A DNA stretch of 48,266 nucleotides, from the IMG/VR virus record IMGVR_UViG_3300009180_002437; one strand, written 5' to 3'. The notes beneath the pieces are model-generated. The model worked only from the letters and a program-made list of their open reading frames with translations. It was not told the origin of the DNA and did not search any database. The translations under genes and the position numbers were made by a program. Source of the DNA: a virus (taxonomy: Duplodnaviria > Heunggongvirae > Uroviricota > Caudoviricetes). Shown one piece after another: positions 1 to 48,266 of this stretch (within the stretch, counting starts at the first letter, position 1; the number at the start of each line of letters is the position of its first letter).

Positions 1-2
1 GG

Positions 3-152
3 GTTACTGAAACTTTTACAATAACAGAGGTAGTGTATGATCTTACAAAGCACTCACCAGATACCCATATGTATGTAGCCGCAAATGCCGAAGATTTTGG
101 ACTTTGGTTTGAATCAGAATTATCTCTATATAAAGACGGAGATGGAGAATGA
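3..152 (+). CDS. partial hypothetical protein (5' end outside window)
   Basis: Frame is open from base 3 (VTETFTITEVVYDL...DGDGE) to TGA at 150-152, which overlaps the ATG at 149 (ATGA). Confidence 0.6.
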   Translation, partial: VTETFTITEVVYDLTKHSPDTHMYVAANAEDFGLWFESELSLYKDGDGE

Positions 153-595
153 GTTTAATTGCCAAACCTGTAATAGACAAACAATTTTGGATCTTGCAAC
201 AAGATAACAACAAGATCGGCAATATCGAAGCATGTGATGGCGGATATCAGGTTAAAATTAATAATCAAGTAGTAGCGCAATATAAAACTATCAAATTAGT
301 TGAACGCAATATCAATGTTACTTTTGAAACCATACCCAAGCCAGAAAAGAAAACTTCAAACATAGTACATGGTTATCAAGCAGCAGGTCGAGTACATAAT
401 CCCATGTGGGACGTACAGCATAAGTTACCCGTGTACAACAAACAAAAGAAAAGTAAAAGCTGGTATGCTGCCGGTTGGTATACCGTTAAGAAAGGTCGCC
501 ATTGGACAGCTGAACAAGATCCTAAACTAATCGTTCTCAAACGATACCCTTATCAGGGACCATATCATACTAAACAAGAGGCAGAACCTAAATGA
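149..595 (+). CDS. hypothetical phage protein
   Basis: 148-aa ORF, GGAG RBS, ATGA overlaps on both sides. Confidence 0.8.
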   Translation: MSLIAKPVIDKQFWILQQDNNKIGNIEACDGGYQVKINNQVVAQYKTIKLVERNINVTFETIPKPEKKTSNIVHGYQAAGRVHNPMWDVQHKLPVYNKQKKSKSWYAAGWYTVKKGRHWTAEQDPKLIVLKRYPYQGPYHTKQEAEPK

Positions 596-819
596 ATACA
601 GTAAAGAACATACGAGATCAAGACATAGTTGCTGTACTAGAAAATGCTGTCAACTATGGACCACCATGGGAAACATTGTACATAGCAGCCTTACAAGAAA
701 TTACAGAATTAAGAAAACAAGTATTAGAGTTAGGCGGAACATTACCTGAATTGACATCTCCAATGACTGGTGCCACTAACACACAACGAGTTACTTACAA
801 ATTACCACAGGAAAATTAA
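592..819 (+). CDS. hypothetical protein
   Basis: 75-aa ORF translationally coupled to the upstream gene. Confidence 0.7.
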   Translation: MNTVKNIRDQDIVAVLENAVNYGPPWETLYIAALQEITELRKQVLELGGTLPELTSPMTGATNTQRVTYKLPQEN

Positions 820-820
820 A

Positions 821-1195
821 ATGACCAATCCATTTCACGATCAAGACAAATTCATGACAGCATGTGAGCAAACCATCACAGGCATGAATGATGAGCAGTT
901 TAAGATGTATTGTAATTTAATTACAGAAGAATATACCGAACTATCAGAAGCTATCGCTGCTGGTGATCCAGTAGAAACGCTTGATGCACTAGTAGATATT
1001 TTAGTAGTTACCATTGGTGCTATCAATAGTATGGGTGCTGATGGTGAAGGCGCATGGCGTGAAGTGATGGCGTCAAATCTTTCTAAAATTGATCGTCAGT
1101 TGGGTAAGGTTCGCCGCAGGGAGGATGGAAAAATTCTCAAGCCAGAAGGTTGGACTCCACCTAATCTGAAAAACTTCCTAAAGAGAGAACATTGA
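821..1195 (+). CDS. MazG-like / phosphoribosyl-ATP pyrophosphohydrolase-like NTP pyrophosphatase
   Basis: EEYTEL...ETLDALVDIL...SNLSK...RREDGKILKP motifs. Start placed at ATG 821 after AGGA rather than 770. Confidence 0.8.
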   Translation: MTNPFHDQDKFMTACEQTITGMNDEQFKMYCNLITEEYTELSEAIAAGDPVETLDALVDILVVTIGAINSMGADGEGAWREVMASNLSKIDRQLGKVRRREDGKILKPEGWTPPNLKNFLKREH

Positions 1196-1401
1196 GTATA
1201 CACTTACAAAAGTTCATTGAACGGGTACGTGGGAACGATGCAAGGGGAGGCAAAGATTTTGTCATGCCCATGAAAGATGCCAAGGGAATGGCGGCTGATT
1301 TGACTGAATTACTGTTAGAGCTTAGGACTCTAAAGGAATCAGCATTGCAGCCCCAAAAAGAAGAGGTTATTGAGATTAAACTGTCGGGCGGTAAGTTTTA
1401 A
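1192..1401 (+). CDS. hypothetical protein (TTG start)
   Basis: 69-aa ORF with a TTGA overlap with the upstream stop. Confidence 0.7.
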   Translation: MSIHLQKFIERVRGNDARGGKDFVMPMKDAKGMAADLTELLLELRTLKESALQPQKEEVIEIKLSGGKF

Positions 1402-1431
1402 TAGCAGTATATTATTGCTAAATAATAGACT

Positions 1432-1716
1432 ATGTCTAGACCTAAACCTCAAGTTCTTGCTGAACTTACTAATAAGCAATACAAATCAGAACAGATTCTA
1501 GCATCCGCCGGAATCTGGGCTGTTTATTTTGATAGCAAACCTATCAATATTAAAACGGCCAATATACTGGTTCAGTATCCCGGACCCAAGTATAAGAAGG
1601 TATCGTTCTCCAATCCCGGGCACGCTATTAATCTTGCCAAAAAACTCAATATACAATTCAAGACTGATAAATTTTCAGTAATATTGTTGAAAGAAGGCCA
1701 GCAAGTTTATCCCTAG
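1432..1716 (+). CDS. conserved phage hypothetical protein
   Basis: 94-aa ORF; TAAATA motif at 1419-1424 just upstream. Confidence 0.8.
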   Translation: MSRPKPQVLAELTNKQYKSEQILASAGIWAVYFDSKPINIKTANILVQYPGPKYKKVSFSNPGHAINLAKKLNIQFKTDKFSVILLKEGQQVYP

Positions 1717-1724
1717 GGATTGGT

Positions 1725-2108
1725 ATGCGAGATAAGCGAAAATTTACAGCAGAGCTATACAAGCACTTTGAAGGATTTTCGGATATGACTACAGCTAAAG
1801 ATCTGTATCAGATTATTTGGGAAAATACAAGAAAAGAGGGTGGGTTTCGGTTAACTACCGAGGGTTATAGTTTACTGTCTAACTATTTGGAGTTGGAGAA
1901 TCACAAGGTCAAACTTGATGCAATAGATTTTTATGAGTCAAAGATTTTACTGACACTGGATCGCAAATTAAAGTATCCATATTATATTGACAACATAAAT
2001 TTCACAGTAAACCCTACAGTTATTACCATGATGTTTTTTGATAGTAAGGAAGCTATGTTGGCTATATTGTACGGGAATATACAAAAATTCCTTGACAATT
2101 ATAGTTAA
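1725..2108 (+). CDS. hypothetical protein
   Basis: 127-aa ORF preceded by GGGA. Confidence 0.75.
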   Translation: MRDKRKFTAELYKHFEGFSDMTTAKDLYQIIWENTRKEGGFRLTTEGYSLLSNYLELENHKVKLDAIDFYESKILLTLDRKLKYPYYIDNINFTVNPTVITMMFFDSKEAMLAILYGNIQKFLDNYS

Positions 2109-2120
2109 TGTAGTTATAAT
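2092..2120 (+). promoter_or_regulatory. sigma70-type promoter for tRNA-Ile2/tmRNA locus
   Basis: TTGACA-N17-TATAAT, perfect consensus. Confidence 0.85.
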
Positions 2121-2132
2121 AGTGTTTAAGTT

Positions 2133-2208
2133 GCCCCTGTAGCTCAGTGGTGAGAGCAGGCGACTCATAATCGCTTGGTCGGGGGTTCAAATCCCTCCGG
2201 GGGCACCA
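2133..2208 (+). tRNA. tRNA-Ile2 (CAT, lysidine type)
   Basis: Cloverleaf with encoded CCA; anticodon arm GGCGA-CTCATAA-TCGCT closely resembles enterobacterial ileX. Confidence 0.85.
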
Positions 2209-2314
2209 AGATTAATAAATAGTATTGAAGAATTGTTGTATGAAGTAAAGTAAAAAGTGTTCCGGCTTTGCCTGAAAAGACAGAGCCGAACTCTCGTCCT
2301 ACATAAATACAATT

Positions 2315-3073
2315 ATGTATTATTATATCTACCAAATCACTAATTTAACGAATGGTAAGATTTATGTCGGAAAACATAAATCATCACTACATCCATCTAT
2401 AAACGGATATTATGGATCCGGCAAACAGATAATGTCTGCCATACAAAAATATGGCATAGAAAACTTTAATAAAGAAGTCTTATACTATTGCTCTTCATTG
2501 GAAGAAATGGCCGTCAAAGAAGCAGAAATCGTTACAGAAGATTTTGTGAAAAGACACGATACTTACAATATGCACAAAGGTGGCCTCGGAGGATGGGATC
2601 ACTGGAATGGTAGTGATGAACATCTTGAAAAATCTAGATTAGGTGGAAAGAAAAGTGCTAGTAGATCTAATAATCCATTTAAAGATCCTGAGTTTCAAAA
2701 AACAGTAGAATGGTCAAGGGCTCCTGATAGAATGAAAACGATAGGACAAAAAGCAACTACGCCAGAAGCAAAAGCTAAACGAAAAACTACATTTTTAAAA
2801 ATAGGACATAGTCAAGGTGAAAAAAATTCGCAGTTTGGGAGAATATGGATATCTAATATATTGACAAAGGAAGTGAAACGTATTAGAATAAGTGATATTA
2901 TTCCAGAAGGTTGGGTTAGAGGTAAAAAAGGACACCTTGCCAAGGAATGTTGGGTAAATAATGGTATCAAAGAACATTTTATAGATTTAAGTAAAAAGCA
3001 GGAATACTTAAATAATGGGTTTAGTAGTGGTAGACTAAGGAAGAGTATGCCACAAAATAGAATTGTAGTTTAA
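2315..3073 (+). CDS. GIY-YIG (Seg-like) homing endonuclease
   Basis: N-terminal YIYQITN...IYVGKH...YYGSG...IQKYGIENF, C-terminal GEKNSQFG/GWVRG DNA-binding-type modules; own TAAATA at 2304-2309. Confidence 0.85.
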   Translation: MYYYIYQITNLTNGKIYVGKHKSSLHPSINGYYGSGKQIMSAIQKYGIENFNKEVLYYCSSLEEMAVKEAEIVTEDFVKRHDTYNMHKGGLGGWDHWNGSDEHLEKSRLGGKKSASRSNNPFKDPEFQKTVEWSRAPDRMKTIGQKATTPEAKAKRKTTFLKIGHSQGEKNSQFGRIWISNILTKEVKRIRISDIIPEGWVRGKKGHLAKECWVNNGIKEHFIDLSKKQEYLNNGFSSGRLRKSMPQNRIVV

Positions 3074-3084
3074 TGCTTTAAGAG

Positions 3085-3129
3085 AAAGGTGCTTCGGACG
3101 GGAGGGGCAGAGCCTCCCCGGGTCCACCA
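3085..3129 (+). ncRNA. ssrA: permuted tmRNA, acceptor piece (3' tRNA-like half)
   Basis: TGCTTCG-GAC-GGGAGG-GGCAGAG-CCTCCC-CGGGTCC-A-CCA; CGGGTCC pairs with GGGCCCG at 3227 giving the G3.U70 Ala identity. 5' boundary uncertain. Confidence 0.85.
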
Positions 3130-3226
3130 GAAAGAACTCTCCCTAGTGATCTGTAAGCTAGTGGAATTAGTAATATACATAAACAGCTAGGTGTATGTTA
3201 TGAACGACAAGAGAGTTCTTCCTAAT

Positions 3227-3450
3227 GGGCCCGACTTAGATTCGACGGGGTGATTAGTATCAAGGAGATCTACACGGTAGGCGATGACCGCAAATCAAGC
3301 AAAAAACCTAGACGCAAACGCATCTAAAGGCGAAGTAACTGTATCAGCTGGCAAAGGAATTCGTTTCTCTGCTCGTGGTTCAGTGAAAGCCGAAACTTTC
3401 GCAGTTTAATCACTGGCGTAGGGTAGTTATACCTAGTAACAGAAAATAGC
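3227..3450 (+). ncRNA. ssrA: permuted tmRNA, coding piece
   Basis: GGGCCCG-ACTTAGATTCGAC-GGGGTG is a tmRNA 5' signature lying downstream of the CCA half. The intervening segment is closed by AAGAACTCTC/GAGAGTTCTT. 3' end approximate. Confidence 0.85.
3314..3409 (+). other. tmRNA tag reading frame ANASKGEVTVSAGKGIRFSARGSVKAETFAV*
   Basis: Resume codon GCA AAC after AAACCTAGAC context; 31 codons then TAA. Confidence 0.75.
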
Positions 3451-3475
3451 AATAGGGACTTCGGTCCCTATTTTT
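3451..3475 (+). terminator. intrinsic terminator after tmRNA
   Basis: AATAGGGAC-TTCG-GTCCCTATT followed by T-run. Confidence 0.9.
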
Positions 3476-3487
3476 ATACCAAAATCA

Positions 3488-3516
3488 TTGACATTATTCC
3501 TTGTATAGCTTATAAT
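3488..3516 (+). promoter_or_regulatory. sigma70-type promoter
   Basis: TTGACA-N17-TATAAT. Confidence 0.85.
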
Positions 3517-3544
3517 AGTTACACACAACCATTTAAAGAAAATC

Positions 3545-4600
3545 ATGGCACACTTTTTAAAATCAGGTAATACATACAAAGTCGCTTCAGAAGAAGCAAT
3601 GGATATTCATTCTACATTGCCAGCTGGCAACTATGTAATCAAGATTGACATGTTTGAAAACTTGTACCTTGAACACATTGATAGCTTTACGGTATCAGGT
3701 AAGATTTACGGTGATACACTTAAGAATACAGATCGTATTATCAACACATTCTGGGAACGTCCTAGTTCTACTGGCGTAATGCTGACAGGAGAGAAAGGGT
3801 CGGGGAAGACATTACTAAGCAAAAAGATCAGCATTGAGCTGGCTAAGCAAGAGGTACCAACCATTGTTATTAACGATGCGTTTACAGGCGAGAAGTTTAA
3901 CACACTATTACAAACTATTAGTCAACCTTGTGTTATCTTGTTTGACGAGTTTGAAAAGGTCTATGACAAAGACGAGCAAGAAGCTATTCTTACCCTACTG
4001 GATGGAGTGTACTCAGGTAAGAAATTGTTTATTCTAACTTGTAATGACAAGTGGCGTGTTGATCAACATATGCGTAATCGTCCTGGTCGTATTTTTTACA
4101 TGATTGACTTTACTGGGTTGTCACAAGAATTTATCGTTGAATACTGCGAAGATAATCTTAAACACAAGGAACACATTGAACGTATTTGTTCATTGACTAA
4201 CTTGTTCGCTGAGTTTAACTTTGACATGCTTAAAGCACTTGTTGAAGAAATGAATCGCTACAACGAAGCTCCGCAGGACGCAATGAAAATTCTAAACACC
4301 AAGCCTGAATTTGATTCAGGATGCCGGTATGATATTTCATTGATTGTTGAAGGTAAAGTACTTGATGTTACAACTTATCCTGAAGTTTTTGAAGGTAACC
4401 CACTTGCCAATACTGTTCAGATTGAGTATGATGGGGAGAAGGACGAGGATGGTGATAGCACATGGACACGCAATCGCTTTAGCCCACAAGATTTAGTCAA
4501 GGTGGATAACAACGGTGCCAGATTTGTTTTTGAGAACAACGGCATTCGGTTGATGCTAACTCGCATTAAGGCAAAAACTTATAACCCATATGCGTTTTAA
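3545..4600 (+). CDS. AAA+ family ATPase
   Basis: Walker A GEKGSGKT, Walker B ILFDEFEK, sensor/Arg finger TCN...RPGR. Confidence 0.9.
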   Translation: MAHFLKSGNTYKVASEEAMDIHSTLPAGNYVIKIDMFENLYLEHIDSFTVSGKIYGDTLKNTDRIINTFWERPSSTGVMLTGEKGSGKTLLSKKISIELAKQEVPTIVINDAFTGEKFNTLLQTISQPCVILFDEFEKVYDKDEQEAILTLLDGVYSGKKLFILTCNDKWRVDQHMRNRPGRIFYMIDFTGLSQEFIVEYCEDNLKHKEHIERICSLTNLFAEFNFDMLKALVEEMNRYNEAPQDAMKILNTKPEFDSGCRYDISLIVEGKVLDVTTYPEVFEGNPLANTVQIEYDGEKDEDGDSTWTRNRFSPQDLVKVDNNGARFVFENNGIRLMLTRIKAKTYNPYAF

Positions 4601-4604
4601 TAAT

Positions 4605-4623
4605 AAGCCCTTCGGGGCTTTTT
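4605..4623 (+). terminator. intrinsic terminator
   Basis: AAGCCC-TTCG-GGGCTT followed by T-run. Confidence 0.9.
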
Positions 4624-4656
4624 GTTGTAATAACGCAACTATTTTTATCAAAATGC

Positions 4657-4757
4657 TTGCTTTTATACGGTTATTTGCGTATAATTTATACATTGACTAA
4701 ATAACTTTACAAACTTCCTAAAAAGAAGTTGACAATTAAATCACTTAGCATTAAAAT
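4657..4757 (+). promoter_or_regulatory. tandem promoters upstream of leader ORF
   Basis: TTGCTT-N17-TATAAT (4657-4685), TAAATA (4698-4703) and TTGACA-N17-TAAAAT (4729-4757). Confidence 0.7.
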
Positions 4758-4765
4758 AACTTAAC

Positions 4766-4924
4766 ATGAAAAACACAAGCCATTCCATATCGTATCAGTT
4801 GCCCCAGACACTAGCATTATGCTGGAGTCCAGTGGTGGCCTTACGCTCAGGAAATGATTCAGTATTTAATATGATTGAAACAGGCAAGGAGTATAGTGGG
4901 GTTCGAGAAGGATGTGATGGTTAA
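4766..4924 (+). CDS. putative attenuator leader peptide (52 aa)
   Basis: MKNTSHSISYQLPQTLALCWSPVVALRSGNDSVFNMIETGKEYSGVREGCDG*, directly after a promoter and 28 nt before a terminator hairpin. Confidence 0.55.
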   Translation: MKNTSHSISYQLPQTLALCWSPVVALRSGNDSVFNMIETGKEYSGVREGCDG

Positions 4925-4952
4925 GAAATAGCTAACATCGTAAACTTTAAGG

Positions 4953-4989
4953 ACCCTGGACTAGAAATACTCCAGGGTTTTTTGTTTTT
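4953..4989 (+). terminator. attenuator-type intrinsic terminator
   Basis: ACCCTGGA-CTAGAAATAC-TCCAGGGT followed by TTTTTGTTTTT. Confidence 0.8.
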
Positions 4990-5113
4990 GTAGTGAGTGT
5001 GATGGGTAACGCGAGCCTGTAGCGCACTTTAAACATGCTACTATTAATGTGGGCGGAATACCGGATGATAAGTTCCTGGCGATAACGGGAATGTGTAAAA
5101 TGGTATAATATAA
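4990..5113 (+). ncRNA. candidate small structured RNA / leader
   Basis: ORF-free; helices GTAGC/GCTAC, ATACC/GGTAT and GTTCCTG/CGGGAAT seen by eye. Confidence 0.4.
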
Positions 5114-5191
5114 GGTGAGGTGGCAGAGTGGTCCATTGCACTGGATTGCAAATCCGGAAAACCGTCGGTTCGACTCCGACCCTCACCTCCA
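5114..5191 (+). tRNA. tRNA-Cys (GCA)
   Basis: Cloverleaf, U73 discriminator, CCA. Confidence 0.92.
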
Positions 5192-5214
5192 ATTGTTGTA
5201 TTTTAGCACAGTAG

Positions 5215-5243
5215 TTGACAGTTAATTCAACTACAGCTATAAT
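5215..5243 (+). promoter_or_regulatory. sigma70-type promoter upstream of large ncRNA
   Basis: TTGACA-N17-TATAAT. Confidence 0.85.
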
Positions 5244-5286
5244 GTTTGTATAGTAAGAAATGCAGTAAACGTTCTTTAAAAAACAG

Positions 5287-5376
5287 ACGCAATATTGAAG
5301 TGTATTACACGAACTAGTCCCGAATTAGCAATAGCATTGCAGAGGTCATATCGTGTAATACACTTCAATATTGCGT
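5287..5376. repeat. long-hairpin element E1 (ATATTGAAG family)
   Basis: Perfect 26-bp inverted repeat 5287-5312/5351-5376 with a 38-nt loop. Confidence 0.9.
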
Positions 5377-6090
5377 AAGCAAAAAGTCCACGGCAACCTA
5401 ATCAGTGCCTAGTCTGAGCCCAGACGATGAAGTAGCTGTGATGGCTACGGGTGGTTCGAGCAAGGGTCTACCTCTGGTAACGGAGATGAAGAATCTGCTC
5501 CAGCGAAAGCTGCGGTCTAACCTAACCGGCGTTTGCACACGAGAGTTCTCCTTGGTCGGTGAAGCGGATGGAAGGCATAGTTAGTCAACTTCTCTATGCT
5601 ATAGTTACCGCCGCAGGGAGAAAGCACTTAGTTGTTATTAGTTGTATTGTTTTGGAAAATTCCAGTGTTCACTTGGAAAATGCACAGGCGATGGATCCTC
5701 CGTCTAGCTAGCGCGATCTAAACTGTTGCCTGAAACGAAAGCAAGATCAGCATTGGCCAATGCCCTTGTATAAGAGTTCAGCGATAAAAGCAAACGACAA
5801 TAGGGTTATTGTTGTCCATAACGAGACAATACAACTAATGACAATGGTGGCTATAGTATAATAGCAGATAGCATTCACTTATAGGAATCCCGGCGTCCCT
5901 AGCCGTTATTAACAGGGCGTGAATTAACTCCACGATAAAGTTAAGGGTGCTTACGATCTACCTTAGAGTCCCTCTGTCGGGAGCCTGAAAAAATCGTAGG
6001 GTGTTGCTGAACATGCCCATACTCATAGAGAATAATCAGACGGACAGGGTAGACAACTCCGGTAGGGGCCGAAGGGATTCGGTAGCCTAC
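5377..6090 (+). ncRNA. large ornate structured ncRNA (GOLLD/ROOL size class, family unassigned)
   Basis: ~700 nt without an ORF in a tRNA island. Many GNRA hairpins and long-range helices: 5632-5653/5823-5844, 5466-5472/6048-6054, 5530-5536/5790-5796, 5622-5629/5945-5952, 5776-5782/6006-6012. Confidence 0.75.
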
Positions 6091-6163
6091 ACCATATTGA
6101 AGTACATTCTGGTGGTATAAATTTGATAAACCAGGAAACGAGCGGAGTGTATTTCAATATGGT
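6091..6163. repeat. long-hairpin element E2
   Basis: 20-bp stem ACCATATTGAAGTACATTCT / GGAGTGTATTTCAATATGGT. Confidence 0.85.
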
Positions 6164-6210
6164 AACCCTGTCCAAGTGCAATGGTCACACGCCCTTGCTT
6201 GGATGGACTG

Positions 6211-6319
6211 TTACCATATTGAAGTGTATTAAACGCCAACAAGAAGAAGGCGGTCCAGCGTCAACTGGGCGAAGTTGCGTTTGACGGTGCAAGAGATTTA
6301 ATATATTTCAATATGGTAA
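6211..6319. repeat. long-hairpin element E3
   Basis: 23-bp stem TTACCATATTGAAGTGTATTAAA / TTTAATATATTTCAATATGGTAA. Confidence 0.85.
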
Positions 6320-6329
6320 TAAAGAATTA

Positions 6330-6407
6330 GGCCAATGGGACTGCATGGTGTGGTCGCCCGCCTGTCACGCGGGATATCGATGGGATCGTTACCCATATTG
6401 GTCGCCA
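6330..6407 (+). tRNA. tRNA-Asp (GTC)
   Basis: CCCGC-CTGTCAC-GCGGG anticodon arm, G73, CCA; atypical T-loop ATCGTTA. Confidence 0.88.
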
Positions 6408-6415
6408 AAGTTATC

Positions 6416-6492
6416 CTCGTTGAGATCCAGTGTTATGGTCGGGTGTTTGACTACACTTTAAGCTGTGGTTAGAATCCACAGGACGAGGGCCA
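6416..6492 (+). tRNA. aberrant tRNA-like gene (anticodon undefined; possible pseudo-tRNA)
   Basis: Acceptor CCTCGTT/GACGAGG, D arm GATC/GGTC, 6-bp T stem with loop TTAGAAT, CCA end; anticodon loop is 6 or 8 nt (TTTGACTA). Confidence 0.55.
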
Positions 6493-6511
6493 AGTTTACA
6501 TAAGGTAATAT

Positions 6512-6961
6512 ATGAAACAAATAATAGACACGATTGTAAAAGATGACGACGAGTTAACAGTATGGCACAGCGATACATTAGTCGCTGTGCCACCACTTGA
6601 GTTAATGTTTGAATGTTATCTTGAAATTTTGCAAAGTGGTATGGCCTTACCTGGAATGCCATTTAGAAATGGCAGTGGTGTAATTTGGATTGAGAATTCA
6701 CACTCCGAAGTCGTAACCGGACAGGTATATGAATATATCGACGATAGGAAAGAAGGTTGGATTATGTTGGGATTTACTGCGCCAGAATTTCGCGGGAAAG
6801 GATTTTATCAAATCTGTCACAACTACTTAATTAAAACAATTAAAAAACGTGGTGGGCTTTCAATCGGAAGTATAGTCTCCACAAAGAATCACCAAATGAT
6901 CAAAGCCACTATTAAAAAAGGCATAAGTTTAGATTATTACAGAACAATTGAATGGATTTAA
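6512..6961 (+). CDS. GNAT-family N-acetyltransferase
   Basis: Acetyl-CoA motif FTAPEFRGKGFY, STKNHQM. Confidence 0.75.
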   Translation: MKQIIDTIVKDDDELTVWHSDTLVAVPPLELMFECYLEILQSGMALPGMPFRNGSGVIWIENSHSEVVTGQVYEYIDDRKEGWIMLGFTAPEFRGKGFYQICHNYLIKTIKKRGGLSIGSIVSTKNHQMIKATIKKGISLDYYRTIEWI

Positions 6962-6982
6962 ACTGTCATAAATAAAACTATT

Positions 6983-8458
6983 ATGTATCATGGAATAATT
7001 TTATGTGGCAGTAGAAACGACCTTTCCGGTAGAAATATTGCTGGATATAGATTACGTACCGCTGCTGAAAAATTCGGATACAATAACTTAGTTATTGATT
7101 GTGCTACTGCAATGACGGAAGCAGAACTAGAACTAGTACTCAGCAACGTTATTACAGATAAAACATTATTTTTGGGCGTCAGCACAGTTTGGCTAGATCG
7201 TCCACATAATGGACATGCCGACATTGAATGGATTAACGAAGATTTTTTTAATAGAATTCGTGCCAAACATCCAAAATTAAAAATTGTCGCAGGTGGTAAT
7301 GGTATATTACGAATGCCAGGTGCTCGTGGTCTTTATGACGCAGCAGATTGGCATATTGGTGGATTTAGCGATGACAGTTTTCCTAGATTTCTAATGTTAT
7401 TAGAAGGCAAGACAGGACATCAGTTAAAGTATTTTATTGACAGCAATGGCAAAAAAACGGTGGATAGTAATAAATTCCATCATATCGCAAATCCAGATGA
7501 TATAGAAACTGTATTAAAACCAGAAGATAACTTTCTTAGTCATCAACCAATACCATTGGAAGCCAGCAGGGGGTGTATTTTTAGATGTGCGTACTGTACT
7601 CATCCGTTTCAAGGAGCAAAAGATTACGAATCTTACATGAGAACTCCTGAAAGCATAAGCAACGAACTTCGTCGCAATTATGAATTGTTTGGTACTACCA
7701 GATATTCATTGATGGATGATACATTCAATGATAGTGTGGAGAAGTTAAATAGACTTGAGCGAGCCATAGAATTAGCAAAGATACCCAACTTTGAATTTCA
7801 ATGTTATCTTAAACCAGAGTTACTAGTAACCAAACCCGAAATGATTCCGCAGTTGTTGCGAATGGGGCTAGTAGGTGGATTTGTTGGAATAGAAAGCATG
7901 AACAACCATGCTAGAAAAGTTATGAATAAAGGAATGAACATTGAGAAGGTTCTACATGCACTTAATATGTTAACTAGCGGTAGTAATCAAGTTAAATTAA
8001 GTGCAGGCTTTATTGTAGGACTGCCGGGCGACACAATAGATGATTCATTTAAAACAGCCGAGTTTTGTAAAAATAATCCAAACTTATTTAGAACCTGGCA
8101 GTTTAGTGCCCTTGGAATCTATACTTATAATGACATTGAAAAAGAAACAACATTAATGAGTGCCCTGGAACGTGATCCAGAAAAATATGGTTATACTGTT
8201 GATCGAAAGCCAGGCGAAAATAGTGCATGGAAGAATGAATTTATGACATCTGAGCAGGCATTTGATGCAGCATTCAAATTACTCAAAGACTCGGCCGGAG
8301 TTGTTCGGTGTGGTGGCTGGCTAATTGGCTCAGCGTGGCACAATGGAGAATCGGATTTCGATATTGAACATAAAACACGAGATCAATTAAAATTAGATGG
8401 TCGCGGTAGACAAGTAGCCCGAGACCGTGCTATACTTACAGTTAAGAAGTACACTTAG
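6983..8458 (+). CDS. B12-binding (class B-like) radical SAM enzyme
   Basis: N-terminal Rossmann-like domain with IVAGG; EASRGCIFRCAYC; DDTFN; GIES; GFIVGLPGD. Confidence 0.85.
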   Translation: MYHGIILCGSRNDLSGRNIAGYRLRTAAEKFGYNNLVIDCATAMTEAELELVLSNVITDKTLFLGVSTVWLDRPHNGHADIEWINEDFFNRIRAKHPKLKIVAGGNGILRMPGARGLYDAADWHIGGFSDDSFPRFLMLLEGKTGHQLKYFIDSNGKKTVDSNKFHHIANPDDIETVLKPEDNFLSHQPIPLEASRGCIFRCAYCTHPFQGAKDYESYMRTPESISNELRRNYELFGTTRYSLMDDTFNDSVEKLNRLERAIELAKIPNFEFQCYLKPELLVTKPEMIPQLLRMGLVGGFVGIESMNNHARKVMNKGMNIEKVLHALNMLTSGSNQVKLSAGFIVGLPGDTIDDSFKTAEFCKNNPNLFRTWQFSALGIYTYNDIEKETTLMSALERDPEKYGYTVDRKPGENSAWKNEFMTSEQAFDAAFKLLKDSAGVVRCGGWLIGSAWHNGESDFDIEHKTRDQLKLDGRGRQVARDRAILTVKKYT

Positions 8459-8469
8459 TAAAAATCAAC

Positions 8470-8553
8470 GGAGGTGATGTTCCAACGGTGGGACAGGAGA
8501 CTGTAAATCTCTGGCACTTGTGCAGGTAGGTTCGATCCCTACCACCTCCACCA
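8470..8553 (+). tRNA. tRNA-Tyr (GTA)
   Basis: Cloverleaf with long variable arm, CCA. Confidence 0.92.
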
Positions 8554-8559
8554 AGTAAT

Positions 8560-8634
8560 GCTGCATTCGACTTCTGGTGAGGTCATCACCCTTTCAAGGT
8601 GACCAGACGGGATCGTAACCCGTATGCAGTACCA
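8560..8634 (+). tRNA. tRNA-Glu (TTC)
   Basis: TCACC-CTTTCAA-GGTGA; T-loop ATCGTAA; CCA. Confidence 0.9.
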
Positions 8635-8642
8635 GTTTTAAA

Positions 8643-8735
8643 GAGTAGTAATGCAGCGGGGTTGGTCCTGCGACCAGCCTTGAAAACTGGGTTCTCTGTA
8701 ATGGGGATGGGGTTCGACTCCTCTGCTACTCGCCA
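8643..8735 (+). tRNA. tRNA-Ser (TGA)
   Basis: Long variable arm, G73, CCA. Confidence 0.9.
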
Positions 8736-8744
8736 AAGTTTTAA

Positions 8745-8839
8745 AGTGAGTTGGATGAGTGGCTTAAATCGGCACCCTGCTAAGGTGTTGACTCTGGTAA
8801 CCCCAGGGTCCGTGGGTTCAAATCCCACACTCACTGCCA
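8745..8839 (+). tRNA. tRNA-Ser (GCT)
   Basis: Long variable arm, G73, CCA. Confidence 0.9.
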
Positions 8840-8846
8840 AAGATTT

Positions 8847-8941
8847 GCTCCTGTAGTTTAGCGGTAAAACACCCGGCTTATACCCGGCATATGTCCCCAG
8901 ATTAGGGAGCGTCGGTGGTTCGAATCCACCCAGGAGTACCA
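8847..8941 (+). tRNA. tRNA-Ile (TAT) with long variable arm
   Basis: Anticodon loop CT-TAT-AC, ~24-nt variable region containing TCCC/GGGA stem, canonical T arm, A73, CCA. Confidence 0.8.
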
Positions 8942-8947
8942 AATATT

Positions 8948-9024
8948 GTGTCCGTAATTCAACTGGATAGAAAGCAAGTCTTCGAAACTTGAGGTTGGGA
9001 GTTCAAATCTCTCCGGACGCACCA
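8948..9024 (+). tRNA. tRNA-Arg (TCG)
   Basis: CAAGT-CTTCGAA-ACTTG; CCA. Confidence 0.92.
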
Positions 9025-9031
9025 ATGAAAT

Positions 9032-9108
9032 GCCTCGATAACTCAGTTGGTCAGAGTGCCATCTTGATAAGGTGGAAGTCCCAAGTTCAAATCTTGGTCG
9101 AGGCACCA
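9032..9108 (+). tRNA. tRNA-Ile (GAT)
   Basis: Cloverleaf, loop CTGAT-type TTGATAA, CCA. Confidence 0.92.
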
Positions 9109-9128
9109 ACAGTAAATAGTAGTAATAT

Positions 9129-9203
9129 ATCTCCCTAGTGTCAACGGCAGCACATCTGACTCCAAATCAGCTGGTGAGGGTTCAAATCCTTCGGGGGATG
9201 CCA
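9129..9203 (+). tRNA. tRNA-Trp (CCA)
   Basis: TCTGA-CTCCAAA-TCAGC; G73; CCA. Confidence 0.9.
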
Positions 9204-9223
9204 AAATAACCAAAGAGGTCGTA

Positions 9224-9694
9224 ATGAAGTTCAACATACCACAAATCAAAGAGTTCATAGATAAACAAGGTCCCGACACTAAAATTTATATTGGTGTTGA
9301 CTCAGAACGAGTTAAAAAAGGTACGCAGTGGTATGCTGACTATACGGCGGCTATCGTTGTTCACTTAGATGGAAAACATGGGTGTAAGCTGTTTGGCGAG
9401 GTAACTCGTGAAAGAGATTATGATCGTGTTGACAAACCTAACACTAGGCTAATGACTGAAGTGTTTAAGGTAAGTGAACTGTATCTTAAACTAGCAGAAG
9501 TTCTGGAAAATCGTGTGGTGGAGGTGCACCTTGATATTAATCCTGATGACGAATTCAAAAGTAGTAATGTAGTAGCGCAAGCGATTGGATACATTCGTGG
9601 TACTTGTAATGTAGAACCTCGTGTTAAACCGCATGGTTTTGCTGCTAGTTATGCTGCTGACAGATTTAAAAGTTTGAAAGTGGTTAACGAATAA
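9224..9694 (+). CDS. RNase H-like YkuK (DUF458) family protein
   Basis: IYIGVDSE...AAIVVH...EVFKVSELY...EVHLDIN...AASYAAD pattern. Confidence 0.75.
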   Translation: MKFNIPQIKEFIDKQGPDTKIYIGVDSERVKKGTQWYADYTAAIVVHLDGKHGCKLFGEVTRERDYDRVDKPNTRLMTEVFKVSELYLKLAEVLENRVVEVHLDINPDDEFKSSNVVAQAIGYIRGTCNVEPRVKPHGFAASYAADRFKSLKVVNE

Positions 9695-9939
9695 TGCCAT
9701 TAGATCGTAGTATGTATCCCACCATGCAAGAAGATGTGTGGATGCCCCGATTTCCAGTTTATGATAAGTGTTTTGCTTGGTTACCACATCGGTGTACTCA
9801 AAGTAACTGCGTAATATGGTTACGGTGGGGGCGTAGATATCAGCAGTGGGTTGGATATGGTGATACTCAGTACTCAAAATGGATATGGATAACCGAACAA
9901 GAATATCTAATATATTGTTTAAAGGCAGCCAATGAGTAA
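9694..9939 (+). CDS. hypothetical protein
   Basis: 81-aa coupled ORF. Confidence 0.65.
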   Translation: MPLDRSMYPTMQEDVWMPRFPVYDKCFAWLPHRCTQSNCVIWLRWGRRYQQWVGYGDTQYSKWIWITEQEYLIYCLKAANE

Positions 9940-10393
9940 CATCACAAAAGGTCGTAAGAGTTATGACAGTACTATGGGTAACACCGTAGTGCCGTTCTTT
10001 AATCGTAATGTGACGCCTTACCCCACTGAGGCTGGTGGTACTAAGTTTGATCTAGTTCCAGTTACGCAACAAAAAGACATTATGATTAATAATGCCCGCT
10101 TGTTTGCCCAACAAGAATATGATAGAATAATGGAACTAGTAGCAGTATTAGAAAGACAAGCAGGAGATATTAAGCGTCGATTAGACATGACTGACTTAGT
10201 ACACAGTTGTAAATATGAGTTTCAATTAAGCATGGGTCATGTATATTGGGTAGTTAAAGATACACGCAATGATGTAACTATACTAACCGCCATGTCACCA
10301 ACCGATTGGACTAGTGGCGTTCCAGAAAATTATGAATATTTGATACAGGTTCGTTATCTAGGAGATCACTCTTGGATGGAAGTAAATGAGTAA
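9932..10393 (+). CDS. hypothetical protein (DUF2452-like)
   Basis: Coiled segment then YEFQLSMGHVYW...SPTDW pattern; family assignment from recall only. Confidence 0.6.
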   Translation: MSNITKGRKSYDSTMGNTVVPFFNRNVTPYPTEAGGTKFDLVPVTQQKDIMINNARLFAQQEYDRIMELVAVLERQAGDIKRRLDMTDLVHSCKYEFQLSMGHVYWVVKDTRNDVTILTAMSPTDWTSGVPENYEYLIQVRYLGDHSWMEVNE

Positions 10394-10394
10394 T

Positions 10395-10478
10395 GGGCTG
10401 GTGATGTAACGGTAGCCATGATGGTCTTAGAAGCCATTGCCGAAAGGCGTGAGAGTTCGAGTCTCTCCTAGCCCACCA
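10395..10478 (+). tRNA. tRNA-Leu (TAG)
   Basis: Long variable arm, A73, CCA. Confidence 0.92.
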
Positions 10479-10491
10479 AACACAGGATAGT

Positions 10492-11436
10492 ATGAAAGAA
10501 TTAATAGAGATTAAAAATTTAAACAATGAGATATTTGTCTATTGGATATTGACTGATTTTTGTAATCAGCATTGAACATACTGTCCCTCATCATTAAATC
10601 TTGGAGCATATGCAAATAGCCCTCTATTTCCGAGTGATAGTGACATTGATTTGTTTCTCGATAAGCTAATCGCTATACAACAACAGACTAAAAAGAGATT
10701 GGTGGTTAATATATCAGGTGGTGAACCTACCTTACATAATAAATTCGCAGACATAATTGAACGCCTACATGATTACGCTACTATTACCGTTACAACAAAT
10801 GGTGCTAGAAGCGTCAGCTGGTGGCAATCATTGTCCAAACAACCACAACTAGTAATTTTGTCATTGCATCCAGAATACTATGACTCCAAAAAATTAAAAA
10901 TCAATCAACTATGCGAATTTTTAAAAGACAATGGAGTGGATATACAGTTTAATCTTATGTGCCATCCGGGTATGTGGGATACGGTAATGGAAATAGTTAA
11001 TGACGTTGATGTTAGATTCAAACCATTTATCATTCCAAAAGTTATACAGGATCAAGACACGTTTAACAGAGATATGTATTCATATACATCCGAGCAATTA
11101 GATTTTATTAAAAGCTACCCCACCAAACTAGATTCAAATATAGCATGGGACGTTAAGGCAGTTTATTCGAATGGCGATATTAATCGTGCTGTTCCCAATA
11201 CAATTATGGCAGAAGGTTTACATTATTTTCATAACTGGCGGTGTGCTGCGGGTAGTGAAGGTATATGTGTATACGCCAACGGTGAAGTTAGAGCAGGAAT
11301 TTGTAATGCTAGACTATTAGGGACTATTTCAAATTTTAATTTGCTTGATGAGTATTTGACTTGTCCTAGACCTAGTTGTGTGTGTCCCGGGGATATTTTT
11401 CTTAACAAATATAATCCCAAGATAGTGTCAAAATAG
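10492..11436 (+). CDS. radical SAM protein with in-frame TGA at codon 28 (recoded or pseudogene)
   Basis: AGGA RBS, ATG 10492, W-I-L-T-D-F-C-N-Q-H-[TGA 10573-10575]-T-Y-C-P, in frame with the track ORF at 10651 (SGGEP, TTNG, C-terminal CAAG...C...CPRPSCVCPGD). Confidence 0.8.
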
Positions 11437-11465
11437 TTGACAGTAATAGTAAAGCACTATATAAT
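11437..11465 (+). promoter_or_regulatory. sigma70-type promoter
   Basis: TTGACA-N17-TATAAT. Confidence 0.85.
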
Positions 11466-11473
11466 AGTAACAT

Positions 11474-11558
11474 GCGAGAGTGGTGGAATTGGTATACACA
11501 CAAGACTTAAAATCTTGCGCCTTATGGATTGAGGGTTCAAGTCCCTCCTTTCGCACCA
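11474..11558 (+). tRNA. tRNA-Leu (TAA)
   Basis: CAAGA-CTTAAAA-TCTTG, long variable arm, CCA. Confidence 0.92.
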
Positions 11559-11560
11559 AA

Positions 11561-11634
11561 GCAGGGTTGGCATATTGGTTGTGTCCCAGCCTTCCAAGCT
11601 GGTCAAAGGAGTTCGATTCTCCTACCCTGCTCCA
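11561..11634 (+). tRNA. tRNA-Gly (TCC)
   Basis: CCAGC-CTTCCAA-GCTGG, U73, CCA. Confidence 0.92.
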
Positions 11635-11655
11635 TTTTATAAGAGTGCAACCATT

Positions 11656-11778
11656 ATGAAAGAATATATAATTGAATACCAAACAGAACCAGAAGCAGTT
11701 AGAGAATTTCATCATACATCAATTAAGTTTTTAAGTGGATTGATCGTATTGAGTTTTATACTTTACCTGTTTCATTAA
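11656..11778 (+). CDS. small membrane protein (40 aa)
   Basis: MKEYIIEYQTEPEAVREFHHTSIKFLSGLIVLSFILYLFH with a C-terminal hydrophobic helix; the longer track ORF overlaps tRNA-Gly. Confidence 0.5.
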   Translation: MKEYIIEYQTEPEAVREFHHTSIKFLSGLIVLSFILYLFH

Positions 11779-11787
11779 ACAAGTTAT

Positions 11788-11863
11788 GCGGGTGTAGCTC
11801 AGCTGGTAGAGCGCCACGTTGCCAACGTGATTGTCGTCGGTTCGAACCCGATCACCCGCTCCA
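11788..11863 (+). tRNA. tRNA-Gly (GCC)
   Basis: CCACG-TTGCCAA-CGTGA, U73, CCA. Confidence 0.92.
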
Positions 11864-11873
11864 GTATTATTAA

Positions 11874-12006
11874 GTGAACAAGTTGTTTGAGCAGTGTTAA
11901 ATGCACACGGGTTACCTTTCCTAACCGTCAGTGAACGTACAATCGTCATCATGACGTACCCCTGCCGAATGAACTGGGCGTGGCAGTGATAACAGCTTGT
12001 TCACCA
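11874..12006 (+). ncRNA. orphan ~133-nt multibranched structured RNA
   Basis: 14-bp closing stem GTGAACAAGTTGTT/AACAGCTTGTTCAC enclosing four hairpins; sequence ends ...CACCA. Confidence 0.55.
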
Positions 12007-12026
12007 AATAATGTTGATGGACCAAT

Positions 12027-12102
12027 GGGGGATTAGCTCAGCTGGGAGAGCGACTGGTTTGCAACCAGTAGGTCAACGGTTCGATCCCGTTATCCTCCAC
12101 CA
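12027..12102 (+). tRNA. tRNA-Ala (TGC)
   Basis: G3.U70, ACTGG-TTTGCAA-CCAGT, CCA. Confidence 0.93.
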
Positions 12103-12107
12103 ATTAA

Positions 12108-12136
12108 TTGACATTAAATACAATACAATATATAAT
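12108..12136 (+). promoter_or_regulatory. sigma70-type promoter
   Basis: TTGACA-N17-TATAAT. Confidence 0.85.
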
Positions 12137-12155
12137 GTTTGTATAGTAAGCCTGT

Positions 12156-12234
12156 TGCGGAGTAGGGGAGTCTGGTCGTCCCCGCTAGTCTCATAAGCTA
12201 GAGATCGTTGGTTCAAATCCTTCCTCCGCTACCA
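12156..12234 (+). tRNA. initiator-like tRNA-Met (CAT)
   Basis: 1:72 T/T mismatch, CTCATAA loop, GATCG variable/T junction like fMet; lacks the three G-C pairs in the anticodon stem. Confidence 0.75.
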
Positions 12235-12254
12235 TTTTATAACAAGGAGTTGAC

Positions 12255-12452
12255 ATGAAAGCAGTTTTAGCAATTGGTGTGGCGTCATTAGTACTTACTG
12301 GTTGTATTGTTGCTGATCCATATTATGTTCAGACAAGGCCGGTGTATGTTCAACCTAGGCCTGTATATGTGGCACCACCTGTTCGTTGTTCTTATGTAAC
12401 GCAGTGGAATGGATACACCAGACAGTATTATAATGTTCGTGTTTGTAGGTAG
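12255..12452 (+). CDS. small proline-rich lipoprotein
   Basis: Signal peptide with lipobox LTGC, then VYVQPRPVYVAPP repeats; AAGGAG RBS. Confidence 0.75.
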   Translation: MKAVLAIGVASLVLTGCIVADPYYVQTRPVYVQPRPVYVAPPVRCSYVTQWNGYTRQYYNVRVCR

Positions 12453-12473
12453 GAAATAGTTTTACAACTCTAT

Positions 12474-12550
12474 CGGAGATTGGGAAAGTCTGGTAATCCG
12501 TCTGCTTTGGGAGCAGAAAACCGTAGGTTCGAATCCTACATCTCCGACCA
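12474..12550 (+). tRNA. tRNA-Pro (TGG)
   Basis: C1-G72, TCTGC-TTTGGGA-GCAGA, CCA. Confidence 0.92.
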
Positions 12551-12578
12551 ATTAACTTAGTTCAACTTTAGGAAATAT

Positions 12579-12833
12579 ATGTCAGTCAAAACAGTAGCCA
12601 GTCTTATCGATGTCAACCTTTGCTGTGAACAAGTCGGCAATAAGCGTTATGACTTGGTGTTGATCGCTGCGGCCAAAATGCGGGAGTTACGATTCCATAG
12701 ATTGGGCACAGATAAAATTACACGGTTGTCAGAAGTTCTGCTGGATATCCAAGAAGGGCGTGTTGATGCCAAAGAGTATTTGATGAAGATCGAATCAGTA
12801 CAGGCAAAAAAACAAAGTAAAAAATATAGATAG
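12579..12833 (+). CDS. rpoZ: RNA polymerase omega subunit-like protein
   Basis: GNKRYDLVLIAAAKMREL and EVLLDIQEGRV match the RpoZ conserved regions (NRFDLVLVAARRARQL ... ALREIEEG). Confidence 0.65.
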   Translation: MSVKTVASLIDVNLCCEQVGNKRYDLVLIAAAKMRELRFHRLGTDKITRLSEVLLDIQEGRVDAKEYLMKIESVQAKKQSKKYR

Positions 12834-12839
12834 TTCAGT

Positions 12840-12915
12840 TGGAGATTAGCCAAGCTGGTAAGGCAACGGATTTTGATTCCGTCATACACAGGTTCGAACC
12901 CTGTATCTCCTGCCA
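12840..12915 (+). tRNA. tRNA-Gln (TTG)
   Basis: ACGGA-TTTTGAT-TCCGT, weak 1:72 pair, G73, CCA. Confidence 0.92.
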
Positions 12916-12921
12916 CATATT

Positions 12922-12997
12922 AGGGGGTTAGCTCAGTTGGTAGAGCGTCTGCCTTACACGCAGAATGTCATCGGTTCGAACCCGGTACCCCCTACCA
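12922..12997 (+). tRNA. tRNA-Val (TAC)
   Basis: TCTGC-CTTACAC-GCAGA, CCA. Confidence 0.93.
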
Positions 12998-14533
12998 TTA
13001 TAAATTTAATATTGAATTGATATAATTTTGCACATAATCAACTGTGGCTTTTTTGTAATTTCTATCTACCCACATCATATATTCAGATCTATTCATTTTA
13101 AATTGTTCTTCTAATGGCTGAGGATCATCGAAATATTTTACCATGGAATCTGTCAAGAGAAAATCAAACCCGCCAAATTCTCCTCTGTTCACGGACCGCG
13201 CTGCTTCCGTTAATTCGTGAGCTAGAGATTCTGCTTCACTGTAATGTTTGATTGGACTAGATAAATTTTTCCATATTCGTGGTTGTTTTGGATCAGGCCA
13301 ATAATATCCGTATTTTGAGGCATTTAGTTGAAACTCACTCTTATATGGTAAATTATCATGTATCGGATTAACCAACAATAATGGAAAGATGCGAACCCCA
13401 TCCACTAGATTGTTGGGATCCAAAATCCATTGCTTAGTTTCCATATATGATTCATAGGTTTCGTGCGGTAACCCAGTTATTACGCTAATGCTAATCTTGA
13501 CGTCATCGCCCCATAATTCATTTTTTAATTCTTGCAAAAATTTTTTAGATTTAACCCCACCAAGTCCTTTACCTATCGAACTTGCAGCCCGATCATGAAA
13601 TGATTCTACTCCAAAATGACAACCACGCAGCCCCATTTCTTTTAACAACCTAACTTGATCTCTATGTGCATGTAATAGATCAAGTCTGAGATAACATGCA
13701 AAATAAATTTTAAATGGCAACGAAGTAAAAATTTTATGTAGATGTGCTAATTTTTCATTACTATCATTGAACGTATCATCACTTATCAGATATTTATAAA
13801 TTCCAAAATTTTCATAATTGTATATTAACTCTTCGGTCAGTACATCATAATCTTTAATAAAATCTAATTTTTTCTTACCATTCAATGGATAGGCACAAAA
13901 CTTGCATTTAAAAATACAACCCCTACTCACTTCTAGCGTAATTGATTCGCCAGGATCAACGCAATCTTCTGGTTGGTATATAATTTGGCAACGACAAAAG
14001 TTAAATGTTTTATCTGATGCAGTTACATCATATATTAACGTGTTATCTTGTTTTCTTGTGGGTACAGGTATTGTAGTTTTATCACGTATAGATACTATGT
14101 AGTCGGTAAATTGTTTTTCACTATATCCTAAAAATACAGCGTCTACATTTTTAACACTCTCCAATAAATCTACACCGTTTGGCCCACCAAATAGTATTTG
14201 AATATTGTTGTTTATATGTTTGGCTTGACTAATAATATGTGAAACAAGATTTCCTATAACCTTAAAACGAACCCTAAGCCAAAACGATGTGCTAAAAGCA
14301 ATTGCCACAGTATCCGAGCCAATAAATTTGTTGCATGCCTGTGATAGTTCTTCCGAAGTAAATGCTGTAACTAATTGTATTACTTGACAAGTAAATCCTA
14401 CTTTTCTTATTTCAGTTGCTACTCGATATGCACCGATAGATTTACTTGGAGAACGTCTCCCCAGTTTTGGATGACTTGGTTGAAAAACTATATCATCGGC
14501 TGTGGTATCAGCAAAAATTATAATATTAGCCAT
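12998..14533 (-). CDS. B12-binding (class B-like) radical SAM enzyme
   Basis: ILFGGP; EVSRGCIFKCKFC; DDTFND; GVESF; ITGLPHE. Paralog of 6983-8458. Confidence 0.85.
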   Translation of the reverse strand: MANIIIFADTTADDIVFQPSHPKLGRRSPSKSIGAYRVATEIRKVGFTCQVIQLVTAFTSEELSQACNKFIGSDTVAIAFSTSFWLRVRFKVIGNLVSHIISQAKHINNNIQILFGGPNGVDLLESVKNVDAVFLGYSEKQFTDYIVSIRDKTTIPVPTRKQDNTLIYDVTASDKTFNFCRCQIIYQPEDCVDPGESITLEVSRGCIFKCKFCAYPLNGKKKLDFIKDYDVLTEELIYNYENFGIYKYLISDDTFNDSNEKLAHLHKIFTSLPFKIYFACYLRLDLLHAHRDQVRLLKEMGLRGCHFGVESFHDRAASSIGKGLGGVKSKKFLQELKNELWGDDVKISISVITGLPHETYESYMETKQWILDPNNLVDGVRIFPLLLVNPIHDNLPYKSEFQLNASKYGYYWPDPKQPRIWKNLSSPIKHYSEAESLAHELTEAARSVNRGEFGGFDFLLTDSMVKYFDDPQPLEEQFKMNRSEYMMWVDRNYKKATVDYVQNYINSILNL

Positions 14534-14575
14534 GCTACTACTTATATGTTATAATGTCATTAAGTTTTTAAATTA

Positions 14576-14651
14576 CCACCCTAAGCTAATCTAGTGAAAG
14601 CGCCAGTTTGAAGAACTGGATAGTCTGGAGCGTAACCAGGAGGGTGGACCA
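14576..14651 (+). tRNA. tRNA-Phe (GAA)
   Basis: CCAGT-TTGAAGA-ACTGG; T-loop AGCGTAA; CCA. Confidence 0.88.
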
Positions 14652-14657
14652 ATCAAT

Positions 14658-14734
14658 GGTGTAGGTAGCTTAATCGGTAAAGCCCAAGATTGTGGATCTT
14701 GCCTATGCGGATTCAAATTCCGTCCTACACCCCA
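14658..14734 (+). tRNA. tRNA-His (GTG)
   Basis: Encoded G-1 opposite C73, CAAGA-TTGTGGA-TCTTG, CCA. Confidence 0.92.
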
Positions 14735-14735
14735 G

Positions 14736-14764
14736 TTGACAATTAATTGAAGTTCAACTATAAT
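14736..14764 (+). promoter_or_regulatory. sigma70-type promoter
   Basis: TTGACA-N17-TATAAT. Confidence 0.85.
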
Positions 14765-14772
14765 AGTTTAAT

Positions 14773-14847
14773 GTGATCGTAGCTCAGAGGAAGAGCAGGG
14801 TGCTTTTAACGCCAAGGTCGAGATTTCGAAATTCTCCGGTCACACCA
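14773..14847 (+). tRNA. tRNA-Lys (TTT)
   Basis: Loop CTTTTAA, cloverleaf, CCA. Confidence 0.9.
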
Positions 14848-14850
14848 TAT

Positions 14851-14930
14851 TATTATATTGAAGCACATTTAAGTAGGCATGCCAACGCTAGGTCTTATCG
14901 GACGTAGCCAGAGTGTGTTTCAATATAATA
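14851..14930. repeat. long-hairpin element E4
   Basis: 20-bp stem TATTATATTGAAGCACATTT / GAGTGTGTTTCAATATAATA between tRNA-Lys and tRNA-Arg. Confidence 0.85.
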
Positions 14931-14932
14931 AT

Positions 14933-15007
14933 CCGGCCATAGTTAAATGGATATAACTAGGGATTTCTACTCCCTTATTGTGGGTTCGATTCCTGCTGGC
15001 CGGACCA
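14933..15007 (+). tRNA. tRNA-Arg (TCT)
   Basis: AGGGA-TTTCTAC-TCCCT, CCA. Confidence 0.9.
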
Positions 15008-15008
15008 T

Positions 15009-15085
15009 GGCGATGTAGCTCAGTTGGTTAGAGCAGGTGACTCATATTCACAAGGTCGGTGGTTCGAATCCACTCTTCGCTACCA
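15009..15085 (+). tRNA. tRNA-Met (CAT), probably elongator
   Basis: GGTGA-CTCATAT-TCACA, paired 1:72, CCA; Met versus Ile2 identity not certain. Confidence 0.8.
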
Positions 15086-15110
15086 AACAATGCAGCACAT
15101 AAATAAAGCT

Positions 15111-15809
15111 ATGAGAGCAACAGAATTCCTATCAGAGCTAATTGACAAAAAACTTGCCCAACCTATAACTTGGGTTAATCCTAGTATTGCTAGGTCTAAA
15201 TTACCGTCTGGGCGTGAGATAGAAATACATTTTACGCCTGAAGCCACTGGATATGTTGACATAGCTTTTAATGTGGATCGTGAATTTAGAATAACTGGGC
15301 TCGGAAACGCAGATCAAATATTTGCCACAGTTATACAAGGAATAACAGAGTTTGTATTCAATAATCCCAAATTACATACTATTACATTAACAGCAAACGA
15401 AAAAAGCCGTGCTAGAGCCTATGACACATTAATTAAACGAATAACTCCAGATTTAGGGTGGCATGTAGTTCCGCATGATGATATAATAAAAGATCCCAAG
15501 TACCAAGATGCCATGGCTCGTGGTGGATACTTATTTGCCATGGAAAAAGGTACTGCACCAGAGCATAGACAGCCTGAACAAAAACCAAAACATGGCACAT
15601 TCAAAAATGTGTGGTATGTGAACAACATAGATGACAAGACATTGCCACAATACAAAGTTACTGGGGGTGAAAAAGCGTGGCCAGTAATGAAATATGTGAT
15701 TGACAATATAGAAGAATATAGACAACTAAATCCGCAGACTATTATCGCTAAACATTACCCTAGGCCAGGACAACAAATTATTGACTTAGGTGAATATAAA
15801 CCATCATGA
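15111..15809 (+). CDS. hypothetical late protein
   Basis: Start MRATEFL 5 nt after TAAATA (15100-15105); the track's longer start overlaps tRNA-Met. Confidence 0.75.
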   Translation: MRATEFLSELIDKKLAQPITWVNPSIARSKLPSGREIEIHFTPEATGYVDIAFNVDREFRITGLGNADQIFATVIQGITEFVFNNPKLHTITLTANEKSRARAYDTLIKRITPDLGWHVVPHDDIIKDPKYQDAMARGGYLFAMEKGTAPEHRQPEQKPKHGTFKNVWYVNNIDDKTLPQYKVTGGEKAWPVMKYVIDNIEEYRQLNPQTIIAKHYPRPGQQIIDLGEYKPS

Positions 15810-16756
15810 GATTATATGAGATAGAACAAACTGTTGATGAGGCTATCAACTACACTAGATATATTGATGATGCCGAAAATGCCATGAAAAAAGGTATTTT
15901 GACTGCATGTACTGCCCTGGCCACAGTGGCTATTACCCCGGCGATGAAAGCAGATATAGCACAGACAAAAACATTTGGTTCGGTAAGACAAGCAGTTGAA
16001 CTGGCAGGATTGATAAAAGATCAGTGCGAGAAAGAATTAAAAAAGCTAGCTGTCAATAAAATGAAAGTGCCGGTATCTGACGTTATTTTTGAACCGTTAG
16101 CCGATGCCAACGGTGAATGTTACTTGTTGGAAGTCAGATTAAACATTGCGTATATTAATGGAATAGCAAACCCGATTTGGGCTAGATGGACAAAAGCAGT
16201 GGTGGCCAATAGAGTCGGCGACCCGTTTGATTATACAAAAACTGCAAAAAAGATTATAAACACTTTTAAAAAAACTTTGTTTGATACCCCTATTCCGGTG
16301 CTTGACAATTGCGCTAGTACCTTTATACATGAACTAGTTCATGCTCGACAGCATATGCCACAAATATCCAAGGGCGTACCTGATAGTGGTACCGATTACG
16401 GCAGTTATATAAAGACAAAAGAAGTACCCAATAAGAAAGAATTTACGAAAATGGTAGACACACCAGGAGCACTTGATAATCCCGAAAACTATAGAATATT
16501 TCGAGCTAGTCCACAAGAAATGACGGCGTTTGCTAACCAAGCCGCAGCAAAATTTATCAAAGATAATAAATTAAATATGCCAGATGCCAAAGCTGATACA
16601 GCTACAATGGCAAATTTACAAAACTATCTTGGTGATTATTTCAGAGATAGAAATAACTATCAAGAGCGTACACTTTTAAAACGCTATGGTACATTGGTGT
16701 ACAAAGCAGTTGATGATTATCTTAATCGCAAAAATAGTACAAAAAACCCACAATAA
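15806..16756 (+). CDS. hypothetical protein with HExxH zinc-metallopeptidase motif
   Basis: TFIHELVHARQH and downstream EMTAFA. Confidence 0.65.
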   Translation: MRLYEIEQTVDEAINYTRYIDDAENAMKKGILTACTALATVAITPAMKADIAQTKTFGSVRQAVELAGLIKDQCEKELKKLAVNKMKVPVSDVIFEPLADANGECYLLEVRLNIAYINGIANPIWARWTKAVVANRVGDPFDYTKTAKKIINTFKKTLFDTPIPVLDNCASTFIHELVHARQHMPQISKGVPDSGTDYGSYIKTKEVPNKKEFTKMVDTPGALDNPENYRIFRASPQEMTAFANQAAAKFIKDNKLNMPDAKADTATMANLQNYLGDYFRDRNNYQERTLLKRYGTLVYKAVDDYLNRKNSTKNPQ

Positions 16757-16779
16757 TTCACTAGTTCAACAAACTTTGA

Positions 16780-16808
16780 TTGCTATTTTATTTGACTTAT
16801 GTTATAAT
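16780..16808 (+). promoter_or_regulatory. sigma70-type promoter
   Basis: TTGCTA-N17-TATAAT. Confidence 0.65.
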
Positions 16809-16831
16809 ATATTTTTAGATAGGAGAACGAT

Positions 16832-17437
16832 ATGCCTGGAGTATTTCTGGTAAGCGACACGCACTTTGGACACGCAGGTGTATGCCGTTTCATGCGTAGT
16901 GACGGTGAGACCAAGCTTCGTCCATGGGATACCGCAGAGGAAATGGATGAAGAAATGGTTAAGCGTTGGAACGATACTGTTCGTCCAAATGACAAAGTAT
17001 ATCATCTTGGTGATGTGGTTATTAACCGAAAGGCACTTGGTATTATGCGGCGTCTCAATGGTGACAAGGTTCTTATTCGTGGCAATCACGATATCTTCCG
17101 TGATGACGAATACCGTGAACACTTTCGTGAGCTTCGGGCGTACCATGTACTTAACGGAATGATTCTTAGTCATATTCCCCTACATGAATCAAGCCTTGGT
17201 CGTTTTGGTGTTAACATCCACGGTCATCTTCATTCCAATCGTGTTATGCGGGCGAAGGGTATTAATTACCCCACTGGTGAGATTGTTTACAGTGAATCAG
17301 AGATTGATACCAGGTACCACTGTGTTTGTGTTGAGCAGACAGACTTTGCCCCAATCTTGTTTGAAGATGTTGTCAAACGAATTGAAGAAGAAGGTGGTGC
17401 AGTTGGTTTTAAAAATGGTAACGGGCCCACGGCATAG
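16832..17437 (+). CDS. calcineurin-like metallophosphoesterase
   Basis: SDTHFGH, HLGDV, GNHD, HGHLH motifs; AGGAG RBS. Confidence 0.9.
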   Translation: MPGVFLVSDTHFGHAGVCRFMRSDGETKLRPWDTAEEMDEEMVKRWNDTVRPNDKVYHLGDVVINRKALGIMRRLNGDKVLIRGNHDIFRDDEYREHFRELRAYHVLNGMILSHIPLHESSLGRFGVNIHGHLHSNRVMRAKGINYPTGEIVYSESEIDTRYHCVCVEQTDFAPILFEDVVKRIEEEGGAVGFKNGNGPTA

Positions 17438-17451
17438 TTATAAATAAAATT

Positions 17452-18072
17452 ATGATTATAACGTGCGGCCCCGTTGGTAACCAACGTACCCTTAAATTAA
17501 AACTTCCAGAAGAAAGAACTAAGATAGCAGTCCTTATCAGTGGCGGCATAGATAGTGCTATACTGTATTACTTAATGTTGCAGGAAAATAAAGACACAGG
17601 TTATAGGCATGACATACGGCCTATATCTATTATGCGTTCAGAAGGATCTGAATACTTTAGTAAGCTAGTAGTGGCAAACATGAATGAGAAATTTAACTTA
17701 ATCAAGCAGGATGCTATTATAGTTGGAAATCCTTCACTACCAGATGATCGGCAAGTCAAGTCAGGTGTATTACACGCATATGATCTTGGGTTTGACCTAA
17801 CGTATTGTGGCGTAATTGAACAACAGCCTGCACATATGGTAGGATGGACTCCTCCCGAAGCTAAAGAAACTAAAAGATTTAAAACACCACTTAAAGATCT
17901 AAACAAAACACATATAATAGATCTAGTCATACAATGCAAACAAGAAGACCTATTTTACATTACACATACTTGTAACAAGTTTAAAGTAGGTCGTTGCCAT
18001 AAATGCAACGGGTGCAACGAGCGAGCCTGGGGATTTTCACAGTTAGGATTAACTGATCCTGGTACTATATAA
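17452..18072 (+). CDS. QueC-like PP-loop ATP pyrophosphatase
   Basis: ISGGIDSA, PLKDLNKTHII, THTC...CHKCNGCNER Zn site. Confidence 0.75.
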   Translation: MIITCGPVGNQRTLKLKLPEERTKIAVLISGGIDSAILYYLMLQENKDTGYRHDIRPISIMRSEGSEYFSKLVVANMNEKFNLIKQDAIIVGNPSLPDDRQVKSGVLHAYDLGFDLTYCGVIEQQPAHMVGWTPPEAKETKRFKTPLKDLNKTHIIDLVIQCKQEDLFYITHTCNKFKVGRCHKCNGCNERAWGFSQLGLTDPGTI

Positions 18073-18084
18073 AAACGGCTGTAC

Positions 18085-18861
18085 TTATTGCCATGGCATC
18101 TTCCATTTAGTAGGCGGTACAGATGGAATAAATTCCACAGGAGTGAAATCCCATTCGTCTACATTATTAAGATAGTTTATAACTTCATAATTTGACTTGC
18201 TGATTATATCAGCAATGCCTTCACCTAGTTTTATATTATTGTGTTCTCTAAAGTGATTCCGTCTCATATCTGGACCGTAATTGCCATTAGATGGGTCGCC
18301 GGTATGTGGGATAAGTTCTTTCTGCGATGCTTTATATAATGAAGTCAACTCTTCAGAAATCTGTATAGCACATGAATTACGGTCGGGCACATGATCGTAA
18401 TCATCAAAGCAATTTATATGAATTAACCGATAAAAATTTTCTGACATGACGTTTAATTCTGTCAACCATTGTGCTTTTGCCCATTTATAAAAGTCAACTA
18501 CATATAAATCAGATTCATAAAAATCTTTAACCAGCCTGTGTAATTTTCCTGTTGGCTCAAGGTGCTTTATATCTGATTTGTCAGAATTAATTTCTGACCG
18601 TAACAATCCTGGATTAATAGGAAAATCCAAAATAGAAGGCAGTCTACTATAATTTGTATGGCATACGATAACTAATGTTTGTTTATCAAGCAACGAGGAG
18701 TTTTCAATCAACCAACGTCGAGTAGTCCACCATGGTCTTCCTCCATATCCCGATCCATACAACGGTACTTTTAATTTATTTGCTAAAAATAAAGGCCAAT
18801 CGGTGTCTTGATATCTCTCAGCACAATAACTATCACCTACTATCACAAGTTTAGTAAACAT
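18085..18861 (-). CDS. hypothetical protein (SGNH/GDSx-like N-terminus)
   Basis: IVGDSYC near the N-terminus and a C-terminal RRNHF motif. Confidence 0.6.
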   Translation of the reverse strand: MFTKLVIVGDSYCAERYQDTDWPLFLANKLKVPLYGSGYGGRPWWTTRRWLIENSSLLDKQTLVIVCHTNYSRLPSILDFPINPGLLRSEINSDKSDIKHLEPTGKLHRLVKDFYESDLYVVDFYKWAKAQWLTELNVMSENFYRLIHINCFDDYDHVPDRNSCAIQISEELTSLYKASQKELIPHTGDPSNGNYGPDMRRNHFREHNNIKLGEGIADIISKSNYEVINYLNNVDEWDFTPVEFIPSVPPTKWKMPWQ

Positions 18862-18876
18862 AAAGTATTTCCCTGA

Positions 18877-19452
18877 TTATCTAACGTAATTTTTAAAAAT
18901 TTCATATGATTCATTAAAAGTAGGACGATTTCTAGGTTCCGTATAGTTATAAGCTATGCTGACACAATACCTGTCAGCAATGACATTATTGTCAACACTA
19001 TGTGGTACACCTACCTGCACAAGAGTGGGAGTTCCTATTATTTGACTGTGCGCTAATGTAACCTCTTCTGGCTTATAATACACAGCATAAGTTGAAACAA
19101 CTGTTTCATCGGTAATACCCATTTCATTTTGGTTGGGCGTATACCAATTCATGATACTTCCTTCTCCGCCATACACCCAATTTAACTTGGCATAATCACC
19201 ACGTTTTTCTGTATCACTGTGTATGCGACTACCTACTCCTGCAGGTCGGTAAAAAATATCAACAAACGTAACTATAAATCCATGGTCCGCAAAAAATGCA
19301 ATGATATCATCACTTAACAGATCTCTGTCAAGTTGGTAATGTCTAGATAAATTTTTATTGTTTTCTTTTAAAAATTCAAACGGAGCCAATGTAGATTTAA
19401 ACAATGGTATAGGTAAATCAAGATCAACACAATATTTTGTCATATTATTCAA
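18877..19452 (-). CDS. 2OG-Fe(II)/cupin oxygenase-like protein
   Basis: IHSD...KLNW...PHSV...RYCVS. Confidence 0.7.
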   Translation of the reverse strand: MNNMTKYCVDLDLPIPLFKSTLAPFEFLKENNKNLSRHYQLDRDLLSDDIIAFFADHGFIVTFVDIFYRPAGVGSRIHSDTEKRGDYAKLNWVYGGEGSIMNWYTPNQNEMGITDETVVSTYAVYYKPEEVTLAHSQIIGTPTLVQVGVPHSVDNNVIADRYCVSIAYNYTEPRNRPTFNESYEIFKNYVR

Positions 19453-19981
19453 ATAAAAATTCTAGATTTTCATGAAACCCAATTGTACACGATACACGTG
19501 GTTGTATTTCATTATAACTAACAACTTGATGCGGTTGATCATTTCTAAACACGACAGGTCTAGTAAGCTCGAATTTATCAACTTGTAAGCAGGCTAACGG
19601 ATTCAATTTTAATAATGGTATTCCGTTTTTTTGTAATACCTTAACCGGTTCTTCACTTACTGTAAAAAACCTAGTCTCACTATTTTCGCAATTCATTACT
19701 GGAATATTTATTCTACAGTTAGATTGCATATCGTGATCAATATGTATTGTACCATACTGTGTGTTGGTGACAAAAAATGCAAGATATTTTATAGTAATAT
19801 CCAAAGGAGCAACCATTTCGTCGAGTTCGGGCACCTTATACAACACATCTTGTGTATCTACGGATTTCCATGCAGAATTTTGATGCGATGCTAATATTGA
19901 TTCAGAATTGTCGAGAATATATTGTGCTAACTTAGGACTGACTTTGGAACAATCTATATCTAGATATTTGTAATATTTCAT
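19445..19981 (-). CDS. 2OG-Fe(II)/cupin oxygenase-like protein
   Basis: IHID...RINIP...PHQV...RVSCT. Confidence 0.7.
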   Translation of the reverse strand: MKYYKYLDIDCSKVSPKLAQYILDNSESILASHQNSAWKSVDTQDVLYKVPELDEMVAPLDITIKYLAFFVTNTQYGTIHIDHDMQSNCRINIPVMNCENSETRFFTVSEEPVKVLQKNGIPLLKLNPLACLQVDKFELTRPVVFRNDQPHQVVSYNEIQPRVSCTIGFHENLEFLFE

Positions 19982-20544
19982 AAATTAATAGGAGGTAAGT
20001 CTACACAAGTAGAAAATTCTTCCCAACTCCAGGGCACTAACCTGAAACTCAAAGCAATTGCCGGAGTATCACTTTCATTTCTTAAAGAATGCCATGTTGC
20101 AATGTCGGTTACCATAGCGTTATCTGCGGCAACTGTTTCTATTTCTTTAGCGGCATCATATGGTAGCATTGGTACGGTTTGCCACTTGTTGCCTTGCCCA
20201 TGATAAAATATTTTCGAAGGATCTATACACTCAAACCAAGACCAATATAAATTTTTGCAACTGGTTAATGGCAAAAATACAGCTTGTGCCAATTTGTTAC
20301 GATCCATAGTTTCAGTTGGTTTATCTGAATGTATCCATAATTTTTTGCCGGCCGGAATATATACCAGCATTATCTTATAACCCTCGCATCTGGTTGGGTC
20401 AATGTTTAGCATTTTAGCTATTATTTCTTGAGTGGGCTTATCTAACGGCTCGACTCGTTCAAGCTCTGGATTACCCAGTGTAATAATATCTAAAATTTGT
20501 GCTACAGGAATATTGAGCCCAGTTATTGGCTTATAATGTCTCAT
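19978..20544 (-). CDS. 2OG-Fe(II)/cupin oxygenase-like protein
   Basis: IHSD...AVFLP...WHSL...LSFR; start placed at MRHYKP, 4 nt after a minus-strand TAAATA. Confidence 0.7.
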   Translation of the reverse strand: MRHYKPITGLNIPVAQILDIITLGNPELERVEPLDKPTQEIIAKMLNIDPTRCEGYKIMLVYIPAGKKLWIHSDKPTETMDRNKLAQAVFLPLTSCKNLYWSWFECIDPSKIFYHGQGNKWQTVPMLPYDAAKEIETVAADNAMVTDIATWHSLRNESDTPAIALSFRLVPWSWEEFSTCVDLPPINL

Positions 20545-20587
20545 ATGGTATTTATTATATGTCAAAATATTAAATATAAATATCAAC

Positions 20588-21175
20588 ATGAATACCGTTG
20601 ACTCACTAGCACCGTATTGTTATCCCATAAATTATACTATAGACCGGGAAAAATTAGATAATAGCTTTGATGTACTATTGCATAGATTAAGTATAGTCTA
20701 CAATGATACGTCGCACTTTGCCATTAATCTCACACATTTACCTGGGCTAACGGGTACAGCTAGATGGGAAAATTATTCGGCTTCACACCACGCACTTAAA
20801 CAAATAGGAATTGATGAAACTGATTTCATTGAACTATTATCCGAAACAGAAGATTTGTACATAGGGCAAGTGATCAAGGACATTTATACACAACACGAGG
20901 GAACATTCCAAGGGCGTTGCCAGATAAATTGTATCGGGGCAGGAAGAGCATTGGCTCCACATCGTGATACTCATACTACATCAAGATACCATATTCCACT
21001 GATTACCAATGAAGAGTGTTATTGGATACTAAACAAGGGTGAAGAGAAATACAAATTACATATGGCGGCTGATGAAAAGGTTTGGTATTTAAATCCAAAT
21101 GCCATTGAGCACGCATTTTATAACGATTCATCCAAGTATCGAGTTCATTTATTATTAACCAGTGGAAAAGACTAG
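20588..21175 (+). CDS. Asp/Asn beta-hydroxylase-like 2OG-Fe(II) oxygenase
   Basis: PHRD...RYHIPLITN...EHAF...RVHL. Confidence 0.75.
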   Translation: MNTVDSLAPYCYPINYTIDREKLDNSFDVLLHRLSIVYNDTSHFAINLTHLPGLTGTARWENYSASHHALKQIGIDETDFIELLSETEDLYIGQVIKDIYTQHEGTFQGRCQINCIGAGRALAPHRDTHTTSRYHIPLITNEECYWILNKGEEKYKLHMAADEKVWYLNPNAIEHAFYNDSSKYRVHLLLTSGKD

Positions 21176-21786
21176 TGGATAACATAATGTTTGCTGAAGT
21201 AAATTTTCCAGTATTGGATAAAATTACTGCTGCCGCGGAAATTCTAGCTATTCCTAAAAAATTTAGCTTTTGGGATGACTACCGTAATACCCTAATGATT
21301 CCACTTATGAGCAAAGGCGGCATGATAGCATCTAACAGCATTCCTGGAGAATTCAAATGGAATGATCATGCTCCTAAGATTATTATGGATTGGTTTGATG
21401 ACTGTGTGTTTCCCTGGTTGGGCACTAAGGCTAGAGTTATGGCTTTGATTACACAATCAAATTTTTCAAACTATGAACACATAGATTGTGATCCACATGA
21501 ATTAAACACTAGACAACATAAATTTAGAATTGTATTACAAGGCAGAACCGACACTCTTTACTTCATAACAGATAAAGGAAATGTCCATGCTCCTAATATT
21601 GAAGGATCATTTATTATGGATGGTGGTTGGCCGCATGGCATGATTAACACTTCCAACGAAGTCAAAGTTACATTAGCATTAGGTGCGCCGTGGACTGGCA
21701 ATGATAGTTATGATAATATCAATTTACTAATGGATCGGTCTATTCATACCATGCCAGAAGACCTCAGCGCCTATTGGAAAAAATGA
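21175..21786 (+). CDS. 2OG-Fe(II)/cupin oxygenase-like protein (GTG start)
   Basis: EHID...KFRIVL...PHGM. Confidence 0.7.
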   Translation: MDNIMFAEVNFPVLDKITAAAEILAIPKKFSFWDDYRNTLMIPLMSKGGMIASNSIPGEFKWNDHAPKIIMDWFDDCVFPWLGTKARVMALITQSNFSNYEHIDCDPHELNTRQHKFRIVLQGRTDTLYFITDKGNVHAPNIEGSFIMDGGWPHGMINTSNEVKVTLALGAPWTGNDSYDNINLLMDRSIHTMPEDLSAYWKK

Positions 21787-22418
21787 GTAATTTTTATCAC
21801 AAAACAGAATTTAAGTTCAGCAACGCAGCAATAACTTGGATATTACATAGATATCAGCATAGGTATAATGATATCTTTTTTCATGATCTAGATATCACAC
21901 AAAGTGATCCCAAAAGTCAAGCAGAATGGCAAGCAAGTTTACCCGGTAGAGAATTAAGGTCTTTTTTATTAGGATATAATTGTGATACTAGCTACTATGG
22001 CATAAATGTATTTCTCAGCAACACAAGAGAAGTAGTCAAGGGTAATCCACACATTGATGCGAAATTTAACAATGGTAATATTTTTAAAATTAAATCTAGG
22101 TTCAATGTAATGGTCTTAGGAAACCCAGAGGATAACATGGTATGGTGGGATACAATGCGATGGGGAGATGAGCGATTAATTAATCATCCTTTTACCACTA
22201 TCACAGGAAAGTCTTATGTAAGTAAAGCCATACCTGGAACTACACCTGATGAACGATGGGAATTTTTAGGTAAACCCTCAGAAGAAGTTACAAATCTGCT
22301 AACTCCTAGTGCGTTTGTGCGCACCGACTGCGCTCACACAATCTATACAAGTGGACAACCTAGATTAATAGTTACAGTGGCGTTAGATAAAACATTAGAC
22401 GAAATAACAGCATTATAA
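21774..22418 (+). CDS. 2OG-Fe(II)/cupin oxygenase-like protein
   Basis: PHID...RFNV...AHTI...RLIVT. Confidence 0.7.
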   Translation: MEKMSNFYHKTEFKFSNAAITWILHRYQHRYNDIFFHDLDITQSDPKSQAEWQASLPGRELRSFLLGYNCDTSYYGINVFLSNTREVVKGNPHIDAKFNNGNIFKIKSRFNVMVLGNPEDNMVWWDTMRWGDERLINHPFTTITGKSYVSKAIPGTTPDERWEFLGKPSEEVTNLLTPSAFVRTDCAHTIYTSGQPRLIVTVALDKTLDEITAL

Positions 22419-22444
22419 ATAGAAAACAAAAAGGAAATTATAGT

Positions 22445-23401
22445 ATGCCGATATTTTCACACAACAATCATCTAAAATTTGGATGGGGCGATGGTGTTTA
22501 TAATTTTAACGATAAAGACAAACAACTATGGGTAGAATTTGGGCAAGCAGATTACATTCCAACATCTTTCAAAACTGAGTGCATTAGGTCGGCTAGATTG
22601 ATCGGTGAGGCTGCTGACAAACCAATTCTATTATTCTTATCTGGTGGGGTAGACTCGGAAGTAACGGCAAGATCATTCTTGGAAGCCGGGGTACCATTTG
22701 AAGTAGCTACCACAAATATCACACATGATGGTAAAATTATAAATGAACATGACACCGTATATGCGATGTCATTTATTAAAAAATATAACCTTACAGTACA
22801 CACTATAGACATTAATTTTATTGATTTGATAACTAGATTAAAAGAGATACGGTTGACAAATAATCCCGCTGAGCCATACTATAAAGTTTCCATGGTGTTT
22901 CTCAATATAATTATGATGATCGAACAATTTTGTGACGATTATTATTGTGTTACTGGCAATGGAGACCTGGTTATCGATGCATATAGAAAGTACAATCAGC
23001 CAGGCCCAATTCAATACGGAGTATACGCAGGAAAATCTTTCTCAGGTTCGGCATTATCGGCATATGAATTATCAGCTAGGGAATCAATTAACCTTACCAG
23101 ATTCTTTTGCTATACCCCGGAATTGTTACTAGCTTGGTTATTAGATGCTGATATACAACATTGGATCAAATATGAAAAGGCGCTAATGGGGCCACATGGA
23201 TGGATGAACATACATTCAATTAAATCATTTATACTATATAAAATTTGGCCTGATATGGAAATTAGACCAAAATTCATGGGATTTGAAAATTTACCAGGTT
23301 ATAATGAATTGTGCAACAATGATTTTTATAATGATGATAAATCATATATGGTCATTACGATAGATAATTTATTAGATATGTTGTTGCCAAAAGAAATTTA
23401 A
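22445..23401 (+). CDS. PP-loop (asparagine-synthase C-domain-like) protein
   Basis: LFLSGGVDSE; paralog of 35384-36301. Confidence 0.7.
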   Translation: MPIFSHNNHLKFGWGDGVYNFNDKDKQLWVEFGQADYIPTSFKTECIRSARLIGEAADKPILLFLSGGVDSEVTARSFLEAGVPFEVATTNITHDGKIINEHDTVYAMSFIKKYNLTVHTIDINFIDLITRLKEIRLTNNPAEPYYKVSMVFLNIIMMIEQFCDDYYCVTGNGDLVIDAYRKYNQPGPIQYGVYAGKSFSGSALSAYELSARESINLTRFFCYTPELLLAWLLDADIQHWIKYEKALMGPHGWMNIHSIKSFILYKIWPDMEIRPKFMGFENLPGYNELCNNDFYNDDKSYMVITIDNLLDMLLPKEI

Positions 23402-23445
23402 TCATCGTAACTTTGCAATATAAATAATTACAACAAGGAAATAAC

Positions 23446-23661
23446 ATGGCAGCGAAAGGCGGCAATCAAAGAAATCAAATAGCAGATCCAATGAAAACCA
23501 AAACAGGTAAAACTCGGTTAGGTCCATTGGGTATACATCAGTTGGAAGAATTATTAAGCAAGTCAAGTCGTCCCAAAGACAAAGCTAAAATTAAAAATCA
23601 TATTCGTATGGTTAAATCACGTAAAGGGTTCGTCGAAGCAGTACCCGTAGTGTCCTCGTAA
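23446..23661 (+). CDS. small basic hypothetical protein
   Basis: 71-aa K/R-rich ORF, AAGGA RBS, TATAAATA at 23419-23426. Confidence 0.75.
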   Translation: MAAKGGNQRNQIADPMKTKTGKTRLGPLGIHQLEELLSKSSRPKDKAKIKNHIRMVKSRKGFVEAVPVVSS

Positions 23662-23677
23662 GAGGTGGTGGAGCCGG

Positions 23678-23708
23678 CAGAGTCAATCTAACGGTTGACT
23701 CTGTTTTT
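23678..23708 (+). terminator. intrinsic terminator overlapping the next promoter
   Basis: CAGAGTCAAT-CTAACG-GTTGACTCTG + TTTTT; its 3' arm contains the -35 box TTGACT. Confidence 0.8.
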
Positions 23709-23723
23709 ATTTTATAGTATAAT
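23695..23723 (+). promoter_or_regulatory. sigma70-type promoter for tRNA-Thr/Asn
   Basis: TTGACT-N17-TATAAT. Confidence 0.8.
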
Positions 23724-23739
23724 AGTTAAAGTAGTTAAT

Positions 23740-23814
23740 GCCCAGTTAGCAGAGTGGTAATGCGCCTCACTTGTAATGAGGATATCGGGAGTTCGATTCT
23801 CTCACTGGGCACCA
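23740..23814 (+). tRNA. tRNA-Thr (TGT)
   Basis: CCTCA-CTTGTAA-TGAGG, CCA. Confidence 0.93.
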
Positions 23815-23831
23815 AGTTTTAGTAGTACAAT

Positions 23832-23907
23832 TGGCCAGTAGCTCAGTTGGTAGAGCAACAGACTGTTAATCTGTGGGTCGGTGGATCGTGCCCACCCTGG
23901 CCAGCCA
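23832..23907 (+). tRNA. tRNA-Asn (GTT)
   Basis: ACAGA-CTGTTAA-TCTGT; T-loop ATCGTGC; G73; CCA. Confidence 0.9.
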
Positions 23908-23924
23908 TTAAAAAAAGGTAGTAT

Positions 23925-24038
23925 ATGAGAAAACTTATCAATTGGCTGTTAACGCCATATCATAGATACAAAGAAAAACAAGCATTTAAGAAACGGCTTA
24001 AAGAATTACGAGACCAAGATCCGTTTATTTACAAATGA
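23925..24038 (+). CDS. small hypothetical protein (37 aa)
   Basis: MRKLINWLLTPYHRYKEKQAFKKRLKELRDQDPFIYK*, AGGT RBS, ATGA-coupled to the next gene. Confidence 0.7.
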   Translation: MRKLINWLLTPYHRYKEKQAFKKRLKELRDQDPFIYK

Positions 24039-24940
24039 AATACTGGGGAATCAACGCTCTTAATCATGGTAGTAGTATTGCCGTTTTTAACGACAATACA
24101 TATACACAATACACATATAATAGTGATACACTAAGTATCGGAGAAATACATGATTTGTTTCGTAAACACGGCGAACCAGATCATATTTTTTGGTATGAAC
24201 GGCCTTGGATAAAGAAAGCTAGACAACTTTATGCTGGGCAATATAAAACGGCATTTGATACATCAACAATTCCAAGATTTCAACTTGCTAAGTGGGATTT
24301 AGGACATATTCCAGTTACATACACTCCGCATCATGCTAGTCATGCTGCTGCTGGATACTACACAAGCCCATATGACGAATGCGCGGTGATAGTATTGGAT
24401 GCAATAGGTGAGTTTGAGTCAGCAACGATCTGGCATGGTAGTGACAATCAACTAAAGAAAGTATGGAGTCGCAGTTACCCAAATAGTCTAGGACTGTTCT
24501 ATAGTGCCTTTACCCACCTATGCGGATTCACGCCTGTACAAGACGAAGGCAAATTAGAAAAGTTAAGCGCCGAAGGTGACCCTGCGCAATACTATGACAC
24601 AGTGAAAGATTACATAGGAAGCGATCTTATACTTACCCGAAATTTACATCGTGGTGTTAGAGATTGGCCATATGAAATCGAAGACGAACAAGATATCAAA
24701 GATATAGCGGCTGCGGTACAGAGAGTATTTGAGGAAGAGATAAGTGGGATAGTCGGCATGGCCCGATGGTTTATCAATTCCGATAACTTAGTATTCATGG
24801 GTGGATGTGCTATGAATCGGGGTGCTAGAAAAATGATTGACTACGCAAAAGTGTGGACACTACCTAATCCAGGTGATCCAAGTAGTAGTATCGGAGCCGT
24901 GGCTTATCATACCAAACAAAAAGTAAAGGAACAAAAATGA
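24035..24940 (+). CDS. carbamoyltransferase (NodU/CmcH family), N-terminal Kae1-like domain
   Basis: HHASHAAAGYYTSP, DAIGEFES, SLGLFYSAFT, EGKL, GGCAMN, GDPSSSIGA. Confidence 0.8.
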   Translation: MKYWGINALNHGSSIAVFNDNTYTQYTYNSDTLSIGEIHDLFRKHGEPDHIFWYERPWIKKARQLYAGQYKTAFDTSTIPRFQLAKWDLGHIPVTYTPHHASHAAAGYYTSPYDECAVIVLDAIGEFESATIWHGSDNQLKKVWSRSYPNSLGLFYSAFTHLCGFTPVQDEGKLEKLSAEGDPAQYYDTVKDYIGSDLILTRNLHRGVRDWPYEIEDEQDIKDIAAAVQRVFEEEISGIVGMARWFINSDNLVFMGGCAMNRGARKMIDYAKVWTLPNPGDPSSSIGAVAYHTKQKVKEQK

Positions 24941-25101
24941 GCAAAACATCAGACTTACTTAAACAAGCATTGGACAAGAAACGTGGCATCCATCACATGG
25001 AACCCGATGGTACCCCCGTAGTGGAAAAGAAAGCCAAAAAGGCACCCGCGATGACTCCGGGCAAAAAACCTCCCACTAGATCCGCCGGACGTGGTAGATA
25101 A
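24937..25101 (+). CDS. small basic hypothetical protein (54 aa)
   Basis: MSKTSDLLKQALDKK...TRSAGRGR*, ATGA coupling, AAGGA RBS. Confidence 0.65.
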   Translation: MSKTSDLLKQALDKKRGIHHMEPDGTPVVEKKAKKAPAMTPGKKPPTRSAGRGR

Positions 25102-25115
25102 CTGACATTTTGTTG

Positions 25116-25144
25116 TTGACAATTAAAAAGTCGTAAATTATAAT
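25116..25144 (+). promoter_or_regulatory. sigma70-type promoter
   Basis: TTGACA-N17-TATAAT. Confidence 0.85.
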
Positions 25145-25205
25145 AGCTTTACACTAGTAAATTAGTTAATTTTTGTAGTCTAAACTTTTTAAGGAAATAC
25201 AGCCA

Positions 25206-26291
25206 ATGTCAGAATCTCGACAAGTAACAACAGTCCAAGCCCGCCGCTCATTGCTCAAGGCTTTTAAACATCAACGCCCACTGTTCTTGTGGGGACCTCC
25301 TGGTATCGGTAAATCAGAATTGGTAGCCGATATCACCGCAGAATTGGGCGGGTATATGATTGACCTACGCTTAGGTCAAATGGAACCAACAGATATTCGT
25401 GGTATCCCGTTTTATAATCGCGACAATGGTAAAATGGATTGGGCTCCGCCAATTGATTTGCCCGACGAGGAATTAGCAGAACAATATCCTATCATCGTAT
25501 TGTTCTTGGACGAGATGAACTCTGCTCCGCCTAGCGTACAATCAGCTGCATATCAGTTGATTCTTAATCGACGTGTGGGCAAATATAAACTGCCAAAGAA
25601 TGTTGTTATGGTAGCTGCTGGTAACCGCGAAAGTGACAAAGGTGTTACTTACCGCATGCCTACTCCGTTGTCAAATCGTTTCCTGCATCAAGAATTAAAG
25701 GTGGATTTCGATTCCTGGCAAGATTGGGCAGTTATGCATAACATCCATAAAGATGTTATTGGTTTCCTAGGTTCCAACAAACAGGATCTGCATGAGCGTG
25801 ATATTAAATCAGCTAGCCGTGCTTTCCCTACTCCACGTAGCTGGTTCTTTGTAAGTGAACTATTGTCAGATGAAGATGGTGATGAAGAAACATTGCTTAA
25901 CCTGATTTCAGGTACAGTTGGGGAAGGACTTGCTATTAAGTTTAACGCTCACCGTAAGATTTCTGGTCGTATGCCCAAGCCTGAAGATATCTTGTCAGGT
26001 AAAGTTACAACCCTTGATGTTAAGGAAATTTCAGCTATGTACTCATTGGTTATTTCTATGTGTTACGAGTTGAAAGATGCAATGGAGAAGAAAGTAAGTG
26101 ACAAAGAGTTTCACACAATGTCCGATCACTTCTTTGCCTACATGATGAAGAACTTTGAACAAGAACTGGTTATTATGGGTGCTCGTATAGCTCTTACCGT
26201 ATATGACTTACCATTCCAACCAACTAAGTTGAAGAATTTCGACGAGTTCCATAAGAAATACGGAAGGTACATTCTTAACGCTTCAGCTTAG
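25206..26291 (+). CDS. MoxR-like AAA+ ATPase
   Basis: GPPGIGKS, LFLDEMNSA, AAGNR, PLSNRF, FPTPRSW. Confidence 0.9.
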   Translation: MSESRQVTTVQARRSLLKAFKHQRPLFLWGPPGIGKSELVADITAELGGYMIDLRLGQMEPTDIRGIPFYNRDNGKMDWAPPIDLPDEELAEQYPIIVLFLDEMNSAPPSVQSAAYQLILNRRVGKYKLPKNVVMVAAGNRESDKGVTYRMPTPLSNRFLHQELKVDFDSWQDWAVMHNIHKDVIGFLGSNKQDLHERDIKSASRAFPTPRSWFFVSELLSDEDGDEETLLNLISGTVGEGLAIKFNAHRKISGRMPKPEDILSGKVTTLDVKEISAMYSLVISMCYELKDAMEKKVSDKEFHTMSDHFFAYMMKNFEQELVIMGARIALTVYDLPFQPTKLKNFDEFHKKYGRYILNASA

Positions 26292-26357
26292 GCGTAACGG
26301 CTGTGCGGTAGTACAGGGCTGTGTTCTCACAGCCCACCAACTTATTATAAAGAAAAC

Positions 26358-27113
26358 ATGAACTTAATACCCACTAAAGTAGTTAATTCCACATACGGCC
26401 CTATGATTATTAATGCTAATGATCAATATATTGGACGTAGTATTGAGCAATCTGGTTTTTGGGGGCAAGATGAAATTGACCTAATCAAGTCAATTATAGA
26501 TGTACTACTTTTGGAAAAGTCCTGTATTAAATTTTATGACATTGGCGCAAATATCGGTACGCATACTGTGGCAATGTCAAAACTTTTTGGAGATAAGATC
26601 TCCATTAGATCATTTGAAGCACAACGACAGGTTTATTATATGTTATGTGGCAATGTAGCCATTAATGGACTTACAAATGTTGAGTGCGTACATGCTGCGG
26701 TTTGTGATGATAGCGATAATACTATCAAAATTGACTTGCCTGACTATCATCTGCCCAATAACTTTGGTGGATTGGAGTTGATGGCGCCCCGTATCTCAGA
26801 CAATCAATACATGACCAAAACTGGCAGTGAAACAGTTAATTGCGTTACAATAGATAGCTTTGATGAAGCTGTTGACTTTATCAAAATGGATATTGAAGGA
26901 ATGGAGCACATGGCGTTAGTTGGAGGCATTGAAACACTGACAAAACATCGTCCTATTTGCTTTTTAGAAATGTATAAGACTGATACTGATAGAGTAAAAC
27001 AAATCTTTAAGAATATGAAATATGTAGCATACACGCATACGCATGATAACTGGATATTCCTTCCATCAGAAACCAATGTTGCCATAAACAACGCTAACAA
27101 AATTGATCTGTAA
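26358..27113 (+). CDS. FkbM family methyltransferase
   Basis: DIGANIGTHT, SFEAQ, FIKMDIEGME. Confidence 0.9.
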   Translation: MNLIPTKVVNSTYGPMIINANDQYIGRSIEQSGFWGQDEIDLIKSIIDVLLLEKSCIKFYDIGANIGTHTVAMSKLFGDKISIRSFEAQRQVYYMLCGNVAINGLTNVECVHAAVCDDSDNTIKIDLPDYHLPNNFGGLELMAPRISDNQYMTKTGSETVNCVTIDSFDEAVDFIKMDIEGMEHMALVGGIETLTKHRPICFLEMYKTDTDRVKQIFKNMKYVAYTHTHDNWIFLPSETNVAINNANKIDL

Positions 27114-27373
27114 TGAAATACACGTTTCACCGTACAAAAGACCATAGACACTTTAAATATGGTATACAAGTTCTCACCATGATAGATTTCCATAATACAC
27201 GGAAATGGTTGGTAGAAAGTTATGGGTACGGAGTTGATATTGACAAATTAGAATCTCTGGACGGTGTCGATAAAGAAATACGATGGGGGTATGTTCTTAG
27301 ATACCTAACGTATATGTTTTACTTACGAAATGATGAAGAGTTTGCTTGGTTTAGGTTAAAGTTTCAAGAATGA
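27113..27373 (+). CDS. small hypothetical protein (F-x-L-K-aromatic C-terminal family)
   Basis: Coupled ORF ending FAWFRLKFQE. Confidence 0.7.
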   Translation: MKYTFHRTKDHRHFKYGIQVLTMIDFHNTRKWLVESYGYGVDIDKLESLDGVDKEIRWGYVLRYLTYMFYLRNDEEFAWFRLKFQE

Positions 27374-27615
27374 TACAAAGACTGGATCCATCAGCTCGGT
27401 TAAGCACCAATAGGTTTCAACTTATGAATAACCCCATGGACTCAGATAAATGTCTGCTGGTGGTTGATTACATGTGGTGGGCAGATAACGAAAGAGAAAT
27501 AATGAACTGGATGCAGGAACGATTACCGCGGGGTATTGAACATCTGGAAGGTATGGTGCTGGTATTTGAAAATGATTTTGATCGTTTAAACTTTTTAATG
27601 AAATGGGGGCCGTGA
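27370..27615 (+). CDS. small hypothetical protein (same family)
   Basis: Ends RLNFLMKWGP. Confidence 0.7.
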   Translation: MIQRLDPSARLSTNRFQLMNNPMDSDKCLLVVDYMWWADNEREIMNWMQERLPRGIEHLEGMVLVFENDFDRLNFLMKWGP

Positions 27616-28001
27616 TGATTCGAGATTTAGAAGAAGATATAAAGAATGATCCTGCGATAATGGCTAAGGTACAGGACGAGGTATACGCACAGAATTTATA
27701 CGCCGCCATGTGTAACATGCGCTGGCAACCACACGAAGTGTGGAGTGTACTCAAAGATGAATACTGGTCATGTAGCTGGCGTAGTGCCGGTGGAATTGTC
27801 GCCGATCTGCGTGATTGCGGAGAGGGTTATATGGACTGGTATTGTAGCGGAATTGTTGGAGACGATCTACCAGCCGATCACAGAGCGCACAAATATGTCC
27901 CGGAGGGTGAGGTCACTGATGAAATCCTAGCGGATCTTGCTCGGCTAGGATGGCGGCCATCGCCTTATCCAAGGGATAAGACTGGCGTATTGCTTTTATG
28001 A
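27612..28001 (+). CDS. conserved phage hypothetical protein
   Basis: YAQNLYAAMCN...SWRSAGGIVADL...YMDWYCSG...VPEGEVTDEI; start uncertain (27603/27612/27615). Confidence 0.75.
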   Translation: MMIRDLEEDIKNDPAIMAKVQDEVYAQNLYAAMCNMRWQPHEVWSVLKDEYWSCSWRSAGGIVADLRDCGEGYMDWYCSGIVGDDLPADHRAHKYVPEGEVTDEILADLARLGWRPSPYPRDKTGVLLL

Positions 28002-28270
28002 AAGACGATTTCTATAACTCCGCGGCGGCAAGATTAGATACTGTAATGGGTAGAAATGCTTATTGGCTACGGTTAAAATCTGCCAAGGTTGAATACCACA
28101 ATATGCTAGCACATAACCCATATGATCCCACTTTGCCTAGCTTCAAACAATACATGCGTGATGTATATGGAGTTGAAATGGAAGCAGATGCGCAAGGCTT
28201 TACTTTACCAACATACACTATTGTAGATGAACAAAAGCATCTTATTTTTTTACTAAAACATAGCAAATAA
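27998..28270 (+). CDS. small hypothetical protein (same family)
   Basis: Ends HLIFLLKHSK. Confidence 0.7.
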   Translation: MKDDFYNSAAARLDTVMGRNAYWLRLKSAKVEYHNMLAHNPYDPTLPSFKQYMRDVYGVEMEADAQGFTLPTYTIVDEQKHLIFLLKHSK

Positions 28271-28545
28271 TGAAAATTAAAGTTAAATCGAATCTTATTA
28301 TCTTCGAAAGTGTTGGAGATTGGGCATATGTTCGAGAGAAGATCAAACAAAATTACGGGCAAACTATATTTGCTATCTCCTGGAGACTTAAACGTGAGCT
28401 TGGATTTACTGTTAGGTATCACAAAGAACTCAAACAGTACCATAACAGTGATATATGTCATTATCAAACACAAGTTCATCTTGATTTTTTTAACGAAGCA
28501 AACCAATCCTGGTTTATGCTCAAATATATCAATATAGAAGATTAA
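28270..28545 (+). CDS. small hypothetical protein (same family)
   Basis: Ends QSWFMLKYINIED. Confidence 0.7.
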   Translation: MKIKVKSNLIIFESVGDWAYVREKIKQNYGQTIFAISWRLKRELGFTVRYHKELKQYHNSDICHYQTQVHLDFFNEANQSWFMLKYINIED

Positions 28546-28548
28546 ATT

Positions 28549-28836
28549 ATGTCATATGAAGTTACAAAGTTGGATCGAAGATTTAAAGGGTACAACGATT
28601 TTAAATACGCTATTGACCCCGTATGGGAGCCACCAAGTCCCATGCAGGTAACATATGATAGAAGTTTTATTACTCTTAGATCATGGTGTTGGGCAACTTG
28701 GGGGCCATCTCTCGAAATGTACCTATCTGAATACAATAATCCACATTGGGTGTGGGATTCGGAAAATAATCGGCGTCGAATTTACCTACGTGGTGACGAA
28801 GAATTAATGTTGTTCCGTTTAAAATTTGTCAGTTGA
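28549..28836 (+). CDS. small hypothetical protein (same family)
   Basis: Ends ELMLFRLKFVS. Confidence 0.7.
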   Translation: MSYEVTKLDRRFKGYNDFKYAIDPVWEPPSPMQVTYDRSFITLRSWCWATWGPSLEMYLSEYNNPHWVWDSENNRRRIYLRGDEELMLFRLKFVS

Positions 28837-28861
28837 CAATTAAATCGCAAAATAATATAAT
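28833..28861 (+). promoter_or_regulatory. sigma70-type promoter
   Basis: TTGACA-N17-TATAAT. Confidence 0.85.
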
Positions 28862-28890
28862 ACATGTATACTAACGCTAAAGGATAGCAT

Positions 28891-30159
28891 ATGGCTACGT
28901 CAGGAACTACCACAAATAAACAAGAAAGTGACAAATTTAAAGACCTATTGGGACCTATGGATCCCAAATTGGATTCACTAGTCCGTGAAAAACTTATTAC
29001 AGCACGGGTTGGACTACTATTACGTGCCAGCTTTTTTGGCAACCTAGCTACTCGCCTTAAACTGGTGAACGCAGATGAATGGCTTACGACTGCTGCTACA
29101 GATGGGCGTAACTTTTACTACAATAGCCGCTTCATTGATATGTTGCGTCCCAAGGAAATTGAATTCTTATTTGGGCACGAAGTGTTGCATTGTGTATACG
29201 ATCACATGGGTCGGCGAGCTGACCGTGATCCACAATTATGGAACATTGCAGATGACTATTGTGTAAACTCTGACTTGATCAAACACCGTGTAGGCGAAAA
29301 GATCACCACAGTACCCTGCTTATACGATCCCAAGTACGATGGTATGTGTGCCGAAGAAGTATATGATATCTTATACAAGAACGTTAAGAAGATTAATCTG
29401 CAAGACCTAATTGATCAATTACTGGACGATCACTTAGATGGCGAAGGTTCCGGTGACGGTTCTGGTGAAGATGGTAAGGGTCCGAAGAAACTGACCCAAG
29501 CTGAGAAAGACGCTATCCGCGATGAAATCAAGGAAGCTGTGTTATCTGCGGCCGCAGCCACAAACGATGCAGGTAATATTCCAGCAGGTATTCGACGGAT
29601 GATCCAGGATTTAACTGAACCCAAGATGAATTGGCGTGAGCTAATCCGTATGCAACTTGAGTCTACTATTAAATCGGATTTTACTTGGATGCGCACTAGC
29701 CGTAAAGGTTGGGATATGGATGCAGTAATGCCGGGTATGAAACTAGATCCTATGATTGATATTGCTATTAGCATTGACGCATCTGGATCAATCAGTCATA
29801 AAATGCTTAAAGACTTCTTGGGTGAAGTACAGGGCATTATGGATTCGTTCCCCGCATTTAGAATTCATATTGTAACCTTTGACACTGAAACTTACAATCC
29901 ACAACAGTACAACAGCGATAACCTGGATACTATTTGTGACTATGAGATTAAAGGCGGAGGTGGTACAGATTTTGATTGCGTATTTAATTATTTCAAACGT
30001 GAAGAAATTGAACCCAAGCGTCATATTATGTTTACAGATGGATACCCCTGTGGTAGTTGGGGTGATGAATTGTACTGTGATACTGTGTTTATTATTCATG
30101 GTAACGACAGCATTGAGCCCCCATTTGGGCAATGGGCATATTACGAGGAGGATGCATAA
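28891..30159 (+). CDS. DUF2201-type metallopeptidase + VWA domain protein (MoxR partner)
   Basis: TAATDG...HEVLH...WNIADD, Gly-rich linker, MIDAS-like DASGS and GGGGTDF. Confidence 0.85.
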   Translation: MATSGTTTNKQESDKFKDLLGPMDPKLDSLVREKLITARVGLLLRASFFGNLATRLKLVNADEWLTTAATDGRNFYYNSRFIDMLRPKEIEFLFGHEVLHCVYDHMGRRADRDPQLWNIADDYCVNSDLIKHRVGEKITTVPCLYDPKYDGMCAEEVYDILYKNVKKINLQDLIDQLLDDHLDGEGSGDGSGEDGKGPKKLTQAEKDAIRDEIKEAVLSAAAATNDAGNIPAGIRRMIQDLTEPKMNWRELIRMQLESTIKSDFTWMRTSRKGWDMDAVMPGMKLDPMIDIAISIDASGSISHKMLKDFLGEVQGIMDSFPAFRIHIVTFDTETYNPQQYNSDNLDTICDYEIKGGGGTDFDCVFNYFKREEIEPKRHIMFTDGYPCGSWGDELYCDTVFIIHGNDSIEPPFGQWAYYEEDA

Positions 30160-30473
30160 TGTTTGGATTTTTCAACAAAACACCTTATCTCTCGCCCACT
30201 CCAACTGCGGAGGTTATTCCAACTGTGGAGGTTGTTAAGGCGCCAAGGAAAGATGAGTCAGCGCACTACACTATTGGAATAACATCCGATGGTCGTACCC
30301 AAGTCACTTTTGGGCAAGATAGCACCATGAAAAACACACTAATAATGGGTGATGGTGCTGTGGCACGTATGATTCAACTGTTGGCTGTTAATATCTCTGA
30401 CAACTTTGTAGTTACAGTAACTCCGGTAGTACAGGATAACCAATCAGAAGAAACGACAGGAGAAGTAGATTGA
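30159..30473 (+). CDS. hypothetical protein
   Basis: MFGFFNK start overlapping the upstream TAA; GAGGAGG RBS. Confidence 0.7.
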   Translation: MFGFFNKTPYLSPTPTAEVIPTVEVVKAPRKDESAHYTIGITSDGRTQVTFGQDSTMKNTLIMGDGAVARMIQLLAVNISDNFVVTVTPVVQDNQSEETTGEVD

Positions 30474-30652
30474 GTTTTGGACAAGATCAGGACGGATATC
30501 CTACGCTCACAGTAACCGCTGACCACATAGCACATATGATTCGATTTCTTGCAGTTAGCATATCCGAACACTATGTAATTACCGTAACTCCGGTTACCCA
30601 AAAACCTGTAGATAATTTAGACCCTAGTGATTTAGATACTGACGCAATTTAG
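30470..30652 (+). CDS. hypothetical protein, partial paralog of the upstream gene (TTG start)
   Basis: FGQD...MI..LAV.IS....TVTPV shared with 30159-30473. Confidence 0.55.
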   Translation: MSFGQDQDGYPTLTVTADHIAHMIRFLAVSISEHYVITVTPVTQKPVDNLDPSDLDTDAI

Positions 30653-30688
30653 TGTGTTGAATAAGTAAATTACTGGGCCAATGTTACC

Positions 30689-30715
30689 AAAATGCCCCTT
30701 AACTGGGGCATTTTT
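30689..30715 (+). terminator. intrinsic (possibly bidirectional) terminator
   Basis: AAAATGCCCC-TTAACT-GGGGCATTTT + T. Confidence 0.85.
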
Positions 30716-30751
30716 ATTTTTGGTTAGGTAATTTCTTTATTAAATATCAAC

Positions 30752-30991
30752 ATGGAAAACACAACTCAACCTCAACCAATTACCGTAGCAGATCTTGATG
30801 CACTTAGAGCTATCGTTAATCTTGCAGCTACCCGTGGTGCATTTCAGGGAGCAGAATTATCACAAGTTGGAGCAGTCTATGACAAGCTCACAGCTTTTCT
30901 TATCGCAGCATTGGCAGAAGCACAGTCTGCTGCTGACGTAAGTGAAAAAAATATCGCCGAGCCAACTGGCGATACAACACAAGGAGTATAA
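30752..30991 (+). CDS. conserved phage hypothetical protein
   Basis: 79-aa ORF 5 nt after TAAATA. Confidence 0.8.
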   Translation: MENTTQPQPITVADLDALRAIVNLAATRGAFQGAELSQVGAVYDKLTAFLIAALAEAQSAADVSEKNIAEPTGDTTQGV

Positions 30992-30992
30992 C

Positions 30993-31751
30993 ATGGCACA
31001 AATGATTAAACATGTAGGAAAGCACGGAGATCGTAAAGTATTGGTACTATATCGTGAAGTACCAAATGAAGAACACATGTGTTTAGTAATCTATCCAGAA
31101 GTGCTAAACGCAACATGGCAAGATGCTATTCAACGAGTAGTGGAAAGTCCAGTAGGTCAAAATGAAAATAGTTTAGCCAATGCTTTGCATCGTTCATTAC
31201 TTCCAGATGGTCGTCCTATTCTTGAAACATTACACAGCGAGCGTATGATTAAGAAAATTCGCTGCGCTGATGTTTTAATTACTCCGGGCGGTACTGCTTC
31301 TGTTCGTCTAGATGAAATGAACAAGATGGTCAATGAAATGAACAAAGGCGAAGAAGCTCGCAAAAAAATGGAAGAGAACGAAGCATCACGTGGAATGGTT
31401 GATCCATCAGTTAAACGTGCAGCCGAAGCTCGCTATAAAGATGAACAACTGGCCAAACAAACAGCGGCACAAAATCGTTATATTGATCCAGTTGAAACCT
31501 TCGTTGCACCAGCAGACGGTGTGTTAAGTGATCGCGCTATAGCAGCTAATATGGTGGCTCAGGCCAAACGCATGGAACAAGAAGCAAACTCTATGATCGC
31601 CGAAGCTTCGCGTATGAAAAAGGATGCTGAACGTATGGTGCCTGGCGTTAACCCAGCAGAAGCTACCTGGACTCCTCCAGTAGCCGAAGCACCAAAACGT
31701 CGCGGTCGTCCACCTAAGGCAGAATCTGCGGTGAGTGATGCAACCAACTGA
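30993..31751 (+). CDS. conserved phage hypothetical protein (coiled-coil, C-terminal KRRGRPPK AT-hook-like motif)
   Basis: Start MAQMIKHVG after an AAGGAG RBS. Confidence 0.8.
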   Translation: MAQMIKHVGKHGDRKVLVLYREVPNEEHMCLVIYPEVLNATWQDAIQRVVESPVGQNENSLANALHRSLLPDGRPILETLHSERMIKKIRCADVLITPGGTASVRLDEMNKMVNEMNKGEEARKKMEENEASRGMVDPSVKRAAEARYKDEQLAKQTAAQNRYIDPVETFVAPADGVLSDRAIAANMVAQAKRMEQEANSMIAEASRMKKDAERMVPGVNPAEATWTPPVAEAPKRRGRPPKAESAVSDATN

Positions 31752-32040
31752 TCGGTTGATGGAACAGTGGGAAAGTATTGTTGCGGAAGTAAACAAAACA
31801 GACGTCCCACTGGAGTGTATTAAAAAAATTGTATTCAAGTTGACCAGTGGTCGACAACGTACAATCAATATACATACACTCATCAAACAGGGATTAAACC
31901 TCGAAGACCTTGAACAAGTGGTCAATAGAACATTTGGTGAATTGGATACAGAAATCAAGGACGTCGAGTTTATAGTCGACATCAAAAGTGTAGCAGCGTT
32001 AGTACAACCCGAAACAGATAAACTATTAGGAAAACTGTGA
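31735..32040 (+). CDS. hypothetical protein
   Basis: 101-aa coupled ORF. Confidence 0.75.
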   Translation: MMQPTDRLMEQWESIVAEVNKTDVPLECIKKIVFKLTSGRQRTINIHTLIKQGLNLEDLEQVVNRTFGELDTEIKDVEFIVDIKSVAALVQPETDKLLGKL

Positions 32041-32714
32041 AAGTAACATTGGTATCATCAAGCCAGCCCAGTCAGGAACTAGTTAACCAGGGTATCTTTA
32101 ACGCCCAAGAACTAGTTGCTTACTGTGCCAGAGTTAGCAATCCTGCTAATCAAAATAACACAGACACCAGCGAAAAACTTATTCGCTACCTTATTAAACA
32201 CAATCACTGGTCACCTCTTGAGATGGTCAGTGCTTGTTTAGAAATTGAAGTAACTCGTGATATTGCTCGTCAAATATTGCGTCATCGTAGTTTTAGTTTT
32301 CAGGAATTTAGTCAACGATACGCTGTAGCTGACCTAGGCTGGGAATTTAAAGAAACACGTTTACAAGATACCAAAAACCGTCAGAATAGTATTGCATTAT
32401 CCGGAGCATCACTTACAGAACAAAACCTAATGGAACAATGGAAATGGAAACAGGAGGAAGTTATTTCTGCTGTGGAACATTCTTATAATTGGGCTATTAC
32501 AAATGGTATTGCCAAGGAACAAGCTCGTGCTGTATTACCAGAGGGACTTACCCTTAGCAGATTGTATATGCAAGGTACATTACGTAGCTGGTTGCACTAC
32601 ATAGAGCTTCGTAGCGGGCCTGAAACACAAAAAGAGCATAGACTAGTAGCCCAAGCCTGTGCAGCAGCGATAGAACCTGTATTCCCCATGATAACCGAAT
32701 TCCTGGTAGTTTAA
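32037..32714 (+). CDS. thyX: flavin-dependent thymidylate synthase
   Basis: HWSPLEM, RQILRHRSFSFQEFSQRY, ARAVLP, TQKEHR; GTG start. Confidence 0.95.
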   Translation: MKVTLVSSSQPSQELVNQGIFNAQELVAYCARVSNPANQNNTDTSEKLIRYLIKHNHWSPLEMVSACLEIEVTRDIARQILRHRSFSFQEFSQRYAVADLGWEFKETRLQDTKNRQNSIALSGASLTEQNLMEQWKWKQEEVISAVEHSYNWAITNGIAKEQARAVLPEGLTLSRLYMQGTLRSWLHYIELRSGPETQKEHRLVAQACAAAIEPVFPMITEFLVV

Positions 32715-32715
32715 T

Positions 32716-33039
32716 ATGATGTTACCCAAGCATCAAGAGGGTACATCTAAAGGAACAGAGTGGAAAATAATTAACGGTGAATCTGTCAAAATTACACCGG
32801 TAGTTGTTCATTCGTTTACCATGGGAGACGTAGACGACCCTGATATATATGCAGCAAATCCACTGTGGGAGTGGCAAACAAGTGATATGGGTAAATGGGT
32901 CATGAAAAATTCTGTAATAACTCCAGAATGGTACCGAGTTCAAGAACCCATAACATACGGGCACAAGTTTTATATTCTAGCTCGTCTTAAAGAACAAGAT
33001 TTGACCTTTTGGACACTAAAGTGGAAAGACATTAAATGA
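32716..33039 (+). CDS. small hypothetical protein (F-x-L-K-W C-terminal family)
   Basis: Ends DLTFWTLKWKDIK. Confidence 0.7.
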   Translation: MMLPKHQEGTSKGTEWKIINGESVKITPVVVHSFTMGDVDDPDIYAANPLWEWQTSDMGKWVMKNSVITPEWYRVQEPITYGHKFYILARLKEQDLTFWTLKWKDIK

Positions 33040-33977
33040 AAATACTAATTACAGGTGGGTTGGGTTTCATAGGACATAATGTAGTCCGTGTACTGGAAAA
33101 TTTTAACCATAAAGTTAGAATTATAGATAACCAAACTGATTATGGAGTCATTCCCAGAGCCGAGTTAGAATACCTAATGTTGGAAAGGTATTGTAGAATA
33201 CATACTCGCAACATCACATATGCCAATATCTCTGGTCCATTAGATGATAAAATATTCGATGGAGTCGATGTTGTTATACACTTAGCCAGTTTTCCACGAC
33301 AAAAAGTTGTAAACAAAAACCCTGTACTGGGTAGTAGAGTAATGAGCGAAGGATTACTTAACTTACTTGAACTATCGGTTAAGCATAAAGTTAAAAGATT
33401 TGTGTATGCTAGCTCAAGCATGGTGTATGGTAACTTCCATCATACTGTCGATGAAAATGATGAGTGCGCACCTATAGGTCAATATGGAATAATGAAATTG
33501 GCCGGAGAATGGCTGGTGAAAGACTATAGCAGACAATACGGATTAGATTATACTATTGTTCGTCCCTCGGCTGTATACGGCCCTTATGACGTGACCGATA
33601 GAGTTATCAGCAAGTTTTTTGCTGCTGCGATGCGTGGAGAAAAATTACAAGTACATGGGGCGGATGAGCAATTAGATTTTACCTATGTTGACGATACTGC
33701 TACCGGCATATCTCTGGCAGCAATAAGTGACAATTCTGTGAATTCTACTTATAATATATCACGTGGAAAATCGCATTCCTTACTATCTGCGGCGGAATTG
33801 GTAACTGAAATCGTGGGAAAAGGTACTGTACTAGTGGGGAAACGTGATGAAGCATTTCCAACACGCGGGCAACTAAGCATACAAAAGGCAAAAACAGATT
33901 TCGGTTATTATCCTGAAATTGACCTGGCACAAGGGTTACGTGAATATTATGATTGGCTTAAACAATTAAAATTATAA
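33036..33977 (+). CDS. NAD-dependent epimerase/dehydratase
   Basis: TGGLGFIG, HLAS, ASSSMVYG, YGIMK, VRPSAVYGP. Confidence 0.92.
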   Translation: MKILITGGLGFIGHNVVRVLENFNHKVRIIDNQTDYGVIPRAELEYLMLERYCRIHTRNITYANISGPLDDKIFDGVDVVIHLASFPRQKVVNKNPVLGSRVMSEGLLNLLELSVKHKVKRFVYASSSMVYGNFHHTVDENDECAPIGQYGIMKLAGEWLVKDYSRQYGLDYTIVRPSAVYGPYDVTDRVISKFFAAAMRGEKLQVHGADEQLDFTYVDDTATGISLAAISDNSVNSTYNISRGKSHSLLSAAELVTEIVGKGTVLVGKRDEAFPTRGQLSIQKAKTDFGYYPEIDLAQGLREYYDWLKQLKL

Positions 33978-34547
33978 TATGTACTGACTCATTGAGTCAT
34001 ACCACAACGCAGCACCTTTAGTGGTCAAATGGTGTAGCATAACCCACTGTTTACAACTTTCAGGAACAGGATCTTGTGATCCACACACATTATATTTGGC
34101 GGGCTCCATAACAAAATCAACTCCACAGTTGACAGTTATGAGCCCGCCATATTTTTTGAACGCAGTTAAGTTATGTTCTCGGCTAATAAATAAACAGTCA
34201 AGGTTGTTTAGTTTGGCTACATTGAATTGTATGGGTAAGCAGTAAGTTGTATTAAGGAACTTATCGCCGCCGCCAAACTTAGATAGTCCATGTCTATAGT
34301 CTGGATGTATCCACATCCTAGTACTACATCTTCCAATACCTTTTGCCCAACGTTCATCACTAATTTGTAACGCACTGAAACATACAATTTTATCATTTAT
34401 AATAACAACCGGAAATGATAAAAAATCTTTAGGATTTAATCCTACATAATTTTCTTTAAGCTCGTCGGTTGTGTTAATGAGATATTCTTGATATTGTTCC
34501 CACAGATGTGTATCAAAATTTGTAGCAAAATCAACTATTTTTTTCAT
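33972..34547 (-). CDS. GNAT-fold hypothetical protein
   Basis: KIVCFSAL...RCSTRMWIHPDYR resembles a GNAT beta4-alpha3 segment. Confidence 0.55.
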   Translation of the reverse strand: MKKIVDFATNFDTHLWEQYQEYLINTTDELKENYVGLNPKDFLSFPVVIINDKIVCFSALQISDERWAKGIGRCSTRMWIHPDYRHGLSKFGGGDKFLNTTYCLPIQFNVAKLNNLDCLFISREHNLTAFKKYGGLITVNCGVDFVMEPAKYNVCGSQDPVPESCKQWVMLHHLTTKGAALWYDSMSQYIL

Positions 34548-34572
34548 CGTACTATATTTAATTAAATACCTT

Positions 34573-35406
34573 ATGCCTAAAATAAATTCATTCTTATACT
34601 ACATACTCTATCCAATACATGCTATAGCATGGATAGGCACAATATTATTTCTTACATTCTTTGATTTTACATGGACTAACTTTTGGCAATTGCTAATTGG
34701 TTGGATCATAATAGAGGGGCTTGGCGTGTCGGTAGTGCTGCATAGATATGTTAGCCATAAAGCTGTTGAGCTACGTCCAGGATTAAAACCAATCTTACTA
34801 TGGATCAGTTGTTTGTCACTACAGGGCAGTCCGCTTGGTTGGGCAGCAGTACACAGAGGTAGTCATCATAGATACAGTGACACAGAAAAAGATGCCCACA
34901 CCCCTGCCAAAGGCTGGTGGTATGCGTGGCACGTATGGTTACATGACTGGGTCAAATACTTTAATCCCAAGTACGCAATAGATTTGGTTAGAGATCCCAT
35001 GCACGTATGGATTGCAAAACATTATAACTATATTATTCTTGCAACGTATGTTATAATAGGTTTAATTAGTTGGGAATTGTTGCTATTTGGTTTCATTGTA
35101 CCAGCGGCACTGAGCTTATACATGGAAAGTAACATTAATATATTTTGCCACAGTCCAGGCTATGGTTATAGAAATTTTGATACAAAAGATCAAAGTCGTA
35201 ATGTATCATTACTAGCTTGGATTACATGGGGTCAGGGATGGCACAACAATCATCATGAAAAAGCAAGTAGCTATGATTTCGGTTCCAGCGTAAGTGGCAA
35301 ATCAAGTGAGTGGGATTTTAGTTTAATCTTTTTACCATTGATTGCAACTAAAGAAAGCAGACAGAAAATTTGGCGAGAGCGTAATGATAAACTTCACTCA
35401 CAATAA
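34573..35406 (+). CDS. fatty-acid (delta-9 acyl-CoA/OLE1-type) desaturase
   Basis: His boxes HRYVSH, HRGSHH, HNNHH; transmembrane segments; QGSPLGWAAVH. Confidence 0.92.
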   Translation: MPKINSFLYYILYPIHAIAWIGTILFLTFFDFTWTNFWQLLIGWIIIEGLGVSVVLHRYVSHKAVELRPGLKPILLWISCLSLQGSPLGWAAVHRGSHHRYSDTEKDAHTPAKGWWYAWHVWLHDWVKYFNPKYAIDLVRDPMHVWIAKHYNYIILATYVIIGLISWELLLFGFIVPAALSLYMESNINIFCHSPGYGYRNFDTKDQSRNVSLLAWITWGQGWHNNHHEKASSYDFGSSVSGKSSEWDFSLIFLPLIATKESRQKIWRERNDKLHSQ

Positions 35407-36301
35407 TCATCTTGTATACAGCATAGGCGGGCGTGATTATGACTATAGAACAAATTCAATAGAAAAGTATTCAGTAAGAGTTGGTGCAATAGATCCAGAA
35501 CGATATGCTGCTAGCTCATATGCAGAAGAATTACATCGTACTGCTCGGCTAGTAAGAAGTGATTTTGGCAAGGATCTTGTATTATTTTTATCAGGTGGCA
35601 CTGACAGCGAAATAGTACTAAGAAATTTCGTAGCAACAGGATTCAAACCACGCTGTGTTACTCTTAGATTCAAAAATGACTACAATGCCAGTGATTTAGT
35701 CGAAGCGCAAGCAATAGCCGATGAGTTGGGCGTTAAGCTAGATATTATTGATATAGATATTGAGGATTTTTACTATTCAGGTGAAGCTAAAGAGTTTGGC
35801 GAGCAAATACAATGTACTCAGATAACTTATATTATGGTTTACAGAAGTGTATTAAAACTAGGTGCTCCGGCAGTAATGGGCGGAGAAGCATTACTTACTA
35901 GACAAGTAAATCTTAATGATAGTTATTGGTATTATACACTTAGAGAAAATGAAGATGCTAGTGCTATGCGGTTCTCTAATAAATTTGGAGTGCCATTGGT
36001 GAATGAATGGTTTAGCTATACGCCTGAGTTGCTATTATATTGGTTAGAAAATCCTTTAGTAAAAGAACTTGTGTCTAATCGTTACAATTACAAGCTAAAC
36101 TCTGCCAGCAGCAAGAACTCAATTTTATCCACACTATACAAAACTAGACCTAAATCAAAAACACATGGATTTGAAAAGCTACTAGACTTTAATCAAGAAG
36201 TATACAAAGAATTAGGAAGGACTCAAATCAAAAGGCTAGAAGCCAATGTAGATGGCATACATTATGATACAGTAATACAGCAATTAAAGGGATTGGCATG
36301 A
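35384..36301 (+). CDS. PP-loop (asparagine-synthase C-domain-like) protein
   Basis: LFLSGGTDSE; start placed at MINFTHNNHL by analogy with the paralog MPIFSHNNHL. Confidence 0.7.
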   Translation: MINFTHNNHLVYSIGGRDYDYRTNSIEKYSVRVGAIDPERYAASSYAEELHRTARLVRSDFGKDLVLFLSGGTDSEIVLRNFVATGFKPRCVTLRFKNDYNASDLVEAQAIADELGVKLDIIDIDIEDFYYSGEAKEFGEQIQCTQITYIMVYRSVLKLGAPAVMGGEALLTRQVNLNDSYWYYTLRENEDASAMRFSNKFGVPLVNEWFSYTPELLLYWLENPLVKELVSNRYNYKLNSASSKNSILSTLYKTRPKSKTHGFEKLLDFNQEVYKELGRTQIKRLEANVDGIHYDTVIQQLKGLA

Positions 36302-36816
36302 AAATCGTAGAATTAAATTTATTATACAGAGAACTTATTAAACCTTTGTTTACAGTAGATGCTTTATATCAGCGATTTGTTGATACTTATCTATCAGGGT
36401 TAACTAGTTATAAGGCATTGGGCATAGAACAAGAAGATGGCAGCATAACTTCTTTTATATCATTTTATATGAGCCGTGATGACGCTTGCTGGTATATTAC
36501 CGATGTAAAATCGAATGATACCAAAGACGAACTTCGCACATTAATAGGCGCAGCAATAGCGCATAATGAAGGAATGGGTAGGCTGAAGTTTTACTCACTT
36601 ATTGATGCTGATGATATTGGGTCCGTGGATATTTTGTTTAATTTAAGGTACAAGTACGTTGATGAATGTGTCGTCCCGGCAAAAACAAGATGTTTGTACA
36701 ATAATTACTGGCAAATACTATACAATCGCATGTTACCAGAAAGAGATACAGTAGTGCGTTGTTCATTCCTAAAACAAAAGCACAGAAGATTACTACCAAT
36801 TGGAGGCAATATATGA
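36298..36816 (+). CDS. hypothetical protein (possible GNAT-like fold)
   Basis: 172-aa coupled ORF; fold assignment tentative. Confidence 0.6.
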   Translation: MKIVELNLLYRELIKPLFTVDALYQRFVDTYLSGLTSYKALGIEQEDGSITSFISFYMSRDDACWYITDVKSNDTKDELRTLIGAAIAHNEGMGRLKFYSLIDADDIGSVDILFNLRYKYVDECVVPAKTRCLYNNYWQILYNRMLPERDTVVRCSFLKQKHRRLLPIGGNI

Positions 36817-37421
36817 ACAGCTTAGTTAGTCCGTTCAAACTATTTGTCGGTGATCTAAACTATTTCAGAATAGGAGAAAACAAAGAATTAGGTGAAGAAC
36901 TAAGAACTTATTTTTCTGATACTATCAACAGTGACTTATGGAAACTAGTTACAAATAGACAGAGATTAACACATGCACTACGATTTACCGAAACTATACA
37001 TTTATATGCGTTAAAAGATCTCCCAGATGGTTCAGATACTACACAAGCTAATCAATGGATGGATATACAACCGCTGGAACAAGCCGATATTGATGTTTTT
37101 AAAAAAGCTATAACTTGGTTCGAAAAAATTCTATTAACCACCGGAGCAGAACATGTTGAATTTGGTAGAATTTTTATCAGCAAATTAGCAGCTAAATCCA
37201 CTATTGACACGCATACTGATAGCGGAAAATATTTTAGTTACTATGACAGATTTCATTTTACTGTTACTGCTGCTGAAGAAAACATCTTTGTAATTAGGAA
37301 TGAAGAATGTACTTTAGAAAACGATTCATTATTCTGGGTTAATAATCATGTGCCGCACTGGTTAGAAAATCGCAGCAATGAGGACAGAATAAACTTTATC
37401 ATAGATGCAAGGTTATCATGA
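36813..37421 (+). CDS. Asp/Asn beta-hydroxylase-like 2OG-Fe(II) oxygenase
   Basis: THTD...DRFHF...NNHVPHW...RINFI; start at ATGA overlap 36813. Confidence 0.75.
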   Translation: MNSLVSPFKLFVGDLNYFRIGENKELGEELRTYFSDTINSDLWKLVTNRQRLTHALRFTETIHLYALKDLPDGSDTTQANQWMDIQPLEQADIDVFKKAITWFEKILLTTGAEHVEFGRIFISKLAAKSTIDTHTDSGKYFSYYDRFHFTVTAAEENIFVIRNEECTLENDSLFWVNNHVPHWLENRSNEDRINFIIDARLS

Positions 37422-38293
37422 AAATAACTGATATACATAGCAGTTGGGGTTCAATTATACAATTAGAATCGCCAGCCGAATTCTTTTTATATGATGCTGA
37501 CTATTGGCGTAATTTAATATACAAACGAAAAGTAATATTCTTTAAACAAGTTAAATTTACCAATACTGAATACGCAGAGTTTAGTTTACACTTTGGATCA
37601 CCGTGGCAACCTGATGATTATGCCTACTCTAGAGAAAGCGTAGAGTCCGTAGATACTGAACACGGTGAAATGACATTAAGTCCAATAACTAATACAGCAA
37701 AACGATTAGGCATGAGTGAAATGCCATGGCATGCTGACATACCAAATAGAACATATAAGCCATTTCCATTTAGAAGTTTGTGGATTGTGGCAAATCCAAA
37801 CCCAACAGAATCAGGCAAGACATCTTGGCTAAATCTTGAACATGCCATAGATTACCTTACTCCAGAAATGAAAAGTCTGTTGCCCCGTGTAAAAATTATA
37901 CAACAAAGTTGGTATACTCCTGGCACAGATATTAAAGAATTTGATTTGTTAAAGACTCATCCTATAACTGGAAAGCAATCACTACGCCTGAACTATTACA
38001 ACTGGGGAAAAAATGTAGAAGCATGGGTATGCGGTGTAAAAATTGATGACGTAATCCAACCAGATTGTTCTTTGATACGAGAATGGTTAACCTATTTAGA
38101 AAAGATACCTGAGTTGACCTACACCCACATCTGGGATACTTATGACATATCAATTTATGATAATTGGCCTTTTGTACACAGTAGGACTGAATTAAAATTC
38201 AATAGTGATACTGAACTAAGAAAATTTTACAGAATTAACATAGATCATCTTACTCATCATGAATGGCAACAACATACTGCAAAATATTTTTGA
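37418..38293 (+). CDS. TauD/TfdA family dioxygenase
   Basis: PWHAD, THPITGK, IYDNWPFVHSR. Confidence 0.85.
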   Translation: MKITDIHSSWGSIIQLESPAEFFLYDADYWRNLIYKRKVIFFKQVKFTNTEYAEFSLHFGSPWQPDDYAYSRESVESVDTEHGEMTLSPITNTAKRLGMSEMPWHADIPNRTYKPFPFRSLWIVANPNPTESGKTSWLNLEHAIDYLTPEMKSLLPRVKIIQQSWYTPGTDIKEFDLLKTHPITGKQSLRLNYYNWGKNVEAWVCGVKIDDVIQPDCSLIREWLTYLEKIPELTYTHIWDTYDISIYDNWPFVHSRTELKFNSDTELRKFYRINIDHLTHHEWQQHTAKYF

Positions 38294-38323
38294 TCTATAA
38301 TATATACAGTTAAATACTAGACT

Positions 38324-40141
38324 ATGCTAAACATCTACCAAGTACCTAAAGAAGAAATTGAGAAGATTGAATGGAATGGCGACTTTCTAGAATATGATCG
38401 TCAACTATCTAAGCTAGGCAATGGGCATGAAGAGTTTTTAGTGGTAAATCCTGAATTTGAGGAGACTGAATTATACAAAACTATTGAAAGTATTCCGCCT
38501 ACACCAAGCATTAAATGCATAGTGTGGAAATGTAATGGCAAGTGGATAGCAAAATACTTTAATAAGTCATGGACTCCTGAACAAGGACATTGGCCAGCAG
38601 TAATTCATAATGATATAGTATGGGAAAGAAATCCAGACATTCCAGAATCAATACCGTTTTTAAACGATCCATCAAAGCTACCTACACAAGATTTAGTTGA
38701 TTTATCTTACCAAATGATATGGTACTTAGATCCGCAATATAATCCAACTAACGATAAAGTTTGGGTGATGAAATGTTCATTGAAAGATTGCCCTGTCGCA
38801 GGGACAAAGGACATGGGATATATTAGTCCCAAAGTTAGAATAAAATATAATCCTGATATTAAAGATGTGAAGTATGATTTCAATGTAGTGATACCTTGGT
38901 ATGAGTTAAATTACGAACATGTATGGTATCTAGATGAACAATTCAATCCCACTGAGGATAAAGTTTGGGCGGTTAAAGTAAAATTGCGTAATGGCGTAGT
39001 TAAGCCTGTTAAAGATATGGGATATCTTACCCCACGATATAGATTAAAATACAACCCAGATATACCTAAAATAGACTTTGATTTAAATTTATCAATACCG
39101 TGGTATGAACTAAATTATGAGTATGTATGGTATCTAGATGAACGATTCAATCCCACAGAGGATAAAGTTTGGGCTATTAAATTTAAAATAGCAAATGGAA
39201 TACCCAAACCTATAAAAGACATGGGATATGTTAGTCCCAAGATAGTATTCAATCCAGAACTACCTAATTTAAAATATACTATTACAGAGAAAATTCCATA
39301 CTATGATCTAGTATATGAGCAAGTGTGGGTAATTGACGAAAGATTAGTTAACAATTTTAATGAAGTGTGGGCTGCTAAAATTATTCCGCATAATCCTGAG
39401 GGATCCAAGGTCGCAGGTGTAATTAACTGTAACTTACCAGACCGCTTGGATGTCGTTTTTATCAGTTATAATGAACCCAACGCCGAGGACAATTGGCAAC
39501 GAGTGTTGAGAAAAGCACCGTATGCCAAACGAGTGTCGGGTGTGAAAGGAATAGTAGCCGCGCATAAACAAGCAGCAAGCATAGTTACCACTGATATGTT
39601 CTATGTAGTAGACGGTGATGCTGAGATAGCTGATTATTGGGATTTTAAATTTCAACCGAATTTGTTTGACCGTGATTGTGTTCACGTTTGGCGCAGTGTT
39701 AATCCTATAAACGATTTAAAATACGGGTACGGTGGAGTAAAATTATTTCCCACACAGTTAGTATTAGCAGCTGACCCTAATAATACTGACATGACTACCA
39801 GTCTAAGCAAAAAATTTAAATTAATGCCCAAAATCAGCAACACTACTGCTTTTAATAGTGATGCGTTCAGTGCTTGGCGTAGCGGTTTTAGGGAATGTGC
39901 TAAGTTAGCCAGTAAAGTAGTAAAAGGCCAATTAGTTCGAGAAACAGAAAAACGATTGGACATTTGGTGTACTCTTGGAGCGGATAACCCCTTTGGTGAC
40001 TATGCTATTGCTGGTGCCATAGCCGGAAGGAAATTTGGGGAGGATAATGCATCTAATCAAGAAACATTGCAATTGATAAATGACTATGACTGGCTTAAAT
40101 CAAAATTTAGTGAAAGTATGGTGAATACAATTGATAGTTGA
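38324..40141 (+). CDS. repeat-containing protein with C-terminal glycosyltransferase-like domain
   Basis: Three to four ~68-aa repeats (WYLDxxxNPTxDKVW...KDMGY..P), then DVVFISYNE...VKGIVAAH...FYVVDGD (DxD). Confidence 0.7.
   Translation: MLNIYQVPKEEIEKIEWNGDFLEYDRQLSKLGNGHEEFLVVNPEFEETELYKTIESIPPTPSIKCIVWKCNGKWIAKYFNKSWTPEQGHWPAVIHNDIVWERNPDIPESIPFLNDPSKLPTQDLVDLSYQMIWYLDPQYNPTNDKVWVMKCSLKDCPVAGTKDMGYISPKVRIKYNPDIKDVKYDFNVVIPWYELNYEHVWYLDEQFNPTEDKVWAVKVKLRNGVVKPVKDMGYLTPRYRLKYNPDIPKIDFDLNLSIPWYELNYEYVWYLDERFNPTEDKVWAIKFKIANGIPKPIKDMGYVSPKIVFNPELPNLKYTITEKIPYYDLVYEQVWVIDERLVNNFNEVWAAKIIPHNPEGSKVAGVINCNLPDRLDVVFISYNEPNAEDNWQRVLRKAPYAKRVSGVKGIVAAHKQAASIVTTDMFYVVDGDAEIADYWDFKFQPNLFDRDCVHVWRSVNPINDLKYGYGGVKLFPTQLVLAADPNNTDMTTSLSKKFKLMPKISNTTAFNSDAFSAWRSGFRECAKLASKVVKGQLVRETEKRLDIWCTLGADNPFGDYAIAGAIAGRKFGEDNASNQETLQLINDYDWLKSKFSESMVNTIDS
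38720..39380 (+). repeat. intragenic ~204-bp tandem repeat
   Basis: Near-identical copies start at 38897 and 39101 (TGGTATGA...GTATGGTATCTAGATGAAC.ATTCAATCCCAC.GAGGATAAAGTTTGGGC); more diverged copies on either side. Confidence 0.85.
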
Positions 40142-40228
40142 CGTTCTACTATTAAATTCCATTACGGTTGTTTTCCTATTCTCATTAGTGTATAATACCT
40201 ACACGACATTAACGTCTTAAAATATCAC

Positions 40229-41512
40229 ATGACACAAGAACAAAAAATTATACCTATTATTTCAGAAAGTCCCACGCTGTGCGCTGTACCCTGGATGCAT
40301 CTTGCATTTGAACCTAGTGGTAAAGTACTGCCATGCTGCTTAACTGCGTCACATAAAGTATTTTCAGGTGATCTTAAAACAATGTCACTAGAAGAAATAT
40401 GGAACAGTGATCAACAAAAATCCATTCGAAAGGATATGATCGAAGGTCGAGAGCCAAAGATATGTTCCAAATGTTTTGACCGTGAACGTGTAACTGGCGA
40501 GAGTGCCAGAACGTACCATCGTAGAGATTTTCAAGACGTGCTAGATGCTATTCCCGATATTACTGAACCCGATGGTACTTGCACTACAATGGACATGAAG
40601 TATTGGGATTTTCGTTTCAGTAACTTATGTAATTTTAAATGCCGTAGCTGCGGACCAGCATATAGTTCAGCCTGGGTTCCCGACGCCACTAAACTAGGGT
40701 ACGCGGATCAGGACAAAGTTTGGAGTATTGACTCAGTTGGTGAGCAAACTAACTATGATTTTCTAATCGAACAGATAGATAATGTACGTAGGATCTACTT
40801 TGCTGGTGGCGAGCCATTACTAATGCCCGAACACTGGCAAATATTGGATATGTTGGTCGCCAAGGAACGTTTTGACGTAAAACTAAGCTACAACACTAAT
40901 TGCTCCACACTATCGTACGGTAAGAAAAATATTGTAGATTATTGGAGCAAGTGGCAGTTTGGTAAATTGGAAATATGGCCCAGTATAGATGAGGTTGGTG
41001 AACGTGCTGAACTAATCCGTGCAGGAACAGTATGGCGCAAAGTAGAAGAAAACTTAAAGACTCTTTCTACGTTGGATAACATTATACTTAGACCCGGACT
41101 CACTATCGGTGCATTTAATGTATTCCGATTACCGGAAATAATTACACATTTGGTGGACATTGGTGTCGTTAAGCGTGATCCTAAACGTAGGAGCCTAAAC
41201 TATAACAACTTCTTTATTAACCTGTTGGAAAGCCCCAAGTATTATCATGTATGTATATTACCGGACGACTTTAAACATGAAATTATTCTTAAGCTGGAAA
41301 ACTTTGTAGAAGAATTTAATGAAAAATACAGCACCAACATCAGTAAATTATTTGAACACATTTTGTTCGAATTAACTAAACCCTTTGACGTTGCTGCTGC
41401 AAAACACTTTGTAAGACAGACTAAAAAATTAGATGACTTGCGCGGAGAAAACACGTATGAGGTAATACCAGAATTACGTTCCGTGAAGGTAGCTTTGAAT
41501 GTGGAAGAATGA
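40229..41512 (+). CDS. radical SAM protein with N-terminal twitch/SPASM-like domain
   Basis: CAVPWMH...PCC...CSKC; SNLCNFKCRSC; FAGGEP; YNTN. Confidence 0.88.
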   Translation: MTQEQKIIPIISESPTLCAVPWMHLAFEPSGKVLPCCLTASHKVFSGDLKTMSLEEIWNSDQQKSIRKDMIEGREPKICSKCFDRERVTGESARTYHRRDFQDVLDAIPDITEPDGTCTTMDMKYWDFRFSNLCNFKCRSCGPAYSSAWVPDATKLGYADQDKVWSIDSVGEQTNYDFLIEQIDNVRRIYFAGGEPLLMPEHWQILDMLVAKERFDVKLSYNTNCSTLSYGKKNIVDYWSKWQFGKLEIWPSIDEVGERAELIRAGTVWRKVEENLKTLSTLDNIILRPGLTIGAFNVFRLPEIITHLVDIGVVKRDPKRRSLNYNNFFINLLESPKYYHVCILPDDFKHEIILKLENFVEEFNEKYSTNISKLFEHILFELTKPFDVAAAKHFVRQTKKLDDLRGENTYEVIPELRSVKVALNVEE

Positions 41513-42518
41513 TCGAAGTTTAGTTGTAACGGCCAGTAATAAAAACAATGAGCAGTTACATATTAAATTTAAAATTTTAGATACTGACATAGGCGATAGA
41601 TGGTTGGCAATGATCGAGCAGAATCAAGAAGCCAATCATACTATACAAGCCAACTATAGAAGAATCTTAAGTACAGAAGATCGTAAGGAAAACTTTGCTG
41701 AGTTTAGGGACAACATATTAAAAATTAACTCTATGTATGATGTTGTGTTAGATGACATTATATCACTGGAACACTTACACACTAATCAAGATGTACTCAA
41801 CGATTTACATGAAGAATTTGAAGTATACGGTGACAGACTACAGGAATTATTGGATACAAAATATTTTAATAATCCTGATAATAAGCCTGAGTTAGCAAAC
41901 GCAATATGGCCAGGTAAACGGCAAAACTTTGAGCTGCATGATAGATTTTTAAGGTTGAACGAGCAGATACATAACTTTGAAGCTATCTTTAGAAATTGGG
42001 AAACTCCTGATCAAGGTCTATGTACTTGTTTAGTTGATTACTTGCCAGCAGGTATACATCAGGATCTTAAACCAGAAGATTTCTTTTTGTTTGGTTCAGA
42101 TTTACAATGGGGCTGGATGTATCTAGGATACAACACATTAGGTAAACATTGGTCAAGTGTACTAAATGAAAATGATATTGATGTCGTGAGACGACATGCT
42201 GTTCGGCCACAAGCAAGGTTTGCGGCTGAGTTCTACATGCACTTTGGTCGTCCATCACTTACCTATGTCAACAGAGTAAAGTTCTATAACTGGTGGATGA
42301 AAAATAAACTATCAGAAATACAAAATCCCAATATGAAACTATCTGAGTTAGCATTGGGTTATATACCAGTGGCTAGAATATCAGATTATAAAATTGGCAA
42401 TGGTGAATCAATTACGGTGCCTGCTACATACTCTCACAAAGACGCCAAGGAATGGAATATTAATGTATGGAGTAAGTTTAATAAAATAGTTAATATACAG
42501 ATACTAGATACTGTGTGA
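41499..42518 (+). CDS. hypothetical protein
   Basis: 339-aa coupled ORF (LNEQIHNFE, YLGYNTLGK). Confidence 0.75.
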   Translation: MWKNDRSLVVTASNKNNEQLHIKFKILDTDIGDRWLAMIEQNQEANHTIQANYRRILSTEDRKENFAEFRDNILKINSMYDVVLDDIISLEHLHTNQDVLNDLHEEFEVYGDRLQELLDTKYFNNPDNKPELANAIWPGKRQNFELHDRFLRLNEQIHNFEAIFRNWETPDQGLCTCLVDYLPAGIHQDLKPEDFFLFGSDLQWGWMYLGYNTLGKHWSSVLNENDIDVVRRHAVRPQARFAAEFYMHFGRPSLTYVNRVKFYNWWMKNKLSEIQNPNMKLSELALGYIPVARISDYKIGNGESITVPATYSHKDAKEWNINVWSKFNKIVNIQILDTV

Positions 42519-43124
42519 TATAGGCTGGTAATGATATATGTCATTACCAAGCGACTTCCAATCAGGCTCATTTTCCATATTAATAGAATCAATATTAAAT
42601 TTAGATATAAGACATTTACTATTGGTCAATATATTAAGATTGGGAATTTCGTTTGATATAGATTCATATCCCAAAGAACGGTATCGAACACAGTCTTCCC
42701 ACGCAGCACCAAAAAAATATATATTTTTTATCTCAGGATGTAATGACAAATAGTATTCTAACTGCCACAACCAATGCATAGATATTTGATATTTTGTTGG
42801 GTTTCTATAATTCCATATAATAGGATCTGTCTGCTGTAATTTAAAATCATTATGGTGGGTATATAACGTATCAAAAGCCCATTTTAAATCAATAATTTTT
42901 TTTCTTTTTGTATTGTTAAACAGCAATCTGGCATTATCAGACCAAATAGAATCAGCGTCTCGTTCTGTTTTACAGCTATACGTAGCCAATATTACAGTTG
43001 TAATAGACTCCGTGGCATCTATGAAACGTGTAATGTCGTTAAAACATTTGTCAGTCGTGACCCCTGGTTTGGGACTTTTCCAACAATCTATTAGAATGGC
43101 AATACTAGGCAGAGAAGTAATCAT
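42504..43124 (-). CDS. hypothetical protein (isochorismatase-like pattern)
   Basis: AILIDCW...YFFGAAWEDCV; minus-strand TAAATA 5 nt before ATG. Confidence 0.55.
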   Translation of the reverse strand: MITSLPSIAILIDCWKSPKPGVTTDKCFNDITRFIDATESITTVILATYSCKTERDADSIWSDNARLLFNNTKRKKIIDLKWAFDTLYTHHNDFKLQQTDPIIWNYRNPTKYQISMHWLWQLEYYLSLHPEIKNIYFFGAAWEDCVRYRSLGYESISNEIPNLNILTNSKCLISKFNIDSINMENEPDWKSLGNDIYHYQPISHSI

Positions 43125-43236
43125 ATCACTATTTATTAGAAATAAATTATTTTTAATAAAATAGCATAGCTAAATAGTTTTATCAGTCAATCAGAATACT
43201 ACTGTATTTTGCATTCATAAATTAATTTACACAACA

Positions 43237-44181
43237 ATGAACAAAATAATTAGAATACAACAACCCGATACCGCACCCATGCATCTTACATGGATGATTA
43301 ATAATATATGCACTAACCATTGCAGCTATTGCCCTCCAAACTTACACGAAGGTAAAAATCACTATTATGAGTGGGAGAACGCTCAACGTTTTTTTAAAAT
43401 GCTGTTTGAAAGATACCCAAGGATTCATTGTAGTGTTAGTGGTGGAGAGCCCAGTCTAAGTCCATTCTTTCCAGATATCTGTAAATTGTTTTACGAAGCA
43501 GGGCATACTATAGGTCTAACATCAAATGCAGCTAAACCAGCTAGCTATTGGCGAGACATTGCGCCTTACTTGGATTATATTAGTTTCTCATGGCATCCTG
43601 AATTTCCTGATAAAAACTTTTTAGAAAAAGTGGTGGCGGCAGCTAGACAAATTTTAGTCACAGTTCGTGTAATGATGTTGCCAAGTAAGTGGGAAGAAAG
43701 CATAGCTATGTTCAATGAAGCATCTGCACGTTGGGAATTTATTACCGAACCAGTAAAAATTATACCATATAACGATACTGACCCTAATGCTTCCGTATAT
43801 ACAGAAGAACAGTTAGCATGGTTTAATGATAATCATGGGAATCAAAAAGAACGTAGCTTAAGACATCTTATGCCAATTATGCCGGCGAATATAATGGCAA
43901 ACTATCACTTTGATGATGGAACTGTAGTACATGATGCTAACGCTAGCGATTGGGTTAATCGTGGATTTACTAACTTCAATGGATACAAATGTGAGATTGG
44001 ATTAAAATCATTATTTGTACGACCCAATGGAATAATATATCTAGGTAATTGCTTAGTTGGAGGCAAGATTGGTAACATTAACAAACCTGAAAAAATTATG
44101 TGGCCAACTGATAATATTAAATGCAACATTGACATATGTAGTTGTTCCAGTGATGTAAATATAAACAAGTGGATTGAATGA
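43237..44181 (+). CDS. radical SAM protein with C-terminal Cys cluster
   Basis: NICTNHCSYCP, SGGEP, TSN, CEIG...GNC...CNIDICSCSSD. Confidence 0.88.
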   Translation: MNKIIRIQQPDTAPMHLTWMINNICTNHCSYCPPNLHEGKNHYYEWENAQRFFKMLFERYPRIHCSVSGGEPSLSPFFPDICKLFYEAGHTIGLTSNAAKPASYWRDIAPYLDYISFSWHPEFPDKNFLEKVVAAARQILVTVRVMMLPSKWEESIAMFNEASARWEFITEPVKIIPYNDTDPNASVYTEEQLAWFNDNHGNQKERSLRHLMPIMPANIMANYHFDDGTVVHDANASDWVNRGFTNFNGYKCEIGLKSLFVRPNGIIYLGNCLVGGKIGNINKPEKIMWPTDNIKCNIDICSCSSDVNINKWIE

Positions 44182-45134
44182 ACAAAATAATTAGAATAGA
44201 GCAACCAAGTAATGCTCCGCTGAATCTAACATGGATCATTAATAATATATGCACAAACCATTGCTCATACTGTGCTACAAACTTACACATGGGAAAAAAT
44301 CATAATTACGAATGGGCAAATGCACTCAGATTTTTCGAAATGTTGTTTGAAAAATATCCTAGAATACATTGTAGTGTTAGTGGCGGTGAACCAAGTGTTA
44401 GTCCATTCTTTCCTGAAATTTGTAAACTATTTTACGAGCGTGGACATACTATTGGTGTAACAACTAATCTAGCAAAACCTGTGAGATACTGGAAAGAATT
44501 GGCAGCATATTTAAATTACGCATCAATATCATGGCATTCGCAATTTGTTGATATAAACTTCTTAGAAAAAACACTAGCTGTTGCGGATCTAATACCAACT
44601 AATGTTCGTATATTAATGCTGCCTGGACAATGGGATCAATGTGTGGCAGCATACGATAAGTTATCTAAAATAGATAAATTTACAACAGAACCAGTGATGA
44701 TTCAAGATAAAAGAGGCATGGATACAAGTGCTCATGTGTATAATATTCCACAACAAATATGGTTTGAGCAAAACAGACCGTCTAACAAAGATAAGATGCT
44801 GCATTTGAATCGTAAAGATGTTCCTGGATTAGGTTTAGGTGCTAAGTATTTCTTTCAGGATGGCACGAGTGTAGAAAATGCTAACACCACTGATTTAATA
44901 AACAGTGGGTTGACACACTTTAAAGATTATGACTGTGAAATCGGGTTAAAATCATTGTATATTGACTACAATGGAACAGTATTTGCTGGCAATTGCTGTG
45001 TTGGAGGTCCATTGGGCTCAATCAATGATCCAGAGAGCATAACATGGGCAACACAGCCTATCAAATGTACTGTAAATTTATGCCATTGTGACACTGATGT
45101 TTCTATCAATAAAAGGATTGGTAATGTTTTGTAA
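44178..45134 (+). CDS. radical SAM protein, tandem paralog of 43237-44181
   Basis: NICTNHCSYCA; long identical blocks (YPRIHCSVSGGEPS.SPFFP.ICKLFYE.GHTIG). Confidence 0.88.
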   Translation: MNKIIRIEQPSNAPLNLTWIINNICTNHCSYCATNLHMGKNHNYEWANALRFFEMLFEKYPRIHCSVSGGEPSVSPFFPEICKLFYERGHTIGVTTNLAKPVRYWKELAAYLNYASISWHSQFVDINFLEKTLAVADLIPTNVRILMLPGQWDQCVAAYDKLSKIDKFTTEPVMIQDKRGMDTSAHVYNIPQQIWFEQNRPSNKDKMLHLNRKDVPGLGLGAKYFFQDGTSVENANTTDLINSGLTHFKDYDCEIGLKSLYIDYNGTVFAGNCCVGGPLGSINDPESITWATQPIKCTVNLCHCDTDVSINKRIGNVL

Positions 45135-46272
45135 ATTTTTATCCAATACTTATCACTTTACTTATGACAATGTAAAACCATGCTGTTGGATTAAACACAC
45201 TCCTGAAACTCAAATTAATATTCTTGATTCAGATATTACTGGAAAACTAAAAACTATAAGACAAGTAGATGATTGGATACCAGAATGCAGTTACTGCCAT
45301 GATTTAGAGTTAGCAGGTACAAAATCTCCAAGAAATGCTGCAGAACGAGAAGGAATATTCAATAACGATGATGTATTAGGAGATGCTATTAAAGTTGAAT
45401 TACAATTAGATGATGATTGCAATGCCGCATGCCTAATGTGCGGAACTTGGAATAGCACTACTTGGCAACAGTACGAAACAAAAACTCTTAAGAGTAAAAT
45501 GCCATCGTATCGTTGGAAAACTACTATCGAAGAAAGAATTAATGCTGTTAATAATATAATTGACTTTGATAAAACAAAGCAAGTTCATTTTTTTGGCGGA
45601 GAACCATTTAATAGTGATACACAACTGAAAATGTTGCGGTTGATAAATTATCCTGAGAATGTCAATCTTGTGTATACAACAAATGGCAGTGTATTTCCAT
45701 GTGCCGAAACATGGGCACTATGGAAAAATTTTAAAAATGTTCACATAGGAATTAGTATAGATGGAGTAGGAGAACAATTTAACTATCTAAGATGGCCGTT
45801 ACAGTGGCATCAAGTTGAAAATAATTTGATAAAATATATTAACGCAAACTATAAAAATATTACGCTGAATACTAGTTTTACAGCAACGCCATTTAACATA
45901 TGGTATATAGACAAATATTCTGAATGGGCAACACAATTTTCAAAAAAATATAATTCTAATAGTACAAAACTAACAAGCTGGTTCAGTAATCCTCAACCAG
46001 TAGTAGGTGATCATATAGATATGACTTGCATTCCGCCAAAGCTACAGAATGTCGTCAAATCTAAGTACGGCGCAGACAGTAGAATTGTTAAAATAATAGG
46101 AGAATTTGATTTACAAAAATGCTTGCATATGATTAACTATGCACAATTTCATGATAGACATAGAAAATTAAATTGGAAAGAAACTTTTCCAGAAATTGTT
46201 GAGTTTTTTGATATGGATAAACTTTCCCCAGTATCAAAAAAATTCTGGGAGATAAAACGTGAATTACCCTGA
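45124..46272 (+). CDS. radical SAM protein with N-terminal twitch-like domain
   Basis: MFCK...PCC...CSYC; DDDCNAACLMC; FFGGEP; YTTNG; SIDG. Confidence 0.85.
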   Translation: MFCKFLSNTYHFTYDNVKPCCWIKHTPETQINILDSDITGKLKTIRQVDDWIPECSYCHDLELAGTKSPRNAAEREGIFNNDDVLGDAIKVELQLDDDCNAACLMCGTWNSTTWQQYETKTLKSKMPSYRWKTTIEERINAVNNIIDFDKTKQVHFFGGEPFNSDTQLKMLRLINYPENVNLVYTTNGSVFPCAETWALWKNFKNVHIGISIDGVGEQFNYLRWPLQWHQVENNLIKYINANYKNITLNTSFTATPFNIWYIDKYSEWATQFSKKYNSNSTKLTSWFSNPQPVVGDHIDMTCIPPKLQNVVKSKYGADSRIVKIIGEFDLQKCLHMINYAQFHDRHRKLNWKETFPEIVEFFDMDKLSPVSKKFWEIKRELP

Positions 46273-46921
46273 AGAATTACTCGCATTTTACAACCAAAAC
46301 AAAGACTTCTCAAATCCAACATACACTAACTTTCAAGAATCACATGATGATCCAGAATGTACGTATTACCCTATCAAATTTGACTTTGATACTGCGCTAT
46401 TATTAACAGAGTGCCAGTCAGTGGATGATTTATATTTCAATCATCGTGGACAAGACAAGAAAAAAGGCTATGGACATGAAGGTTGGCAAAGTCTAACGCT
46501 ACATGGTATTGACAAACACAAGACAGAGCATTATACTAAGTATGGGTTTACCAGTGCAACAGACGCTGGATATCATTGGACCGATGCGTGTGAGCGTGTA
46601 CCTAACTTATACAAATTTTTAAGTAGTTTACCATTTACAGAATTTGATCGTGTACGTATTATGCGACTTGCGCCAGGTGGATATATTATGCCGCATAGTG
46701 ATAATAAATTTGAAAGAGCATTTAGTCCATTAAATATTGCTATCAATAATCCAGAGGGATGTCATTTTGTTTTTAAAAATAAAGGTATAGTACCGTTTGA
46801 GCCTGGCACTGGATTAGTGTTAGATGTTGGAACAGAACATATTGTTATTAATAACAGCAATGAAGTTAGATACCATGTGATTGTACATGGCAATTACGAT
46901 AAAGGGTTTTACAGTTTATGA
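46259..46921 (+). CDS. Asp/Asn beta-hydroxylase-like 2OG-Fe(II) oxygenase
   Basis: RVRIMRLAPGGYIMPHSD, LNIAINNP, EHIV...RYHVIVH. Confidence 0.8.
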   Translation: MNYPEELLAFYNQNKDFSNPTYTNFQESHDDPECTYYPIKFDFDTALLLTECQSVDDLYFNHRGQDKKKGYGHEGWQSLTLHGIDKHKTEHYTKYGFTSATDAGYHWTDACERVPNLYKFLSSLPFTEFDRVRIMRLAPGGYIMPHSDNKFERAFSPLNIAINNPEGCHFVFKNKGIVPFEPGTGLVLDVGTEHIVINNSNEVRYHVIVHGNYDKGFYSL

Positions 46922-48266
46922 ATGTAGTATATACAAGACGATTTTTTGAAGGTAAGAAAGTAAAATTTGCTGTTGTTGATGAAGCAAAGGTTGCTGAAAA
47001 GCATACTGAACTGTTTAACAAAGTTCGTGACTTAACTTTTTCACTAACCTCAAGAATGATAACTCCTATTGTTGAAGGTAAAGTTATGTTTTATAACACC
47101 ATTGATGACGCAATGAATGATAGTTTGGATTTTGATTTAATATTCATTCAATCAGTTGGCAACCTAATTAAAAGCAATATACTACTAGAACAAATTGAAA
47201 AGTATAGCATAGACAATCCAGATTTTTTTACATTGGCATTTACATTAGATTGGCAAAGTGAGAAAGGCACCGGGTGGGTTGAAATACATCATCAAATGAT
47301 GTTTGTTAATATCAACAAATGGAAAGAAATAGGATCTCCTAAATTTGGCGGGTGGGACACAGTAACAGAAGAACTTCCTAACTATATACGCTCAGAAGAA
47401 AACTTTCATGATCGCTATACACCATATTGGATGAAAGGTGCTGAAGGAACAACAGTAGGCACCAGAACTAGCCAAGGATATGGATTTCTTAAAGCTGCGT
47501 TTGCCAATGGTGTCAAGATAGACAACTTTACTGATGAAATGCGTAAATGTAGATTGTTTATATATCCTGAATCAGATACAGATAATCTATATGACGCATT
47601 TATAAAACGAAATACAAAGTTAGTGTCAAACTCTAATCAAAAAAAATGGATAAAAACATTCAAACTTGCTCCTACTATTTGGGTATATAATAGTGAACGC
47701 TATTACTTTCATGGTAATAAAAAGTGTGATACTTACTTTGGCACAGCATCGGGATTTAAGTATCTTGATATATTAAATGGAAATGATAATGTGAAATTTG
47801 TGTTTTATGACTTTCATGAGAAATCACTTGATTGGATCAAACAACTTAAAGAAACTTGGGATGGCAATGATTTTCCAGCGTATCTAGAAAAACAGTCAGA
47901 TGACTTTAAGCAATACTACAAATACATCAATGGTAGCGTTGAAGAAAATCAAAGATTGTTGTTTTCAGACTTCGGTAGTGAAGAACAGTTTAAGGAACTA
48001 TGGAATAGATTTAAGACATGTGATGTTGAGTATGTAAAATGTAATTTATTTGAACTTGACGAAGTTAAAAGTTTGTTGACTAAGACTGTAGGAGACACTC
48101 CGTTCTTTTTTTACAGTAACATATTTGCCACTGACTATACCATAATAAATTTTACACTAGAAGAAATAACCAAAAAATACAATGACTTTTTAGATGCGAT
48201 TTTTTCAGCATATCCCTCAGCTATCACGAATGGCAGTACTCAATTAGGTGATTGGGTAGAATATAC
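46918..48266 (+). CDS. partial hypothetical protein (runs off the window)
   Basis: ATGA-coupled start at 46918 (MNVVYTRRFF...); frame read open to base 48266. Confidence 0.8.
   Translation, partial: MNVVYTRRFFEGKKVKFAVVDEAKVAEKHTELFNKVRDLTFSLTSRMITPIVEGKVMFYNTIDDAMNDSLDFDLIFIQSVGNLIKSNILLEQIEKYSIDNPDFFTLAFTLDWQSEKGTGWVEIHHQMMFVNINKWKEIGSPKFGGWDTVTEELPNYIRSEENFHDRYTPYWMKGAEGTTVGTRTSQGYGFLKAAFANGVKIDNFTDEMRKCRLFIYPESDTDNLYDAFIKRNTKLVSNSNQKKWIKTFKLAPTIWVYNSERYYFHGNKKCDTYFGTASGFKYLDILNGNDNVKFVFYDFHEKSLDWIKQLKETWDGNDFPAYLEKQSDDFKQYYKYINGSVEENQRLLFSDFGSEEQFKELWNRFKTCDVEYVKCNLFELDEVKSLLTKTVGDTPFFFYSNIFATDYTIINFTLEEITKKYNDFLDAIFSAYPSAITNGSTQLGDWVEY

Follow-up and report, generated by a model that had tools for sequence, protein, structure and literature searches.

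The window analysed here, a stretch of 48,266 nucleotides, is part of a 59.7-kb record from an uncultured virus. The relatives of this phage, which come from lake and bog metagenomes, are large phages whose contigs reach approximately 360 kb, and no closely related cultured phage was found. When cultured phages were searched with blastn, the unit described below matched only through its tRNA, one distant unit gave no match, and no culturable model phage was found. The first 24 kb of the window form an RNA-gene island on the + strand, on which all of the features described here are located. A default tRNA scan identified 25 tRNAs in the window, and a relaxed ARAGORN search added tRNA-Ser(UGA) at 8647-8731, tRNA-Phe(GAA) at 14576-14651, and one hit without an assigned identity at 6415-6492. 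Combined, the phage tRNAs represent all 20 amino acids and 25 anticodon species. The island also contains a permuted tmRNA (3064-3355) and several consensus sigma-70-type promoters.

Within this island, a near-consensus promoter is followed by a 52-codon open reading frame (ORF), an intrinsic terminator, a structured RNA, and tRNA-Cys. This is the layout described in the original prediction, and every position given there for it was borne out in the sequence. The tRNA-Cys (GCA; 5114-5191), which was identified by the tRNA scan, is the first gene behind the putative switch in the clade formed by the window and its close homologues (the window clade). Strong internal promoters are present within the tRNA island, for example at 5215-5243, so most of the tRNA island of the window is expected to be independent of the switch. 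A second leader-like unit, consisting of an ORF at 23446-23661 and a terminator before tRNA-Thr, was also considered. It was rejected because its ORF is a normal gene for a basic protein and has a ribosome-binding site, and because a separate promoter serves the tRNA.

Two promoters were found ahead of the ORF, where the original prediction had placed one or more. Promoter P1 (4657-4685) consists of TTGCTT and TATAAT separated by 17 nt, and the leader mRNA transcribed from it would carry approximately 70 nt of 5′ UTR. In 8 homologues, the TTGxTT -35 element, the 17-nt spacer, and an invariant TATAAT were all kept. Promoter P2 (4729-4757) matches the consensus at 11 of 12 positions and consists of TTGACA (4729-4734), a 17-nt spacer, and TAAAAT (4752-4757). 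Among the homologues TTGACA is invariant, and the -10 element is either TAAAAT or TACAAT. The ATG lies 8 nt past the P2 -10 element, a spacing that is kept in 12 of the 13 homologues, and because this distance is so short the mRNA made from P2 would be leaderless or nearly so. A small hairpin, ACTTC...GAAGT (4713-4729), adjoins the P2 -35 element and is conserved in the alignments. In one distant unit (L279), a Shine-Dalgarno-like sequence, AAGAGAG, precedes the ATG.

The leader ORF extends from the ATG at 4766 to the TAA at 4922-4924, and its translation confirmed that the 52 codons include all 20 amino acids, as had been predicted. Viral and metagenome contigs were searched by pattern and by profile, which retrieved 13 distinct close homologues with 80-98% identity. 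The original prediction had named related phages as the place to look for conservation of the ORF, and in 13 of 13 close homologues it was open and free of indels, with the ATG, the frame, the length, and the position of the stop codon (TAA or TGA) all kept. Indels do occur in the 3′ UTR, the terminator loop, and the T-tract of the same sequences. The tRNA-Cys is found downstream of the leader unit in all of the close relatives (12-13).

Substitutions within the ORF of the close homologues numbered 13, 16, and 23 at the first, second, and third codon positions. The pooled pN/pS for the 13 sequences was 0.45 in frame, compared to 0.95 and 0.75 when the two alternative frames were read, and in a large cluster of distant units (described below) the corresponding values were 0.66 in frame and 0.98 and 1.06 out of frame. 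In the neighbouring ATPase gene pN/pS was 0.08-0.14, with pS (0.32-0.57) at a similar level; the pN of the leader ORF is five times that of the ATPase, and many of its replacements are radical. These values indicate that purifying selection on the leader ORF is frame-specific and relaxed or weak, and that the sequence of the peptide is weakly constrained. The columns that are fixed in the large distant cluster are mainly the rare residues that occur as a single copy (Cys, His, Trp, Tyr, and Phe), and within the window clade the single His codon is codon 6, 10, or 31, depending on the lineage. Fixed rare residues together with a His that shifts in position are, as far as the alignments indicate, the pattern predicted by selection for one of each amino acid, and not by selection for a folded peptide. 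The motifs ISLKQH, LWG, and YPTSIRGxF recur in the large peptide cluster, and synonymous sites are invariant in blocks such as 4785-4802. A protein search with the leader peptide found only the window's own cluster, and in one cluster the peptide is among the predictions of gene callers. Based on the conservation of the ORF, the frame-specific pN/pS, and the amino-acid coverage, we infer that the leader is translated.

The same layout was found in more distant phages. In phages with an ATPase that is approximately 60% identical, it lies ahead of the first tRNA array (Gln-Gln-Thr-Arg-Arg-Trp-His...) and consists of an ATG after an A/T-rich motif, an ORF of 44-50 codons, a spacer with a small hairpin, a G+C-rich terminator, and the conserved structured RNA, which has motifs in common with the RNA at 4997-5108 of the window. 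The first tRNA behind the unit therefore varies by clade, being Cys in one case and part of a Gln array in the other. The distance from the stop codon to the terminator stem is 25-37 nt in all units, and the length and frame of the ORF are conserved in the 13 close and about 25 distant units.

Using the conserved downstream RNA as an anchor for the distant units, 31 distinct units of this layout were collected from lake phages, and 27 of these encode all 20 amino acids within 44-52 codons. The remaining four encode 19 and lack Cys; two of the four (L051 and L072) also have a poor T-tract. When segments of real genes from the same loci were used as the null, the chance of finding all 20 kinds rose from 1.4% for 44 codons to 4.0% for 52 codons. 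The peptides fall into five clusters with less than 55% identity between them, and peptides with all 20 amino acids were found in every cluster. No similarity was detected by BLASTP between the window peptide and those of L035, L264 (4085-4237), or L279 (6474-6617). For the window ORF alone, the presence of all 20 amino acids in 52 codons had a p value of 0.04-0.08. The window leader also samples 24 of the 25 phage anticodon species (p = 0.007); codons cognate to the phage tRNAs were not significantly enriched in it relative to ordinary genes (47 of 52, mean 44.3, p = 0.2). These single-window statistics are individually modest, and the weight lies in the comparison across the family. That comparison of sequences shows that complete amino-acid coverage has been selected across lineages.

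The leader contains no run of codons for a single amino acid, the feature by which classical attenuators are recognised. In classical systems, single codons are a weak stall signal, and this counts against reading the unit as an attenuator. A Cys-specific attenuator for the tRNA-Cys was considered and rejected, as there are just one or two Cys codons and the distant units precede Gln arrays.

The intrinsic terminator (4954-4989) consists of the arms CCCTGGA (4954-4960) and TCCAGGG (4971-4977) and a T-tract at 4978-4989. The 7-bp G+C-rich stem has a computed stability of -11.5 kcal/mol, or -15 kcal/mol with its A/U extension. A strong terminator had been predicted at 4953-4989. The terminator was missed by a consensus scan only because the loop is 10 nt long. 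A compensatory change from G-C to A-U at alignment columns 198/211 is present in 6-7 of the 13 homologues, and the terminator is present in all units, the T-tract being poor in the two mentioned above. Transcription is likely to terminate at this hairpin.

In the MFE fold of the 232-nt leader RNA, the terminator is displaced by a 17-bp helix between 4888-4904, which corresponds to codons 41-47, and 4951-4973. The 3′ strand of this putative antiterminator spans the whole 5′ arm and the loop of the terminator and part of its 3′ arm. The inner part of the helix (4894-4904 with 4951-4963; columns 133-143/190-202) is the conserved part, in which 11 inner pairs form in all 13 homologues (100%), and the pair at columns 142/191 varies between U-A, U-G, and C-G. 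The original prediction had proposed two ways in which the leader could disrupt the terminator, and only one of these is conserved in relatives. The pairing of GGGGTTC (4898-4904) with GGACCCT (4951-4957) is part of the 17-bp helix and was kept in 13 of 13 homologues. The second element, CTGGAGTCCAG (4822-4832), is indeed complementary to both terminator arms in the window, but the pairing is not conserved: a C-G pair (columns 68/198) is broken in 7 of the 13 homologues, covariation is absent, and a conserved local hairpin encloses the segment. It was therefore rejected as a conserved element that pairs with the terminator.

This local hairpin (4798-4836; RNAalifold columns 37-41/71-75 and 46-55/59-68) lies inside the ORF and contains the Cys-Trp codons as well as CTGGAGTCCAG. 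In the alignment, 97% of its cells are paired, with several changes to G-U wobble, and it is possibly a pause hairpin. Another hairpin (4908-4947; columns 147-186) lies between the two antiterminator strands and holds the stop codon; its 14 pairs are 98.9% paired across the alignment, and 7 of them have one-sided compatible changes. A helix of the 1:2 type (columns 77-83/135-141) was paired in 94.5% with one-sided changes only, and it is not dominant at equilibrium, where the free RNA adopts the antiterminator. Over the 13 sequences, the predicted pairs were 97% compatible, with many changes that preserve wobble pairs, and double-sided covariation was found at two pairs only, one of which is within the terminator. 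The leader RNA had a fold z-score of -2.2. For the window alone, the duplex between the upstream region and the terminator was calculated at -21.3 kcal/mol, compared to -15.8 +/- 2.7 kcal/mol for dinucleotide shuffles (p = 0.03).

The position of the competing strand was determined in ten lineages by scanning the terminator 5′ arm plus 8 nt of flank against the last 75 nt of the ORF and the spacer, with a dinucleotide-shuffle null. Counted from the first base of the stop codon, the best duplex partner always fell within -31 to +7, which would place it under or just behind a ribosome that is finishing the ORF. The position is constant, yet the sequences involved differ among the ten lineages. 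The p values ranged from 0.002 to 0.13 per lineage and combined to 4e-8 by Fisher's method, a value that is overstated because the lineages are related.

Masked folding was performed on the RNA from the leader to the end of the terminator stem, in which a ribosome was represented by an unpaired stretch of 29 nt at successive A-site codons. For the window clade, the predicted probability of the terminator was approximately 0 for the free RNA or with the ribosome at codons 1-37, and 0.8-1.0 with the ribosome at codons 39-51. With the ribosome exactly on the stop codon, the antiterminator re-formed and the probability fell to 0.02, a drop that was seen in 3 of 4 window-clade sequences; termination would thus depend on timing. 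Units of the L035 type behaved similarly to the window clade. In several distant lineages, the terminator is stronger and was dominant at equilibrium at any ribosome position. The alternative folds envisaged in the original prediction amount to a clean switch in the window clade and not in these lineages, where the switch, if real, must be kinetic according to the folding model.

Between the terminator and the tRNA lies a conserved RNA element (4997-5108), which follows the terminator in every lineage. It contains the helix GUGUG/CGCAC, the sequence GGGCGG, an outer helix AUACC/GGUAU, and a GAUGA...GUAAAA internal loop around a hairpin with a 7-nt GCGAUAA loop. The outer helix covaries, being AUACC/GGUAU in the window, CUAGA/UCUAG in relatives that carry a second form of the element (form B), and UGAUAG/CUUUCA elsewhere, and a lone long-range pair changes repeatedly between G-C, C-G, and U-A. 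These changes indicate a genuine structured RNA rather than a spacer. A screen of pairwise covarying columns in this RNA was too noisy to give a full structure. A covariance model (R1) built on distant members matched the form-B RNAs of L006 and L008 with E values of approximately 1e-4, and it gave 4 bits (E = 1.3) against the form of the window itself (form A), so the homology of the window RNA rests on the alignment within the clade and on the common motifs. No Rfam match to the leader or the downstream RNA was obtained for 4729-5113 at E <= 1, or on the leader or downstream RNA of five related loci; the weak Trp_leader match that was observed (E = 0.08) was to a different, second unit in L264.

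The sequence TGgTATAAT before the tRNA-Cys was considered as a third promoter. It was rejected since it is the 3′ strand of the outer helix, for which other lineages substitute other complementary strands. In the form-B relatives, no promoter-like sequence was found between the terminator and the tRNA-Cys, so that, at least in these phages, expression of the tRNA-Cys must rely on read-through. Two studies yielded RNA-library contigs that run across the terminator (4789-5055 and 4723-5245); this is weak evidence as such libraries can hold DNA, and the contigs show no more than the existence of joined molecules. Four RNA libraries contain contigs that include the leader region. No contig covers 4300-4722 in the four RNA runs; as these are assembled contigs, this is uninformative regarding the expression of the ATPase, and genes cannot be ranked by depth.

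Taken together, the comparative evidence supports the core of the original prediction, namely that a translated leader with all 20 amino acids and a terminator/antiterminator pair gate entry into the tRNA and non-coding RNA genes. We consider it reasonably likely that the unit is a ribosome-mediated transcription attenuator with a 52-codon, all-20 leader ahead of the conserved RNA and tRNA-Cys, and that it probably adjusts tRNA output to the speed at which ribosomes read the leader. According to this model, transcription would begin at P2, 8 nt ahead of the ATG, or at P1, and a ribosome would load on the nascent RNA and trail the polymerase. When decoding is fast, the ribosome would be on codons 39-51 (4880-4921) and hide the G-rich strand at 4888-4904 while 4951-4977 is being synthesised; with this strand hidden, the terminator hairpin would form and most transcripts would stop at the T-tract. 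If the ribosome is late at any earlier codon, or if none has loaded, 4888-4904 would be free to pair with 4951-4973, no terminator would form, and the polymerase would continue into the conserved RNA and the tRNA. Because the leader needs every amino acid and 24 of the 25 phage tRNA species, a shortage of any one amino acid or tRNA species would raise read-through, and decoding speed and tRNA supply would thereby be linked in a negative feedback loop. The direction and the size of the read-through response are inferred, and depletion or cleavage of host tRNAs as the trigger is speculation.

Three other explanations were weighed, and all of them fit the data across lineages less well than the attenuator. 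The ORF could be an ordinary gene for a 52-amino-acid phage protein with its own promoter and terminator, in which case the RNA and tRNA would be made by leaky read-through or from their own starts and the pairings would be incidental. The conservation of length and frame in close and distant units alike, the in-frame pN/pS below 1, the recurring ISLKQH, LWG, and YPTSIRGxF motifs, and the prediction of the peptide by gene callers in one cluster are all what such a gene would show, and TGgTATAAT stands directly ahead of the tRNA-Cys in the window. However, the last of these is swapped for other complementary helix strands in other lineages, and the peptide itself accumulates replacements, many of them radical, at five times the pN of the neighbouring ATPase. 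A folded microprotein also gives no reason why peptides that are dissimilar by BLASTP should all hold the 20 kinds of amino acid. In addition, the antiterminator is always at the end of the ORF, and the spacing between stop codon and terminator is fixed. We regard a simple protein gene as improbable. A stable non-coding small RNA of approximately 225 nt with a conserved single-stranded 5′ seed, in which the frame is incidental or occasionally translated, is very unlikely. It would account for the invariant synonymous sites, such as those at 4785-4802, for the 97% compatibility of the predicted pairs and the wobble-preserving changes in 13 sequences, and for the fold z-score of -2.2, and it would suit a unit that sits among tRNA, tmRNA, and other RNA genes and is represented in contigs from four RNA libraries. 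But an incidental frame would not be expected to stay open over 44-52 codons, with all 20 amino acids, through a turnover that erases BLASTP similarity, and the asymmetry in pN/pS is limited to the frame of the ORF. The Shine-Dalgarno-like sequence in L279 is a further argument for translation, and just two pairs, one of them in the terminator, covary on both sides.

The remaining explanation accepts a translation-coupled switch with another logic or target: translation may promote read-through, or the switch may mainly control the structured RNA, or it may time the infection. It is prompted by the order of the genes, since the conserved RNA and not the tRNA is the first product past the terminator in every lineage and the first tRNA differs between clades (Cys or Gln arrays). 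The equilibrium predictions vary among lineages and at the stop codon, and read-through as the default in the absence of a ribosome would mean expression early in infection. On the other hand, the stop codon is 25-37 nt from the stem, a distance over which a terminating ribosome could not itself melt the terminator, and the strand that competes with the terminator falls under the footprint of a ribosome that is ending the ORF. Full coverage of the amino acids is also better suited to a sensor of decoding than to a timer. A switch of this kind is given a low probability, below that of the protein gene and above that of the small RNA.

Beyond the attenuator itself, a more ambitious reading is that the all-20 leader, the terminator, and the conserved RNA form a two-stage device, in which the leader would be a test message that measures the whole decoding capacity and the switch would release a new class of regulatory or catalytic RNA together with a private set of tRNAs. 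We consider this unlikely; if true, the conserved RNA, with its K-turn-like loop, its lone covarying pair, and its lack of an Rfam family, would be a new functional RNA class that is tied to tRNA supply, rather than a passive spacer. Phage tRNA genes are usually seen as constitutive helpers for codon usage or as spares against host anticodon nucleases, and to our knowledge essentially nothing is known about the control of their expression. If the attenuator model is true, a virus could match its tRNA production to the speed of ribosomes in real time, and control by leader-peptide attenuation would be extended from the sensing of amino acids and antibiotics to the tRNA pool. The persistence, in many uncultured giant phages, of a short frame whose peptide sequence is hardly conserved would then have an explanation, and the unit would offer a small natural device for reporting global translation stress. 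The model makes it possible to test whether phage tRNAs respond to tRNA depletion. In a search of full-text literature, no publication on the control of tRNA genes by a leader peptide was found.

The attenuators of amino-acid operons in E. coli and Salmonella (trpL, hisL, leuL, thrL, ilvL, and pheL) are the closest in form. The phage unit shares with leaders of the trpL/hisL type a short ORF ahead of an intrinsic terminator, together with an antiterminator strand positioned so that a ribosome reaching the end of the ORF would cover it. In both, a few tens of nt separate the stop codon from the terminator, and a stall further upstream would favour read-through. In contrast to these leaders, the phage leader is long (44-52 codons), contains every amino acid, and lacks a codon run for a single amino acid, and its outputs are tRNA genes and a structured RNA rather than biosynthetic enzymes. 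Untranslated RNA of the window clade is also predicted to read through, so that there would be no superattenuation, and a helix of the 1:2 type is weakly supported. The window matches none of the Rfam leader families (Trp_leader, His_leader, Leu_leader, Thr_leader, etc.). T-box riboswitches recognise a single uncharged tRNA directly, with no ribosome involved, and their targets are aminoacyl-tRNA synthetase or amino-acid genes. They are comparable to the phage unit in that both are cis-acting terminator/antiterminator switches that report on the tRNA pool and feed back on genes for translation supply, whereas in the phage model the ribosome would be the reader and the tRNA genes would be the output. 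The upstream ORF (uORF) of whiB7/wblC in Actinobacteria is enriched in alanine and controls a transcription factor in the bacterium, and its translation status controls antitermination (PMC10274678). The phage unit would resemble it in the control of antitermination by translation of a uORF and in the breadth of sensing (PMC10274678). The two sequences are unrelated, and, unlike the whiB7 uORF, the phage leader is balanced over all 20 amino acids and would control the tRNA genes of the phage.

In one close relative (L083:5915-7221), tRNA-Met is followed by a permuted tmRNA, the leader unit and tRNA-Cys, with no intervening ATPase or homing-endonuclease gene, and this order argues that the leader unit is a member of the RNA-gene core of the island. 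In the window, the leader unit is adjoined by an AAA-ATPase gene (3545-4600), which is also found inside the tRNA islands of very distant phages. The homolog in Microbacterium phage Pumpernickel (L300:6001-7065; 56% identity) lies amid about 25 tRNAs with an RtcB-like RNA ligase nearby. The ATPase may have a function that is associated with tRNA islands.

In every lineage, a conserved structured RNA is located 3′ of the terminator (window 4997-5108; in related-phage contigs, L035:9608-9718, L264:3899-4009 on the minus strand, and L279:6698-6808). The first helix is of the GUGC/GCAC type and encloses AACGAG.CUG; GGGCGG comes next, followed by an outer helix that encloses a K-turn-like internal loop, GAUGA...GAGUAAAA, and a hairpin with a 7-nucleotide loop of the type GNGRUAA. 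A single isolated long-range pair covaries as G-C, C-G or U-A. Searches with the window and the related loci matched this RNA to no Rfam family. The 3′ strand of the outer helix in the window, TGgTATAAT (5101-5109; partner AUACC at 5068-5072), resembles an extended -10 element immediately 5′ of tRNA-Cys. Other lineages have unrelated but complementary strands at this position, and the resemblance may therefore not reflect a dedicated promoter in the window.

The GACTAAATAAC... motif is found immediately 5′ of the ATG in the distant lineages and is present in two copies in the window clade, one past P1 (window 4701-4716) and the other, which has diverged, forming the -10 region of P2 (4750-4765). 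This twofold occurrence suggests that the approximately 50 nucleotides bearing P2 were inserted or duplicated. Elsewhere in the island, consensus TTGACA-17-TATAAT promoters (window 11437-11474, 14736-14773 and 2092-2133) end only 9-13 nucleotides upstream of the 5′ ends of mature tRNAs, such that some tRNA precursors would have predicted 5′ leaders of only about 2-6 nucleotides. The region at 5215-6330 has another consensus promoter, and the approximately 1 kb that follows it is rich in hairpins and contains no long ORF. This region, read as a giant, ornate RNA in the original prediction, had only chance Rfam matches at E ≤ 1.

When tRNA-Ser(UGA) (8647-8731) and tRNA-Phe(GAA) (14576-14651), which ARAGORN reports only at a relaxed threshold, are counted, the phage tRNA set covers all 20 amino acids. 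ARAGORN also gave a tRNA-like match with an unreadable anticodon (6415-6492).

The ORFs of the units in the L051/L053/L055 and L072 records (e.g., L053:7615-7755 plus terminator) use 19 kinds of amino acid, with Cys absent, and their terminators have TTAACC in place of the T-tract; these units may be degenerating copies or copies under a different mode of regulation. A distant relative has a second leader-like unit (L264:2160-2305, minus strand), flanked by a tRNA on one side and a tRNA array on the other. It has a TTGACA promoter, a ribosome-binding site (AAGGA) and a strong terminator, and its 33-codon ORF encodes 18 kinds of amino acid (probability by chance, about 6%). Compared with Rfam, this unit gave a weak match to Trp_leader (E = 0.08).

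Follow-up and report, generated by a model that had tools for sequence, protein, structure and literature searches.

Does the 714-nt gene-free stretch at positions 5377-6090 of a phage tRNA island encode one giant structured RNA, or several smaller ones? The stretch lies in a sequence of 48,266 nt (hereafter, the window) from the IMG/VR record IMGVR_UViG_3300009180_002437, a virus of the Caudoviricetes. The record is 59.7 kb long, with a completeness estimate of 17%, and the window is a part of it; the relatives of the source phage are phages of 340-367 kb from lakes and freshwater. Within the window there are 25 genes for tRNAs, as well as a permuted tmRNA, and the stretch lies between a tRNA-Cys gene (5114-5191) and a tRNA-Asp gene (6330-6407). 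Genes for HNH and GIY-YIG endonucleases are found nearby, in the relatives as well as in the window. A sequence-only reading of this locus had proposed an ornate non-coding RNA of ~700 nt, held together by long-range helices and pseudoknots, that would either belong to the class of GOLLD and ROOL or be a new giant RNA. We found that the stretch is a real folded RNA, and we consider it probable that it consists of three separate small RNA genes placed head to tail rather than of one giant molecule.

That the stretch is a structured, non-coding part of the tRNA island was borne out. It is free of ORFs, and compensatory changes were found in all its modules. Between 5200 and 6330 the longest ORF has 59 codons' worth of protein (59 aa, 5405-5584), and it was rejected as a coding sequence because indels in the relatives break its frame. 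The GC content of the stretch is 44-48%, versus ~36% in the flanking genes. The hairpins quoted earlier are in place (CTCTG-GTAA-CGGAG at 5472 and CAGC-GAAA-GCTG at 5501), as are the complementary words: GTCTACC at 5466, GGTAGAC at 6048, CGTTTGC at 5530, GCAAACG at 5790, AAGCACTT at 5622, GGGTGCTT at 5945, GTTCAGC at 5776, and GCTGAAC at 6006. When the whole region was folded and compared with shuffles, the plus strand gave a modest z of -2.3 and the minus strand an unremarkable one of -0.7. Most of the plus-strand signal comes from the module that we call B (z = -4.73), while module A folds no better than its shuffles (z = -0.4) and C/D gives -0.7. The coordinates of all features are listed in Table 1.

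Table 1. Features of the locus, in window coordinates.
Feature	Position	Strand	Description
sigma70-type promoter TTGACA-17-TATAAT	5215-5243	+	12/12 match; promoter of the putative RNA operon
boxA-like leader element ACGUUCUUUAAAAA	5269-5282	+	26 nt past the -10 hexamer
long hairpin H1	5287-5376	+	perfect 26-bp stem, 38-nt loop
module A	5377-5627	+	covariance-model match 5386-5626; expanded family member
two-hairpin expansion of A (GUAA- and GAAA-capped)	5457-5513	+	57 nt, after the invariant GGGUGGUUC; lineage-specific
module B	5628-5845	+	24-bp closing stem 5631-5654/5822-5845, ~165-nt folded core
putative junction remnant	5846-5878	+	GGTGGCTATAGTATAAT, like the 5' part of a tRNA-His, plus leader motif AGCAGATAGCATTCACTTATA
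module C	5879-6049	+	multi-hairpin; closed by CCC 5889-5891/GGG 6047-6049 and CGUC/GACG
module D	6062-6094	+	hairpin GUAGG-GG-CCGAA-GGGA-UUCGG-UAG-CCUAC, then ACCA
long hairpin H2	6091-6163	+	stem of 21 Watson-Crick and 3 G.U pairs, 0 A.C; H1 stem family
long hairpin H3	6211-6319	+	stem of 21 Watson-Crick and 2 G.U pairs; folded 63-nt loop; same stem family
tRNA-Asp (GTC)	6330-6407	+	called by ARAGORN; last gene of the unit before a promoter-like site at 6447

To place the stretch among known RNAs, we searched the 4227 models of Rfam 15, with the whole window at the gathering score and with the interval 5150-6400 at E <= 10 and lax filters. At the gathering score nothing was found for the stretch. 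At E <= 10, cmscan returned no match of 5150-6400 to GOLLD (RF01998), ROOL (RF03087), OLE, HEARO, or group I/II introns, the families that the earlier reading had singled out, nor to raiA, RNase P, tmRNA, T-box, 6S, or SRP. The matches at this threshold were solely of the microRNA type, at chance level, and lay on the flanking hairpins. The three RNA modules are thus absent from the RNA family catalogue.

The relatives of the locus were gathered by pattern scans, one of which used a hairpin-arm 16-mer that matched mostly by chance but did retrieve contig L018, and from contigs encoding an AAA ATPase. The gene for this ATPase is a neighbour of the stretch and served to bring in close relatives. 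Their comparison revealed a mosaic. In the alignment the 714 nt fall into the blocks A (5377-5627), B (5628-5878, which takes in the junction), C (5879 to ~6049), and D (up to 6090). The order A-B-C-D is found in the window and in contigs L067 and L068. The commonest layout is A-B'-C-D (L070/L072, L084, L102/L104, and L106), where B' is an unrelated cassette of ~190 nt that replaces B in most relatives. Module C is missing from L069 and L082/L098, which have the layout A-B'-D, and A is missing from L018/L091 and L086, which have B'-C-D. In L194, as read by eye, A-B is followed by a tRNA-His-like sequence. Four tRNA genes separate the A-like from the C/D-like RNA in L197 and L210, the latter having its C/D-like RNA between tRNA-Ala and tRNA-Met, and in L206 the order is reversed, with the C/D-like RNA first. 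Since the modules occur alone, reordered, separated by tRNA genes, or with B swapped, this distribution argues that the stretch is not one RNA of ~700 nt. A, B, and C/D are separate evolutionary units, each with a covarying fold of its own. Modules that evolve separately may still function together.

We then weighed the reading of the stretch as a single ~700-nt multi-domain RNA, a functional analogue of GOLLD and ROOL whose domains would assemble through contacts such as the one between the loops of B and C (GUUCAGC/GCUGAAC). The contiguity of A, B, and C/D, which have no tRNA or promoter in between, speaks for it, and so does their joint conservation at 98-100% in three contigs. The distribution of the loop contact itself can be read in the same way: GCUGAAC is kept in the C hairpin loop by the window, L067, and L068, while the B copy of L194, which lacks C, has GTTTGGGC at the partner site, and L070, L084, L102, and L106, which lack B, have GCUGAU. 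Moreover, GOLLD is itself bipartite, with a variable 5' part, a conserved 3' part, and a linker that sometimes holds tRNAs (10.1101/2024.12.08.627333). Against these points, each part is found without the others, A-like RNAs stand alone between tRNAs as units of ~190 nt, and there was no match to GOLLD or ROOL at E <= 10. The proposed helices and pseudoknot, counted as a set, show no covariation, and L018 retains GCUGAAC despite having no B. Overall, we regard a single giant RNA as unlikely.

The long-range helices put forward for such an RNA fared poorly, the stem of B being the sole survivor of the proposed pairs. The helix described as 22 bp long (5632-5653/5823-5844) is real and extends to 24 bp, with 4 G.U and 0 A.C pairs, and it is 100% paired. 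In eight sequences, the five proposed helices taken together covary no more than shuffles do, with 91 and 163 of 500 shuffles reaching the observed values. Three of the four short helices break in relatives without compensation. In the pair CGTTTGC/GCAAACG, most relatives, including L067 and L068, carry T5534G and an inserted A, with the partner unchanged there. GTCTACC/GGTAGAC loses two pairs (G5466C and T5467G) in L070, L098, and three metatranscriptomes. As for AAGCACTT/GGGTGCTT (5622-5629/5945-5952), the changes in GGGTGCTT are tracked by a partner close by, within C. We also observed that AUCUACC (5956-5962) is a possible local alternative partner of GGUAGAC. Complementary 7-nt words at least 50 nt apart are at chance level, with 20 occurrences versus 12.8 +/- 4.6 in dinucleotide shuffles, and by our own count ~13 of the 20 derive from the B stem. 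Taken loosely, the GOLLD/ROOL class is made of RNAs of >500 nt whose domains are inherited as a unit and covary as one fold; here the modules are separable, and the helices proposed between them show no covariation as a set. The earlier reading is borne out for a structured non-coding RNA that matches no known family, and not for the assignment to this class or to a new giant RNA, as the modules occur independently.

Uncultured phages have a family of structured RNAs of ~190 nt, to which module A belongs as an expanded form. The copies of the window type are too conserved to covary, so the fold of A rests on the wider family. A search with nhmmer gave a divergent copy in L151/L153, and the blocks common to this copy and to A (AGCGGRTGGAAGG, a gap of 4-34 nt, and CTATARTTACCGCC) matched 24 IMG/VR contigs. 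The same motif had 0 matches among 185,579 prokaryote genomes, and blastn with 5200-6320 and with a short-form A-like RNA as queries gave no match among 50,697 GenBank phage records. Neither of two short-form relatives, L192 and L195, had a match in Rfam. The short forms, of ~190 nt, occupy the space from one tRNA gene to the next almost exactly, leaving 0-6 nt free; in L192, for example, tRNA-Gly ends at 7881, the A-like RNA spans 7882-8074, and tRNA-Cys starts at 8081. We drew the family structure by hand on 10 short forms (helices P0 to P6, 45 pairs). In these, 97.8% of the cells are paired and 21 of the 45 pairs have changed on both sides, giving a covariation score of 0.455. Shuffles score 0.175, none of the 500 attaining the observed value, and slid partners give no more than 0.094. 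The covariance model built from these 10 sequences (R1), which contains no sequence of the window type, matched positions 5386-5626 of the window from end to end (model positions 1-191) with 64 bits and an E-value of 8e-18. Once 24 distinct members were aligned to R1 (alignment A8), 97.1% of the cells paired and 29 of the 45 pairs were compensatory, figures that are biased towards the pairs of the model to which the alignment was fitted. P0 is poorly kept in the long forms, where 70% of its cells pair.

The helices and sequence motifs of the family are present in the window copy: P1-P6 follow in order, and all four invariant motifs (GGGUGGU, GGCGYUGGCAAYRCGA, AGCGGRUGGAAGG, and CUAUARUUACCGCC) are found. 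It lies on the strand of the tRNAs, but its neighbours are H1 and module B rather than tRNAs, the tRNA-Cys gene being 186 nt upstream of A, on the other side of the promoter. The 57-nt expansion is missing in the short forms; where it is inserted in the window copy, L191 and L204 carry two hairpins of unrelated sequence. P6 also varies. In the short forms it is a kink-turn-type hairpin (UGAUGA...CUGAUG), which the window lacks, its P6 being GGC-AUAGUUAGUCAACUUCUCUAU-GCU; a P6 shortened to GGC-GAAA-GCU is found in L067, L070, L102, and L106, and the length of this hairpin is variable in L190 and L197 too. The conservation of A among close relatives is high. Over its first 89 nt, 10 contigs show no difference at all, and it is much more conserved than the neighbouring tRNA-Cys gene (73% identity to that of L018). 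In the contigs with a near-invariant A, module C has 75-80% identity, as estimated from the alignment. We noticed that ACCGCC may pair with GGUGGU or GCGG, all these positions being invariant. Three known RNAs were considered, two of them on the basis of motifs in A. AAAGUCC resembles CR-I of RNase P RNA, which we rejected as A has no P4 partner and no Rfam match; GGGUGG and ACCGCC resemble T-box sequence, rejected as they are ~100 nt apart and, again, Rfam gave no match; SRP was weighed and dropped.

The family is present in two of the five jumbo-phage relatives that are at least 99% complete. Across 80 loci around the ATPase gene of relatives at 55-63%, nhmmer and R1 found it in L151/L153 only, and R1 had no match in Microbacterium phage Pumpernickel, which among cultured phages has the closest ATPase. 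The radical SAM neighbour led to only one distant locus, L002, whose record holds no nucleotide homologue.

Module B is 100% identical in L067 and L068. In the comparison with the divergent copy of L194, all its 68 predicted pairs remain intact, 15 of them with changes on both sides; this count comes from two sequences, the same two on which the structure was chosen. Directly after B, the L194 sequence that resembles tRNA-His begins with GGTGGCTATAGTGTAATGG, as at the window junction; this was read by eye, and ARAGORN called no tRNA at this sequence. In L079, the leader motif AGCAGATAGCATTCACTTATA lies 12 nt upstream of a tRNA-His gene. On this by-eye reading, what remains at positions 5846-5878 may be the 5' portion of a former tRNA-His gene together with its leader motif.

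C/D was compared in nine sequences. Over its 50 predicted pairs, 98.2% of the cells are paired and eight pairs are compensatory, and the covariation score was reached by 0 of 500 shuffles. Examples are UUA/UAA changed to UCG/CGA, and CCGAA/UUCGG changed to CUAGA/UUUAG (two compensatory pairs). Relatives of C/D are recognisable in L197, L203, L206, and L210. No relative lacks the hairpin of D, which in L099 lies directly behind a protein gene. With the ACCA that follows this hairpin, the 5' arm of H2 begins.

The cassette B' suggests another way to read the locus. It encodes a conserved ORF of 40 aa (MKNYV.EYQTE...LYLFH), preceded by the ribosome-binding site AAGGA, and a search of PHROGs with the protein gave nothing significant. 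A could then be the structured 5' leader that controls this membrane-type peptide and C/D a 3' stabiliser, both acting in cis as untranslated regions of a small-protein mRNA; the window would be a derived version, B having taken the place of the ORF. In favour of such an arrangement, A-B'-C-D is the commonest layout, the protein sequence is kept in L018, L069, L070, and a paralogue in the window (11659-11778), and type I toxin genes, hok among them, typically have structured mRNAs with contacts between the 5' and 3' ends. The wider family points elsewhere: short-form A-like RNAs are flanked on both sides by tRNAs rather than ORFs, A has no downstream ORF in the window, L067, L068, or L194, the paralogous ORF has a tRNA-Gly gene on either side and neither A nor C/D, and the C/D-like RNA of L210 lies between tRNA-Ala and tRNA-Met. 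We therefore doubt that the modules are mRNA leaders and trailers, and give this explanation a small chance.

A third explanation, that the stretch is mere spacer or the debris left by mobile elements and recombination, and that its hairpins are inverted-repeat remnants without any RNA function, fits with the recombination mosaic, the endonuclease genes nearby, the resemblance of 5846-5878 to a tRNA-His remnant, and the identity of B in three contigs, as expected of a recent acquisition, but is very improbable given the compensatory changes in all three modules, the G.U-only deviations of the stems (a mark of selection on the plus-strand RNA), the conservation of A far beyond that of the neighbouring tRNA-Cys, the conservation of the promoter and leader, and the recovery of pieces in four RNA libraries.

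Three small RNA genes are the preferred reading, and the surrounding elements suggest how they might be expressed. The perfect sigma70 promoter announced by the earlier reading matches at 12 of 12 positions, and both its hexamers are kept in six related contigs, with a spacer that varies. The motif GUUCUUUAAAAA (5271-5282), part of the leader element, has a single occurrence in the window, and it recurs 10-30 nt downstream of sigma70-like promoters, at the heads of tRNA and RNA units, in 10 or more divergent contigs of phages. The boxA of rrn operons is UGCUCUUUA, and that of lambda nutL, with its spacer, is CGCUCUUAAAAA (PMC2724277). Set against these published sequences, CGUUCUUUA matches rrn UGCUCUUUA at seven of nine positions, and lambda CGCUCUUA to a similar degree (PMC2724277). 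The motif departs from the rrn boxA at a conserved C, having GUU instead of GCU. By resemblance, the leader may have a role in antitermination.

The long hairpins form the second element of this expression unit. In L067 and L068 the H1 stem is maintained through compensatory and G.U changes, with an unrelated loop; more generally, the H1 loop is swapped in the relatives for unrelated sequence, in some cases with tRNA-like T arms. H3 has 97% identity in L018. The stems of H1, B, H2, and H3 are 21-26 bp long, and their deviations from Watson-Crick pairing amount to nine G.U and no A.C, which implies that they pair only as plus-strand RNA. H1 is probably a processing stem of the RNase III type. 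A fifth stem of this family, E4, is found at 14851-14930. The inverted repeats I4 and I5 show that arms of adjacent hairpins might instead pair with each other, enclosing a module.

There are traces of expression in RNA data from lakes. Contigs from four lake metatranscriptomes map to A (5364-5608), to B (5662-5825), to C (5898-6048), and to a part from the promoter to H1, and about half of the phage-specific metatranscriptome contigs of a 20-kb span fall within 4.7-6.05 kb. These are short assembled contigs of low depth, from runs chosen for holding the stretch, they give neither ends nor strand, and DNA carry-over may contribute, such that they support the expression of A, B, and C, albeit weakly.

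Taken together, we favour the view, likely in our judgement, that positions 5215-6407 of this jumbo phage from freshwater form an operon of untranslated RNA, comprising three structured RNA genes, three hairpins, and tRNA-Asp. The consensus sigma70-type promoter and the boxA-like leader would drive one transcript, with A, B, and C/D in tandem along with the three long hairpins of the same family and the tRNA. If the leader recruits Nus factors of the host, as its resemblance to boxA may suggest, the long untranslated transcript could thereby escape Rho. In other phages, tRNA end-processing alone would free the A-like RNA from between two tRNAs. Here, where A has no flanking tRNAs, the 21-26-bp stems of H1, B, H2, and H3 may act as RNase III-type stalks, whose cleavage would split the precursor into separate stable RNAs.

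What the mature RNAs might do is the most speculative part of this model. They could act on translation or on the tRNA machinery during infection, an idea that comes from the strict linkage to tRNA arrays and from invariant motifs of A, since GGGUGGU and GGUGGAAGG are complementary to the ACCA 3' end of tRNAs. One version, which we hold to be a long shot, has the A-like RNA as a trans-acting binder of tRNA 3' ends, pairing through GGGUGGU/GGUGGAAGG with ACCA and, alone or as a particle with B and C/D, capturing, protecting, or sorting the tRNAs of the phage. The T-box bulge and the P15 loop of RNase P would be the models for such pairing with ACCA, and the cages of GOLLD and ROOL those for a putative multi-RNA particle of A, B, and C/D.

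These RNAs join a small set of enigmatic stable RNAs known from phage tRNA islands, namely RNAs C and D of phage T4, GOLLD, and ROOL, which have no established function. The locus adds to them three structured RNAs with comparative support, one of which has its family in at least 24 contigs of uncultured phages. Its natural variants amount to a deletion series, with a short form between tRNAs, a GNRA-expanded long form, and versions with or without B and C/D. The design of the operon (boxA-like leader, RNase III-type stems, a hairpin arm starting with ACCA) leads to testable predictions on the production and processing of long untranslated RNA by phages. It also calls for caution in scans of genomes: a long gene-free stretch in a tRNA island may be a chain of small RNA genes.

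Several known systems can be compared with this one. The layout resembles, with Nus-type signal and RNase III-type stalks being assigned by analogy, that of an rRNA operon: a strong promoter, the boxA-like GUUCUUUAAAAA, long stems bracketing structured RNAs, and a tRNA in the transcript. Unlike in rrn operons, there is no rRNA, a U replaces the conserved C of boxA, and the stems are local hairpins with variable loops. The long stems may also be likened to the RNase III sites of T7 early RNA. In phage T4, RNAs C and D (rnaC and rnaD) are stable non-coding RNAs other than tRNAs, co-transcribed within the tRNA cluster and of unknown role (PMC3014915). Short-form A-like RNAs likewise fill a gap between tRNAs, a likeness in setting alone, and tRNA processing would accordingly be expected to release them. 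The modules of the window differ in being flanked by long hairpins instead of tRNAs, and module A has ~250 nt; the T4 RNAs are ~120-140 nt long. Finally, the locus shares with GOLLD and ROOL the setting in a phage tRNA array, the many GNRA-capped hairpins, and a function that is not established, and it differs from them in its construction, with three independently distributed RNAs of ~170-250 nt in the place of one fold of >500 nt.

The AAA ATPase next to the RNA locus is highly conserved, with 4868 relatives at E ≤ 1e-20. Its homologue in the cultured phage Pumpernickel also lies in the middle of a tRNA array, with an RtcB-like RNA ligase nearby, which suggests that the protein is linked to tRNA-array biology (coordinates of this and the other features are in the table).

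Features of the RNA locus, its surroundings and related phage contigs (L-numbers)
Feature	Window	Strand	Relatives	Remarks
AAA ATPase gene	3545-4600	+		adjoins RNA locus
AAA ATPase homologue			L211 (Microbacterium phage Pumpernickel), NC_073468.1 94195-95259	55.6% identity
A-like RNA/tRNA-Cys proximity	5114-5191 and 5377		L192, L195-L198, L197, L210	
CUAUAGUUACCGCC of module A	5600-5612			family-wide form CUAUAAUUACCGCC
tRNA-like sequences			L079:10877-10948 and 11064-11150; H1/H2 loops of L018 (3020-3097), L067, L068	uncalled by ARAGORN
tRNA, anticodon UUA (reads UAA stop)		-	L206 8492-8564	ARAGORN
40-aa ORF	11659-11778	+	L070:6615-6737; L069:8763-8885; L018 about 2674-2796	conserved
47-nt H2-H3 spacer CCCTGTCCAAGTGCAATGGTCACACGCCCTTGCTTGGATGGACTG	6164-6210	+	L018:3579-3625	
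boxA-like motif GUUCUUUAAAAA	5271-5282		L153:307 and 3288; L194 (two sites); L197:2975 and 4425; L199; L210:338	

The A-like RNAs, the family of which module A is an expanded member, are very often adjoined by tRNA-Cys, immediately 5' or 3', in at least six lineages. This adjacency may reflect nothing beyond common ancestral gene order. The family also has an invariant AUUACCGC, complementary to GCGGUAAU in the 530 loop of 16S rRNA; as an 8-nt match, this complementarity could be due to chance.

Among several tRNA-like sequences that ARAGORN did not call, we found a 71-nt unit bearing a T arm and a CCA end, and a second sequence, with a GUC anticodon loop and CATAGGTCGCCA duplicated, whose start resembles module C. 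T arms of the form CAGGTTCGAATCCTG also occur within the loops of the long hairpins H1 and H2 of relatives. The UUA-anticodon tRNA, which may be a suppressor, belongs to an array of 42 tRNAs in a phage that also has A-like and C/D-like RNAs.

The window copy of the 40-aa ORF reads MKEYIIEYQTEPEAVREFHHTSIKFLSGLIVLSFILYLFH, with a hydrophobic C-terminal half, and is flanked by both tRNA-Gly genes. It had no significant match in PHROGs. In most relatives, the cassette carrying this ORF occupies the position of module B. The ORF is mobile as a cassette within tRNA arrays. The spacer between hairpins H2 and H3 is kept in relatives that otherwise gain or lose entire hairpin-plus-cargo units at this site, where L018 and L068 have up to three additional cargo modules.

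Many divergent phages carry the boxA-like motif where tRNA/ncRNA transcription units begin, 10-30 nt behind sigma70-like promoters. By analogy with rrn operons, it may be an antitermination signal of untranslated operons.

Follow-up and report, generated by a model that had tools for sequence, protein, structure and literature searches.

Radical SAM enzymes of the twitch/SPASM class, such as MoaA (1tv7/2fb2), BlsE (7vob), anSMEcpe (4k37), EpeE (8ai1) and SkfB (6efn), combine an N-terminal CxxxCxxC motif, a GGEP motif and a partial TIM-barrel core with a C-terminal domain that is rich in cysteines, and carry an auxiliary Fe-S cluster. Bacterial selenoprotein genes, of which fdhF of E. coli is an example, carry a UGA codon together with a SECIS element, and radical SAM proteins of the ArsS and TrsS types are counted among selenoproteins; in ArsS-type proteins the selenocysteine lies near the C-terminus, outside the SAM-cluster motif. 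Here we analyse a gene of a Caudoviricetes phage (IMG/VR record IMGVR_UViG_3300009180_002437) in which an in-frame TGA takes the place of the middle cysteine of the CxxxCxxC motif itself. The initial annotation of this gene had offered three readings of the codon, namely a phage selenoprotein with a selenocysteine-ligated cluster, a regulated read-through, and a single TGY-to-TGA change or sequencing error. Coordinates refer throughout to the window, by which we mean the whole stretch of 48,266 nucleotides that was analysed.

The interrupted radical SAM gene

The gene occupies positions 10492 to 11436 on the plus strand (314 codons and a stop) and is cut in this contig by the TGA at codon 28 (10573-10575). 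An AGGA ribosome-binding site (10484-10487) stands 4 nt ahead of ATG 10492 and is also kept in one of the relatives (L001). The reading frame from this ATG gives MKELIEIKNLNNEIFVYWILTDFCNQH-TGA-TYCP, that is F-C-N-Q-H-TGA-T-Y-C-P, and the cluster-binding codons lie between 10561 and 10584, comprising C24 (TGT, 10561-10563), the TGA at codon 28 and C31 (TGT, 10582-10584). Past the TGA the frame is open for 286 codons and ends at TAG 11434-11436, retaining the GGEP SAM-binding motif (residues 76-79; 10717-10728) and four C-terminal cysteines, C251, C271, C291 and C296 (11242-11379). The mechanical list of open reading frames places the first start of the gene at TTG 10651 and yields a fragment of 261 amino acids. 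When the TGA is translated as Cys, the product matches the Pfam Radical_SAM model PF04055 with 45.6 bits against a cut-off of 29.5 (E 1.2e-11). Two paralogs within the window, at 43237-44178 and 44178-45134, read C-T-N-H-C-S-Y-C at the motif. The description given in the initial annotation was thus accurate in its ribosome-binding site and start, in the motif of the paralogs, in the loss of the N-terminus from the ORF list and in the roughly 287 further codons with GGEP and a C-terminal Cys cluster; its placement of the TGA at the middle Cys is likewise borne out, the family profile aligning this motif with the CxxxCxxC of radical SAM enzymes whose structures are solved.

The gene is flanked directly by two tRNA genes on the same strand, tRNA-Leu(UAG) upstream (10395-10478) and tRNA-Leu(UAA) downstream (11474-11558), and it therefore lies inside the tRNA array of the phage. 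A tRNA-Leu also precedes the gene in the relative L001.

Assignment of the enzyme

Comparison of the single protein with the PDB by phmmer gave no match, so that a family profile was needed; this profile matched MoaA (E 1.4e-6, residues 20-116), with CNQxCxYC placed on the cluster motif. An AlphaFold2 model built from the family alignment (pLDDT 93.2, pTM 0.91) retrieved MoaA, BlsE, anSMEcpe, EpeE and SkfB in Foldseek with a probability of 1.00, TM values between 0.50 and 0.57 and identities of 14-18%. The radical SAM core is assigned on the match to PF04055 above its cut-off, the invariant GGEP and the confident fold match. The C-terminal part of the product is not matched by the Pfam SPASM model; C251, C271, C291 and C296 nonetheless probably ligate an auxiliary Fe-S cluster in a domain of the twitch/SPASM class, as the conserved sequence and the fold matches, which span the full length, suggest. 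No NCBIfam model came near its cut-off (the best reached 39.5 bits against 200), and these models therefore name neither a subfamily nor a substrate.

A family search over 5.8 billion proteins yielded 83 clusters of 34-92% identity, with proteins of about 310-325 amino acids carrying PF04055 and contigs of up to 353 kb; no member attains a curated NCBIfam model. The gene is accordingly a member of an unnamed, metagenome-only and largely giant-phage radical SAM family that probably binds a second Fe-S cluster. Among deposited phage genomes, a DNA search matched only the flanking tRNA-Leu genes, and tblastn found only the radical SAM genes of Campylobacter phages (CP21, CPt10 group).

Conservation of codon 28 and selective constraints

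The alignment of 83 family sequences is invariant at C24, C28, C31, G76, G77, E78, P79, C251, C271, C291 and C296. Cys28 is present in all 82 of the other family proteins, a count made at the protein level, where a copy with the TGA would appear truncated by the gene caller. Because of this truncation we examined the sole short relative in the set (P0024, 280 amino acids) as a candidate for a further interrupted gene, which we rejected: the frame upstream of the called start is open from an ATG and contains CNQHCSYC with TGT at this codon, the start having been mis-called. The true frame of that gene (L016:121-1074) begins at ATG 121, encodes 316 amino acids and contains the CxxxCxxC; the public call starts too late.

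Three distinct relatives were also compared at the nucleotide level (L001, whose contig is identical with L010; L011; and L012); they share 82-84% protein and 85% DNA identity with the gene of the window, and all carry TGT at codon 28. Against its relatives the gene of the window has a dN/dS of 0.13-0.14, with dS near 0.6. By this ratio it evolves under purifying selection and shows no decay; no other lesion is present in it. The motif, broken by the TGA in the window's own sequence, is intact in all relatives and in the otherwise identical contigs described below. The TGA does not recur at the homologous column in any of the 82 proteins, the three distinct relatives or the three identical contigs.

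The base at position 10575 in other copies of the phage

Three independent contigs from public data (L013, 1,633 nt; L014, 1,373 nt; L015, 1,068 nt) align to the window without gaps and with one mismatch each, which in every case is 10575 A>T, turning the TGA into TGT. The same replacement is the sole difference in unique sequence between the window and the Logan contigs of four runs (X1-X3 of 2017 and X7 of 2022) over positions 10200-11700; the runs are filed under four coded studies, of which the three from 2017 perhaps belong to one sampling campaign, and the copies compared are assembled contigs, in which rare variants get lost. A further variant in this region, 11601 G>A, stems from 64-nt tRNA-Gly contigs that probably belong to other organisms and is irrelevant to the gene. 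The exact 314-amino-acid protein with Cys28 is, in addition, a called gene on seven other contigs (three shorter than 2 kb, one of 10-20 kb and three of 50-200 kb).

The runs that best match the 1.5-kb stretch reach 0.95-0.97 of its sampled words and never 1.00. A query of 91 bases on the A allele comprises five sampled words, too few for more than a weak test, and at most one of them was found in any indexed run; because X1-X3 equal the window except at 10575, the four unmatched words must be those that span the A. This outcome is consistent with absence of the A allele from the contigs of the indexed runs.

Taking these comparisons together with the selenocysteine analyses given below, the A is a singleton, Cys28 is invariant in the family, no SECIS was found downstream of the TGA, and the record has no tRNA-Sec, SelA or SelB. 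We consider it probable that the A at position 10575 is private to one assembled contig and not representative of the phage, having arisen either by a mistake in the consensus or base calling or from a minority variant chosen by the assembler. The preference for an error or a minority variant over a majority allele of the source sample is one that we infer. Under this explanation the true gene would carry TGT (Cys28), its product would be an ordinary radical SAM enzyme with three cluster cysteines and a C-terminal domain for an auxiliary cluster, and recoding would not be involved at codon 28. Of the three readings first proposed for the codon, the single change or sequencing error is the one that holds, the otherwise identical contigs of other runs having TGT. 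The initial annotation had also named the finding that would refute selenocysteine, namely Cys in all close homologs and a singleton allele lacking a SECIS, and this is the pattern that we observed; the finding is therefore an ordinary one.

Alternative explanations of the TGA

Substitution errors are rare in the consensus of short-read metagenomes, and for this reason a true variant at 10575 is still plausible. Such a variant, standing as it does in the deposited contig, would be a genuine and very recent nonsense allele that dominates the source sample and knocks out the radical SAM gene. Translation would end after 27 residues, and a product restarted at TTG 10651 would be devoid of the cluster motif, leaving the enzyme without activity. 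Such a loss might be tolerable to a phage with several more genes of this type; the window has at least eight in all, among them two paralogs of the interrupted one. Against this stand the TGT of the same strain in four other runs and on seven contigs, as well as the purifying selection acting on a gene that is otherwise free of lesions. On balance a nonsense allele ranks second in likelihood, being possible but rather doubtful.

The TGA might also be decoded. As a selenocysteine codon it would place the selenium ligand on the [4Fe-4S] cluster and would need SelA, SelB, SelD and tRNA-Sec from the host; its exact position on a conserved Cys codon and the intact frame downstream agree with such a role, and NCBIfam models for radical SAM selenoproteins exist (ArsS, TIGR04167; TrsS, NF045646), even though their matches to this product are weak and far under the cut-off. 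The folding of the sequence 3' of the codon argues otherwise. The 60 nt from the TGA fold with -6.1 kcal/mol (z -0.40; 66 of 200 shuffled sequences were equally stable), the 101-nt fold at the TGA has a z of 0.00, the sequences of the relatives fold alike, and a permissive Rfam scan of 10540-10720 returned no match to a SECIS family; the earlier view, formed by eye, that no convincing SECIS is present is thus upheld by shuffled folding and by the Rfam scan. In the 59.7-kb record, which represents about 17% of the genome, no tRNA-Sec scored above the cut-off (the best match had 38 bits against 47) and neither SelA nor SelB was found, in agreement with the previous statement that the window contains no tRNA-Sec; a UCA anticodon is absent from the 25 called tRNAs and from one uncalled tRNA-like gene. 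That last RNA (8647-8730) was considered as a UGA decoder and rejected, as its loop is CUUGAAA and its anticodon UGA reads the Ser codon UCA; the other places with tRNA-Sec matches below threshold that were checked are ordinary tRNAs called by ARAGORN. Since a SECIS, the tRNA-Sec, SelA and SelB in the record and a TGA in the relatives or identical contigs are all missing, the selenoprotein reading is unsupported, and we regard it as extremely improbable. The chance that the A is a true allele which host machinery decodes as selenocysteine (or as Cys by a near-cognate tRNA), giving a phage radical SAM enzyme whose [4Fe-4S] cluster is ligated by Sec, is in our opinion minute. Read-through of another kind, whether programmed, by reassignment of the codon to Trp or Gly, or by near-cognate decoding, could draw on the tRNA-Cys(GCA) (5114-5191) and tRNA-Trp(CCA) (9129-9203) that the phage encodes, and UGA is the leakiest of the stop codons. 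However, TGA closes 22 of the 56 long frames (TAA closes 27 and TAG 7), and among adjacent in-frame segment pairs the TGA at 10573-10575 is the only one to interrupt a recognised gene. In this phage TGA serves as a normal stop, and the pattern expected of a reassigned code is not seen. Neither a suppressor tRNA nor a structure downstream of the TGA was seen, the allele occurs in this contig alone, and a Trp at residue 28 would be unable to ligate the cluster. The regulated read-through of the initial annotation thus finds no support either, and read-through in any of these forms appears very improbable. Selenocysteine and programmed read-through, taken jointly, are highly unlikely.

The phage and its gene content

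The source IMG/VR record has 59,697 bases and a CheckV completeness of 17%, from which a phage of roughly 350 kb can be estimated. The stretch occurs in runs of freshwater or lake metagenomes. RNA genes of the window comprise 25 tRNAs and a permuted tmRNA. A tRNA-like gene at 8643-8733 (plus strand) was missed both by ARAGORN and by the Rfam tRNA model at its gathering threshold; it has a long variable arm, G73, CCA and the loop CUUGAAA, scores 30.5 bits against 47 with the tRNA-Sec model, and is probably the tRNA-Ser(UGA) of the phage, whose D-arm or acceptor geometry would be unusual. Another uncommon RNA is the 95-nt tRNA at 8847-8941 (plus strand), in which a class-II body, with a stem-forming variable arm of 21 nt and A73, is combined with the Ile anticodon UAU (AUA).

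The window is unusually dense in radical SAM genes: in addition to the interrupted one, its 48 kb contain at least seven, three of them within the tRNA array. Genes of this type are found at 6983-8458 (+), 12998-14533 (-), 10492-11436 (+) and at 40229-41512, 43237-44178, 44178-45134 and 45088-46272 (+). In the gene at 40229-41512 (plus strand, 427 amino acids), Pfam places SPASM (18-82) N-terminal to Radical_SAM (130-233), which reverses the usual order. Three QueC/PP-loop-like proteins are also encoded (17452-18072, 22445-23401 and 35342-36301), together with ThyX, TauD, an Asp/Arg hydroxylase-like protein, an FkbM methyltransferase, a carbamoyltransferase and an epimerase. At 25206-26291 and 28891-30159 (plus strand), genes for a MoxR-type AAA ATPase and for a putative DUF2201 metallopeptidase with a VWA-like domain stand close together, an arrangement typical of MoxR-VWA systems.

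Comparison with known systems

A radical SAM selenoprotein of a phage with selenocysteine as a cluster ligand would have been the first of its kind; what the data show in its place is a one-base singleton of a single metagenome contig. The correct annotation of the locus is a full-length radical SAM protein of 314 amino acids with Cys28, or the same with a flag for a possible error or null allele, and not a 261-amino-acid fragment or a case of recoding. Where an in-frame TGA is met at a Cys codon of a metagenome contig, sibling assemblies should be compared before recoding is proposed.

The gene resembles bacterial selenoprotein genes such as fdhF, and those for ArsS and TrsS, in having a TGA at a position where its relatives have Cys and in the open frame that follows. 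It differs from them in that a SECIS is lacking, that tRNA-Sec, SelA and SelB are absent from the record, that Cys and Sec do not alternate among its relatives, and that the TGA is missing from identical copies of the same phage. The radical SAM genes of Campylobacter phages are 23-33% identical to it, most records being matched over the N-terminal third only. With the twitch/SPASM enzymes the phage family shares the N-terminal CxxxCxxC, the GGEP motif, the partial TIM-barrel core and the Cys-rich C-terminal domain, which in the phage family has four invariant cysteines, whereas its identity to these enzymes is only 14-18%, it has no match to Pfam SPASM, and its members come from metagenomic contigs only, largely of the size of giant phages.
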